This document shows, one piece after another, positions 1 to 50,364 of a stretch of 50,364 nt of DNA. The position numbers were made by a program, and so were the translations under genes. The notes beneath the pieces are model-generated. The model saw only the letters and a program-made list of their open reading frames with translations, was not told the origin of the DNA and did not search any database. Source of the DNA: Alphaproteobacteria bacterium (lineage in GTDB: Bacteria > Pseudomonadota > Alphaproteobacteria > SHVP01); assembly GCA_038148335.1 (NCBI GenBank), contig JAYQVF010000004.1, forward strand, positions 1-50,364, given 5' to 3'. Numbering within the stretch: the first letter of the stretch is position 1; every line of letters starts with the position of its first letter.

Positions 1-114
1 GTACCTAACCTGTTCTTTGTCGAGCTGACCGACCTCACCGGTCTCCACAAGCGCGTCAAGGGCTTCGATAACGTCATTCAACGGTTCAACTTCCACGAGA
101 TCACGCTGAACTAA
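1..114 (+). CDS. 3' end of probable ABC transporter substrate-binding protein (DppA/OppA-like family 5), partial
   Basis: Frame 1 reads VPNLFFVELTDLTGLHKRVKGFDNVIQRFNFHEITLN* (TAA at 112-114), resembling the C-terminus of family-5 binding proteins; a terminator follows. Only 37 aa are visible. Confidence 0.5.
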   Translation, partial: VPNLFFVELTDLTGLHKRVKGFDNVIQRFNFHEITLN

Positions 115-135
115 CGAAGCGACACGAGCGAAACG

Positions 136-165
136 GGGCCGCAGGCATCGCCTGCGGCCCTTTTT
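136..165 (+). terminator. Rho-independent terminator
   Basis: Perfect 11-bp stem GGGCCGCAGGC-atc-GCCTGCGGCCC followed by TTTTT. Confidence 0.85.
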
Positions 166-214
166 CTTGCGCCCTAGACGAAAGGTAGGAGGCGTCAGGT
201 TCGGGCCTTGAGAC

Positions 215-895
215 TCATGGGCCTTCCGACCATTCCGCCAATTCGTAGGTCGAATCGTAGATCGGGTAAGCGATCTTGATCGGCAGAATGTCGGGTCCGA
301 CGCACCACAGTTCCTCGTTGGCCGGATGCGGGTCGCCCAGGATGAAGGCGAAATGATCGGCTTCGAACGTGCCGGCGGGAACGGTCACGGTCTCAACGCC
401 GTAGTACTCGATGGTCAGGTCGTGGCACGCCAGCATCGGCCCAGACCCGCCGTCGGGCTGCGGCGAGGACAGCATGATGTTCTTCATCGTCTGGCGTCTT
501 GGCCCGTTCTTGTCGAACTGCGACAGGTGCCACATGTCGCAGATGATCGGATGGGCTCCAAACGACGGTAGCCGGTGGCCGATGTCGATCCGCTGGCGCA
601 AGCGGCCTTCGTTCCTGGTGAACGCCTCGCATTCGGCGCCCTCATCGTCAAAGCGAAACCACGCGGTGCCGACGAAGCGGTCCTTCATGGTTAGCCGCAC
701 AAAGCAGTCCAGCGGCTCCCACTGCGGCCCCACGTTGTAGGTGACGTCGCGCAGCAGGTCGTGATCGTCCATTTCGCACATGGCGCGAAAGCCGCGGCTG
801 CCGTCGGTGTGCTTGGTGACGGTGAACCACTCGCGGCCGGTTTCCTCGCCGTGCCGCAGGTAGAGAATCTTGCCGCGTGTCGTGGTGTGTTGCAT
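215..895 (-). CDS. hypothetical protein (C-terminal ETVTVPAGTF motif, DUF3108-like)
   Basis: 226-aa ORF with normal composition, 7 bp downstream of the M24 gene on the same strand. Confidence 0.7.
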   Translation of the reverse strand: MQHTTTRGKILYLRHGEETGREWFTVTKHTDGSRGFRAMCEMDDHDLLRDVTYNVGPQWEPLDCFVRLTMKDRFVGTAWFRFDDEGAECEAFTRNEGRLRQRIDIGHRLPSFGAHPIICDMWHLSQFDKNGPRRQTMKNIMLSSPQPDGGSGPMLACHDLTIEYYGVETVTVPAGTFEADHFAFILGDPHPANEELWCVGPDILPIKIAYPIYDSTYELAEWSEGP

Positions 896-902
896 GGCGC
901 CC

Positions 903-2144
903 TCACAGAACCCGGAGTTCGGTCTTCAGACTCGTCAGCGGTTCGAATCCGTCCTTGGTCACGCGCAGGGTATCTTCGATGTGCATCGAGCCCCAGCCGT
1001 ATTCCTGGTAGGGCATGTCAAAATTCAGCACCATGTCCTCCTCGATCGTGAAATCGGCTGCCGCGCCGAGACCGTCCGGGCCGATCGGGATCGGGTGATC
1101 GGTGTGCTCCAGGCCGACGGTGTGGGCCACGCAGTGATTGAAGCTGGGAAAGCCTTCCCGGTGCATCACGCCCATCACGTGTTTGACGACGTCGGAGCCC
1201 TTGATGCCCGGTTTCAGCATGTCGCATGCGGCCTGCCAGCCGATTTGCATGGCGCGGTCGCGCTTGAGCGTTTCCTTGTCGGGCTCGCCGATAAAAATCG
1301 TGCGGCCGAGGTCGCCATGGTAGTGCCGGTAGGTGCCCAGGGCGTCGACAAGAAACGGCTCACCTTTGACGACCTTGCCGTGGCGCATCCCGGGCACCAT
1401 GCCGAAGAGGATGTAGATACCTTCGCCGTCGTGCTCGGCGAGATCGACCTTGTACAGGCGCTCGAGATCGATGGCGGTGGCGCCCTCGGTGATCGCGGAG
1501 ATGACCCGTTCCACGGCGTGCTCGTTGCGCGTTGCGGCTTCGCGCAGCAGGGCAATCTCGTCCGGGCTTTTCACCATCCGGATTTCGCGAAACACGTTGG
1601 TGGCGTCGATCCCGGTAAGGTCCTCAAGCCCGAGCGCTTTGAGCCATGTGATCAGTCGTGGGTCGTCGGTGCCGAGGTGGCCCCCGGCAAGGCCTGCGTC
1701 GGTCAGGGCGCGTTTCAATCCGAGTGCTGGTGTGCGTTCCAGGTAGTCGACTCGCGACCGCGCCGCCGAGACCCATTGCTTTTCGCGGTCGCTCAGGTGC
1801 GCTTCGTCGCCGATCAGGAAGACGCTCAGCGGGTCAAGCTTGTCTTCGCCCGCGGCACCGACGTTGGCGGCCGTCGGCGAGGCGCGGCCGGTAACCCCGA
1901 CGACGTTTTCGATCCACGTACCTTCCTCGGCAAGGCGGCCGTTCTCCGTCATTCCCATCACCAGCGCTGCCGGTGCATCCACGGTGCGCGGCAGCACGGC
2001 GAAGGTCGTGAACGACCGCTCGACCATGAGCGTGTGCGACCAGAAATCGGTCAGGTAGTAGATGTTCTGGCGGGTCGCCGCGATCAGGCCATCAAGGCCA
2101 TGTCGATCCATGACGGCGTAGGCGCGGGCCTTGTTGAGCAGCAT
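903..2144 (-). CDS. Xaa-Pro peptidase / creatinase family (M24) protein
   Basis: Creatinase-like N-domain (MDRHGLDGLIA..NIYYLT), RMVKSPDEI, D..YHGDLGRT, HTVGLEH, HIEDTL; start moved to ATG 2144 (MLLNKARA). Confidence 0.85.
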   Translation of the reverse strand: MLLNKARAYAVMDRHGLDGLIAATRQNIYYLTDFWSHTLMVERSFTTFAVLPRTVDAPAALVMGMTENGRLAEEGTWIENVVGVTGRASPTAANVGAAGEDKLDPLSVFLIGDEAHLSDREKQWVSAARSRVDYLERTPALGLKRALTDAGLAGGHLGTDDPRLITWLKALGLEDLTGIDATNVFREIRMVKSPDEIALLREAATRNEHAVERVISAITEGATAIDLERLYKVDLAEHDGEGIYILFGMVPGMRHGKVVKGEPFLVDALGTYRHYHGDLGRTIFIGEPDKETLKRDRAMQIGWQAACDMLKPGIKGSDVVKHVMGVMHREGFPSFNHCVAHTVGLEHTDHPIPIGPDGLGAAADFTIEEDMVLNFDMPYQEYGWGSMHIEDTLRVTKDGFEPLTSLKTELRVL

Positions 2145-2340
2145 GGGCGGGCCTTTGTGAGCGGGAGGCAGGCGAAACCAAGTGTCGCGCGGCGCTGCGG
2201 AAGGGGCAACTCTTGATCGGTCTCGGGTCCATCGATCAAGAAGCGCCCCCGGTGTGATGCCGCACACTTCGGTGCCTGACGGCTCGTGATTTCATGCCGC
2301 CCTAGTGTTTTGCGTTCCTGCACACCCTATATTCCGTGTC

Positions 2341-2817
2341 GTGAAGTACCTCGTTGCTCTGTTGATCGCCGGGTACGCGTTTCTCGCGACCCCGGTTCTG
2401 GCCCAGATCGCCGGACCTGCCGTCGTGCAGCCCGATGCGTCTCTGATCGTGAACGGCCGTCGCTACGTCCTTGCGGATATCGAGATCATTCCTGGTGGCC
2501 GCATATGCGACACCCGGGTTTCGCCGCCCGTCTGCGGGTCACCCGCCTATGTCGCGTTGCGCCAAAAAGTTCAGCTCTTCGTCTATTGCCGCCTCAGGGT
2601 TGACCTGCCCGATCCCGATGCCGCGGAATGCCGGCACTTCGGGCAGTATCCGACCGGCGGCGAGGATCTCGGCGCCTATCTCATCGAGCGGGGTTGGGCA
2701 AAGGCCACCCCGACCGCGCCGCCCCTCTATCATACGTTTGAGACCATAGCGCGCTCCCAGGGCCGCGGCGCGTGGGGAACGCGAATCGGCGAGCTGATCA
2801 CGCCGCCGCGCAACTAG
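2341..2817 (+). CDS. secreted thermonuclease (SNase)-like protein, catalytic motifs degenerate
   Basis: Signal peptide MKYLVALLIAGYAFLATPVLAQ from GTG 2341; DLGAYLIERGWA and E..AR..GRGAW resemble the SNase/YncB C-terminal half. Confidence 0.65.
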   Translation: MKYLVALLIAGYAFLATPVLAQIAGPAVVQPDASLIVNGRRYVLADIEIIPGGRICDTRVSPPVCGSPAYVALRQKVQLFVYCRLRVDLPDPDAAECRHFGQYPTGGEDLGAYLIERGWAKATPTAPPLYHTFETIARSQGRGAWGTRIGELITPPRN

Positions 2818-2871
2818 CCGTCTTGCCCCAAAGAGCCCGGCGTGCGAGGAAAACCGGGAAGGGAGTCTGCC

Positions 2872-3888
2872 ATGGACATGTCCTATCGACGGCTCGGCGC
2901 GAGCGGGCTGCTCGTTTCGCCGCTTTGTCTCGGCACAATGATGTTCGGTGCCCAGACGGACCAGGCCGAAGCGTCACGTATCGTCGACCGCGCGCGCGAT
3001 GTCGGGATCAACTTCCTCGATACCGCCAACGTCTACAACCGGGGTGATTCTGAGCGGGTCACCGGCCAGCTCATCGGTCCCAAGCGCGATGCCTGGGTGT
3101 TGGCGACCAAGCTCGCCAATCCCTTTGGCCGCGGACCGAACCAGCGGGGTTCGGGGCGCAAGGCAGTGCTCAAGGCCGTCGACGACAGCCTCCGGAGGCT
3201 CGCCACCGACTACGTCGACATCCTGTACCTTCATGTCGACGACTACGAGACGCCGTTGGACGAAACCGTTGGCGCGCTCGCGCAGGTCATCGCTCAGGGC
3301 AAGGTCCTCTATCTCGGTGTTTCAAACTTTCCCTCCTGGCGCATCGCCGAGATCGTGCATGTTTGCGCCGATGCCGGAATTCAGCCGCCGATCGTGTGCC
3401 AGCCCAACTACAACGCGGTCAGCCGGTCCGCTGAACTGGAGGTCTTGCCGGCGTGCGGCCACTTCGGTCTGGGGGTCGCGAACTATTCACCGCTGGCGCG
3501 CGGCATTCTGTCGGGCAAGTATAGTAGTGGCGCGAAACCCGATCCAAATTCACGCGCCGGCCGCAACGACCCGCGGATGATGGAATCCGAATGGCGGCCC
3601 GAATCTCTTGCCATTGCGGCAAAGCTGGTCGAACGCGCGCGCCAGCGCGGCATGACGCCAGTTCAATTTGCCATTCTTTGGTGTCTGAACAACGCGCTGG
3701 TTACGTCGGTGATTGCCGGGCCGCGGACACTCGCACAATGGGACGACTACCTCGGGATCGCGGAACTCGACTGGCACCCCGAAGACGAGGCCTTCGTCGA
3801 TTCGCTGGTGGCGCGGGGCGCAATGTCGACTCCCGGGTTCGTCGATCCCAAGTATCCGGTAAGCGGGCGGGTGCCGCTGGCCGGCTAG
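2872..3888 (+). CDS. aldo/keto reductase
   Basis: LGASGLLVSPLCLGTMMFG, FLDTANVY, SLRRLATDYVDILYLH, YLGVSNF, YSPLARG. Confidence 0.92.
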   Translation: MDMSYRRLGASGLLVSPLCLGTMMFGAQTDQAEASRIVDRARDVGINFLDTANVYNRGDSERVTGQLIGPKRDAWVLATKLANPFGRGPNQRGSGRKAVLKAVDDSLRRLATDYVDILYLHVDDYETPLDETVGALAQVIAQGKVLYLGVSNFPSWRIAEIVHVCADAGIQPPIVCQPNYNAVSRSAELEVLPACGHFGLGVANYSPLARGILSGKYSSGAKPDPNSRAGRNDPRMMESEWRPESLAIAAKLVERARQRGMTPVQFAILWCLNNALVTSVIAGPRTLAQWDDYLGIAELDWHPEDEAFVDSLVARGAMSTPGFVDPKYPVSGRVPLAG

Positions 3889-5477
3889 GTGACGACGCTG
3901 AAACGCTCGGCGCTGGCCGACGCCCAGTAGGTGCGAAAATCCTTGTGGTCGGTGCCGGCCAGGAGTTCCCCTTCCTGGAGGTGGGGGTAGGCCTCGCTCG
4001 CCGGCTTTACTTCGCCGCTCTTCTGGCGCACCTGCAGCATCCAGGGTTTGACCTCGGCTGGGTTGGAAAGACCGGCCGCGGCCACGACCTCGGCTAACGC
4101 CTTCAGGGTGTTCTCGTGGAAGGTCTTGACCCGCAGGGCCTTGTCTTCGACGACCAGCGCCCGCTGGCGGATCGGATCCTGGGTCGCGATACCGACGGGG
4201 CAGCGGTTGGTGTGACACGCCTGGGCCTGGATGCAACCCAGCGCGAACATGAAGCCCCGGGCGGAGTTGCACCAGTCGGCGCCCAGTCCCATGGCCCAAA
4301 CGATATCGAACGCACTGATCACCTTGCCCGCAGCGCCGATCCTGACTCTGTCCCGCAGTCCCGCGCCGACGAGCGCATTGCGGACGAAGGTCAATCCCTC
4401 GTGCAGCGGCGTGCCGACGCGGTTGATGAACTCCAATGGCGCTGCGCCGGTGCCCCCCTCCTTGCCGTCGACGACGACATAGTCGGGAAGGATTTCCGTC
4501 TCGAGCATCGCCTTGACGATCCCGAGGAATTCCCAAGGGTGACCGACGCACAACTTGAAGCCGACGGGTTTGCCGCCGGACAGCTCGCGCAGCTGCTGCA
4601 GGAAATGGAGAAACTCGATCGGCGTGGAGAATGCCGAGTGACCGGCGGGCGAGATGCAGGTTTTCCCCACCGGAATCCCCCGCGCCTCGGAGATCTCCTG
4701 CGTCACCTTGGCGGCCGGCAGGACGCCACCGTGGCCCGGTTTGGCGCCCTGCGACAGCTTCACTTCGATCATCTTGACTTGGTCGGATGCCGCCTGCTCG
4801 GCAAACCGCCCGGGGTCGAAGGTGCCGTCGGCATTACGACAGCCGAAGTAGCCTGAGGCGATCTGCCAGATCAGGTCGCCGCCGAATTCGCGGTGATAGC
4901 GGCTGATCGAGCCCTCGCCGGTGTCCTGGGCGAAATTGCCCATGCTGGCGCCCTTGTTGATCGCGCGAATGGCATTGGCGCCAAGCGATCCGAAGCTCAT
5001 TGCCGACACGTTGTAGATCGACGCGAGGTAGGGCTTGGCGCTGCTCGGCCCGCCGAGGGTTACCCGGAAGTCGTGGTCCGGACGATGCTTGGGCTGGATC
5101 GAGTGAGTGAGCCACGAGTAGCCTGCGTCGTAGACATTGAGCTCGGTGCCGAACGGCACCGAATCGACCTGATTCTTGGCGCGCTGGTACACGAGCGACC
5201 GCTGCTCGCGGCTGAACGGCACCGCATCGAGGTCGCTTTCCACAAGGTATTGCCTGATTTCGGGCCGGATGCCTTCGAACAGCCAGCGCAGGTGACCGAT
5301 GATCGGATAGTTGCGCAGCAGGCTGTGCCGGCGCTGGGCCAGGTCCCACAGCCCCAGGAGGAACAACGCGCCAAAGATGGCGGGCGCGATCCAGACCCAT
5401 GAAATGGTGAGGGCGGCGGCGAGGATGGACGCCAGCGTCAGCAGCGCGACCAGGAAGAATGCGATGTAGCGGCTCAT
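3885..5477 (-). CDS. FMN-binding glutamate synthase family protein with N-terminal membrane anchor
   Basis: SAMSFGSL, DTGEG, EVKLSQGAKPGHGG, CIQAQACHTNRCPVGIATQDP Fe-S motif. Confidence 0.92.
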   Translation of the reverse strand: MSRYIAFFLVALLTLASILAAALTISWVWIAPAIFGALFLLGLWDLAQRRHSLLRNYPIIGHLRWLFEGIRPEIRQYLVESDLDAVPFSREQRSLVYQRAKNQVDSVPFGTELNVYDAGYSWLTHSIQPKHRPDHDFRVTLGGPSSAKPYLASIYNVSAMSFGSLGANAIRAINKGASMGNFAQDTGEGSISRYHREFGGDLIWQIASGYFGCRNADGTFDPGRFAEQAASDQVKMIEVKLSQGAKPGHGGVLPAAKVTQEISEARGIPVGKTCISPAGHSAFSTPIEFLHFLQQLRELSGGKPVGFKLCVGHPWEFLGIVKAMLETEILPDYVVVDGKEGGTGAAPLEFINRVGTPLHEGLTFVRNALVGAGLRDRVRIGAAGKVISAFDIVWAMGLGADWCNSARGFMFALGCIQAQACHTNRCPVGIATQDPIRQRALVVEDKALRVKTFHENTLKALAEVVAAAGLSNPAEVKPWMLQVRQKSGEVKPASEAYPHLQEGELLAGTDHKDFRTYWASASAERFSVVT

Positions 5478-5487
5478 GCGCTGTTTC

Positions 5488-6279
5488 CTAAAGGTTCAGG
5501 TTGCCGGTGAGTACTGTTACGGCCTTGCCGCCGAGTTGGACGCGGTCGCCGCGCGCTGCGACTCGCAATTCGCCGCCGCGCGCCGAAGCCTGATAGGCCA
5601 GCATTTCCGACTTGCCGAGTCGCGCCGCCCAGAAGGGCGTGAGAACGCAATGGGCGGAGCCGGTGACGGGATCCTCGTCGATGCGATGGACCGGCGCAAA
5701 AAAACGGGAGACGAAGTCGTACCTGCCGTCGCCAGGCGCGGTCACCAGCACGCCGCGTTCGGCGAACGGTAGCAGGTCGTGGAACCGCGGCTTTAAGTTT
5801 CGCACCGTCGCCGCATCGGCGAATTCGACCACCAGGTCCCAGGTGCTTTGCCATACGGCCGCGGGCGCGACGCCGAGGGCTTCCGCGAGCCCCGCCGGCT
5901 CCTTCGCCGGCGCAGTAGGCAGGGCCGGAAAGTCCATCAGGATCCAGTTCCCGTCTCGAATGCAGGTGAGCAGTCCCGACCGTGTATGAAACCGCGCGGA
6001 CTCGGCTGTATCGAGCAGGCGTTGATCCCAAAGGAAATGGGCGCTGGCCAGCGTCGCGTGTCCGCACAGGTCGACCTCGGCGCCCGGCGTGAACCAGCGG
6101 AGGGACCAGTCGCCGTCGCCGCGGCGAAACAGGAACGCCGTCTCCGACAGATTCATTTCGCGAGCCACGCTCTGCATCCAGTCCCGGTCCGCTTCGCCGT
6201 CGAGCAGGCACACCGCGGCCGGATTGCCGCCGAACGGTGTGTCGGTGAAGGCGTCGATCTGGTGCAGGGTCAGTGTCAT
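5488..6279 (-). CDS. PhzF family isomerase
   Basis: DAFT..FGGNPAAV, NLSETAF, EVDLCGHATLA, EDPVTGSAH. Confidence 0.93.
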   Translation of the reverse strand: MTLTLHQIDAFTDTPFGGNPAAVCLLDGEADRDWMQSVAREMNLSETAFLFRRGDGDWSLRWFTPGAEVDLCGHATLASAHFLWDQRLLDTAESARFHTRSGLLTCIRDGNWILMDFPALPTAPAKEPAGLAEALGVAPAAVWQSTWDLVVEFADAATVRNLKPRFHDLLPFAERGVLVTAPGDGRYDFVSRFFAPVHRIDEDPVTGSAHCVLTPFWAARLGKSEMLAYQASARGGELRVAARGDRVQLGGKAVTVLTGNLNL

Positions 6280-6294
6280 TTGCGGCCTTCCTCG

Positions 6295-6873
6295 CTACCG
6301 GGTTGGGGCCTCGTCCTCCAGTTGGTCGACGTCCTCGGCATCGACGACGTCGCGCGCCACATCGTAATCGAAACCGGCGCGCGCCAAAGCGGCGAGATCC
6401 TTCGCCCTGAAATCCGCGCGCGCGGCGGACCGGTACGGTCCAAGTCGCCGCCGCCGGGCGTAGCGGATAGCGGCCCGGCGGTCGGGCGCGGGCTGCTCCG
6501 CTTCGAGTCGTGACAGCGTCCGATCAATTGTGTCGGGATCGACACCCTTCTTCATCAGTTCGAGCTTCATAATGCGTTGCGAACGGCCCTGGCGAAACAT
6601 CGATCGCACCCGGCCCTCGGCATAGATGGCGTCGTCGAGCAGCCCGCTGCCGGCGAAACTCGCGATGATCTCCTCGATCCAACGCTCGGCGGCCTCGCGA
6701 TCAGTATCGTGGAAACGTTCGGCGCGCAGGACGCGCCGGCGCAGGACCTCACGCAGGTTGGCGGACGATGACGCATAGCGTTCGAGATAATGCAGCGCGG
6801 CGTTGCGCAGCGACTCCGGCGTCACCTTGCGCGGCGTTCGACGTCCTTTGCCTGGATTCTTGGAGTCGGTCAT
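6295..6873 (-). CDS. recX: regulatory protein RecX
   Basis: AALHYLERYASS..LR.VL.R, GLLDDAIYA, L..KGV, ARRRRLGPYR, LAALARAGF. Confidence 0.88.
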   Translation of the reverse strand: MTDSKNPGKGRRTPRKVTPESLRNAALHYLERYASSSANLREVLRRRVLRAERFHDTDREAAERWIEEIIASFAGSGLLDDAIYAEGRVRSMFRQGRSQRIMKLELMKKGVDPDTIDRTLSRLEAEQPAPDRRAAIRYARRRRLGPYRSAARADFRAKDLAALARAGFDYDVARDVVDAEDVDQLEDEAPTR

Positions 6874-6874
6874 G

Positions 6875-6905
6875 AAAAGAAAAGGCCCGACGCGCGCGCC
6901 GGGCC
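6875..6905 (-). terminator. Rho-independent terminator directly upstream of the recX start codon
   Basis: Minus strand GGCCCGGCGCGCGCGTCGGGCC hairpin followed by TTTTCTTTT. Confidence 0.75.
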
Positions 6906-6934
6906 CAGCTCTCTGAGATGCGATGCGGTGTCTG

Positions 6935-7171
6935 TCAGGCGCCGCGCTTGGTAAAGAGGTAAAGGATGATCGCCAGGGCGATCAAGCCGACGAGACCATT
7001 GGCGCCGAGATCGGCGATCAGGCCGGTCAGGTTGCCGACGATATCGCCGGGCAGGAACGGTGCCGGCGTGTCGAACAGGATCTGAATGACGATGCCGAGC
7101 GCAATCAATCCGATCCCGATTTCAGTAATCCGGTAAATCCAGTTCTTGAGTTTGTCCATCCAGTCTGGCAT
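6935..7171 (-). CDS. small hypothetical membrane protein (2 TM segments)
   Basis: 78 aa with two hydrophobic segments, G-rich SD, upstream promoter and downstream terminator. Confidence 0.75.
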   Translation of the reverse strand: MPDWMDKLKNWIYRITEIGIGLIALGIVIQILFDTPAPFLPGDIVGNLTGLIADLGANGLVGLIALAIILYLFTKRGA

Positions 7172-7279
7172 TTGCCCCCCCTCTGGGCTAAGTCCCCGTA
7201 AGTCGTCTTGCAGCCGTTATTTGGGCGATTACTGGCGATGTGCGTTCCCGAAGGAACTACAGGGTGAATGGCTGGCTGG

Positions 7280-7309
7280 ATGGTAGGCAGGGCCCCGAAC
7301 GGGAGTCAA
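7280..7309 (-). promoter_or_regulatory. sigma70-type promoter for the small membrane protein gene
   Basis: Minus strand TTGACT-N18-TACCAT. Confidence 0.6.
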
Positions 7310-7340
7310 CAACACACCCCTACATGTAGAGGTGTGTTGT
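7309..7340. promoter_or_regulatory. 32-bp near-perfect palindrome with NrdR-box-like core (CTACATGTAG)
   Basis: ACAACACACC-cCTACATGTAGa-GGTGTGTTGT with one mismatched pair; abuts the -35 element. Confidence 0.6.
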
Positions 7341-7359
7341 GCGCTGAACCCCAAAATCA

Positions 7360-7368
7360 TGTGGATAA
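7360..7368. promoter_or_regulatory. consensus DnaA box
   Basis: TGTGGATAA, the reverse complement of TTATCCACA; single copy. Confidence 0.4.
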
Positions 7369-7444
7369 CTCGGATATCGAGACCTTGCGGTGAGTGGACG
7401 TCCGGTGTGATCCTATTGCCGGCCTTTATTGATGGAACAAGCTA

Positions 7445-7846
7445 ATGGCGGACGAAGAGGCGGTACTGGCGGCCAACCAGGCGTTCTACGACGCCTTCGG
7501 CTCGGGCGACGCGGCCGCGATGGACGCGCTGTGGGCCCGCCACGCGCCGGTCGCCTGTACACATCCGGGCTGGACTGCGATGACCGATCGCGCGCGCATC
7601 ATCGAAAGCTGGTCGGCCATCCTTGAAGGCGCCAGCGGCCAGGTCAGCTGCCTGGAGCCGCAGGCACATATCGTCGGCGATGTCGCTTTCGTCACCTGCA
7701 ACGAAGCGGTCGGCGACAACCTGCTGGCCGCGACCAACCTCTTCGTGCGCGAGGGCGGAGCGTGGCGCGTGGTTCATCACCACGCCTCACCCGTCGCGCG
7801 GGCGTTCGTCAAGGGCGGGCCGCGCCGGGGCGACGCGGTCCACTAG
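7445..7846 (+). CDS. SnoaL/NTF2-like protein
   Basis: VLAANQAFYDAF..GD..AM..LW, CTHPGW, ATNLF, WRVVHHHAS. Confidence 0.88.
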   Translation: MADEEAVLAANQAFYDAFGSGDAAAMDALWARHAPVACTHPGWTAMTDRARIIESWSAILEGASGQVSCLEPQAHIVGDVAFVTCNEAVGDNLLAATNLFVREGGAWRVVHHHASPVARAFVKGGPRRGDAVH

Positions 7847-8710
7847 TCAGGCGGCGCGCACTTTCGCCGAGACGTCGTTCAGTTCCGGTAGGCCGAGGGC
7901 GGCGTTGGTCTCGTCGAGCGACGCCATCTTGTCCAGCCACGATCTCGAATCGCCCGTCTTGCGCAGCATGGTGATGAACTCCGATAGCTGGCGGACCATC
8001 ACGCGGATCATGCTCGAGGGGAAGATGACGATCTTGAAGCCGATCTCTTCGAGTTCGGCCGCAGACATCAGCGGCGTCTTGCCGGTCTCCGACATGTTGA
8101 CCATATGCGGCCCTGGTAGCTCCGTGACCTGGCGCTTCATCTCCTCGGTCGATTCGATCGCATCCATGAACAGGATGTCGGCGCCGGCTTCCTTGTAGAT
8201 CTTCAGGCGCTTCATGGCTTCGTCGAGTCCGAGCGGCGCGCGCGCGTCGGTGCGGGCGATGATCTTGAAATCGGGCGAGGTGCGCGCCGCGACTGCGGCA
8301 CGAATGCGCTCGGCGGCGCGCTCGACCGGCTCGATCACCTTGCCCTCCATGTGGCCGCACTTCTTGGGCCAGGTCTGGTCCTCGAACTGGGCGGCCGAGG
8401 CGCCGATGCTTTCCAGGCCGCGAACGGTACGCATTACGTTGGCGACGTCGCCGTATCCGGTGTCGCAGTCGACGATCAACGGGATATTCGTGACGGCGCG
8501 GATGGCGCGGACGTTGGCGGCCACCTCGTTGTAGGCGATGAGCCCGACGTCAGGCACGCCGTAGACGGCCGCGGCCGTCGCATAGCCGGAAACGTAGCCC
8601 GCCTCGAAACCGGCGATTTCAGCCAACCTCAGCTCGAGCGGGGTGCCGCCGCCGGGTACCACCACGATCCCGTCTCCGGCCAGCAATTGTGAAAGTGTTT
8701 TGGTGCTCAT
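7847..8710 (-). CDS. isocitrate lyase/PEP mutase family lyase (methylisocitrate/dimethylmalate lyase-like)
   Basis: VDCDTGYG, EDQTWPKKCGH, IIARTDAR. Confidence 0.9.
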   Translation of the reverse strand: MSTKTLSQLLAGDGIVVVPGGGTPLELRLAEIAGFEAGYVSGYATAAAVYGVPDVGLIAYNEVAANVRAIRAVTNIPLIVDCDTGYGDVANVMRTVRGLESIGASAAQFEDQTWPKKCGHMEGKVIEPVERAAERIRAAVAARTSPDFKIIARTDARAPLGLDEAMKRLKIYKEAGADILFMDAIESTEEMKRQVTELPGPHMVNMSETGKTPLMSAAELEEIGFKIVIFPSSMIRVMVRQLSEFITMLRKTGDSRSWLDKMASLDETNAALGLPELNDVSAKVRAA

Positions 8711-8729
8711 TCTTTTCGTTGCCTCTCGG

Positions 8730-9554
8730 TTATTCCGACCAAGGGGTCGGCTGTTTGGGGATTTCCTTGCCGTCGACGGTAATCGAGTCCACGCGCTCGT
8801 TGAAGAAGCAGAGCATGTCCCGAATCTTCGGGATCTCCGCGATGGGGTCGGGGTAATACCACACGATGTCCTCGTAGGTCTTGCCGCCGGCGTTGACCGA
8901 GTAGTAGCGCGCCGTGCCCTTGTATGGGCAGCCCGTCTGCAGTTCGGAGTGAGTCAGGTCAGCCGTGACGTCGACGCGCGGGATGTAGTAGCGCGTCGGC
9001 AAGCCCGTCTCGAACAGAAAGACGGCGTTCGTCGTGTCGGCAACGACCTCGCTGCCGAGCGTCACCTGGACGCGGCGCGAGGAGGGAATGGTATCGATGC
9101 GTTTGTAGGGGTCGCGGGGGTGTACGAAGATTTCTTCGTCTTCCTCGAACCAGTGGTCCATTCGTCCCCAATAGAACGCCACCAGTCCTTTCAGTTCGGG
9201 CTGGGCCGGAAGCGGGTCCTCGTAGCCCCAGACTGCGTTTTCCGCTTCGCGGTCGTCGACCCGGACGGTCCAGTACGAAGCGTCGCCCTTGTAGGGGCAG
9301 TGCGTGGAGTGATCCGTCTTGTGCAGCAGGTCCATCCGGACGTCCGCCGTCGGGAAATAGTAGATCGGTAGATGGCCGTCTTCGAACAGGAGCCGCATGT
9401 TGCTGGAGTCGGCGACGGTTTCGCCGTTGAAGACGACCCGAACGCGCCGCGGACTGCGATCGACGATCACGGCATGGCCGTCGCCCTGCCGTCCGGGGTG
9501 GGCGACCTTGAGGCCCTTGATGCGCTTGTTCGCAGGTGATTCGGCCATCGCCAT
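8730..9554 (-). CDS. tandem DUF427 domain protein
   Basis: Two repeats each with YYxP and CPYKG.A.Y; start moved to ATG 9554 after GGAGG. Confidence 0.9.
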   Translation of the reverse strand: MAMAESPANKRIKGLKVAHPGRQGDGHAVIVDRSPRRVRVVFNGETVADSSNMRLLFEDGHLPIYYFPTADVRMDLLHKTDHSTHCPYKGDASYWTVRVDDREAENAVWGYEDPLPAQPELKGLVAFYWGRMDHWFEEDEEIFVHPRDPYKRIDTIPSSRRVQVTLGSEVVADTTNAVFLFETGLPTRYYIPRVDVTADLTHSELQTGCPYKGTARYYSVNAGGKTYEDIVWYYPDPIAEIPKIRDMLCFFNERVDSITVDGKEIPKQPTPWSE

Positions 9555-9692
9555 GTTCTCGCCCTCCATCGGTTGCTTTTGCGTCATTCTAGGGAGCGGT
9601 GCCGAGGCCGCCAAACCACGGGTCGGCGAGCCATTGCCCAAGCGCCTGGGGGTCCATATAAGTCCCTGAAATACAAGGAAGGGGAGAAGGCG

Positions 9693-10529
9693 ATGCACGA
9701 TTCCATCAAGGACAAGGTGGTCATCATTACCGGCGGTGGCCGCGGGTTAGGACGGGCCATGGCATTGGGGCTCGTCGAGCAGGGCGCCAAGGTGGCGATC
9801 ACCGCTGCGAGGGAAGGCGTCGAACTGAAGCAGACGGCGGCTGACTGTGCGGCGATCGGCGGCGAGGACTGCGTGCTCCCCCTCCAGGCCGACGTCTCGA
9901 ACGTCGGCGATTGCGAACGCGTCATGGCCGATACCAAAAAGAAATGGGGCCACCTGCACGTCGTCGTCAACAACGCCGGCCGCGGCATGACGTACGTGCA
10001 TCCCAACTTCGTCAAGGAGCGCCCGCCGTTCTGGAGCATCCCCACCGACACGTGGCTGATGATGATCGACACCAACATCAACGGCGTCTTCAACATGGCC
10101 AAGGCTGCCGTGCCGTATCTCCAGGAAGAGGGGTGGGGACGCATCGTTAACGTCTCGACCAGCCTCATTACGATGCAACGCCGTGGTTATGCCCCCTACG
10201 GGGCGTCGAAGTGGGCGGTCGAAGGCATGACGATGATCATGGCCCAGGACCTCGAGGACACCGACATCACCGTCAATGCACTGTTGCCGGGTGGTGCGAC
10301 CGATACGGCGATGATCCCCGGCAAGGTCGGCGACAAGAACCGCGCCGGCGCCGACGGCAATCTGTTCGAGCCTGTGATCATGGTGCCGCCGATCCAGTAT
10401 CTCGTGTCCGACCTTTCCAATGGCAAGCGCGGCGACCGCTACGTTGCGAAGTTGTGGGACTTGAGCCTGCCGCCGGAGGAAGCGGCGTCCAAGGTGCGAT
10501 TCCCGATCAAGCGGAATCGGCAGTACTAG
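9693..10529 (+). CDS. SDR family oxidoreductase
   Basis: TGGGRGLG, VNNAG, YGASK; purine-rich SD before ATG 9693. Confidence 0.92.
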   Translation: MHDSIKDKVVIITGGGRGLGRAMALGLVEQGAKVAITAAREGVELKQTAADCAAIGGEDCVLPLQADVSNVGDCERVMADTKKKWGHLHVVVNNAGRGMTYVHPNFVKERPPFWSIPTDTWLMMIDTNINGVFNMAKAAVPYLQEEGWGRIVNVSTSLITMQRRGYAPYGASKWAVEGMTMIMAQDLEDTDITVNALLPGGATDTAMIPGKVGDKNRAGADGNLFEPVIMVPPIQYLVSDLSNGKRGDRYVAKLWDLSLPPEEAASKVRFPIKRNRQY

Positions 10530-10537
10530 GCGCGGCC

Positions 10538-11344
10538 ATGGCGTCCGATCCTTACGCCAAGATCGCCGACACGGATCCCACTGTCGTCCGCACGATCGCG
10601 GACCGGCTTGAGGTCCGCGCCGCGCACCCCGACCAGCGCGCGATGCTCGATGCCTATCTCGGCGATATCGCGTGGATCGAGGGCGCGCGCGCCATCGAGA
10701 TCGGATGCGGCACCGGGCCGGTTTCGCGCGTCATGGCGGCGCGCCCTGAGCCGGCGTCCGTTCTCGGACTTGATCCGTCGCCGATCCTGGTCGAGCGGGC
10801 GCGCGAGCTTGCCGCCGGGATCGACAAGCTCTCGTTCGAGGTGGGCGACGCCCGCAACCTCGGCTACGGCGACGGGTCGTTCGACGTCGCGGTCTTCCAC
10901 ACCTCGCTTTGTCATATTCCCGGCCCCGAAGCGGCGCTTGCGGAAGCATTCCGCGTCCTGAAACCGGGTGGCTGGCTTGCCGTCTTCGATGGCGACTACG
11001 CGACGGCTACCGTCGGGATTGCCGAACACGATCCGCTGCAGGCGTGTTCGCGCGCCGTCACCGAACACAACGTCATGGACCGCTGGCTCGTGCGGCGTCT
11101 GCCGAGCCTGATCAAAAAAGCCGGTTTCTCGGTGGAGCGGTTCCGGAGCCATGGCTATGCCGAGGTGATCGATCCCGTCTACATGCTGGGCCATGCGGAA
11201 CGCGGCGCCGAGGTGCTGGCCGCGCAGGGCATCATCGGCGACGATCTTGCCGAAGCGCTCAAGCGTGAAGCGCGGCGCCGTGCCGCAGAAGGCGCCTTCT
11301 TCGGGCACATCGCTTACGCCAGCGTAGCGGCCCGCAAGGCCTAG
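10538..11344 (+). CDS. class I SAM-dependent methyltransferase (UbiE-like)
   Basis: EIGCGTG, GDARNL, DGSFD, RVLKPGG. Confidence 0.9.
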   Translation: MASDPYAKIADTDPTVVRTIADRLEVRAAHPDQRAMLDAYLGDIAWIEGARAIEIGCGTGPVSRVMAARPEPASVLGLDPSPILVERARELAAGIDKLSFEVGDARNLGYGDGSFDVAVFHTSLCHIPGPEAALAEAFRVLKPGGWLAVFDGDYATATVGIAEHDPLQACSRAVTEHNVMDRWLVRRLPSLIKKAGFSVERFRSHGYAEVIDPVYMLGHAERGAEVLAAQGIIGDDLAEALKREARRRAAEGAFFGHIAYASVAARKA

Positions 11345-11751
11345 AAGATTTTCGACTTGTCCTTGTAAGACTTGAATTCCAGGTAATTGCCGGCGGGATC
11401 GGCGACGAACATGTTGCCGACGGTTCCGATGTCGGCATGATCCTTGACGTTGGGTTCGATGCGGAACGCGATGCCCTTGCTGCGCAGTTTGTTGGCCAGC
11501 GTGTTCCAGTCCTCCCAGTCCATGATCAGGCCGAAGTGCTTGTAGGGCTCGACACCGGGGTCGGCCTTGCTGGGTTCCACTTCGTCCGGAGCCTCGATCA
11601 GAACCATCTGGGCTCCGAAGAAGTTCACCACCGCGTAGCCTTTATCTTCTTCGCTCGGTCGCTCGCGGCAGCCCAGGGTGTTCACATAGAAGTCGCGCGC
11701 TTGCGCCAGGTCGTCGACCGCAAAGGCCACGTGAAAAACGGCATCCTGCAT
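11341..11751 (-). CDS. VOC/glyoxalase family protein
   Basis: FHVAFAVDDL..AR.FY..LG, HFGLI, FVADPAGNYLEFK. Confidence 0.88.
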   Translation of the reverse strand: MQDAVFHVAFAVDDLAQARDFYVNTLGCRERPSEEDKGYAVVNFFGAQMVLIEAPDEVEPSKADPGVEPYKHFGLIMDWEDWNTLANKLRSKGIAFRIEPNVKDHADIGTVGNMFVADPAGNYLEFKSYKDKSKIF

Positions 11752-11816
11752 GGCTTCCTCCCTCGATCCCCGCAGCCTAGGGCGTGGGTCGCCGGTCATG
11801 CAACCGAAGCCGCGGA

Positions 11817-11845
11817 TTGACCGGTCGTTGGCGAGGTACTCTAAT
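11817..11845 (+). promoter_or_regulatory. putative sigma70 promoter of a leaderless mRNA (beta-N paralogue 1)
   Basis: TTGACC-N17-TCTAAT-N7-ATG; no SD at normal spacing. Confidence 0.5.
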
Positions 11846-11852
11846 CGCCGAC

Positions 11853-12155
11853 ATGCCAGGACCGCACGATCTTGGCGGGATCGACTTTGGGCCGATCACC
11901 CGCGAAGACCACATCCGCAGCGATTGGGACAACCGCGTCGACGCGATGCAGCGGATTTTGCGCGAGTCGGGGTTGTGGACCGTCGACGAACTGCGCCGCG
12001 CCATCGAATCGCTGGCACCCGCGGACTACTACGCCTTCAGCTACTACGAGAAGTGGCTCTCTGCGATCCACCTGCTGTTGAAGGAGAAGGGCGTTCTGAC
12101 GGCAGGCGAGATCGAGGGCAGGATTGCCGAACTCAGGAAACGCCCAGCGAACTGA
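11853..12155 (+). CDS. nitrile hydratase beta N-terminal-like / thiocyanate hydrolase beta (ScnB)-like subunit, stand-alone paralogue
   Basis: 100 aa; HDLGG..FGP, W..RVDA, DELRRAIE, SYYEKW, EKG.LT. Confidence 0.85.
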   Translation: MPGPHDLGGIDFGPITREDHIRSDWDNRVDAMQRILRESGLWTVDELRRAIESLAPADYYAFSYYEKWLSAIHLLLKEKGVLTAGEIEGRIAELRKRPAN

Positions 12156-12176
12156 ATCGCGCCCGTCTTGGCAACG

Positions 12177-13241
12177 CTAGAACGGCTGCACCACCACCAT
12201 GACGACGATAAGCGCGCCCAGACCGGCGGCGGTGACAGCGCCCAAGTCGAAACCGAGGGCGGTTCGCGCCATACCGCCACGGGCGAACTGCCGGTAGGCG
12301 ACGACGAACGCGCCGTGGAGGGCAAGCAGCCCGACAACGGCGGCAAGCTTCACCCATAGCCAGATCGAAGCGAAATCGGGCTCGCCCGGAATGACGAGCA
12401 GGACGGCGCCGAACAGCATCGCGAGGATCATGGCGGGGGCGATCACAAGGCGCAGGATCGCGCGCTCTGCCCGGCCGAGCGATTCCGCCGCCACCATGCC
12501 GCGCACATGGGCGGCATAGAGCACGGGCAGGCACACCATGGCGCCGATCCAGATCGTTGCCGCAATGATGTGAAGGGCGATGATCCACGGGCGGAACGAC
12601 GCCCAGTCGGTGATCATTTCCTCCAGAGAGGCGCTGCCGCCGGTCCAGATCATCTCCAACGAGATATAGAAGATAAGAAGAACGCCGATATAGGCGATCC
12701 AGCGGTACTTCTGCAGGATGCGGGCCACGAGGATCGCGGCGGTTCCCATCAGGGCAACCGAAAGGACGAGGCCGACGACCAGAACCCAGGGGTGTTCGTG
12801 TGCTGCGCCGGCGACGGCCAGCACGTTATCGAGCGACATCGAGACGTCGGCCGCGACAATTTGCAGGGCCGCCTGCGCAAAGGTCTTGGGTTTGGCCCCC
12901 GCGACGGCGCCGCCTTCGAGCGCTTCTTCTCCTTGTGCCTGTTCGGCATGGGCGCCCTCGCGGAGCTCCCGCCATAGCCGCCACGACACCCATAGGAGGA
13001 GCAGGCCGCCCGCTATCAGCAGGCCGAAGACGTTGAGCAGGAATGTCGTGCCAAGAGCAAAACCAATGCGCAAGAGCGTCGCGGCGATGATGCCGATAAG
13101 GATGACTTTTCCGCGCTGGTGGGCTGGAAGGCCGGCCGCCGCCATGCCGACCGCAATGGCGTTGTCCCCGGCCAGGACCAGGTCGATCATGATCACCTGG
13201 CCCAGGTCGGCGAGTTCAGCGGTGCTGATAAAGTCCAGCAT
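12177..13241 (-). CDS. TerC (YjbE-type) membrane protein fused to a HemJ/CopD-like domain
   Basis: N-part IDLVLAGDNA and ADVSMSLDNVLAVAG (TerC); C-part WIIALHII..W...LP, ER..LR.I.PAM, W.WVKL, VVVQPF (HemJ-like). Confidence 0.85.
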   Translation of the reverse strand: MLDFISTAELADLGQVIMIDLVLAGDNAIAVGMAAAGLPAHQRGKVILIGIIAATLLRIGFALGTTFLLNVFGLLIAGGLLLLWVSWRLWRELREGAHAEQAQGEEALEGGAVAGAKPKTFAQAALQIVAADVSMSLDNVLAVAGAAHEHPWVLVVGLVLSVALMGTAAILVARILQKYRWIAYIGVLLIFYISLEMIWTGGSASLEEMITDWASFRPWIIALHIIAATIWIGAMVCLPVLYAAHVRGMVAAESLGRAERAILRLVIAPAMILAMLFGAVLLVIPGEPDFASIWLWVKLAAVVGLLALHGAFVVAYRQFARGGMARTALGFDLGAVTAAGLGALIVVMVVVQPF

Positions 13242-13347
13242 TCAAACCTGTTTCCTGCGGTCGGCGCGAACTCAAGATCGGCGGCGACCGGTCAGCGAAT
13301 AGCAGCCCCGGGAATGGCGCACAAGGGCGGCGCGGGCCATCGGGCTG

Positions 13348-13376
13348 TTGACGGACGAAGCGCGGCAACCTGTAAT
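13348..13376 (+). promoter_or_regulatory. putative sigma70 promoter of a leaderless mRNA (NHase-like operon)
   Basis: TTGACG-N17-TGTAAT-N7-ATG(13384); no SD. Confidence 0.5.
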
Positions 13377-13383
13377 GCGCAAC

Positions 13384-13686
13384 ATGCCTGGACCTCATGA
13401 TATCGGCGGCAAGAACTTCGGACCGGTCGACCGCAGCGAGCACACGCGGACCGATTGGGATGATCGAGTCGACGCGATTCTGAAGCTGATGCTTGCTGGG
13501 CGACGCTTTCGTATCGATGAACTGCGACGCTCAATCGAGTCGCTTTCGGAACAGGACTACATGACGCTCAGCTACTACCAAAAGTGGCTGGTCGCGATGC
13601 GTGGTCTGATGGTCGAAAAAGGCCTCCTGACCGAGGAGGATATCAGCCGCCGTCTCACCGAGCTGCGCAAGAGGAAGGCCGCATGA
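13384..13686 (+). CDS. nitrile hydratase beta N-terminal-like / ScnB-like subunit (operonic copy)
   Basis: 100 aa; HDIGG..FGP, DELRRSIE, SYYQKW; ATGA overlap with the next gene; start chosen by alignment to the paralogue (alternative ATG 13375). Confidence 0.88.
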   Translation: MPGPHDIGGKNFGPVDRSEHTRTDWDDRVDAILKLMLAGRRFRIDELRRSIESLSEQDYMTLSYYQKWLVAMRGLMVEKGLLTEEDISRRLTELRKRKAA

Positions 13687-13970
13687 GTTTCACGTTCGCG
13701 ATTGGTCAAAAGGTTCGAGTCAAGGAAGGCGATCCGCCGGGCCATATCCGCACGCCGTTCTTTCTGCGGGGCAAACGCGGCATGATCGAGGCGCGCCACG
13801 GCGAATTCCGCAACCCGGAAGAGCTGGCGTTCGGCAAGGAAGGGTTGCCCAAGAAGCCCCTTTATCTCGTCACGTTTCGGCAGACCGATGTCTGGCCGCA
13901 CTACACAGGCCCTGCCGGGGACACGGTCAGTGCCGACATCTACGAACATTGGCTCGAAGCCGACGAGTGA
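13683..13970 (+). CDS. nitrile hydratase beta C-terminal SH3-like / thiocyanate hydrolase alpha (ScnA)-like subunit
   Basis: F.IGQKVRV, PGHIRTPFFLRGK.G, PLY.V.F...VW, DIYEHWLE. Confidence 0.88.
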   Translation: MSFTFAIGQKVRVKEGDPPGHIRTPFFLRGKRGMIEARHGEFRNPEELAFGKEGLPKKPLYLVTFRQTDVWPHYTGPAGDTVSADIYEHWLEADE

Positions 13971-13977
13971 GGATACC

Positions 13978-14622
13978 ATGGCCCATTCCCACCATGACCA
14001 CGATCACGATCACGACGACCACGCGCCCATAGAGGCGGCCGGAACCGCCAGCGAATTCGAACTTCTCGAGCAGGCAATTCGCGAGCTGCTGATCGAGAAG
14101 GGCGTGTTTACGGCCGACGACGTTCGTCGGCAGGTTGATGCGACCGACAGCGTCAGTCCGGCTGACGGCGCCAGGGTGGTCGCGCGCGCTTGGGCCAACC
14201 CGGAGTACAAGGCCTGGCTGATTAACGATCCCAAGGCGGCAATCGAGTCGCTCGGCTATGACCTCGGTCCGGCGCCAAACCTCGTGGTTCTTGAGAACTC
14301 CGCCGATCTGCATCATGTCGTCGTCTGCACTCTTTGTTCCTGCTATCCGCGCGTTCTGCTCGGCCCGCCGCCCGACTGGTACAAGAGCAAGGAATACCGG
14401 GGGCGGGTGGTGATCGACCCACGCGGCGTTCTCAAGGAGTTCGGCACGACCCTGCCGAACGACATCGAGATCAAGGTCGTCGATTCAACGGCCGACATGC
14501 GCTATCTGGTGCTGCCGCCGCGCCCCGCCGGGACCGAAGGGATGGCCGAGAAGGACCTGGCTGCCCTGGTGACCCGGGACTGCATGGTCGGCGTGACCCT
14601 GCCCGACGCGCCAGCCCACTAG
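13978..14622 (+). CDS. cobalt-type nitrile hydratase alpha / thiocyanate hydrolase gamma (ScnC)-like subunit
   Basis: VVCTLCSCYP metal claw (Thr/Tyr indicate Co-type), GARVVARAW, WYKS.EYR, DSTADMRYLVLP.RP.GTEG; His/Asp-rich N-terminus. Confidence 0.93.
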   Translation: MAHSHHDHDHDHDDHAPIEAAGTASEFELLEQAIRELLIEKGVFTADDVRRQVDATDSVSPADGARVVARAWANPEYKAWLINDPKAAIESLGYDLGPAPNLVVLENSADLHHVVVCTLCSCYPRVLLGPPPDWYKSKEYRGRVVIDPRGVLKEFGTTLPNDIEIKVVDSTADMRYLVLPPRPAGTEGMAEKDLAALVTRDCMVGVTLPDAPAH

Positions 14623-14633
14623 CCCATGAATTC

Positions 14634-15344
14634 ATGACCGGCACCGTCCGGATCGCGACATCGGACGGCGCCGAGATGGCGGCGCTTTTTTCCGCACCGG
14701 CCCACGTTCCGGCACCCGGCATCGTGGTTCTGCACGAGATCTTCGGCATGACCGAATTCGTGCACAGCCGTCTGCCGCTGCTGAATTCCCAGGGTTATGT
14801 CGCGATGGCTCCCGACCTCTATCACCGGATCGCGCCCGGCGCGTCGTTCGACTACGCGGGCGAGTCGTGGGAACGCGCGTTCGCGACGCGGAACCGTCTC
14901 GACGACGATCTGGCGGTGCGTGACATTGGCCGGGCGATCGAGGCGCTGCGGGCGCGGCCGGAATGCAACGGCAAGGTCGCCGTGGTGGGCTATTGTCTTG
15001 GCGGCCTGCTTGCGTTCCTTGCCGCGGCACGCCTGGACGCCGATGCAAACGTCTGTTTTCACGGCGTTCGCCTTGAGACACGGTTGAACGATGCCGCCGC
15101 CATCCGCGGGCCGCTTCAGATGCATTTTGCCGGCCTTGATCGCTATGCCCCGCCCGAGGTCGTGGCGCAGGTCAAGGCAGCACTGCCGCCGGGCGCCGAC
15201 GTCGAGTGTCTCGACTATCCGGACGCCGACCATGGTTTCAGCCGCGAAGGGCAGCCGGTTTTTCATCCCTCGGCAACTGCGCAGGCCCATGCCGCGCTCT
15301 TTTCATTCCTCGACCGCACTCTTGAGAAAGGATCCCTTGCATGA
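14634..15344 (+). CDS. dienelactone hydrolase family protein
   Basis: HEIFG, APDLY, GYCLGG nucleophile elbow, YPDADHGF. Confidence 0.92.
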   Translation: MTGTVRIATSDGAEMAALFSAPAHVPAPGIVVLHEIFGMTEFVHSRLPLLNSQGYVAMAPDLYHRIAPGASFDYAGESWERAFATRNRLDDDLAVRDIGRAIEALRARPECNGKVAVVGYCLGGLLAFLAAARLDADANVCFHGVRLETRLNDAAAIRGPLQMHFAGLDRYAPPEVVAQVKAALPPGADVECLDYPDADHGFSREGQPVFHPSATAQAHAALFSFLDRTLEKGSLA

Positions 15345-16120
15345 GCGAAACGACAGTGGACTTCAGCCGCCTTGGTCCGGCCCCGGGCGCCCGGGTCGTC
15401 GTGGTCGGCGGTTGTGGCGGGATCGGACGCGAGGTGGTCAAGGCGACCGTCGCGACCGGCGCAAAGACGACGGTGCTCGACCTTGCTGTTTCCCATGAGC
15501 GCCACCCCGGTCCCAACGAGGCCGCTTTCGTCCCGATCGATGCGCATCGCGAGGAAACGATCGTCTCCGCGTACGAGGAGATCGGCAAGGACGGCCCCAT
15601 CGACGCCTTGATCAATCTCGTCGGCTATCGCGACGCGCTCCATCGTCTGACGGATCGGGATTCCGCGTCATGGGACGACATCATTGCGGGCAACTTGCGC
15701 TCGGCCTTCCTCATCTGCCGGCATGCGCTGCCCTTAATGGCCGACGGCAGTGCGCTGGTAAACGTATCGTCCGGGCTCGCCACACGGGTCCTGCCCGGAT
15801 ATGCGCCCTACTCGGCGGCGAAGGCGGGAGTGATCGCGCTGACAAAGGGCATCGCGATGGAAAATGCACCGCGGGTGCGGGCCAATGCGGTCGCGCCGGC
15901 CGCCGTGAAAACGGCCTTTCTCGCTGGGGGCACCGGCCGGGTCGACGAAGAAGAGGGTGATTGGGATAGCGAGTATGGTGGCTACATCAAGACCATTCCG
16001 ATGGGCCGCCTCGCGGTGCCGACGGACATCGTCGGTCCGATCCTGTTCTTGGCCGGTCCGGCGTCCGGGTTCATGACCGGGCAGGTACTATACGTGAACG
16101 GCGGCGGGCTGATGCCTTAG
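15341..16120 (+). CDS. SDR family oxidoreductase
   Basis: GGCGGIG, YSAAKAG, RANAVAP, MTGQVLYVNGG; ATGA overlap with the upstream gene. Confidence 0.9.
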   Translation: MSETTVDFSRLGPAPGARVVVVGGCGGIGREVVKATVATGAKTTVLDLAVSHERHPGPNEAAFVPIDAHREETIVSAYEEIGKDGPIDALINLVGYRDALHRLTDRDSASWDDIIAGNLRSAFLICRHALPLMADGSALVNVSSGLATRVLPGYAPYSAAKAGVIALTKGIAMENAPRVRANAVAPAAVKTAFLAGGTGRVDEEEGDWDSEYGGYIKTIPMGRLAVPTDIVGPILFLAGPASGFMTGQVLYVNGGGLMP

Positions 16121-16384
16121 ACGGGTAGCCAACGTATTGATCTAACGAAAAGAATCGAGCCCAAGTAATTCCGCAAACGAAACGAACGGGGCAGCGCTAG
16201 ACGAATCGACGCGATGTTGCGCGACCCGAAAGTCATCGGTCCCCGCGTCTAGTTCAGGCCCGGCCGCCGAAGTTGCGAGTCGGCGAATCGCGCCTGCATG
16301 AAGTCGATTCGTCATGGAGCCGTGACCTAGCCGTAGTCGTTCAAGTTAACTTCATCTTGTCGAGGGGTGAGTCAATTTTGGCGC

Positions 16385-16422
16385 CAAGGACTCGCTCTCA
16401 GTCGTTGCTTGACGAGTCCTTG
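16385..16422. promoter_or_regulatory. 10-bp inverted repeat overlapping a TTGACG -35-like element upstream of the histone-like gene
   Basis: CAAGGACTCG (16385-16394) and CGAGTCCTTG (16413-16422); TTGACG at 16409-16414. Confidence 0.35.
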
Positions 16423-16548
16423 CGGGAGGTCATTTTTTGCAGTGACTATTGGAGCAAATTTCTGTACGATCTCGCGGACTTGTACGTAGTCTTGCTAGTA
16501 TCGTGTGAAGCAACTTGTCTTTACTAAGGACCATATTGGAGGGTTCTA

Positions 16549-16830
16549 ATGGCGAAAGTCGCAGCCTTGGCCGCAAAGAGAAAGTCCGCTAAGCGGAAAC
16601 CCGCAGCCAAGAAGAAGCCCGCAGCCCGGAAGAAACCGGCGGCTAAAAAGCCAGCGGCACGGAGGAAGACTCGGAAAGCGGCTGCCAAAAAGACAACCAA
16701 GAAGGCTGCCAAAAAGGCCACGAAGAAAAAGGCCACCAAGAAAAAGGCCACCAAGAAAAAGGCCGCCAAGAAGGCCGCCGCTGCAGCGCCCAAGAAGCGC
16801 AAGGCCAAGCGGAAGGCAAAAAAAAAGTAG
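16549..16830 (+). CDS. Lys/Ala-rich histone H1-like nucleoid protein
   Basis: 93 aa of KKPAA/KKAT repeats; GGAGG SD. Confidence 0.8.
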   Translation: MAKVAALAAKRKSAKRKPAAKKKPAARKKPAAKKPAARRKTRKAAAKKTTKKAAKKATKKKATKKKATKKKAAKKAAAAAPKKRKAKRKAKKK

Positions 16831-16930
16831 CTAAATCTTCAACGCTGCACGCGTCGCCCTCGAACATCGTCGTTTACGACAGGTTCGGTCGGCGGCGCGG
16901 CGGCGACTAGTTTCGCAGCCTGGCTGCGAC

Positions 16931-16957
16931 GAAAGGGCGGTCCTTGGGGCCGCCCTT
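16931..16957 (-). terminator. terminator-like hairpin between convergent genes
   Basis: AAGGGCGGTCC-ttg-GGGCCGCCCTT; a second hairpin TCGCAGCC-t-GGCTGCGA lies at 16913-16929. Confidence 0.6.
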
Positions 16958-16971
16958 GCTCTTTGGGGCTG

Positions 16972-17421
16972 CTAGAAGCGGCGGACCAGGAAGACGCCGA
17001 CGACCAGGAGCACGACCCCGGCGATGCGGCCCGGCGACAGGGCGTGGCTTTGCAGGCCGAACCAACCGAAGTGATCGAAGGCGAGCGACGCGAGGAGCTG
17101 CCCCGCAAGGATCCCCGCGGTGAGCGCAGTGACCCCGATGCGCGGCGCCAGAAACAACGCCGTGAAGACGTAGAATGAACCGGCGATACCGCCGCCGATC
17201 CAGTGGTACCAGGGCAGGTTGCCAAAGCTGGTCGGCGAAGGCGCCGGCGTGCGCAGGGCGAAGGCGAGCGCGGACAGGGCGATCAGGCCGACGATGAAGT
17301 TGACGACGGCCGCGTTGACGGGATGACCGAGGGTCCGCGCTACGCCGGCGTTGAGCGCGGCCTGCATCGGGAGAACGGCGCCCGCGATGACGGCTTGGAG
17401 AACGAGAAGGTTGTTGAGCAT
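16972..17421 (-). CDS. DMT family (YdcZ/DUF606) transporter
   Basis: AGAVLPMQAALN, PWYHWIGG, GQL.ASL.FDHFG.FG. Confidence 0.88.
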   Translation of the reverse strand: MLNNLLVLQAVIAGAVLPMQAALNAGVARTLGHPVNAAVVNFIVGLIALSALAFALRTPAPSPTSFGNLPWYHWIGGGIAGSFYVFTALFLAPRIGVTALTAGILAGQLLASLAFDHFGWFGLQSHALSPGRIAGVVLLVVGVFLVRRF

Positions 17422-17511
17422 GGCCTGGCCTTGGATGGTCGGTGGACGGTGTCACCGGCTTAGCAGAGACTGAACACCTCGGACAGAAAAGAAGGGAAAG
17501 GAGCGGCAACG

Positions 17512-18156
17512 ATGGTGCCGGTCGATCTGTTTTGGTCCTTTCGCAGCCCGTACTGCTATCTCGCGTTGCCGCGCATCGAGGGCCTTGTCGATCGCTATGA
17601 GATCGACTTGCGCGTCAGAGTTGTCTTGCCGCTTGCTGTGCGAGACCCCGATTATTTCGAATCGCTGCCAAAGGCGCGTGGCGCCTACAACGCGATGGAT
17701 GCGCAGCGCACCGCCGCGTTCCTCGGCATGCCGTTTTCGCGACCGCAGCCCGATCCGGTGGTCTTCGAAACGAATCGCAACCGGCCGGCGGCGGATCAGC
17801 CCTACATCCATCGCCTGTCCCGGTTGGGGGCTCTCGCCGCCGACTGCGGCGCGGGGCTCGCATTTCTCTCAAGTGTCGCCCGCATGATGTGGTCGGGCAC
17901 CGTTCAGGGTTGGGATCAGGGGTCGCATCTCGCCGATGCCATCGCCGCGGCGGGTCTGGATCTCGCAGAAATGGATCGTGCCATCGTCGCCGAGCCTGAG
18001 CGCCTTGATCGCTTGATCGCAGCCAACGAACGAGCTCTGTCGGACGTCGGACACTGGGGCGTCCCGACACTGGCGGTAAATGGCGAGCCGTTCTTTGGGC
18101 AGGACAGGCTGGACGTGTTCGCCTGGCGGCTGGACCAACTCGGTGCCGGCCGCTAG
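17512..18156 (+). CDS. 2-hydroxychromene-2-carboxylate isomerase / kappa-GST (DsbA-like) family protein
   Basis: FWSFRSPYCYL, GHWGVPT, FFGQDR. Confidence 0.88.
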   Translation: MVPVDLFWSFRSPYCYLALPRIEGLVDRYEIDLRVRVVLPLAVRDPDYFESLPKARGAYNAMDAQRTAAFLGMPFSRPQPDPVVFETNRNRPAADQPYIHRLSRLGALAADCGAGLAFLSSVARMMWSGTVQGWDQGSHLADAIAAAGLDLAEMDRAIVAEPERLDRLIAANERALSDVGHWGVPTLAVNGEPFFGQDRLDVFAWRLDQLGAGR

Positions 18157-18227
18157 CGCCGACTCGATCTGGACCCTACGGCATCCGATGCACTAGGCTT
18201 TCCCGAGAATATCGGGAGGAGAAACAG

Positions 18228-19430
18228 ATGAGCGCACGTAACGCCGAGGCTTGGCGGACGCTGCCGAACGTGCCGCCGACCCATGTGGTGAGTGGCGAGG
18301 TCTACACCGATCATGGAATTTTCGTGGCCGAGAAGGAACGCATCTTCGGGCGCTGCTGGCATCTGGCCTGTCACGAGAGCGAACTTCCCAATACATACGA
18401 CTTCAGGACCTTCGACTACGTCGGGACGCCGCTGATCGCTGTCCGCGGGCGGGATGGCATCATTCGGACGTTCATCAACGTGTGCTCGCACCGCGGCGCA
18501 AAGATCATCCACGAACCCGCCGGCAACGCGGAGCGTCTCACCTGTTTCTATCATTTGTGGAGCTACGACGACCGGGGCGCCTGCGTCGACATGCCACGAC
18601 CCGAGGCCTATCACGGCGTCGGCCTGACCAAGGAGGATTGCGGCCTTCGCGAGGTGCGCACGGAGGCCTTTCTTGGCCTCGTCTTCATCAACATGGACGA
18701 CGACGCGCCCGACCTGACGGGCTACCTCGATGGTGCTCTCGACAGCTTCGCACCGGTCCTGGGGTCGGGGGAGCTGGAGGTATTCCACTACAACCAGTCG
18801 ATCCTGCACGCCAATTGGAAGGCGTGGCAGGAGACCAACCTCGACCTGTACCACGAGTGGATGCACGTTCTGCTCCGCCGCACCCAGATGAAGGCGGCCA
18901 GCATGGAAAGCCGCGTGGTGAAGGCGCTGAAAAACGGCCACACCGCGGCGGGCGGCCTCAAGGCTTCCTACGAGATGTACAAGGGCATGGCCAAACGCGA
19001 TACGGACATGGCGCTGCCGGGTCTCGTGCCGGACGACTTTTTCTTCGCCGATATCTGGCCCAATGTCGCGATCCTTGCGCGCGGTACCGCGATCCGGATC
19101 GATGTGGTCATCCCGATCGACGAGCAGACAATGCTGGTCGAATGGCGCGGCCTGGGCCGCAAGGGAGACACCGCCGAGCAACGGCGTCTCCGGATGCGTC
19201 ACCACAATCAGTACTGGGGGCCGTTCGGCCGCAACGTGCCGGAGGACGCCTTCGCCAGCGAGGCGTGCGAGGCCGGGTTCCGCGGTGGGGCGGCCGCGTA
19301 CCAGATATTGGCTCGCGAAGAAAACGGCGCCGGCCAGGACGACGGCATGATGCGGGCCTGGTACGCCGAATGGTCGCGCCGCACCGGTCGGTCAGCCGCC
19401 CAGCCGACCGCAGCGGTGGCCGCGGAATGA
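18228..19430 (+). CDS. Rieske non-heme oxygenase alpha subunit, methanesulfonate monooxygenase (MsmA)-like
   Basis: CHESELP, CSH-X17-CFYH Rieske motif, NWK..ETN..YH..MH iron site, WGPFGRN..ED. Confidence 0.85.
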   Translation: MSARNAEAWRTLPNVPPTHVVSGEVYTDHGIFVAEKERIFGRCWHLACHESELPNTYDFRTFDYVGTPLIAVRGRDGIIRTFINVCSHRGAKIIHEPAGNAERLTCFYHLWSYDDRGACVDMPRPEAYHGVGLTKEDCGLREVRTEAFLGLVFINMDDDAPDLTGYLDGALDSFAPVLGSGELEVFHYNQSILHANWKAWQETNLDLYHEWMHVLLRRTQMKAASMESRVVKALKNGHTAAGGLKASYEMYKGMAKRDTDMALPGLVPDDFFFADIWPNVAILARGTAIRIDVVIPIDEQTMLVEWRGLGRKGDTAEQRRLRMRHHNQYWGPFGRNVPEDAFASEACEAGFRGGAAAYQILAREENGAGQDDGMMRAWYAEWSRRTGRSAAQPTAAVAAE

Positions 19431-19903
19431 ACGTCGCCTCAGGCCAGCTCAGCCGCGAGCAGGCGATCCGCGAGACGGTATACCGCTCCTGCATGGCGCT
19501 CGACGCTGAGGACTTCTCTGCCTTCCTAGACCTTTGTGCACCGGATCTCGAGTACACGGTGACGGCGTTCAGTCCCGAAATCCGCAAAGAGATGATATGG
19601 CTGGAACAGGATCTGGAGGGAATGCGCGCCTTGCTCGAGATGGTGCCGCAGCATCTCAAGCGTCTTGGCACGCTCAAGCGGCATGTTTCCGTCTATCTCA
19701 TCGATGATGGAAACGATGGGATCGCGAAGGTGACCAGTTCGTTCATCGTCACGCATACCGATCCCCAGGGGCGCTCGCAGCTCTTCGTCGCGGGAACCTA
19801 TTGCGATGAAGTCGACTGCCGCGGCGAACGGTTTCTCCTGAGGAAGCGCAACGCCCACCTCGAGACACGCGATCTCGGAATCGGATCGCATATCCCGATC
19901 TAG
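19427..19903 (+). CDS. oxygenase beta subunit, MsmB-like
   Basis: SPEIRKEMIWLE, L.RH.SVY, LETR.LGIG.HIP; ATGA overlap with the alpha gene. Confidence 0.82.
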   Translation: MNVASGQLSREQAIRETVYRSCMALDAEDFSAFLDLCAPDLEYTVTAFSPEIRKEMIWLEQDLEGMRALLEMVPQHLKRLGTLKRHVSVYLIDDGNDGIAKVTSSFIVTHTDPQGRSQLFVAGTYCDEVDCRGERFLLRKRNAHLETRDLGIGSHIPI

Positions 19904-19916
19904 TGCCGCGAACCTG

Positions 19917-20957
19917 ATGAAGATCGAGCTTGCTGCCCGCGACGGCGAGGTTGCTTTCGACTGCGACGCCGACCGGGAAATACTCCTTGCCGGACTCGCC
20001 GCGGGCCATGGCGTGCCCTACGAGTGCGGGACCGGAACCTGTGCGACGTGCAAGGCAACCCTGGAAGCCGGCGAGGTCGATGAAGGTTGGGAGGCGGCGC
20101 CGGCGCGGCGCCTGTTGAAAAAGGAGCCGCGCGAAATCCTGATGTGCCAGGCGCGGCCACTATCGGATTGCCGCCTGTCGATCCGAGGGCGCCTTGCCCA
20201 ACCGGCGCCAACGGCCCCGGGGTGGGCGCGGGGCCGTATCGAGTCCGTGACGCCGCTCAATCACGACGTCCTCAGGCTGGAAATTCGCCCGGACCATCCG
20301 CTCCCGTTCGAGGCAGGCCAGTTCATGTTGGTCGATGTTCCTGAAGTTGCAGGATACAGGGGCTGGTCGATGGCGACCTTCGATGCCGAAGGCCGCACCC
20401 TGGTCTTTACCGTCAAGATGATGCCGGGCGGTGCGGTCTCCAACTGGTTGCAAGCGTGCGACAGGACGGGCGTCGAGGTCGGACTCTTCGGCCCGATGGG
20501 CAAGGCGACGTTCCGGCCGGCGCGGGACGAGGCGAACCTGCTCTGCATTGCCGGCGGGTCGGGGCTCGCGCCAATTCTGGCCATCCTCGAACGGGCGCGG
20601 GCGGCGGGACATTTCGATCGGTACCGGGCCGACGTCTTCTTTGGCGTGCGCACGTTCGGCGATCTGTACGAAACCCGGAGACTCCTCGACCTGGCGGCCG
20701 CTTGTCCTTCGCACATTGCCCTGACGTTCGTCTTCTCCGAAGCGATGCCGTCGGAGGCAGAGCGAGCCTCCTTGCCGGGTGTTGCATTTGGGGAGGGCTT
20801 CGTGCACGAAGTCATGGGCCGAGCGATGGCGGGCCGGTTTGCCGACATTCTTGCCTATATGGCGGGACCGCCGCCGATGGTGGAAGCAGCCATGCGTTTG
20901 CTGGTGATGCAGGGCAAGGTGCCGCCGGCGCGCATCCGCTACGACAAATTCAGTTAG
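19917..20957 (+). CDS. 2Fe-2S/FAD NAD(P)H reductase component (MsmD-like)
   Basis: PYECGTGTCATC..LMCQ, RGWSM, GGSGLAP, GPPPMV, C-terminal YDKFS. Confidence 0.88.
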   Translation: MKIELAARDGEVAFDCDADREILLAGLAAGHGVPYECGTGTCATCKATLEAGEVDEGWEAAPARRLLKKEPREILMCQARPLSDCRLSIRGRLAQPAPTAPGWARGRIESVTPLNHDVLRLEIRPDHPLPFEAGQFMLVDVPEVAGYRGWSMATFDAEGRTLVFTVKMMPGGAVSNWLQACDRTGVEVGLFGPMGKATFRPARDEANLLCIAGGSGLAPILAILERARAAGHFDRYRADVFFGVRTFGDLYETRRLLDLAAACPSHIALTFVFSEAMPSEAERASLPGVAFGEGFVHEVMGRAMAGRFADILAYMAGPPPMVEAAMRLLVMQGKVPPARIRYDKFS

Positions 20958-20971
20958 GAGATGGCGCACTC

Positions 20972-21298
20972 ATGAGCGATTGGAAGCGGGTTTGTTCCCT
21001 CGACGAGGTGGCAGAATGCGAACTCAAGGAGTTCGATGTTGCGGGGATCAAGGTTGTCGCGGTCCGGTCCGGCGACGACCTCTTTGTCTATCCGCTGCGC
21101 TGTCCCCACATGGACGAACCGCTGTCGACGGGCATGTGTGACGGCGCAACCGTGACGTGTTCCTTCCACCTGTGGCAATGGAACATGAAGACCGGCGAAT
21201 CGACGGGCGAAGCCGAAATCGACTTGCTTCTTTACCCCACCAAGAAGGAAGGCGGCGCGCTGTTCGCCGACATGGCGAAAGAGCTGACCTACGACTGA
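20972..21298 (+). CDS. Rieske ferredoxin component (MsmC-like)
   Basis: CPH...CSFHLWQW; AGGAG upstream. Confidence 0.88.
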   Translation: MSDWKRVCSLDEVAECELKEFDVAGIKVVAVRSGDDLFVYPLRCPHMDEPLSTGMCDGATVTCSFHLWQWNMKTGESTGEAEIDLLLYPTKKEGGALFADMAKELTYD

Positions 21299-21879
21299 GC
21301 CGGCAACTCGATAACGATCCGGCTGTCCTGCCGTTTCTCCAGATCGATAAAGTTCAGGTCATCGTCCGCGACCGATTCCCTGACGAGAATGATGAAATCG
21401 CTGCGTTCCCCGATCGGGAATGGGGTCCAATGCCAGGTTCCGGGGTGCAGGTTGACGCCGCAGGTCCCGTCCAGCACGAATGCCCGAACCTCATCGAGCC
21501 TCGGCAAGGCTGCTGGATTCTCGCGCTCGTAGGGCGGCGCTACCGCGATGACGCTGCGGTCGCCGTTGAGGGGCACGAAGGTTTGCGTACCTTTCACGTG
21601 GCGTTCGAACCAGGAAAAGGCGAGGGGTCGCTTTTTTGGGCGCAAATAGCCCAGCCGCATGGCCTCGCGCGAAATAGTGGCGATCCCGCCCCAGTAGTCC
21701 AGCACATCGAAATCGTCGAGACGCCGGTCGTCGACATCGTCCGACATTCGGGCATAGCCCATGGCCAAGAGGTCCCGGTTGTCGAGCCGAGTGTCCTGAG
21801 GCGCGAGAACGTCGCCGAAGGGCGAAAAAGCCTCAACCGATAGTGGCTCGGCCAGGATGGTTCTGATGGTCGGTGCCAT
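21289..21879 (-). CDS. ureidoglycolate lyase (AllA-like) family protein
   Basis: AEPLS.EAF.PFGDV, ERH..GTQTFVP, GVN.HPGTWH; AGGAG SD before ATG 21879. Confidence 0.82.
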   Translation of the reverse strand: MAPTIRTILAEPLSVEAFSPFGDVLAPQDTRLDNRDLLAMGYARMSDDVDDRRLDDFDVLDYWGGIATISREAMRLGYLRPKKRPLAFSWFERHVKGTQTFVPLNGDRSVIAVAPPYERENPAALPRLDEVRAFVLDGTCGVNLHPGTWHWTPFPIGERSDFIILVRESVADDDLNFIDLEKRQDSRIVIELPAQS

Positions 21880-22058
21880 GTTCGTCTCCTGATCGAAATA
21901 CCAGAATTCCACCATCAGTGTACGGTCATTCTTCTTGACTTGCCGAGACTGTATGGGAGAGTCGGGCCCGCAAATTTGGAAGTCCGCAATGAAGACGGAC
22001 TTTGGGGAAGGCAAATAGACGGTCGCTCGCGCTGACCGTCTGAAGTTGGGGAGGCCGA

Positions 22059-23105
22059 ATGGTTCAGCGCTTCATCGTGAAACGCGTGCTCATTGCTCTA
22101 TTGCAATTGATCGGCATTTCACTCGTGGTGTTCTTCGTCATTCGCGGACTGGGCGCAGATCCGGTCGCGCGCATCGTCGGCATGAATGCGACGGCCGAGG
22201 CCGTGCAGCAGGCGAAAGAAACGCTCGGTCTGCATGAATCCCAAATGCAGCAACTCGCCAACTATCTCGGAATCTTTCGGACAACCACGAGAGAAGGGAT
22301 CATCCAGGGCAGCCTCGGCGAGTCCTGGGTCACCGGTTCTCCGATCTTCGAGGAGGTCACCCGTTTCCTCCCCATCACGCTCGAGCTGATCACCTACGCG
22401 TTGCTGATCGCCTTCCTGTTAGCGTTGCCGCTGGGCATGTCCAGCGGCACGCGGCCCGGAGGTGCCGCTGACAAATTCACCTTCGTGTGGGGATTGTTTG
22501 CGGGCTCCCAGCCTGAATTCTGGTGGGGCCTGATGTTCGTGTTCGTTTTCTTCTTCGTATTTCAGGACTTCGGCCTGCCGAGTGCGCCGGCGCCGCTGGG
22601 GCGTATCAACCCGCTGCTCACGGCGCCGGACCCGATCACCGGCTTCATCATGATCGACTCGCTCCTGCGCGGCCGCTTCGACGTTTGGATCGATGCCGGC
22701 AAGCACCTGATGCTACCCGTGTTTACGCTGGTGTTCGTGGTGTCCGGCCCGATCGTCAAGCTGGTGCGCCAGAACATGCAGCGCGTCCTTCGGTCGGACT
22801 ACATCCTGTACGCGCGCAGTGCCGGGTTGCCCAACAAGAAGGTTGCGCGTTACGCCCTCCGCGCCGCGTTGGCGCCGGCGATGACGCTGACCGCGATCAT
22901 CTACGGCTTCCTGTTGGGCGGTGCGGTCCCGGTCGAACTGATCTATTCGCTCGGCGGCATCGGTGAATACTCGATCCGTTCGATCCTCAATCTCGACTTC
23001 CCGGCCATTCAGGGGACGGTTCTCGTCATCGCGATGGTGTCGTTGTTGATTTATCTCGCGATCGACATCCTCCACGCCTTCCTCGATCCGCGGATCACTT
23101 TCTAG
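22059..23105 (+). CDS. Dpp/Opp-type ABC transporter permease (DppB-like)
   Basis: GSLGES, P.TLEL, P.FW.GL, HL.LP, SDYI..AR..GL, DFP.IQG, LDPRI. Confidence 0.93.
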   Translation: MVQRFIVKRVLIALLQLIGISLVVFFVIRGLGADPVARIVGMNATAEAVQQAKETLGLHESQMQQLANYLGIFRTTTREGIIQGSLGESWVTGSPIFEEVTRFLPITLELITYALLIAFLLALPLGMSSGTRPGGAADKFTFVWGLFAGSQPEFWWGLMFVFVFFFVFQDFGLPSAPAPLGRINPLLTAPDPITGFIMIDSLLRGRFDVWIDAGKHLMLPVFTLVFVVSGPIVKLVRQNMQRVLRSDYILYARSAGLPNKKVARYALRAALAPAMTLTAIIYGFLLGGAVPVELIYSLGGIGEYSIRSILNLDFPAIQGTVLVIAMVSLLIYLAIDILHAFLDPRITF

Positions 23106-23114
23106 GACTGCGCC

Positions 23115-24056
23115 ATGAACGAGAACGTGAATCCGCCAGGCCACACGCCGACGCCCGAAGACATCGATCAGCACATCGAGCCCCATATGGTCGTCGAAAC
23201 GGTGCCGACGAAGCGGCGTCAGATCGACCTGTGGCGGAAATTCAAGGAAGAGAAACTGTTCGCGTTTGGCGTGATCATTGTTTTTCTTTCGGTTTTCCTT
23301 GCCGTTCTGGGTCCGACCATCTCGCCATACGATCCGAACTTCGCGACCGGCCGCGTTTCGGTACCGCCGCTGACCGATCCCGGTAACGGTGAGCCGGTTC
23401 ACTGGTTCGGGACCGACAACTCCGGTCTCGACATATTCTCGCGCACGATCTCGGCGCCCAGGACCGACTTGTCGATTGCACTGACGGCGGCCCTGTTCTC
23501 GATGTTTCTCGGAACGGTCATAGGCTTGTTGTGCGGGTTCTTCCGCAACATCATTACCGAGATCATCATGCGAATATCGGATCTGTTGCAGGCATTTCCG
23601 GTGTTCATTACGGCAATGATCCTGGTCGCCCTTTCCGGTCGCAGCACCTGGAACATCATCATTGCGCTGACGATCGTCTATATGCCGATCTTCATTCGGC
23701 TCACGCGCGCGGAAGTCCTGGGCCAGATGCCGCGCGGCTACGTCGAGGCTGCTCGCGCGGTCGGCAACTCCGAGATGATCGTGGCATTTCGCCATGTTCT
23801 GCCCAACTCGCTGGTTCCGTCACTGATCCAGCTGTCGACGACCGTCGGCTTCGCGATCCTGCTCACATCAGGTCTGAGTTTCGTCGGCGCCGGCGTGCGC
23901 CCGCCCACGCCCGAGTGGGGCCTGATGATTGCGCTCGGCGCGCCGCAGATCATTCTGGGCGAATGGTGGCAATCGATTTTCCCTGGGGTTGCGATCTCCC
24001 TCACCATCTTCGGTTATGCCGCCGTCGGGCATGGCCTCGAAGAAGACTACCGCTAG
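23115..24056 (+). CDS. Dpp/Opp-type ABC transporter permease (DppC-like)
   Basis: HWFGTD..G.DIFSR, YVEAARAVG, RHVLPN, LSF.G.G..PP.PEWG. Confidence 0.93.
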   Translation: MNENVNPPGHTPTPEDIDQHIEPHMVVETVPTKRRQIDLWRKFKEEKLFAFGVIIVFLSVFLAVLGPTISPYDPNFATGRVSVPPLTDPGNGEPVHWFGTDNSGLDIFSRTISAPRTDLSIALTAALFSMFLGTVIGLLCGFFRNIITEIIMRISDLLQAFPVFITAMILVALSGRSTWNIIIALTIVYMPIFIRLTRAEVLGQMPRGYVEAARAVGNSEMIVAFRHVLPNSLVPSLIQLSTTVGFAILLTSGLSFVGAGVRPPTPEWGLMIALGAPQIILGEWWQSIFPGVAISLTIFGYAAVGHGLEEDYR

Positions 24057-24065
24057 GACGTCGTC

Positions 24066-25931
24066 ATGGTTGCACTTGAGAAGGAAGCCAGTGGGTCGAG
24101 CTCCCGGTACATTCTGGAGGCGCGCGATATCACCGTTCGTTTTCCGATCGTCGAAGGTCCCGACGTTTATGCGGTGAAGAACTTCAATCTCGCGGTCAAG
24201 CCGGGCGAATTCATCGGCCTGATGGGTGAGCCGGGTTGCGGCAAGTCGACCGCTGCCATGTCGTTCCTCGGTCTCGTCCGGCCCCCGGGCGTGATTGACC
24301 AGGGGACGGTCGAGTTCATGGGCCGCAATATCCTGACCATGGGCGAGGAAGAGGTACGGCAACTGCGCGGCCGCGACATCGGGATGATCGTCCAAAACCC
24401 GCGCTATTCGCTGCATCCGATGATGCGGGTCGGCGACCAGATCGCCAACGTCTACCGCGCGCACAACGATGTTTCCAAGAAGGAAGCCTGGGCGCACGCC
24501 GTCGAAATGTTGCGCATGGTCGGGATCAACGACCCCGAACGGCGCGTCAAGGCGTATGCTCACGAGCTCTCGAGCGGTATGGCCCAGCGCGTGCTGATCG
24601 CGATCGCGCTGAGTTCCCGCCCCAAGCTGCTTATCGCCGACGAGCCGACGTCAGGTCTCGACGTCACCATCCAGGCGCAGTTCCTCGACCAGATGTGGGA
24701 TAGCTGCCGGCAGACCAATTCTGCGGTCGTCCTCGTGACCCAGGATCTTGGCATCGTGGCGAACTACTGCGATCGCGTCGTCATTGTGCATGAGGGCACG
24801 GTCGTCGAGGACGCCGACGTTTTCACCTTCTTCAAGTCGCCACAGCACGGTTACAGCCGCCGCATTCTCGAACTCCAGCGCGAAGCGCAGGCCGCCGGCG
24901 AGGCGGTGCTTGGCAAGATCGACCCCAAGGCATCGCCAATTCTCGATGTTCAGGACCTCAGCAAGCTGTTTCCGATCCGCGGTTCCGAGTCGAAGGTTCA
25001 TGCGGTCGAACACGCGGACTTCGAGCTGCGCCCCGGCGAATGCCTCGGCCTCGTCGGCGAATCCGGTTCGGGCAAAACGACCATTGGTCGCTGCGTGTTG
25101 CGTCTGGTCGAACCCACGCAAGGTAAGATCGTCTTCCAAGGCAAGAACCTGGCAGACCTCCAGTCCAGCGAGTTCCGCAAGTTCCGCGGGGATCTGCAGA
25201 TCGTGTTCCAGGATCCACTGGACTCGCTGAACCCGCGCTGGACGGTGCATCAGGTCCTGACCGAACCGCTCAAGCTCCACACCAATCTGTCCGAGGCCGA
25301 GCGCGAGGATCGCATCACCGAGCTGCTCAAGCTGGTCGGTCTCGAGCCCTCCATGCGTTTCGCGCTGCCGCGCGAGATGAGCGCCGGTCGGCAGCAGCGC
25401 ACGTCGATCGCCCGCGCCATTGCCTCGAACCCGGACTTCATCGTCCTGGACGAGCCGACTTCGGCGCTGACGCCCGAAACGACGGCCGAAATCATCCAGC
25501 TTCTTATGGATCTGTCTGCGAAGCTCGGCATCGCCTACCTGTTCATCTCGCACGACCTCACCACGGTGAAGTACATCTGTCACCGCGTTGTCGTGCTCTA
25601 TCTTGGCCAGATCGTCGAGGTCGGCACCAAGGACCAGGTCTTCAACCGGCCGCGCCATCCCTATTCGCGGGCGCTGCTCGCCTCGCATTTGTTCCCGGAC
25701 ACGGCGAACCGGCGCGTCGACCGTGAAGTGCGCGAATCGCTCAAGGGAGAGATTCCGAGCCCGATCACGGAAAACCTGCCGAAGGGTTGCTATCTCTACG
25801 GCCGTTGCCCGGCGCAGCTCGACAAGTGCCGCGACATGCCGCAGGAACTGGCACAGCTCGACGACGGGCGCAGCGTCCGCTGTTGGCGCGTAGCACAAGG
25901 CGATCTGCCGGAAGAACCCCTGCCACACTAG
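24066..25931 (+). CDS. fused DppD/DppF-type ABC ATPase (two NBDs)
   Basis: Walker A GEPGCGKS and GESGSGKT, two DEPT Walker B motifs, C-terminal HPY..LL plus Cys-rich oligopeptide tail. Confidence 0.93.
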   Translation: MVALEKEASGSSSRYILEARDITVRFPIVEGPDVYAVKNFNLAVKPGEFIGLMGEPGCGKSTAAMSFLGLVRPPGVIDQGTVEFMGRNILTMGEEEVRQLRGRDIGMIVQNPRYSLHPMMRVGDQIANVYRAHNDVSKKEAWAHAVEMLRMVGINDPERRVKAYAHELSSGMAQRVLIAIALSSRPKLLIADEPTSGLDVTIQAQFLDQMWDSCRQTNSAVVLVTQDLGIVANYCDRVVIVHEGTVVEDADVFTFFKSPQHGYSRRILELQREAQAAGEAVLGKIDPKASPILDVQDLSKLFPIRGSESKVHAVEHADFELRPGECLGLVGESGSGKTTIGRCVLRLVEPTQGKIVFQGKNLADLQSSEFRKFRGDLQIVFQDPLDSLNPRWTVHQVLTEPLKLHTNLSEAEREDRITELLKLVGLEPSMRFALPREMSAGRQQRTSIARAIASNPDFIVLDEPTSALTPETTAEIIQLLMDLSAKLGIAYLFISHDLTTVKYICHRVVVLYLGQIVEVGTKDQVFNRPRHPYSRALLASHLFPDTANRRVDREVRESLKGEIPSPITENLPKGCYLYGRCPAQLDKCRDMPQELAQLDDGRSVRCWRVAQGDLPEEPLPH

Positions 25932-25950
25932 TTCTCCCCGGGACGCTGCG

Positions 25951-27534
25951 ATGACGTCATACGACTACATTGTCGTCGGCGCCGGTTCGGCCGGCTGCGT
26001 CATCGCCAACCGCTTGTCGGAAAATCCGGCAAATCGCGTGCTCCTGCTTGAGGCGGGCGGGCGCGACATCAATCCGATGATCCACATCCCGCTGCTGTGC
26101 GGCGTGCTCTATCCCTCGCGGATGAGCAACTGGTCCTACAAGTCGGAACCCGATCCGAACCTGAACGGCCGCGAAATTCCGGTGCCTCGCGGCAAGACCC
26201 TGGGCGGCTCGTCCTCGATCAACGGCATGGTCTACATCCGCGGGCATGCACGGGACTACGACATCTGGCGGCAACTGGGATGCGAGGGCTGGTCCTATCA
26301 GGACGTGTTGCCCTATTTCCGGAAGTCCGAAAGCCACCTCGACCGGAGCGACGACTTCCATGGGGCCGGCGGACCGTTGCGGGTGACGCGCGGCAAGCTC
26401 GAAAACCCGCTGTTCGACGCCTTCATCGCGGCGGGCCAGGCCGCCGGCTATCCGTTCACCGACGACTTCAACGGCGCCCAGCAGGAAGGCTTCGGTCGCT
26501 ACGATTTCACGATCGCCAAAGGCCGCCGCCAAAGCACCGCGGTCGCGTTTCTCAAGCCGGCGCGGGGCCGCGCCAACCTCGACATCGTCACCGATGCGCA
26601 TACCACCCGCGTTCTCTTTGAGGGGAGGCGCGCGGTCGGTGTCGAATACGAGCGCGCCGGCGAGCGGATAGGGGCGAGAGCGAATGCCGAAGTCGTCCTC
26701 AGTGCCGGCGCGATCAACTCGCCCGTCATCCTGCAGATGTCCGGCATCGGTCGTGCGCAGGATCTTTCGGCGATCGGCGTCCCGGTCCTGGCCGAGAGCA
26801 AGGGCGTCGGGCAGAACCTGCAGGACCACGTCACGGCCTATGTGCAGCATCTGTGCACCCAGCCCGTCACCTTTCGCAGCATGTTTCGGCCCCACGTCGC
26901 GCCGCTCGCGCTGTTGCAGGCGGCGCTGTTCGGTACCGGGCCGGCCGCGGCGTTTCCGCTGGAGGGTGGCGGGTTTGTCAAGACGCGGCCGGAACTCGAA
27001 ATGCCCGACGTGCAGTTCCATTTCCTGCCTGGCTTGGGGCCGGAAAGCGGCGGCCTCCATACGCACGGCTTCTTCTCGAACATCTGCTGTCTGCGACCGG
27101 AAAGCCGCGGCTGGGTTCGGGCCCGGTCGACCGACCCGGCGGCGCCGCCGGCGATTCACACCAACTTCCTGTCCGTACCGAATGACATCCGCACCATCCG
27201 TGACGGGGTAAAGATCCTGCGGAAGGTCTTCGCCCAGAAGGAATTCGATGCCCTCCGCGGCGCCGAGAAGAGTCCCGGTCCGAACGTCCAGTCCGACGAT
27301 GAAATCGATGCCTGGATTCGCGACACCGCGGAAACGATCTACCACCCGGTGGGGACCTGCAAGATGGGCACTGACGATCTCGCCGTCGTCGACCCGCAAT
27401 TGAGGGTCCGGGGCGTCGCGGGCCTGCGGGTGGCCGACGCGTCGATCATGCCGACGCTGGTCGGCGGCAACACCAACGCACCGTCGATCATGATCGGCGA
27501 AAAAGCCAGTAACCTGATCCTCGCCAGCGCCTGA
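25951..27534 (+). CDS. GMC oxidoreductase (choline dehydrogenase-like)
   Basis: GAGSAG, RGKTLGGSSSINGM, G.NLQDH, YHPVGTCKMG, GNTNAP. Confidence 0.93.
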   Translation: MTSYDYIVVGAGSAGCVIANRLSENPANRVLLLEAGGRDINPMIHIPLLCGVLYPSRMSNWSYKSEPDPNLNGREIPVPRGKTLGGSSSINGMVYIRGHARDYDIWRQLGCEGWSYQDVLPYFRKSESHLDRSDDFHGAGGPLRVTRGKLENPLFDAFIAAGQAAGYPFTDDFNGAQQEGFGRYDFTIAKGRRQSTAVAFLKPARGRANLDIVTDAHTTRVLFEGRRAVGVEYERAGERIGARANAEVVLSAGAINSPVILQMSGIGRAQDLSAIGVPVLAESKGVGQNLQDHVTAYVQHLCTQPVTFRSMFRPHVAPLALLQAALFGTGPAAAFPLEGGGFVKTRPELEMPDVQFHFLPGLGPESGGLHTHGFFSNICCLRPESRGWVRARSTDPAAPPAIHTNFLSVPNDIRTIRDGVKILRKVFAQKEFDALRGAEKSPGPNVQSDDEIDAWIRDTAETIYHPVGTCKMGTDDLAVVDPQLRVRGVAGLRVADASIMPTLVGGNTNAPSIMIGEKASNLILASA

Positions 27535-27541
27535 TGCGTCT

Positions 27542-27570
27542 ATGACGCGCTCGGCGTTCCCCCCTATAAT
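27542..27570 (+). promoter_or_regulatory. internal sigma70 promoter upstream of the HapK-like gene
   Basis: ATGACG-N17-TATAAT, then GGAGG SD. Confidence 0.55.
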
Positions 27571-27616
27571 CGCGGCAATGACGATACGGGGCTGAACCCC
27601 AGGGGGAGGAAACACG

Positions 27617-28105
27617 ATGGCGCTCAAGAAAAAGAAGACAGCGAAACCGAAGTCTCGGAAGCCTGCCGCAACGGCGAAGGCAAAGAAGAAGGCGGTCCGG
27701 GCCAAGAAACCAGCCGGGAAAAAGCCGGCGGCCAAGAAGGCAGGCGGCAAGAAGAAGGCCGCGCACAAAAAGGTCTCAGGCGGCAAGGCACGTACGCTCA
27801 TCGTGTTGTTCAACCTGCGCAAGGGTGTGAGTGCCGCGGCCTACGAGAAGTGGGCGCGCCAGACCGACATTCCGGTCGCTGGCGGGCTCAAAGCCGTCAA
27901 GGACTTCAAGGTCTATCGCGCCGAAGGAATCTTCGGTTCGGCTGCGACGCCGCCGTACAAGTACTTCGAGATTCTGCATGTCACGGGGCTCGACGCTCTG
28001 GTCAGCGACATCGGCAAGGAACCGCGTATGAAGAACGTCGCGGCGTCGTTCCAGAAATTTGCCGACAACCCGATCTTCATCGTTACCGAGAAGTTCGCAG
28101 GCTAG
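27617..28105 (+). CDS. REDY/HapK-like (EthD-fold) protein with N-terminal histone-H1-like Lys/Ala extension
   Basis: About 55-aa KKPAAKK-type tail, then IVLFNL..GV....YE.WA...D.P and PPY.Y.EI. Confidence 0.75.
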   Translation: MALKKKKTAKPKSRKPAATAKAKKKAVRAKKPAGKKPAAKKAGGKKKAAHKKVSGGKARTLIVLFNLRKGVSAAAYEKWARQTDIPVAGGLKAVKDFKVYRAEGIFGSAATPPYKYFEILHVTGLDALVSDIGKEPRMKNVAASFQKFADNPIFIVTEKFAG

Positions 28106-28178
28106 CCCTCAACGGGAGCGCGGCGTGCCCAGCTTGGTGGGCCGCCGCTCGCGGTCGCACGTGAGACAAGGAGGACAG

Positions 28179-29012
28179 ATGTACGATCTTTCAGGCAAGG
28201 TTGCGGTCGTGACCGGGGCAGGCCGCCACCGCGGACTCGGTGAGGCCATGGCCAAGCGTCTGGCGGCCGAGGGCGCCAAGGTTGTCGTCACCGATATCGG
28301 CGTTGCCAAGGGGGAGCAGTTCTCCGAAGAGCACGTCGGCACCAGCGGCGAAATGGGCGAAATCGTCGCGGAGATCGAGAAGGCCGGCGGTGCCGCGACC
28401 GCGCAGGTCTGCGACGTCACCGACGAGGCGCAGGTCGAGGCGGCTATCAAGAAGGCTGTCGACACCTATGGCCGGCTCGACATCATGATCAACAATGCCG
28501 GCATCGGCTATCTGATGACCGACATCCTCAATCTGCCGCAGAAGGATTGGGATGCGGTACTGAACGTCAACCTGCGTGGCGTGTTCTTCGGCATCAAGCA
28601 TGCCGCGGCACAGATGATGGCCCAGGGAGAGGGCGGATCGATCATCAATATTGCGTCGCAAGCCGCCAAACGCGGTTTTGCCGGGGCAGCGGCCTACGTG
28701 TCGTCGAAGCACGGGGTGGTCGGCCTGACCCGCACTGCGGCGCTGGAGTTCGGCCCCCACAACATTCGCGTCAATTCGATCTGCCCCAACCACGTGACCA
28801 CGGGTCTTGGCGCCTGGCAGAACGAGCATTTCAGTGCCGCCGGCGGTCAAAGCGAGAATGACTACATGGCGGCCATGCGTTCGCGGATCCCGCTCGGCCG
28901 CGTCGGCCTGACGAGCGACATCGCGGCGATGGCTGCGTTCCTGTGTTCACCGGAGGCGGCCTACGTCACGGGGCAGAATCTGGATGTCTCCGGCGGCGAG
29001 GAAATGCACTAG
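28179..29012 (+). CDS. SDR family oxidoreductase (tandem copy 1)
   Basis: TGAGRHRGLG, NNAG, YVSSKHG; AGGAGG SD. Confidence 0.92.
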   Translation: MYDLSGKVAVVTGAGRHRGLGEAMAKRLAAEGAKVVVTDIGVAKGEQFSEEHVGTSGEMGEIVAEIEKAGGAATAQVCDVTDEAQVEAAIKKAVDTYGRLDIMINNAGIGYLMTDILNLPQKDWDAVLNVNLRGVFFGIKHAAAQMMAQGEGGSIINIASQAAKRGFAGAAAYVSSKHGVVGLTRTAALEFGPHNIRVNSICPNHVTTGLGAWQNEHFSAAGGQSENDYMAAMRSRIPLGRVGLTSDIAAMAAFLCSPEAAYVTGQNLDVSGGEEMH

Positions 29013-29014
29013 CC

Positions 29015-29851
29015 ATGTACGATCTGTCGGGAAAGGTCGCCGTCGTCACCGGTGCGGGACGCCACGGCGGTATCGGCGAGGCCATCGCCAGACGTCTGAT
29101 CGATGAAGGTGCCCGTGTCGTGATGACGGACATCGGAGCGCCCAAGGGTGAGCGCTTCAGTGCCGAACACATCGGTACCGCGCAGGAGCTTCAGTCGATC
29201 GTCGACGATATCAACGCGGGCGGGGATCCGAGAGCCGTCGCGGCGATTTGCGATGTTCGTGACGAAGCCCAGATCGAGGCCGCCGTCGCGAAGGCGGTCG
29301 ATGCCTTCGGGCGTCTCGACATCATGGTGAACAACGCCGGTGTCGGCTACATCATGAACTCCACGCTGAAGCTGACGCAGGCCGACTGGGATGCCGTGCT
29401 TGAGGTCAATCTGCGCGGGGCGTTCTTCGGTATCAAGCATGCGGCCAAACAGATGATCGCCCAGGGCGGCGGCGGACGGATCATCTCGATCGCCTCGCAG
29501 GCGGCGAAGCGCGGTTTTCCCGATCTCGCTGCCTATGTGTCGTCCAAGCACGCCCTCGTCGGTTTGACGAGAACGGCGGCGCTCGAGTTCGGTGCGCATA
29601 ACATCACGGTCAACACCGTGTGCCCGAACCACATCACCACCGGCCTCGGTGCGCGCCAGAACGAGTTCCGCGCGAAATCGCTAGGGATCACGGTTGAGGA
29701 ACTGCTGGCCACCCGCGCCAAGCAGATTCCTCTCGGCCGTGTCGGGCGTACCGGCGACATTGCGGCGATGTGCGCATTTCTGTGTTCGACCGAGGGCGAT
29801 TACATCACCGGGCAAAACCTGGACGTCTCGGGCGGCCAGGAGATGCATTAG
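29015..29851 (+). CDS. SDR family oxidoreductase (tandem copy 2)
   Basis: TGAGRHGGIG, NNAG, YVSSKHA; closely paralogous to the upstream gene. Confidence 0.92.
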   Translation: MYDLSGKVAVVTGAGRHGGIGEAIARRLIDEGARVVMTDIGAPKGERFSAEHIGTAQELQSIVDDINAGGDPRAVAAICDVRDEAQIEAAVAKAVDAFGRLDIMVNNAGVGYIMNSTLKLTQADWDAVLEVNLRGAFFGIKHAAKQMIAQGGGGRIISIASQAAKRGFPDLAAYVSSKHALVGLTRTAALEFGAHNITVNTVCPNHITTGLGARQNEFRAKSLGITVEELLATRAKQIPLGRVGRTGDIAAMCAFLCSTEGDYITGQNLDVSGGQEMH

Positions 29852-29860
29852 GAGGCGACG

Positions 29861-30772
29861 ATGAGCGAGATTCTCCGGGTTCGCGACTACATCAAGCAGA
29901 CGATGCCGCCTGCCGATGCGACACACGTGGAGCTTCGGAAGCTGCGTGACGCAAATGCGGCCAAGCGCCCGATTCCCGACGAGATCACATTCGAGAAGAT
30001 CGATCTGGGCGGTATCCCGACCGAACGTCTGGCGGGCCCCGGTGCCGATGCTTCGCGCGCGATCGTTCATCTTCATGGCGGCGGCTACGTGTTCGGTTCG
30101 CCGCTGACTCACCGGAGCATCGGCGCGTGGCTGGCGAAGGAGTCCGGCGTCCCGGTCTACATGGTCGACTATCGACTGGCGCCCGAGCACCCGTGTCCGG
30201 CGGCCCGGGAAGACTCGGTCGCCGCCTACGATGCGCTGGTGGCCGGGGGCATCGCCCCGGGGCGCATCGCGATCAGCGGCGATTCGGCGGGCGGCGGCCT
30301 CGCCCTGGCGGTGTCCCTGACCCTGGCCGGGCGCGGCGATTCGCAACCCGCGGCCTTGCTGCTGATGTCGCCGTGGACGGACATCAGTTGTTCTTTCGAC
30401 ACCTACGACCTGATGGACGGCGTCGACCCGACCGCGACGCGGGACCGGCTGCTCGGCATGGCAAGGCTGTACGTCGGTGCCGGCGGCGACCTTCGCGGAC
30501 CGATGGAGTCGCCCTGCTTTGCCGATCTCACCGGCATGCCGCCCATGCTGATTCAGGTGGGCGGCAGCGAGGCGATGATGGGCGACGCGATCGCGCTCTA
30601 TGGCCAGGCAAAACGCCACGGCGTACAGGCCGACCTCGAGGTCTGGCCCGAAATGATCCATGTCTGGCACCAGTATACCGACATGCTTGAGGATGCCCGC
30701 AGCGCGCTTGCGCGTGCGGCTGCTTACGCAAAGCGGCACTGGGACGGCGCCGGCACGGCGGCAGCAGAATAG
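29861..30772 (+). CDS. alpha/beta hydrolase, HSL-family esterase
   Basis: HGGGY, DYRLAPEH, GDSAGG, EMIHVW. Confidence 0.92.
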   Translation: MSEILRVRDYIKQTMPPADATHVELRKLRDANAAKRPIPDEITFEKIDLGGIPTERLAGPGADASRAIVHLHGGGYVFGSPLTHRSIGAWLAKESGVPVYMVDYRLAPEHPCPAAREDSVAAYDALVAGGIAPGRIAISGDSAGGGLALAVSLTLAGRGDSQPAALLLMSPWTDISCSFDTYDLMDGVDPTATRDRLLGMARLYVGAGGDLRGPMESPCFADLTGMPPMLIQVGGSEAMMGDAIALYGQAKRHGVQADLEVWPEMIHVWHQYTDMLEDARSALARAAAYAKRHWDGAGTAAAE

Positions 30773-30782
30773 GAGTACGACG

Positions 30783-31649
30783 GTGAGCGACAGAATCATG
30801 AAGTGGCCCGACAATGCCAAGCTCGCATTGTCGGTCGTGGTCAACGTCGAGGAGGGTGCCGAGGGCAGCATTCTCGACGGCGACAAGGGGATGGAGCCGG
30901 TCGACGAACTCGGCGTTTTCGTCAAAGGGCCGCTGCGCAACTTCGGCAACGAGTCGAACTATCGCTACGGTATCAAGGCCGGCTTTCCGCGCGTCGCGCG
31001 CCTCCTCGACAAATACGACATCAAGGCGACGTGGACGGCCTGCGCCCTGGCGGTGGAGCGCGCGCCGCAGATCGGCGACTACATCCGCGACCGCGGGCAC
31101 GAGGCGTGTTCGCACGGCTATCGCTGGCAGGCGCAGCACCGCATGGACGAAGACGCTGAGCGCGAATACATCCGTAAGGCCGTGACGTCGCTCGAAAAGA
31201 CGACCGGCACGCGTCCCTACGGGTGGCTCTCGCGCTACCTGCACACGGAAAACACGCGTCGCCTTCTGGCCGAGGAAGGGTTCACGTATCACATGGATGA
31301 CTTCTCCGACGACATCCCGTTCTGGGAAGTCATCGATGGCAAGCCCATCGTGATCATGCCCTATGCCGTCGATTCCAACGACATGAAGTTCTGGACCGAT
31401 CCGGCACTGACGCCGGATCAGTGGCTCAAGTACGCGACCGATACGTTCGACTGGCTCTATGCCGAGGGCGTCGCCGGCGAGCCGAAAATCATGTCGTTCG
31501 GGCTGCATCTGCGAATCATCGGGCGGCCCGGACGCATCGGCGCCCTAGAGGCCTTCTTCAAGCACGTCCGGGCGCACCGCGACGTCTGGATCACCACGCG
31601 GCACGAAATCGCGCAGTCGTTTGCCCAGCAATTCCCGGCGCCGGTGTGA
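30783..31649 (+). CDS. polysaccharide deacetylase family protein (PuuE allantoinase-like)
   Basis: WP..AKLALSVVVNVEEG, ES.Y.YG..AG..R, HE..SHGYRW, DSNDMKF, GLHLRIIGRPGR; GTG 30783 (alternative ATG 30798). Confidence 0.88.
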   Translation: MSDRIMKWPDNAKLALSVVVNVEEGAEGSILDGDKGMEPVDELGVFVKGPLRNFGNESNYRYGIKAGFPRVARLLDKYDIKATWTACALAVERAPQIGDYIRDRGHEACSHGYRWQAQHRMDEDAEREYIRKAVTSLEKTTGTRPYGWLSRYLHTENTRRLLAEEGFTYHMDDFSDDIPFWEVIDGKPIVIMPYAVDSNDMKFWTDPALTPDQWLKYATDTFDWLYAEGVAGEPKIMSFGLHLRIIGRPGRIGALEAFFKHVRAHRDVWITTRHEIAQSFAQQFPAPV

Positions 31650-32230
31650 ACGCGGTCACCCTGACGACGGCCGGCCAGGCCTACGACCGGTTCGTCGAGG
31701 TCATGGCGGCGGGCATGGCCGCGCCCGGGCCCGAAGAGGCGCTGCGGGTCGTGACCGCCTGCGTTGCTGACCTGCTGGGCGACAAGACGGCTCACCTGAA
31801 GCCGGGTGGCCTCAAGAAGGGCGAGGTTCAGTACGCCGTTTCGGCGGTCGTCATGATCGCGCCTGGGCGGACCCACAATGTCTTCATTGCGCAAAGCGGT
31901 TTCCCGGAAGAACAGCGGCACATGCAAATCGACATCTCTCTGGGGCATCCCGGTCGCGTCGTGCGCGAGCAGAAGGCGCTGCTGCTCGCCAATACCGACG
32001 AACACGCGGATTTCAAACAGATCCTCAAGACCTCGCGGATGGGCTCGTCGATGTATGTCCCGATGTTCTGGCAGGGAGCCATGGTGGGTCAGCTCATTGC
32101 AGGCTCGCAGGCGCGATACAGCTACCGCGAGGTCGATCTGGAACTGATGCTGCGCTTTGCCGACCTCGCCTCGTTGCTGTGGCAGGCGCACCATGGGCCC
32201 GAAAAACTCGCGGAAATCATCGCCTCCTGA
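31646..32230 (+). CDS. stand-alone GAF domain protein
   Basis: GHPG.V......LL.NT, S.MYVPM.WQG..VG.L, Y...D.E.M..FA pattern; GTGA overlap with the upstream gene. Confidence 0.7.
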   Translation: MNAVTLTTAGQAYDRFVEVMAAGMAAPGPEEALRVVTACVADLLGDKTAHLKPGGLKKGEVQYAVSAVVMIAPGRTHNVFIAQSGFPEEQRHMQIDISLGHPGRVVREQKALLLANTDEHADFKQILKTSRMGSSMYVPMFWQGAMVGQLIAGSQARYSYREVDLELMLRFADLASLLWQAHHGPEKLAEIIAS

Positions 32231-32323
32231 CCGCCTAGCGGTGCCCTGCCTGGGCCTGATTGCCACGCTTGGGGGCCTGCGCTAGGTTCCGGCCAAACAA
32301 ATGTCCGGACAGGAGAGGCGCAA

Positions 32324-32845
32324 ATGGTCGTTGTAGCCAGGCAGGTGGGCGAAAACAGGTTTCGTGAGTCGGCGGGACGCTATCTCGAGGACTTCCAGGT
32401 CGGCCACGTCTACGAGCATCGCCCGGGGCGTACGATCACGGAGTCCGACAACACCTGGTTCACGCTTCTGACGATGAACCAGCACCCCCTGCATTTCGAC
32501 AAGGAATTCGCAAAGGAAAGCGAATTCGGCCGGTGCCTGGTTTCCAGCCCTTTGACCGTCGCCATCGTGGTCGGCCAAAGCGTCGCCGATACGTCCTCGA
32601 AGGCGATCGCGAACCTCGGCTGGACCGACATCAAGCTGACAGGCCCGGTTTTCGTGGGCGATACGATCTATTCCGAATCCGAGGTGGTCAATGTGCGCGA
32701 GTCGAAGTCGCGTCCCAACCAAGGTATCGTGACCATTCGCACGACCGGCAAGAACCAGGATGATGCCGTCGTCATCACATTCGAGCGCTCCATGCTCATT
32801 CCCAAGCGCGGGCACGCGGTAGACGACAAATCCAAAAACTACTAG
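32324..32845 (+). CDS. MaoC family dehydratase
   Basis: GRYLEDF.VG, GRTITESDN..F..LTMN.HPLH.D, PVFVGDT. Confidence 0.9.
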   Translation: MVVVARQVGENRFRESAGRYLEDFQVGHVYEHRPGRTITESDNTWFTLLTMNQHPLHFDKEFAKESEFGRCLVSSPLTVAIVVGQSVADTSSKAIANLGWTDIKLTGPVFVGDTIYSESEVVNVRESKSRPNQGIVTIRTTGKNQDDAVVITFERSMLIPKRGHAVDDKSKNY

Positions 32846-32902
32846 GCGGCGTATCCCTGAACGAAGGCCACTAGGCCTGCCGCTCTCTAGACGGAGGAAA
32901 AC

Positions 32903-34081
32903 ATGAGTGTCGCTGAACAGATGGACCAGGAAGGCCTTACCCGGGAAGAAGAGGCGCAGATCTTCGATACGATCGACAAGTGGCTCGAACGCGATGTCCG
33001 CCCGGTCGTCAAGAAGTTCGACCATGCCGACGAATACCCCTATGAAATCGTCGAACAAATGAAGGAAATGGGGCTGTTCGGCGCCATCATCGACCAGAAA
33101 TACGGCGGCCTCGGCATGTCCGCGTCGACCTACGCCAAGGTGGTCATCCGGATCACCGAGGTGTGGATGGCGCTGACGGGCATCTTCAACTCGCACCTGA
33201 TCATGGCCACCCTGGTCCAGCGTTTCGGGACCGAAGAGCAAAAGCAGAAGTTCCTGCCCCGCTTCGTGACCGGCGAACTGCGCGGCGGGCTCGGCCTGAC
33301 CGAACCCAACGCGGGAACCGATCTGCAGGGTATTCGCACGCGTGCCGACAAGAAGGGCGACCATTACGTCATCAACGGCACCAAGACCTGGATCACCAAC
33401 GGGATCGAGGGCACCTGCTACGCGCTCCTCACCAAGACGGATACCCAGGCCAAGCCGGCCCACAAGGGCATGAGCTTTTTCCTGGTAGAGAAGGGTGAAG
33501 GCTTCTCGGTGTCTCGCCGCCTGGAGAAGCTCGGCTACAAATCGCTCGACTCGGCTGAACTGGTCTTCGACAACTTCACGGTGCCGACGGAGAACCTCGT
33601 CGGTGGCAAGGAAGGCCAGGGTTTCTATCAAGCGGCCGGCGGCCTGGAGATCGGCCGCATCAACGTCGCCGCGCGGGGCGTCGGCCTTGCCAGTGCCGCA
33701 CTCAAGGACGCGACCCGCTATTCGCAGCAGCGTGAAACCTTCGGCAAGCCGATTTGCCAGCACCAGGCGATCCAGCTCAAGCTCGGCGATATGGCGACCA
33801 AGGTCGAGGCGGCTCGGCTGCTGGTCGAGAACGCCGCCCAGGCCTATGACCGTGGCGAGCGCTGTGACATGGAAGCGGGTATGGCCAAGTACTTCGCCTC
33901 TGAAACGGCGGTCGAAGTGTCGCTGGAGGCCATGCGCATTCACGGTGGTTACGGCTACTCGAAGGAGTTCGACATCGAGCGCTATTTCCGCGATGCGCCG
34001 CTGATGACGATCGGCGAGGGCACCAACGAGATGCAGCGCATCATCATCGCCAAGCAGCTGATCGCCCGAAACCCGGCCTAG
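32903..34081 (+). CDS. acyl-CoA dehydrogenase
   Basis: LTEPNAGTD, NGTKTWITNG, R.TFGKPI..HQ, HGGYGY, IGEGTNE. Confidence 0.95.
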   Translation: MSVAEQMDQEGLTREEEAQIFDTIDKWLERDVRPVVKKFDHADEYPYEIVEQMKEMGLFGAIIDQKYGGLGMSASTYAKVVIRITEVWMALTGIFNSHLIMATLVQRFGTEEQKQKFLPRFVTGELRGGLGLTEPNAGTDLQGIRTRADKKGDHYVINGTKTWITNGIEGTCYALLTKTDTQAKPAHKGMSFFLVEKGEGFSVSRRLEKLGYKSLDSAELVFDNFTVPTENLVGGKEGQGFYQAAGGLEIGRINVAARGVGLASAALKDATRYSQQRETFGKPICQHQAIQLKLGDMATKVEAARLLVENAAQAYDRGERCDMEAGMAKYFASETAVEVSLEAMRIHGGYGYSKEFDIERYFRDAPLMTIGEGTNEMQRIIIAKQLIARNPA

Positions 34082-34085
34082 GTTC

Positions 34086-34123
34086 AAGACGGGCTCGCGT
34101 TCCGTGAGCCCGTCTTTCATTTT
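34086..34123 (+). terminator. intra-operon terminator/hairpin
   Basis: AAGACGGGCTCGCG-ttc-CGTGAGCCCGTCTT followed by TCATTTT. Confidence 0.7.
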
Positions 34124-34141
34124 CGACCAGGAGTCACAGAC

Positions 34142-35332
34142 ATGAGCCGTCCGCTCGAAGGTGTGCGCATTGTCTCGGTCGAGCACTACGGGGCCGGGCC
34201 GTTCGGGACCGGCCATCTCGCGGCGCTCGGCGCGGACATCATCAAGATCGAGAACCCGCACGCCGGTGGCGACACGTCGCGCCGGGTAACCCCGCACCTG
34301 CTCGGCAAGGGCGACAGCGAGTTCTTCCAGACGCTCAATCAGAGCAAGCGCAGCCTGACGCTCGATCTCAAGCACCCCGACGGCCGCGCGATCCTGGAAA
34401 AGCTGGTCAGGACGGCGGACGGCCTGATGAATAACCTGCGCGGCGATCAGCCGGGAAAGCTGAAGCTCACCTATCAGGACATGAAGGCTCTCAATCCGGC
34501 GATCGTCTGCGCGCACCTTTCGGCCTACGGCCGCGACGGATCGCGCGCCACCTGGCCGGGCTACGACTACCTGATGCAGGCAGAGACCGGCTTCATGACC
34601 CTGACCGGCGAGCCCGAGGGACCGCCGACACGGATGGGCCTGTCGATCGTCGACTGGATGACCGGAACGACCACCGTCCTTGCCCTCGTTTCGGCCATTC
34701 TCAAGGCGCGTGAGACGGGACAGGGTTGCGACATCGACTGCAGCTTGTTCGATACCGCGCTCTATCAGACGACCTATCCGGCCGTATGGAACCTCAATGA
34801 GGGCGAGATCACGACGCGCCTGCCGCGTTCGGCCCACCCCTCGCTGGTGCCGAGCCAGCTCTACACGGCCAAGGACGGTTGGGTCTTCATCATGGGTCTG
34901 ACCCACAAGTTCTGGCAGATCATCTGCGAAAAGACCGGTCGGATGGATCTCTTCGATCATCCCGACTACGTCGATTTTCCCGCCCGCAAGAAGAACATCG
35001 TCGCGCTCAACGAGATTCTCGACTCTGTCTTTGCCGAGAAGACCGTGCAGGCGTGGGTCGACATCTTCGCAGGCCATGTCCCGATCGGGCCGGTTTACGA
35101 CCTCGACGACGCCCTCAAGACGGACTTCGTCAAGGAGCGTGGGATGATTCACGCCTACGACCATCCCGAAAAAGGCAAGCTCAAGGTGATCGCAAGCCCC
35201 ATCAAGATCGACGGCGAACGGATGCTGACGACGCGGGCGCCGCTGCTCGGCGAGAACACCGACGATATCCTGCATGAACTCGGCTATGGCGACGGCGACA
35301 TCGCTGCGCTGCGCGAAAAGAAAGTGGTCTAG
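34142..35332 (+). CDS. family III (CaiB/BaiF) CoA-transferase
   Basis: PLEGVRI, AGPF, GADIIKIE, N.SKRSLTLDLK, GYD..MQA, SIVD (catalytic Asp position). Confidence 0.93.
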   Translation: MSRPLEGVRIVSVEHYGAGPFGTGHLAALGADIIKIENPHAGGDTSRRVTPHLLGKGDSEFFQTLNQSKRSLTLDLKHPDGRAILEKLVRTADGLMNNLRGDQPGKLKLTYQDMKALNPAIVCAHLSAYGRDGSRATWPGYDYLMQAETGFMTLTGEPEGPPTRMGLSIVDWMTGTTTVLALVSAILKARETGQGCDIDCSLFDTALYQTTYPAVWNLNEGEITTRLPRSAHPSLVPSQLYTAKDGWVFIMGLTHKFWQIICEKTGRMDLFDHPDYVDFPARKKNIVALNEILDSVFAEKTVQAWVDIFAGHVPIGPVYDLDDALKTDFVKERGMIHAYDHPEKGKLKVIASPIKIDGERMLTTRAPLLGENTDDILHELGYGDGDIAALREKKVV

Positions 35333-35346
35333 GGGAGGTTCCGACA

Positions 35347-36522
35347 ATGAAACTCGAAGGCGTCAAGGTTCTCGACCTGTCTCTCTTCCTGCCTGGCCCG
35401 GCGGTGTCCCTGATGATGGCCGATCACGGTGCCGAGGTGATCAAGATCGAAAACCCAAAGGCACCCGAACCGACGCGGTTCAAACAATTCTTTCCATGGG
35501 AGCAGGGCGATTCCACCGTCATGTTCCGCACCACCCAGCGCGGCAAGAAGGGGCTCACCCTCAATCTCAAGGATGCCGCGGCGAAAGAGATCCTGATGAA
35601 GCTGGTCAAGGAGGCCGATGTCTTCATCGAATCCTTCCGGCCGGGGGTGATGAAGCGCCTCGGGATCGACTACGACACCTTGCGCAAGGTCAATCCGGGC
35701 ATCGTCTATTGCTCGATGTCGGCTTTCGGTCAGGATGGTCCGTGGCGCGACCGTCCGGCCCACGATACGGCGGCGGTTGCCGCGGCCGGCGTGCTCAGCC
35801 TGACCAAGTCGCCCGATGGCGATTCGGGCCCGGCGATCATCGGTGTCGCCATTTCCGACATGATGTCCTCCCACCTCGCCTTCGGTGGCATCATGATGGC
35901 GCTCTACCGGCGCCAGCAGACCGGGGAAGGCGACTATGTCGACATCAGCATGTTCGAATCCGTCCTCAACGCATCGCCCAACATCGTCGGTCCGGTCTTC
36001 GGTGGCAATCAGGTGCCCGAACGGCTGCGCGAGCGAACCCACGGCGGCAATGCCATGCTCAACATCTACGAACTCAAGGACGGCACCCATCTCGCACTGG
36101 GCGGCGGCGAACACAAGTTCGTCGAGGAACTGTTCAACGGCCTCGGCCGGCCGGAGTTCATCGATCCGGTGACGGGTCCGGCCGGGGAAGGTCATTGGCC
36201 GGCGATCGCGTTTCTCCGCGAGGAGTTCAGGAAGAAGACCCGCGCCGAGTGGGAAACCTGGTTCGAAGGCCGCGACATCTGCTGGATGCCGGTCATGGAC
36301 ATGAAGGAAGCCTGGGACACCGAACAGGTGTGGCAGCGTGAAATGCGGATCAAGGATCCCCAGGGCAACGATCACATGGGTATCCCGATCAAGTTCAAGA
36401 ACGAACCGGGCAAGGTGAACTTCGATCTCCCGGCGGTCGGAGGCCACACCGAGGAGATTCTCAAAGGTCTGGGCTACGGCGACGCGGACATCAAGGCTCT
36501 CAAGGAAGCCGGCGCTGTCTAG
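35347..36522 (+). CDS. family III (CaiB/BaiF) CoA-transferase
   Basis: LEGVKVLDLS..LPGP, RGKK.L.LNLK, ESFRPGVM.RLG, AISD. Confidence 0.93.
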   Translation: MKLEGVKVLDLSLFLPGPAVSLMMADHGAEVIKIENPKAPEPTRFKQFFPWEQGDSTVMFRTTQRGKKGLTLNLKDAAAKEILMKLVKEADVFIESFRPGVMKRLGIDYDTLRKVNPGIVYCSMSAFGQDGPWRDRPAHDTAAVAAAGVLSLTKSPDGDSGPAIIGVAISDMMSSHLAFGGIMMALYRRQQTGEGDYVDISMFESVLNASPNIVGPVFGGNQVPERLRERTHGGNAMLNIYELKDGTHLALGGGEHKFVEELFNGLGRPEFIDPVTGPAGEGHWPAIAFLREEFRKKTRAEWETWFEGRDICWMPVMDMKEAWDTEQVWQREMRIKDPQGNDHMGIPIKFKNEPGKVNFDLPAVGGHTEEILKGLGYGDADIKALKEAGAV

Positions 36523-36543
36523 ACCGGCAGCGGTACGCGTGTC

Positions 36544-37728
36544 GTGACGCCGACAGCCGGCGCGGTCGGCACGCTCGGCAAGACAACGCTGCTCTTTGCC
36601 GCGGTCCTGGCGCCGTTCCAGGCGGCCTCGATCTCCCCCGCCATCCCGGAACTGCTGGCCTATTTCGAAGACCATTCCAACGCGGCATATCTCGCGCGTC
36701 TGGTTCTGGTGATGCCGTCGATCGGCATTGCCCTGTTTGCGCCGTTTGCAGGCGCCGTCATCGATCGCTTCGGACGCCGCCGCTTCCTCATGGCCTCGAT
36801 TACCGCCTACGCCGTTTTCGGCGCGGCAGGCGGGCTGATGGACAGTCTCGAGGCCATTCTGGCGACTCGCTTCATGCTGGGCCTCGCGGCCGGGGGCACG
36901 ATGACGGCCACGGTGACGCTCATGGGCGACTACTTCGACGGCCCGGAGCGGCAGAAGTTTCTCGGTCAACGTACTGCCTTCGTTAATTTCAGCGCCATCG
37001 CCATCAATTTGAGCGGGGGCATGCTGGCCGCGATCGACTGGCGTGTGCCGTTCATTGTTTTCCTGGTAGCATTTGTCCTCGTGCCGCTTGGCCTGCGATC
37101 CTTGCCCGAGCCGGCAGTCACAGCCGAAAGCCGGTCCGGTCTTCGCCTGCGGCTCGCGGACATGCCCCTCGCCTTCATCGCGCTGGTCTTGGTCACGACG
37201 TTCGTCATCAACATCGCGTTCTTTTTCGTGCCGTCGCAGATTCCGTTTTACGTCCGAACACTCGGGTACGAAGGGGCGCAACTCGGGGGTGTGGCGCTGG
37301 CCGCATCGTCGCTCGGCATCGCGCTGGGGTCGCTCCTGTACCATCCGGTGCGCGCCCGCGTGCGCCAGGCGGCAAGCACCTTCGTGCCTGCGGCCCTGCT
37401 TGTCGTCGGCGGCTTCACGATCGTGGCCAGCGCCGACACGCTGCCGCAGCTGATGCCGGGCCTGACGCTGGCCGGACTCGGGTTCGGCATCGTCAACGTC
37501 AACGCGATCGTCTGGCTGATGGAGGGAACGCCCCCGGCAATTCGCGGACGCGTGGTTGGCGGCGTCACGGCCGCGATGATGCTCGGCCACTTCTGCTCGC
37601 CGCTGGTCAGCCAGCCCATCGCAACGGCGGCCGGCATGCCGGCGATCTACCTGACCGGGGCCGTCGGACTGGGTCTGATCGGGCTCGGTTTCGCGCTGAA
37701 CGCGCTGAGGCCGCGCGTCGCGCGCTAG
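36544..37728 (+). CDS. MFS transporter
   Basis: G..IDRFGRR motif A and about 12 hydrophobic segments. Confidence 0.88.
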   Translation: MTPTAGAVGTLGKTTLLFAAVLAPFQAASISPAIPELLAYFEDHSNAAYLARLVLVMPSIGIALFAPFAGAVIDRFGRRRFLMASITAYAVFGAAGGLMDSLEAILATRFMLGLAAGGTMTATVTLMGDYFDGPERQKFLGQRTAFVNFSAIAINLSGGMLAAIDWRVPFIVFLVAFVLVPLGLRSLPEPAVTAESRSGLRLRLADMPLAFIALVLVTTFVINIAFFFVPSQIPFYVRTLGYEGAQLGGVALAASSLGIALGSLLYHPVRARVRQAASTFVPAALLVVGGFTIVASADTLPQLMPGLTLAGLGFGIVNVNAIVWLMEGTPPAIRGRVVGGVTAAMMLGHFCSPLVSQPIATAAGMPAIYLTGAVGLGLIGLGFALNALRPRVAR

Positions 37729-38234
37729 GCCTGCGCCACCACGCCGCGCTTGGCGGCGGCACGCATCCGGCCCGCCGCACGCTTGTCCTTCTGGACGGTG
37801 ATCGGCCCCTTCAGCTCGACGATGTTGCCGTCGGGATCGATGACGTCCATCGCCTTGCCGCTGCCGTCCGCGCCGTAGAGCTTGCGCGTCTCGCCCGCCT
37901 TGACCTTGTGCTTCCGCAGATGCGCGCGGATCGCCTTCTCGTTGAACTTGTCGAGGTTAAGCGCGAAGTGATGCATGTTGCGTCCCTTGAGGGCGGAGGC
38001 GCGGGCCTTCTGGCCGGTTCCCGTCGGCTTCACGGTACGCTTGCCGGGGGCCAGTTGGAGATCGACCATGCTCCGACCGGCGCGCAGTTGCAGCAGGTTA
38101 ATGCGCTCCACAAAGCGCTCCTCCCACATGCCCAGAACCTCGGTGTAGAACTTGCGCGCGCGATCCAGATCCGAAACGAGCAGCACGACATGGTCGATCC
38201 GGTTCGTCGAAATCGGGTTCTTTGCCTTGGCCAT
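37725..38234 (-). CDS. VOC/glyoxalase family protein with basic insert and tail
   Basis: IDHVVL.V.DLDRA..FY..VLG, NMHHFAL, YGADG.G, DPDGNIVELK. Confidence 0.88.
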   Translation of the reverse strand: MAKAKNPISTNRIDHVVLLVSDLDRARKFYTEVLGMWEERFVERINLLQLRAGRSMVDLQLAPGKRTVKPTGTGQKARASALKGRNMHHFALNLDKFNEKAIRAHLRKHKVKAGETRKLYGADGSGKAMDVIDPDGNIVELKGPITVQKDKRAAGRMRAAAKRGVVAQA

Positions 38235-39505
38235 TAGCGCCTCCTGAGCGCGGGGATCTCGTCACGAGCCGCCCGCAGTTCATCGCGGAACTGCGGTGCG
38301 GCGGCGACCTCGATGAGTTGTTCGGCCCGTTCCTGCAGCGGCTTGTTGCGCAGGTCGGCGATGCCGTTCTCGGTGATGACATACTCGACGTCCGCGCGGG
38401 CGACCGACACTGCCGTGCCGGCCGAGAGCGACGGAACGATGCGCGAGGTCTTGCCGTCGGACGTGGTCGACACCAGGGCAATGATCGCGCGGCCGCCCTT
38501 GGACCGCCGCGCCCCGCGCAGGAAGTCGACCAGACCGCCTGCCGAACTGACCTGGTTGCCTTTGATCATTTCCGCGTTCGCCTGGCCGAGAAGGTCGATC
38601 TCGATCGAGGAGTTGATCGCCACCAGATTGTCGATCCCGCCGAGCACCCCGATGTCGTGGGTGTACGTTGCGGGCCGGAAGGAAATCCATGGCTTGTCGG
38701 CGACAAAGTCGTACAGGGCCTGGCTGCCGACGGCGACGCCGGTGCATACGACCGGCCTGTCCCCGGGAGGCGCCATAGCGCCGGTCTGGGCGAGTCCGAT
38801 CAGAGGATCGCAGATCATGCCGCCATGCATCCGCAGGTTCTTGCGGTCGCCCAGCGGTTCCAGCACGGTGGCCTGAATCTTGCCAATCCCGATCTGGATC
38901 GTGTCGCCGTCGCGGATCAGGCTCGCAACGTTCGCGCCGACCTTGCGCAACGCGTCGTTCTCCCCGCCGAGATCGTATTCCAGCAGCGCGGCGCTTCCCT
39001 CGACAATGTAGTCCAGTTGGTCGTAGCGCATCTTGGGCGAGTCCGGCGGCGCCGGCATATTCGGGTTGATGTGGGCGACGAGCTTCTTTGCATGCCCGAC
39101 GATCGACGGCGGGAAGTCGGAGGCAATGCCGAAGCTGCAGTTGCCGTCGGCATCCGGCGGCGAGACGTGCAACAGGGCGAGGTCGAATGCCATGCTCCGA
39201 AGGCACGGCGTCACGTCGGAATAGTGCATCGGCAGGAAGTCGACCTTGCCGGCCGCGAAGGACTTGCGCAGTGCCGGCGTTACGAAGAACGACGTGGCCC
39301 GGGCCTCTTCGTGCAGCGCGGCGTAGTCCACCTTGTTGACCCCGGGGATCCAGACCCCGACGAAATGCACGCCGGCACAGGCATCGGCGTGCCGCTGCAG
39401 GACATCTGCGAACAGCAGCGATTCGCCCGCGCAATTGGGCGTATAGACCGTCATGCCGGGCTTGAATAGCGAGGGGAGGGCGTCAGGGGCGATAGATTGG
39501 GGCAT
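38234..39505 (-). CDS. acetyl-CoA hydrolase/transferase (4-hydroxybutyrate CoA-transferase-like) family protein
   Basis: VSPPD.DG.CS.G, DGDTIQ.GIG, INS.IE.DL.GQ, GG..DF.RGA..SKGG, TENG.ADL. Confidence 0.9.
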   Translation of the reverse strand: MPQSIAPDALPSLFKPGMTVYTPNCAGESLLFADVLQRHADACAGVHFVGVWIPGVNKVDYAALHEEARATSFFVTPALRKSFAAGKVDFLPMHYSDVTPCLRSMAFDLALLHVSPPDADGNCSFGIASDFPPSIVGHAKKLVAHINPNMPAPPDSPKMRYDQLDYIVEGSAALLEYDLGGENDALRKVGANVASLIRDGDTIQIGIGKIQATVLEPLGDRKNLRMHGGMICDPLIGLAQTGAMAPPGDRPVVCTGVAVGSQALYDFVADKPWISFRPATYTHDIGVLGGIDNLVAINSSIEIDLLGQANAEMIKGNQVSSAGGLVDFLRGARRSKGGRAIIALVSTTSDGKTSRIVPSLSAGTAVSVARADVEYVITENGIADLRNKPLQERAEQLIEVAAAPQFRDELRAARDEIPALRRR

Positions 39506-39582
39506 ACGTACGCTCGATTGTCTTTGTCCGGCCCTATGTTACCATCCCGCCGCTCCGCGTCGATCCGGCCATCTGCGATTTC

Positions 39583-40923
39583 ATGAACGATCCGAGCCTC
39601 ACCGAGCAACTGATCGCGTTGCTTCATCGTCCCATCACGCAGGACGACCGTGCGCGTGCGTCGCTGCACGTCCTTGACTGGATCGCCTGTGCGGTGATCG
39701 GCGCCAACACGCCGCCGGGCGAGGTCATGAAGGACTATGGACGTTTCGAGCCCGGCGGATCGTGCAAGGCGATCGGCGTGGGCGACGTGCGTCCCGAGAC
39801 GGCTGCCTTCGTCAACGGCGCCTTCGGCAATGTGCTCGAGATGGACGACATCCACCGGACGTCGGTCTTGCATCCCGGGCCGGTCGTCATTCCCGCCGCG
39901 CTGGCGGCAGCCCAGTCGACCGGTGCTGAAACGCGCGACTTCCTCGATGCGCTGATCCGTGGCTACGAGGTCGTGGTGCGAATTGGCGCGTCCGTCGGGC
40001 TTGGCCACTACAAGTTCTTCCACAACACGGCGACCTGTGGTCCGTTCGGCGCCGCGGCCGCGGCGGGCAGCGTGCTGGGTCTGGACGACGGCCAGCTCGC
40101 CGATGCGCTCGGCAATGCAGGCACCCTCGCGGGTGGCCTGTGGCAACTGCGCAACGAGAACGTCATGTCCAAGCAGTTGCACAATGCAACCGCGGCGCGC
40201 GGCGGCTACCTGGCGGCCAACCTGGCGCAGCGCGGCCTGACCGGCCCCCGCTACATTCTCGAAGGGCCGCAGGGTTTCTATGCCGCGATGTGCCCGGATG
40301 CGAATCCGTCCGCGGTGACGGCCAATCCCGAAGCGCCGTGGATGGTCTACGACACCAGTTTCAAGCCGTGGCCGGCGTGCCGCCATGCGCATCCGACGAT
40401 CGACGCCGCCCTGTTGTTGCGCGACCGTGTGCCGGACCCCGGTAGGATCGAGCGCGTCACGGTGCGGACCTACGGCGATGCCGTCGCCTTCTGCGACCGG
40501 CCTGAGCCGAAGACGGTGGTCGATGCAAAGTTCAGTCTGCAGCACGTCTTTGCCGTCGTGATGCTGCAGGGCCGACCGACGCTTGAGTCGTTCGAACCGA
40601 AGACCTTTCATCTCGAAACCATGGCTGGACTTCGCGAAAAGGTCGCAGTAGAGGCAGCGCAGCCTTACGACGGTGCGTTTCCGCAGCACTACGGGGCCGA
40701 AGTGGAGGTCTGGGGCGCCAACGGGCTTCACGAGAAAGCGGCGGTGACCGATGCGCTCGGCGATCCCGGGAACCCGGTGGCCGACGAAACCGTGGTCGAC
40801 AAGGCCCGACAGCTGATGACTGCGGCCGGATTGCCCGACGCGAAGGCAGAGGCCATAGTGCGGAAAACACTGGCCTTGGGTCGCGGCGGAAGCATCGAAG
40901 AAGTCACTGAGCTGCTGCCTTAG
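39583..40923 (+). CDS. MmgE/PrpD family protein
   Basis: NG....LEMDD.H....HP, FH.T...G.FGA, FKPWP.CRH.H, AKFS. Confidence 0.9.
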   Translation: MNDPSLTEQLIALLHRPITQDDRARASLHVLDWIACAVIGANTPPGEVMKDYGRFEPGGSCKAIGVGDVRPETAAFVNGAFGNVLEMDDIHRTSVLHPGPVVIPAALAAAQSTGAETRDFLDALIRGYEVVVRIGASVGLGHYKFFHNTATCGPFGAAAAAGSVLGLDDGQLADALGNAGTLAGGLWQLRNENVMSKQLHNATAARGGYLAANLAQRGLTGPRYILEGPQGFYAAMCPDANPSAVTANPEAPWMVYDTSFKPWPACRHAHPTIDAALLLRDRVPDPGRIERVTVRTYGDAVAFCDRPEPKTVVDAKFSLQHVFAVVMLQGRPTLESFEPKTFHLETMAGLREKVAVEAAQPYDGAFPQHYGAEVEVWGANGLHEKAAVTDALGDPGNPVADETVVDKARQLMTAAGLPDAKAEAIVRKTLALGRGGSIEEVTELLP

Positions 40924-40951
40924 CCGAAAAGATAAAAGAGGGGAGATTGGC

Positions 40952-42343
40952 ATGTCCGCCGCACAGGAAATCGGCGAAGGCGCAAACCCGGCCGAAACGC
41001 TTTCCGCGCACGTCGCGCGCACGCGATACGAAGACCTGCCGCCCGAGGCAATCAAGGCGGCGAAGACCTTCATCCTCGATTCGATCGGCGTCGGGGTTGC
41101 CGGGTCGGACGGTCCCTGGATTCACCAGCTCATCGAAACCGTCAAGAAATGGGGAACCGGCGCCGAAGCGCGTGTCTTCGTGCATGGGACGCGTCTTCCC
41201 GCGACCTCCGCGGCGATTGTCAACGCCTACCAGATCCATTGCCTCGAATACGACTGCGTCAACGAGGACGCGGTCATTCACCCGATGGCGACGATTCTCG
41301 GCGCCGTGTCCGCCGAGGCGGATCGCGCCGGCGGGTGTTCCGGCAAGGACATGATCCTGGCCGTCGCGCTGGGCGTCGATGCTTCCTGCGTGCTTGGCGT
41401 GTCGTCACGGGCGCCGATGCGGTTCTTCCGTCCGTCGACCGCCGGGGCCTTTGGCGCAACCGCCGCGATTGCCAAGATGCGCGGCCTCGATGCAGAGACC
41501 CTGATCAACGCGTTCGGGGCAACCTACGGCCAGATTTCCGGCACGCTCGCGCCGCACCGCGAAGGCTCGCCGGTGCTCGGCATGCAGATCGGTTTCTGTG
41601 CCCGCGGCGCCATCTCGGCGTGCGACCTGGCGCAGTCGGGTCTTGTCGGTCCCCACGAGGTGATCACCGGGATGTACGGCTACCTGCCGATGTACGAAGG
41701 CGCGTACGACCACGAAGCGGCCTTCGCCTCGCTCGGCAAGCACTGGCAGATCACACGCGTGTCGCACAAGCCGTTTCCCTCGGGGCGCCTGACCCACGGC
41801 GTCGTCGACGGCATCCAGCAACTGCGGGAGCGCGAAGGTCTGACGGCCGACCAGGTTGACCGTATGGTTGCCAAGGTGCCGCCGCTGGCCTATCGCCTGA
41901 CCGGTCGGCCCGATATCCCGAATCCGGAGCCCAACTACGCCAAGCTCTGTATTCCGTTCGTTGCCGCGACCGCGCTGCTCGAAGGAACGGTCGACGTGCA
42001 GCATTTCAAGGGCGACTGGTTGCGCAACCCGGCGGTCCACGATATCGCCGCGCGCGTCGAACCGGTGGAGGACAACAATCCCAATACCAACGCCGTCGCG
42101 CCGCAGCGGCTTGAGGTCTATCTCAAGGACGGGCGGATGCTGGCGGTCGACATGCCGCAGATCTTCGGCCATCCGGAGAACCCGCTGTCCTACGAACAGA
42201 ACGTCGGCAAGTTCAAGCGCGCCTGGGCCGCCGCGGCACGGCCGCTGGGCGAAGATCGTGCCGACCAGCTCGTCGACCTTGTCGACAATCTCGAAAACGT
42301 CGACGACATCCGTACCCTTCTTGATCTGACGATGGCTTCCTGA
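40952..42343 (+). CDS. MmgE/PrpD family protein
   Basis: Y.DLP, ILD.IGV..AG, NA...H.LEYD......HP, KPFPSGR.TH, GHP.NPL. Confidence 0.9.
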   Translation: MSAAQEIGEGANPAETLSAHVARTRYEDLPPEAIKAAKTFILDSIGVGVAGSDGPWIHQLIETVKKWGTGAEARVFVHGTRLPATSAAIVNAYQIHCLEYDCVNEDAVIHPMATILGAVSAEADRAGGCSGKDMILAVALGVDASCVLGVSSRAPMRFFRPSTAGAFGATAAIAKMRGLDAETLINAFGATYGQISGTLAPHREGSPVLGMQIGFCARGAISACDLAQSGLVGPHEVITGMYGYLPMYEGAYDHEAAFASLGKHWQITRVSHKPFPSGRLTHGVVDGIQQLREREGLTADQVDRMVAKVPPLAYRLTGRPDIPNPEPNYAKLCIPFVAATALLEGTVDVQHFKGDWLRNPAVHDIAARVEPVEDNNPNTNAVAPQRLEVYLKDGRMLAVDMPQIFGHPENPLSYEQNVGKFKRAWAAAARPLGEDRADQLVDLVDNLENVDDIRTLLDLTMAS

Positions 42344-43737
42344 TGACGAATCCGACCTATTTTCAGGCGCTCGACTACGAGCGCATGGTTCGCGAATACC
42401 CGATCGGCGACGACTTCGAACGCCTGATGAAGACCATCAGTCGCGACGAGCTTCACGCCTTGCAGGAGAAGCGGTTCCTGAAGCTGGTCGAGCGCGGCTG
42501 GCAGATTCCCTTCTACAAGCGCCTGTGGTCGGCCGCCGGCCTGGAATCCGGCGACATCAAGCGGCTCGAGGACAGCGTCAAGATTCCGAGCTATTCCAAG
42601 TCCGACCTCATGAAGAGCATCGAGGAGCATCCGCCCTTCGGCGATTTCCACGGGATGGAACTTTATGCCAAGGACAAGCGTCCGCCGGTCGTGTTCCACA
42701 CCACCTCGGGGACGACCGGGACCCCACAGAACCTGTTCTTCGGCCCGTGGTCGCGCGAACTCCAGAACGTCATGCTGGCGCGCGCCTACCATATTCAAGG
42801 AATCGGGCCGGACGACGTCGTTCATTCGGTCTACGGCCACGGCATGATTAACGGCGGTCACTACGTGCGAGAGACCTTCGTGCATTTCAGTCCGGCGCTC
42901 TACCTGTCGGCCGGTACGGGCAACGAGACGCGGTCGGTCCAGCAGGTGCAGAACATGGCGCGCTTCGGCGTCACGGTGATCGTCGGCTTCGCCGACTACA
43001 TCGTGAAACTGGCCCAGGTCGCGCGCGAAGAAGGTCTGGAGCCGGGCAAAGACATCCCGGTCCGGATGATCGTCGGCCACATGGGCCGAGAAAGCCGCGA
43101 GTCGATCTCGCAGGCCTGGGGCGGGGCGGAAATCTACGATCTCTACGGCGTAGGCGACACGGGCATCGTGGCGTTCGAGGCGGGCGACCGCGAGGGGATG
43201 TACGTCCACGAGGACGCCTACGTCCTCGACCTCGCCGATCATGATACCGGCGCCAATGTCCCGGACGGGCGCGAAGGCAACATGATCATCACCGTCCTGT
43301 TCAAGGACGACATCTATCCCGTGATTCGCTTCAATACCAATGACGTCACCGCCTACGACACGCGCGAATCCTCGCTCGGCTATTCGTTCCGGCGCATCAA
43401 GGGCTTCCTCGGGCGCAGCGACAACATGGTCAAGCTGCGCGGCATCAACCTCTATCCGATCGCGATCGGCGCCATCGCCAACGAGCATCCGGCGGCGACC
43501 GGCGAGTACATCTGCCGGGCAGAACGCGACGCGGCGGGCCGCGACGAGATGACCATCACGGTCGAGGTCAAGAACCCGGCCAATGCTGCGATCCGCGATC
43601 AGATCGCCGGAGAACTGAAGACCCGGCTCGGCATTGCGATCAACGTGGAGATCGTTCCCATCGGCGCCACGGCGGAGCTGACCCAGGTTGAAAAGCGCCA
43701 GAAGGCCATCCGCCTGATCGACAATCGTTTCAAGTAG
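42343..43737 (+). CDS. phenylacetate-CoA ligase (PaaK)-like adenylate-forming enzyme
   Basis: TTSGTTGTP, D.YG..D, P.IRF.T.D, GRSDNMVK.RG.N.YP. Confidence 0.88.
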   Translation: MTNPTYFQALDYERMVREYPIGDDFERLMKTISRDELHALQEKRFLKLVERGWQIPFYKRLWSAAGLESGDIKRLEDSVKIPSYSKSDLMKSIEEHPPFGDFHGMELYAKDKRPPVVFHTTSGTTGTPQNLFFGPWSRELQNVMLARAYHIQGIGPDDVVHSVYGHGMINGGHYVRETFVHFSPALYLSAGTGNETRSVQQVQNMARFGVTVIVGFADYIVKLAQVAREEGLEPGKDIPVRMIVGHMGRESRESISQAWGGAEIYDLYGVGDTGIVAFEAGDREGMYVHEDAYVLDLADHDTGANVPDGREGNMIITVLFKDDIYPVIRFNTNDVTAYDTRESSLGYSFRRIKGFLGRSDNMVKLRGINLYPIAIGAIANEHPAATGEYICRAERDAAGRDEMTITVEVKNPANAAIRDQIAGELKTRLGIAINVEIVPIGATAELTQVEKRQKAIRLIDNRFK

Positions 43738-43751
43738 GCGGTGCGCCACCC

Positions 43752-45146
43752 GTGGCCGGGCTCGACATCTTTGCGCATGATCTGGTTGGGTGGTCCCGGC
43801 GCTTGCACGCGGGCGAGAAGAGCGCAGCTGATCTGACGGAGGCCTGCCTCGCCCGGATCGCGGCGCATGACGACCGCCTGAACGTGTTCACGACGCTCAC
43901 TGCCGATGCGGCACGCATCGCCGCCGCCGAATCGGATCGGCGGCGCAAGGCAGGAACCGCGCGTGGCCTCTTGGATGGCATCCCCGTCGCGCTCAAGGAC
44001 AATATCGACCTCGCCGGTACGCTGGCGACCGCGGGCATGGCGTCGCGCAAGGGCGTGATGTCGGACAGCGATGCCTTTGTAACGCAGCGGTTGCGATCGG
44101 CAGGCGCCGTCATTCTCGGCAAGGTGAACATGCACGAGGCGGCGCTCGGCGCGACAAACGAAAGCCCGCTCTACGGACGCACTTACAACCCCCATCGTGC
44201 CGGCTTTACCCCTGGCGGTTCGAGCGGCGGCTCGGGCGCCGCGGTAGCCGCTGGGTTCTGCCTGGCGGCGCTCGGCACCGACACGCTCGGTTCGGTGCGC
44301 ATTCCCGCCGCCTATTGCGGCGTGGCCGGTATCAAGCCGACGCGCGGCCTCGTTTCGCCGTGCGGCGTGGTGCCGCTGTCCTGGACGTTTGACCACGTCG
44401 GACCGCTGGCCCGCTCGGTGCGCGATCTCGGCGTCCTGCTCGACATCATCGCGGGGCCGGACTCCGGCTGTGCGGAATCGGTGCTGGCGCCGGCTGTCAC
44501 CAGCTACGACCCGGGCGAGGCAACGCGCTTGACCGGCGTTCGCCTGGGGCGGCTCGCCGATCTCAACGCAGCCGGGGTCGAGCCGGCGGTCGAGACGGCC
44601 TTCATGGCGGCGCTCGATGTCTTGACCGGCCTCGGCGCTGAAATCGTGCCGATTTCGCTCGAGGGCTACGACTATGGCCGCATGCGCCGGGCCGGCCTGA
44701 TCATTGTCGAGGCCGAAGGCGCGATCGCCCATGCCGACGATCTGGCAGCGCGTCCGGATCAGCTCTCGGACGACTTTCGCGCAATGATCGCTTTTGGCGC
44801 CGGCTTGCCGGCAACGAAGCTCGTCAAAGCACAGCGCGAAATCGCGGCAGCCTCGTTGACGGTGGCCAGAGCGCTCGATGGCCTCGATGCGCTGGTGTTG
44901 CCGACGGCGCCGCAGACGGCCTTCGATTTTGCCGACGGTGTTCCTGCCAACCAGGCTGATTTCACCTCGATCGCGAACCTGACCGACCGCCCCGCCGTGT
45001 CGGTACCGATGGGGTTTGCGCCGAACGATCTGCCGTTGGGTCTTCAGTTTCTGGGGGCACGCTTTGGCGAAGCGGCGCTTCTACGGTTTGCCCGGGCCTA
45101 CGAACTTGCCGCGGACCACGACATGCGCCCGCGCGAGGGTCTCTAG
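43752..45146 (+). CDS. amidase signature family protein
   Basis: LDGIPVALKDNI, GGSSGGS, GTDT.GSVRIPA. Confidence 0.93.
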   Translation: MAGLDIFAHDLVGWSRRLHAGEKSAADLTEACLARIAAHDDRLNVFTTLTADAARIAAAESDRRRKAGTARGLLDGIPVALKDNIDLAGTLATAGMASRKGVMSDSDAFVTQRLRSAGAVILGKVNMHEAALGATNESPLYGRTYNPHRAGFTPGGSSGGSGAAVAAGFCLAALGTDTLGSVRIPAAYCGVAGIKPTRGLVSPCGVVPLSWTFDHVGPLARSVRDLGVLLDIIAGPDSGCAESVLAPAVTSYDPGEATRLTGVRLGRLADLNAAGVEPAVETAFMAALDVLTGLGAEIVPISLEGYDYGRMRRAGLIIVEAEGAIAHADDLAARPDQLSDDFRAMIAFGAGLPATKLVKAQREIAAASLTVARALDGLDALVLPTAPQTAFDFADGVPANQADFTSIANLTDRPAVSVPMGFAPNDLPLGLQFLGARFGEAALLRFARAYELAADHDMRPREGL

Positions 45147-45928
45147 GAGAAGGTAAATTTCGGCTTGCGCTTCTCCATGAAGGCGCTGCGGCCTTCGATG
45201 AAGTCCTCGCCGCGAAACGCATCGTCGAACAGCTTGAGCGTCTCCTCGGTATCTTCTGCAATGCCGTCGAGAATCATGCGGACGATCTTCTTGGTGGCCC
45301 GCACCGAGAACTGGCTCGCCTGGGTTAGCGACTCGCAGTAGGCACGGGTCTCGCTCTCGATCTCCGCCGGGTTCCAAAGACGGTCGATCAGGCCGATCCG
45401 AAGCGCCTCGGGGGCGTCGACCAGGCGGCCGGTGTAGATCATGTCCATCGCGCGGGCCGGACCGATCTTGTCGACGACAAGTTTGGTGTCGTGCAGGCTA
45501 TAGACCAACCCAAGCTTTGCCGGCGGTATCCCGAAACGTGACGTTTCGTCGGCGAAGCGCAGGTCGCAAGCGACCGCGATTCCGCAGCCGCCGCCCACGC
45601 AGGAGCCCTGGATCATGGCGATGGTCGGTTTGCCGAACCGCGACAGGGCACGTTCGGCGCGCTGGACGATGCGGTTGTAGGCCTGCGAGGTATCCGGAGA
45701 AGCATGAACCTTCTCGAACTCGCTGATGTCGGCACCGGCGGCAAACGCCTTCTCATCCACGCCCCGGACGACCACCACGCAAATGTCGCGATCTTGTTCG
45801 GCCTGTTCCAGAAGGCCGGGAATGGCATCCCACATGGCCTGGGACAGGGCGTTCCGGCGGTCGGGCTGATTGAGTACGAGCCAGCCGATCGCGCCATCCT
45901 TCTCCAGGTAGATTGCCTTCTTGGTCAT
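45143..45928 (-). CDS. enoyl-CoA hydratase/isomerase (crotonase) family protein
   Basis: P.RRNAL, FAAGADI, KP.IA.I.G.CVGGG, EG..AF.EKRKP.F. Confidence 0.92.
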   Translation of the reverse strand: MTKKAIYLEKDGAIGWLVLNQPDRRNALSQAMWDAIPGLLEQAEQDRDICVVVVRGVDEKAFAAGADISEFEKVHASPDTSQAYNRIVQRAERALSRFGKPTIAMIQGSCVGGGCGIAVACDLRFADETSRFGIPPAKLGLVYSLHDTKLVVDKIGPARAMDMIYTGRLVDAPEALRIGLIDRLWNPAEIESETRAYCESLTQASQFSVRATKKIVRMILDGIAEDTEETLKLFDDAFRGEDFIEGRSAFMEKRKPKFTFS

Positions 45929-46026
45929 TTTTGCCTCCTGCGTTGGGCGGGCATTACCGCCGCACCGTGCCGCCTTGTCAACGCGCCCCGGCTTCGGTCT
46001 ACTTCAGGCGAAAGGGAGGTGCCAAC

Positions 46027-46608
46027 ATGAACGAACGTGTGAGTTTTACCCGCCTGGATCAGGCGACCCCGGCGGATTTCCAGATCATGCACCGCTACAT
46101 GAGCGAGGAGCATGAGAAGCTCGGCGATCGCGTTCTCGCCCTGTTGCGCGGTCTCGGCGGCCAGTGCCCCGGCCTTCAGGTCGACCGGCTCGAACATTCG
46201 TTGCAGACGGCGACCCGCGCCATGCGCGACGGCGCCGATGAGGAAATGATCGTGTGCGCCTTGCTACACGACATCGGCGACGAGTATGCGCCGGACAATC
46301 ATGGCGCCTTTGTCAGCGAGATCATGCGCCCGTTTGTGTCGGAGAATAATTACAACATCCTCCGCTACCATCCGGAGTTTCAGGGATACTTCTTCTTCGA
46401 CAAGATCGGCGCCGATCCCAACATGCGCGAACGCCATCGCGGCAAGCCGTGGTTCGATGCCGCCCATGAGTTCTGCGAGAAGTGGGACATGCCCGCCTTC
46501 GATCCCAACTACGATACCGAGCCGCTTGAAACTTTCGAGCCGATGGTCCGGCGCATCTTCGCGCGCAAGCCGACCCATAATGGGGTTGCCCTGCCGACAA
46601 CGTCCTGA
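46027..46608 (+). CDS. HD-domain metalloprotein (PhnZ-like subgroup possible)
   Basis: LEH.LQ.AT.A..DG.DEE....LLHDIGD, NHG, H..FQ, WD..AFD; GGAGG SD. Confidence 0.85.
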   Translation: MNERVSFTRLDQATPADFQIMHRYMSEEHEKLGDRVLALLRGLGGQCPGLQVDRLEHSLQTATRAMRDGADEEMIVCALLHDIGDEYAPDNHGAFVSEIMRPFVSENNYNILRYHPEFQGYFFFDKIGADPNMRERHRGKPWFDAAHEFCEKWDMPAFDPNYDTEPLETFEPMVRRIFARKPTHNGVALPTTS

Positions 46609-46875
46609 TTTGGGATTCTGTTTTCGATCAAGGACTTATCTTGCCGCGCCGGGTGCCTCCCCGAGGCGCCGCGCGGGGTACTAGGGATAAGCGTACTTGG
46701 ATAGGGGAACAGGTCGCCTCTCTCATTCTCTGGAGCCCCGGCCTGGCAGTAGTTTTGCCCGACCTGCTCCCCGAAACGCCCGCCAGGCCGGCGTGTTGTT
46801 GCTAGTGCCCGCATCGCGGTTGCATCCGTCCTGCGCGGAGGCTATGCCACACCCCTCAACCGGGGGCCTGGCACC

Positions 46876-47304
46876 ATGAGCGACCACGAATCCTACTTCA
46901 TCGAGGACCTGACGACCGGCATGGCCGAAGAGGTCAGCAACGTCGTCACCGAAGCGATGATCGAGCAGTTCGCGGCGGTATCCGGCGACGACAATCCGAT
47001 CCACCTCGATGAGGGCTACGCCCGGGGCTCCATGTTCAAGGGGCGGATCGCGCATGGCATGCTGGGGGCCAGCTTCATTTCTGCCGTGATCGGCACCCGG
47101 TTGCCTGGTCCGGGCGCGATCTACATGAGCCAGCAGTTGCGCTTCAAGGCGCCCGTGCGCATCGGCGATGTCGTGGTCACGCGCGTCCAGGTGGCCGACA
47201 TCAACACCGAAAAGAAGCGCGTCACCCTGCGGACGACCTGCCGCGTCGGCGAGACGACCGTGATCGAGGGCGAAGCGCTGGTCATGGTGCCGGCCCGCGG
47301 CTAG
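46876..47304 (+). CDS. MaoC family (R)-specific enoyl-CoA hydratase (PhaJ-like)
   Basis: FAAVSGD.NPIHLD, RIAHGML, LPGPG.IY..Q.L.F.APV. Confidence 0.9.
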   Translation: MSDHESYFIEDLTTGMAEEVSNVVTEAMIEQFAAVSGDDNPIHLDEGYARGSMFKGRIAHGMLGASFISAVIGTRLPGPGAIYMSQQLRFKAPVRIGDVVVTRVQVADINTEKKRVTLRTTCRVGETTVIEGEALVMVPARG

Positions 47305-47315
47305 CGTCCGGTTCG

Positions 47316-48320
47316 ATGATCGTCGTCCGAGACTTCGGGGATCTCCCTGCCGACCTTCATGGGGGCGTCTTTGCCATCGGCAATTTCGACGGCTTGCATC
47401 TCGGTCACCGCGCGGTCGTCGGGCGTGCGCTTGAGATCGCCCGGGCCAAGGGCGCGGCGGCCGGAGTGGTTACGTTCGAGCCGCATCCCCGCAGCTATTT
47501 CAGTCCCAACGAACCGCCGTTCCGCCTGACGCCGCTGGCGCAAAAGGAAGCAATCCTCGCCGAATGGGGGATCGACTGCCTCGTTGCCATTCCGTTCGAC
47601 GCCACACTCGCGCAAACCTCGGCGCAGGGATTCGTCGATGATGGTTTGGTTGGAGGCCTGCGCGTGGGTCATGTCGTCGTGGGGCACGATTTTGCCTTTG
47701 GCCACAAACGCACTGGCAATATTTCGTTCTTGCGTGCGCGCGGCGACGCGAGCGGATTCGATGTTACGGTGGTCGAGGCGCATCTTGCCGCAAGCGGCGC
47801 GCTCTATTCATCGCGCGCGATCCGCGAACTCCTGCAAAGCGGTCGCCCGCGCGACGCGGCCGAACTGCTCGGGCGCTGGTGGTCGATTGCCGGCACCGTG
47901 CAGCACGGCGACGCGCGTGGCCGCGATCTCGGTTTCCCTACCGCCAATCTCGTCCTTGGCGACTACCTGCAACCCTCACTCGGCATCTATGCCGTCCGCG
48001 CCGGGATCAGGGTTGGCGAGGCCACGGTTTGGCACGATGGCGCCGCCAATCTCGGGCTGCGACCGACCTTTGACGGGCGCACGGTGCTTCTGGAGGTCCA
48101 TCTTCTCGACTTCTCGGGGGACCTCTACGGCGCGCGCATGGAGGTCGCCATGATCGAATACTTGCGGCCCGAGGAGCGTTTTGCCGACCTCGACGCCCTC
48201 GTCGCCCAGATGCGCCTCGACTGCGAGGAGACGCGGCGAATCCTGGGAAGACCCGAATACGTCCAGGAGCGCTTTGCCGCCGGGGGGCCGCTGCCCGCTC
48301 AAGGAGAGCCGCTGCCCTGA
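47316..48320 (+). CDS. ribF: bifunctional riboflavin kinase / FAD synthetase
   Basis: IGNFDGLHLGH, TFEPHP, G.DF.FG, GFPTAN, G.RPT, LEVH. Confidence 0.95.
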   Translation: MIVVRDFGDLPADLHGGVFAIGNFDGLHLGHRAVVGRALEIARAKGAAAGVVTFEPHPRSYFSPNEPPFRLTPLAQKEAILAEWGIDCLVAIPFDATLAQTSAQGFVDDGLVGGLRVGHVVVGHDFAFGHKRTGNISFLRARGDASGFDVTVVEAHLAASGALYSSRAIRELLQSGRPRDAAELLGRWWSIAGTVQHGDARGRDLGFPTANLVLGDYLQPSLGIYAVRAGIRVGEATVWHDGAANLGLRPTFDGRTVLLEVHLLDFSGDLYGARMEVAMIEYLRPEERFADLDALVAQMRLDCEETRRILGRPEYVQERFAAGGPLPAQGEPLP

Positions 48321-48366
48321 GCCAACCAGCCTCGACAGGCTCCGAGGCCCCTGATACAAGACCGGC

Positions 48367-48417
48367 ATGCTTGGAACCGCTCGGCGCATTCTGCGAATTA
48401 TCAACCCGGTCCTCTAG
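48367..48417 (+). CDS. putative Ile-rich leader peptide of ileS (MLGTARRILRIINPVL)
   Basis: 16-aa ORF with 3 Ile codons in 5 positions; stop codon lies in the loop of a hairpin (48405-48428). Confidence 0.55.
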   Translation: MLGTARRILRIINPVL

Positions 48418-48477
48418 ACGAGGCCGGGAGCCGTCCGCCGTTTCTCTTTCTTCCTAACCGGAATCCAAGTTTCTCCG

Positions 48478-50364
<1,887 letters not shown>

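Follow-up and report, generated by a model that had tools for sequence, protein, structure and literature searches.

Why would a bacterium with one gene for the alpha subunit of a nitrile hydratase (NHase) and one for the C-terminal half of its beta subunit (betaC) carry two genes for the N-terminal half (betaN)? This question is raised by a 50,364-nucleotide stretch of DNA from an alphaproteobacterial genome (assembly GCA_038148335.1, contig JAYQVF010000004.1; hereafter, the window), in which one betaN gene (copy 1) sits 1.2 kb 5′ of a second one (copy 2), with an opposite-strand gene in between. Judged by its sequence, this single locus is predicted to encode a three-piece cobalt NHase-type enzyme plus an extra betaN, which we see as a variant of a known architecture. 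We tentatively favor, at a little short of an even chance, the explanation that copy 1 is an alternative catalytic subunit, that is, a second working betaN of the same three-piece enzyme.

Organization of the locus

The four open reading frames of interest, namely both betaN genes, betaC and an alpha gene with the CTLCSCY motif, were found where the initial annotation had placed them (Table 1). The stop of copy 2 and the start of betaC share the sequence ATGA (13683-13686), and alpha and betaC have one match each in the genome (PF02979 in the case of alpha). The gene between the two betaN copies, convergent with copy 1, encodes a TerC/UPF0093 fusion that scores 200.1 bits with TIGR03717 (YjbE putative metal transport protein; cut-off 134.8), and synteny comparison shows that it is a conserved neighbor of the betaN-betaC-alpha operon. 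The dienelactone hydrolase (DLH)-family and SDR genes that follow alpha probably share a transcription unit with this operon.

Table 1. Features of the betaN-betaC-alpha locus (positions in the window)
Feature	Position	Strand	Description	Basis
VOC/glyoxalase-family gene	11341..11799	-	Divergent from copy 1; conserved left neighbor of the cluster	PF00903 and synteny
Promoter-like element of copy 1	11817..11845	+	TTGACC-N17-TCTAAT; ends 7 nt 5′ of the copy-1 ATG	
Copy 1	11853..12155	+	Extra full-length NHase beta N-half paralogue, 100 aa; predicted own transcription	PF21006, profile positions 1-102 of 115
Membrane protein of the TerC/YjbE family with a fused UPF0093 (HemJ-like) domain	12177..13241	-		Pfam TerC 139.4 bits, UPF0093 75.5 bits
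Promoter-like element of copy 2	13348..13376	+	TTGACG-N17-TGTAAT; ends 7 nt 5′ of the copy-2 ATG	
Copy 2	13384..13686	+	Operon-linked beta N-half, 100 aa; stop overlaps the betaC start	PF21006
betaC	13683..13970	+	Beta C-half, SH3-like domain, 95 aa	PF02211, 76.9 bits
alpha	13978..14622	+	Cobalt-type VCTLCSCYPR; His/Asp-rich N-terminus	PF02979, 260.9 bits
Dienelactone-hydrolase-family and SDR genes	14634..16120	+	Directly 3′ of alpha; conserved cluster members	Pfam DLH 138.5 bits, adh_short_C2 150.1 bits, and synteny

No Rfam match was obtained in the window at gathering scores, nor in positions 11300-14100 at E values up to 1, so there is no riboswitch tying TerC or copy 1 to metal. Two RNA libraries contain small shares of the window, the uncovered parts being uninformative, and an X19 RNA-library contig (272 nt, no differences) covers positions 13824-14095, at the betaC/alpha junction, whereas copy 1 has no usable coverage in these libraries; DNA carry-over is possible in each case.

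Class of the encoded enzyme

The split, three-gene architecture with a cobalt-type alpha that had been proposed for this locus is borne out by Pfam matches to NHase_beta_N, NHase_beta_C and NHase_alpha and by the VCTLCSCY motif. A Tyr after the CXLCSC motif marks the cobalt type. In addition, all the best solved relatives of alpha are cobalt enzymes and, in the description given in PMC7329996, Thr at position X of the metal-binding motif CXLCSC is characteristic of the cobalt type. Regarding narrower families, alpha scores 244.3 with TIGR01323, below the cut-off of 249.85, and copy 1 (88.9), copy 2 (79.9) and betaC (70.6) are all below that of TIGR03888 (152.2), the latter because beta is split.

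Separate betaN and betaC genes, in the order betaN-betaC-alpha, are shared with the three-subunit NHases (S. canus AnhDEA and toyocamycin NHase), and the same order was observed in all 17 split-type loci among the 77 loci examined. The canonical cobalt NHases of P. putida NRRL-18668 (3QXE) and P. thermophila (1IRE) have the same fold families for all parts, their catalytic betaArg52, Tyr68, Tyr69 and Trp72 are kept here as R48, Y64, Y65 and W68, and their tunnel-entrance positions map one to one onto betaN. Unlike in these enzymes, however, beta is split, its N-half is duplicated, the beta genes come first and there is no accessory gene.

The initial annotation had also called the enzyme “SCNase-like” (SCNase, thiocyanate hydrolase), a label that proved weak, with a TIGR03887 score of 217.2 bits against a cut-off of 291.45. 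Some likeness to the SCNase of Thiobacillus thioparus (2DD4) does exist: both have the three-gene split architecture and a His/Asp-rich N-terminus in the subunit equivalent to alpha, the SCNase gamma subunit (2dd4_C) is the best solved relative of alpha (E 8e-62), and an Arg directly follows CSCYP (gammaArg136). Canonical cobalt NHases have a Trp at that position, whereas the Arg found here (R125) is invariant in 21 split-type alphas and, consequently, is a feature of the whole split clade rather than of SCNase in particular. Furthermore, SCNase beta (157 aa) and alpha (126 aa) have N-terminal extensions that are missing here, as the matches to 2dd4_B and 2dd4_A start at residues 47 and 37 of these chains, respectively, but at residues 4-5 of the proteins of this locus (100 and 95 aa). 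For betaN and betaC, the beta subunit of the P. putida cobalt NHase is the closer relative (E 4e-15 and 1e-14, compared with 2e-8 and 7e-8 for SCNase), and SCNase has the activator P15K, whereas this locus is without a P15K-type gene. On the basis of the family cut-offs and the missing subunit extensions, the SCNase reading was rejected.

Differences between the two betaN copies

Both betaN proteins had been described as 100 aa long and alignable without gaps, with 53/100 residues shared by hand count; BLASTP gives 53/99 identities and 73/99 positives, without gaps (E 6e-41). The lack of any identity at residues 32-44, also claimed at the outset, holds on direct reading of the alignment. Pfam NHase_beta_N is matched over its full length by copy 1 (89.3 bits) and copy 2 (81.2 bits; cut-off 21.5), and copy 1, a protein of 11 kDa without Cys, retains the N-terminal arm, DELRR and YY-KW. 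Across 19 sequences of both groups, M1-D6, G8-G9, D45, E46, R48, R49, Y64, Y65 and W68 are invariant.

When positions discriminating the paralogue groups were defined (11 vs 16 sequences, with a consensus of at least 70% required in each group), only 10 were obtained, 7 of them within residues 33-43; such clustering (at least 7 of 10 in an 11-residue window) has a permutation P of ~1e-4. In the copy-1 group consensus, Q33, R37, G40 and W42 reach 1.00 and S43 reaches 0.91, and these fixed states point to conservation, not drift. Gapless alignments to 3qxe_B and 1ire_B equate residues 37, 42, 43 and 44 with beta41, beta46, beta47 and beta48, which in PtNHase are described as tunnel-entrance residues (PMC9297474). 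The same account reports that the betaM46R change broadened the substrate scope of PtNHase. Three of these four positions (37, 42 and 43) are among the discriminating ones (hypergeometric P 0.0028), and the initial proposal, which placed the divergent segment at the substrate channel, is thus supported, as far as the PtNHase description goes (PMC9297474).

A model of the complex of alpha, betaC and copy 1 puts the latter in the beta-N site with a score of 0.90, compared with 0.01 for the best of 3 controls, the mark used being attained by 58 of 80 solved complexes and by 2 of 110 mismatched pairs. At least 86% of contacts recur between runs, the partner pLDDT is at least 91, and residues 42-43, 45-46 and 48-49 of copy 1 lie in the modeled interface along with alpha 118-121 and betaC 45 and 48-51. 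Of the modeling suggested for each copy with betaC and alpha, that of copy 1 was run; it suggests that copy 1 may occupy the beta-N site of alpha plus betaC, but structures of similar complexes are available, and the high score may simply reflect resemblance to them. The modeled interface positions are not more conserved than the rest in either paralogue group (Mann-Whitney p 0.97).

According to the explanation that we favor, a duplication that took in both the betaN gene and its promoter would have occurred in the ancestor of the genus or close to it. Copy 1, which keeps the catalytic Arg and the Tyr-Tyr/Trp motif, would bind the single alpha and the single betaC where copy 2 otherwise sits; its fixed differences from copy 2 map to the “upper entrance loop” of the substrate tunnel. 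With both copies presumably co-expressed, the enzyme would exist in two forms that differ in their tunnel mouths, and access of substrates would be widened or shifted. Because a betaN half can double as a swapping chaperone in three-piece enzymes, copy 1 might, in addition, play some part in maturation. The general proposition, that one alpha-betaC core has two natural, co-expressed betaN modules and that the small subunit bound sets substrate access, is advanced with some reserve, as a possibility rather below an even chance.

Promoter-like elements

Aligning upstream regions revealed a promoter-like element whose pattern, TTGACS-N17/18-TSTAAT-N6/7-ATG, has only two sites in the 3.3-Mb genome, one before each betaN gene. 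The pattern fits all 6 copy-1 upstream regions of the genus, all 8 copy-2 upstream regions and, in the single-betaN operons of other genera, 4 of 7, the remaining 3 being near variants. A generic promoter scan returned 0 sites because the -10 hexamer it looks for must have A as its second base, which is not the case in TSTAAT. From the same arrangement, the copy-1 transcript is predicted to be leaderless or nearly so. Since both copies have the same promoter type, nothing indicates that they respond to different substrates, and this counts against copy 1 as an alternative catalytic subunit.

Distribution and evolution of copy 1

Copy 1 was found in 6 of the 8 genomes of the genus, and an identical arrangement exists in a seventh genome record (L054). 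The two others, G005 (99% complete) and G007 (100% complete), have kept the operon without copy 1, which is, therefore, dispensable within the genus. In one of the six carriers, G006, the gene is frameshifted, and the otherwise conserved W25 has been lost from copy 1 in G003, G004 and G006. The absences, the frameshift and the loss of W25 all count against the favored explanation, and so does the comparison of G003 with G004, where copy 1 is identical at 81 of 95 positions and copy 2 at 94 of 95 (dN 0.092 vs 0.005).

The absences, the frameshift and the loss of W25, together with the single alpha and single betaC that copy 1 would have to serve, could mean that it is a redundant duplicate, useful at most for dosage, heading for loss and with no distinct function. 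We regard this as improbable, as copy 1 has a dN/dS of ~0.13-0.21 across species (9 of 10 pairs computable, with dS mostly saturated) and is, on this codon-level evidence, under purifying selection; the orthologues of G001-G004 are 64-78% identical. Additionally, the copies differ at positions that are specific to, and invariant within, each group and that cluster in a single segment, the promoter-like element of copy 1 is kept in all six carrier genomes of the genus, and the arrangement recurs in L054.

The phylogeny of the betaN copies, built on only 100 usable columns, gave a divided answer. The copy-2 group is a clade (support 100/100). In a 50-row tree, the copy-1 and copy-2 groups are sister clades (support 92, 99 and 85), but in a 63-row tree copy 1 is a basal grade. 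The AU test rejects copy 1 as a single clade (p 0.009), the group having been defined after seeing the 63-row tree, and does not reject copy 1 plus copy 2 as a single clade (p 0.25). The VDA-to-DEL segment has 13 residues in both copies and 15 in other genera of the family; the sister relation is drawn from this common segment and from the 50-row tree. To see whether G005 and G007 could have lost copy 1 and TerC through recombination between the betaN copies, the first 120 nt of their betaN gene were compared with both; they resemble copy 1 and copy 2 to a similar degree (79-93 of 120 identical), a result that points neither way. In G008, an orphan betaN gene adjoins an EamA-like transporter and a nucleoside hydrolase (labels read from ORF translations).

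The survey for comparable duplications, which had been recommended with the original proposal, was positive not only within the genus, as independent betaN duplications, some of them fused, were found in other lineages. For instance, two tandem betaN genes precede one betaC and one alpha in L066, and P0031 is a natural betaN-betaN fusion with two Pfam NHase_beta_N stretches. Such a fusion necessarily yields N-halves at 1:1, and the tandem pair likewise precedes a single betaC and a single alpha, which would suit an enzyme with both copies in one (alpha-betaC)2 heterotetramer, holding one copy 1 and one copy 2 and, thus, two non-equivalent active-site entrances. The promoter-like element common to both betaN genes and the S. 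canus holoenzyme, reported as AnhD2E2A2 (PMC7329996), are in line with this arrangement. However, the tandem and fused pairs arose by separate duplications in a different clade and serve as analogies only, and copy 1 was lost from G005 and G007 without any evident compensation in copy 2, which disfavors an obligate hetero-complex; we consider such a mixed tetramer very improbable.

Copy 1 and maturation of the enzyme

A further explanation is that copy 1 is mainly a maturation factor, i.e., a self-subunit-swapping or cobalt chaperone that would form a mediator of the alpha(betaN)2 type, with copy 2 as the structural subunit. It derives from the one three-piece enzyme for which this has been studied, that of S. 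canus CGMCC 13662, where, in the published description, AnhD (the N-half of beta) is both a part of beta and a swapping/metal chaperone that forms AnhD2A and, as far as that account goes, the genome has no activator gene (PMC7329996). By this description, the S. canus AnhD/AnhE/AnhA system shares with the present locus the order betaN-betaC-alpha, a cobalt-type alpha and the lack of an activator gene; the differences here are the second betaN paralogue, its own promoter-like element and its position 1.2 kb 5′ of the operon. If the double role of AnhD were split over two genes, copy 1 could be the helper, and the case of AnhD makes its full length and retained catalytic residues compatible with such a role. 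Overall, we consider this explanation somewhat unlikely.

The absence of a classical activator would leave room for such a helper. The initial annotation had noted no activator nearby, and a TIGR03889 search of the whole genome (95.6% complete) extends this, with nothing above the 46-bit cut-off; the top-scoring hits, at 22.4 and 20.1 bits, are simply both betaN proteins, which reach 21.1 (copy 1) and 22.5 bits (copy 2) when the proteins of the locus are scored. An accessory-type gene is found near 0 of 17 split-type loci, compared with 59 of 60 fused-beta loci. It had also been stated that activators are betaN homologues working by subunit swapping, which agrees with PMC3511329, where they are described as weak beta homologues with this mode of action. 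In its feature list, activators are encoded downstream of the structural genes, are smaller than 17 kDa, have only weak similarity to beta and lack known metal-binding motifs (PMC3511329). Like NhlE, NhhG and P14K, copy 1 is a small NHase beta homologue with no known metal-binding motif (it has no Cys) and is encoded beside the structural genes. Unlike them, it scores far below the family cut-off (21.1 vs 46 bits), it resembles beta strongly and over its full length, and it lies upstream, behind a promoter-like element of its own. All four accessory proteins compared lack the N-terminal arm and the DExR Arg, both of which are invariant in copy 1. Chaperones of this class form an alpha-e2 mediator and make cobalt insertion and Cys oxidation possible.

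Other observations speak for a helper: copy 1 lies outside the translationally coupled operon and has, as would be expected of a helper, the same promoter type as the latter, it is dispensable in two of the eight genomes, and it changes faster than copy 2 between G003 and G004. In addition, G005 and G007 lack not only copy 1 but also the TerC/YjbE putative metal-transport gene next to it, but TerC also stands beside operons without copy 1 in G009, G011 and G014, which weakens the link between them and makes that with metal transport unspecific. Strict within-group conservation of tunnel-entrance residues is not predicted for a chaperone. Moreover, the need for a helper is lessened by the His-rich N-terminus of alpha and by ToyJ, which alone is reported to be able to mature in work cited in PMC7329996.

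Significance

NHases are industrial catalysts whose substrate scope is engineered by mutating the very tunnel-entrance loop where the two paralogues differ. The independent betaN duplications and betaN-betaN fusions of other lineages suggest, by analogy, that a change of specificity by betaN exchange may have evolved several times. If the two N-halves do confer two substrate ranges, nature would retune this enzyme with an exchangeable 100-aa module, a solution that could be copied directly. If, instead, copy 1 is a dedicated helper, it would show the double role of betaN divided between two genes and would stand midway between a beta subunit and an activator of the classical kind. In both cases, the locus offers a cheap and clear test case for assembly and maturation in the poorly studied split-beta branch.

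The split-beta enzyme and its neighbourhood

Reading of the ORFs bears out the coordinates that the initial annotation had assigned to two genes for the N-terminal half of a nitrile hydratase (NHase) beta subunit (betaN; copy 1 and copy 2) and to those for its C-terminal half (betaC) and alpha. The two copies align without gaps (53/99 identities, E 6e-41) and, as had been noted, share no identical position in residues 32-44. The alpha subunit carries VCTLCSCYPR and a His/Asp-rich N-terminus; its best solved relative is the gamma subunit of thiocyanate hydrolase (SCNase; 2dd4_C, E 8e-62), with Co-type NHases close behind, and the nearest solved relative of both beta halves is the P. putida Co-NHase beta subunit (3qxe_B). 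Every curated equivalog cut-off was missed by the proteins of the locus (TIGR01323, 244.3 vs 249.85; TIGR03887, 217.2 vs 291.45; TIGR03889, 21-22 vs 46). The label "SCNase-like" is a weak one: by the family tests the enzyme is no thiocyanate hydrolase, and it belongs, within the Co-NHase family, to the split-beta branch. The His/Asp-rich N-terminus of alpha, also present in SCNase gamma, might serve as an intrinsic tail for capturing metal. Natural betaN::alpha fusion proteins with a His-rich linker were also observed (L038, on contig C1 of genome G022; P0050; P0136).

Features of the locus and its flanks
Feature	Position	Strand	Description
Flanking cluster, conserved across the family	8730-11344 and 14634-16120		Tandem DUF427, two SDRs, methyltransferase, VOC/glyoxalase, dienelactone hydrolase (DLH)
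Copy 1	11853-12155	+	100 aa; Pfam NHase_beta_N, 89.3 bits, from profile position 1
TerC	12177-13241	-	TerC/YjbE-family putative metal-transport protein fused to a UPF0093 (HemJ-like) domain
Copy 2	13384-13686	+	100 aa; Pfam NHase_beta_N, 81.2 bits, from profile position 1
betaC	13683-13970	+	Pfam NHase_beta_C match; start overlapped by the copy 2 stop
alpha	13978-14622	+	Pfam NHase_alpha, 260.9 bits; begins 7 nt past betaC
alpha residues 1-16	13978-14025	+	His/Asp-rich; H8 and H10 at least 90% conserved in 21 split-type alphas
Histone-H1-like protein	16549-16830	+	93 aa, Lys/Ala-rich; downstream of the cluster

The conserved gene order is DUF427x2, SDR, methyltransferase, VOC/glyoxalase (-), [copy 1 (+), TerC (-)], copy 2, betaC, alpha, DLH and SDR, and such surroundings point to a small-molecule pathway of some kind. 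In four genera TerC adjoins the operon for the split NHase, in a long, UPF0093-fused form (G000-G002, G009, G014) or a short one (G003, G004, G006, G011). Since in G009, G011 and G014, from other genera of the family, it sits between the glyoxalase gene and betaN without copy 1, TerC predates copy 1 in the cluster; both are missing from G005 and G007. No riboswitch was found upstream of TerC, and a part in supplying the enzyme with metal is purely conjectural. G002-G005 and G007 carry an ORF of the same histone-H1-like kind at the corresponding position.

Distribution and origin of the copies

The genome containing the window (G000) is a 3.3-Mb metagenome-assembled genome (MAG) of 300 contigs, 95.6% complete. 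It encodes a single alpha and a single betaC; betaN has two strong matches and a weak third. The latter (L047, contig C24, 3285-3965, minus strand) is a betaN-like domain without the DExR Arg, fused to Cupin_2 and adjoining an isochorismatase-family hydrolase; similar weak matches occur in all eight genomes of the genus. Each of the eight has one alpha and one betaC, the alpha of G004 being in three pieces. Copy 1 is found in six (G000-G004, G006) and is absent from G005 (99% complete) and G007 (100% complete), with no N in either locus; a seventh genome record (L054) shares the arrangement with copy 1. A frameshift breaks copy 1 in G006, and at the G004 locus (L021) alpha, SDR1 and the methyltransferase are each spread over two or three frames and copy 1 begins MLGPHD. 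The comparison genomes are MAGs, and the frameshifts in both may be assembly errors; those at L021 may alternatively reflect decay of the whole cluster. The whole family comprises only 17 genomes, three of which (G009, G011, G014) hold two complete split operons each, of different types, while in G008 an orphan betaN lies at another genomic site.

In the betaN phylogeny that had been proposed, accessory proteins (support 100/98) and fused betas (99/90) stand clearly apart from the split betaN clade. The trees, built on only 100 usable columns, are weak. Copy 2 forms a clade (100/100); for copy 1 the 63-row tree gives a basal grade, and the 50-row tree makes it a clade (92) with copy 2 as its sister group (85). 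In the AU test the two copies as one clade are not rejected (p 0.25), but copy 1 as a clade by itself is (p 0.009, for a group named after the tree was seen). Additionally, the VDA-to-DEL segment has 13 residues in both copies vs 15 in the other genera of the family. From these trees, test and segment, we read a single duplication close to the base of the genus.

Similar duplications, for which a survey had been suggested, do occur in other lineages. With copy 1 as query, 1965 representatives matched, and several proteins among the best 150, which were inspected, contain two betaN stretches. These duplications take the form of natural betaN-betaN fusion proteins or of tandem genes before one betaC and one alpha (P0031, P0034, P0079, L066): for instance, both domains are intact in P0031, the second lacks the arm and Arg in P0034, and adjacent genes betaN-betaN-betaC-alpha are found in a Burkholderiales MAG (L066, 5800-7526). 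As these pairs sit in another clade and their members are mutual nearest relatives (61-64% identity), they are independent duplications; once more, it is the same loop that varies in length. A search of open-access article texts found no description of a duplicated beta N-half.

Predicted expression and constraint

Alignment of upstream regions revealed a bipartite element, TTGAC[CG]-N17/18-T[CG]TAAT, which ends 6-7 nt before the ATG and precedes copy 1 in 6/6 and copy 2 in 8/8 cases. In other genera it stands before 4/7 single betaN genes of the cognate operon, the remaining 3/7 having near variants, and before 0/4 betaN genes that are orphan or belong to the second operon type. Across the 3.3-Mb genome as a whole there are just two occurrences of the pattern, before copy 1 and copy 2. 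Both copies are missing a Shine-Dalgarno sequence, and betaC and alpha each have one. The promoter was thus probably carried along in the duplication, and both transcripts are predicted to be leaderless at their start. We infer that the copies are co-expressed; that they act together in a mixed tetramer is the least probable of the readings of copy 1.

As dS is mostly saturated, dN/dS values are rough: 0.13-0.21 for copy 1 (9 computable of 10 pairs) and 0.004-0.19 for copy 2 (23 of 28). On these estimates copy 1 is under constraint, though less tight in the least saturated pair, G003-G004 (identity 81/95 vs 94/95 for copy 2). That it is a redundant copy is improbable, even if its position apart from the operon, its loss in two of eight genomes and its faster change in one sub-lineage agree with a dispensable role.

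Copy 1 as a possible helper or catalytic subunit

Those same three features also suit a swapping-chaperone-like helper. In the three-subunit Co-NHase of Streptomyces canus, the betaN half AnhD is reported to be both beta part and swapping/metal chaperone (as AnhD2A), and an activator gene to be missing from the genome (PMC7329996). On this precedent, being a full-length betaN does not bar a protein from a helper role, which keeps the chaperone reading alive. As initially annotated, no other activator is nearby: a whole-genome profile search gave no accessory protein above cut-off in this 95.6% complete genome. Among 77 loci, accessory-type genes accompany 59/60 fused-beta operons vs 0/17 split-type loci. 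The four accessory proteins examined from canonical operons have neither the N-terminal arm nor the DExR Arg, both of which are kept in copy 1. A helper role is the second most probable of the readings.

A complex of alpha, betaC and copy 1, modelled with an alignment for each chain, scored 0.90 vs 0.01 for the best of three controls, a mark reached by 58/80 solved complexes and 2/110 mismatched pairs, although the pass may reflect likeness to NHase complexes already solved. Contact agreement between runs was at least 86% and partner pLDDT at least 91. The modelled interface involves copy 1 residues 1-2, 5-20, 34-36, 42-43, 45-46 and 48-49, alpha 118-121, which lie within the CTLCSC motif, and residues 45 and 48-51 of betaC. 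The model shows that copy 1 resembles a betaN that fits alpha and betaC, a predicted likeness and not binding.

Between 11 copy-1-type and 16 copy-2-type sequences only ten differences are fixed (33, 34, 36, 37, 40, 42, 43, 56, 60, 70), seven of them in residues 33-43 (permutation P about 1e-4); the outgroup state is kept by copy 1 at 33, 34, 40 and 56 and by copy 2 at 36 and 43. From W25 on, the HMMER alignments with 3qxe_B and 1ire_B contain no gaps, so that copy residue n is beta residue n+4. Catalytic Arg52 is thus R48, and Tyr68, Tyr69 and Trp72 are Y64, Y65 and W68, all invariant in both groups. According to a PtNHase study, the betaN side of the tunnel entrance is formed by betaPhe41, Met46, Gly47 and Leu48, and betaM46R broadens substrate scope (PMC9297474). 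These residues align with positions 37, 42, 43 and 44, which are R, W, S/T and V in copy 1 and L, F/I, R and V/I in copy 2, conserved inside each group. Three of these four positions (37, 42, 43) discriminate the copies (P 0.0028), which, as mapped by sequence alignment to 1IRE and 3QXE, supports the claim that the divergent segment contributes to the channel. Because the tunnel-mouth and catalytic residues are strictly conserved and the fixed differences concentrate at the tunnel mouth, we tentatively favour, at somewhat less than even chances, copy 1 as an alternative catalytic subunit of the enzyme.
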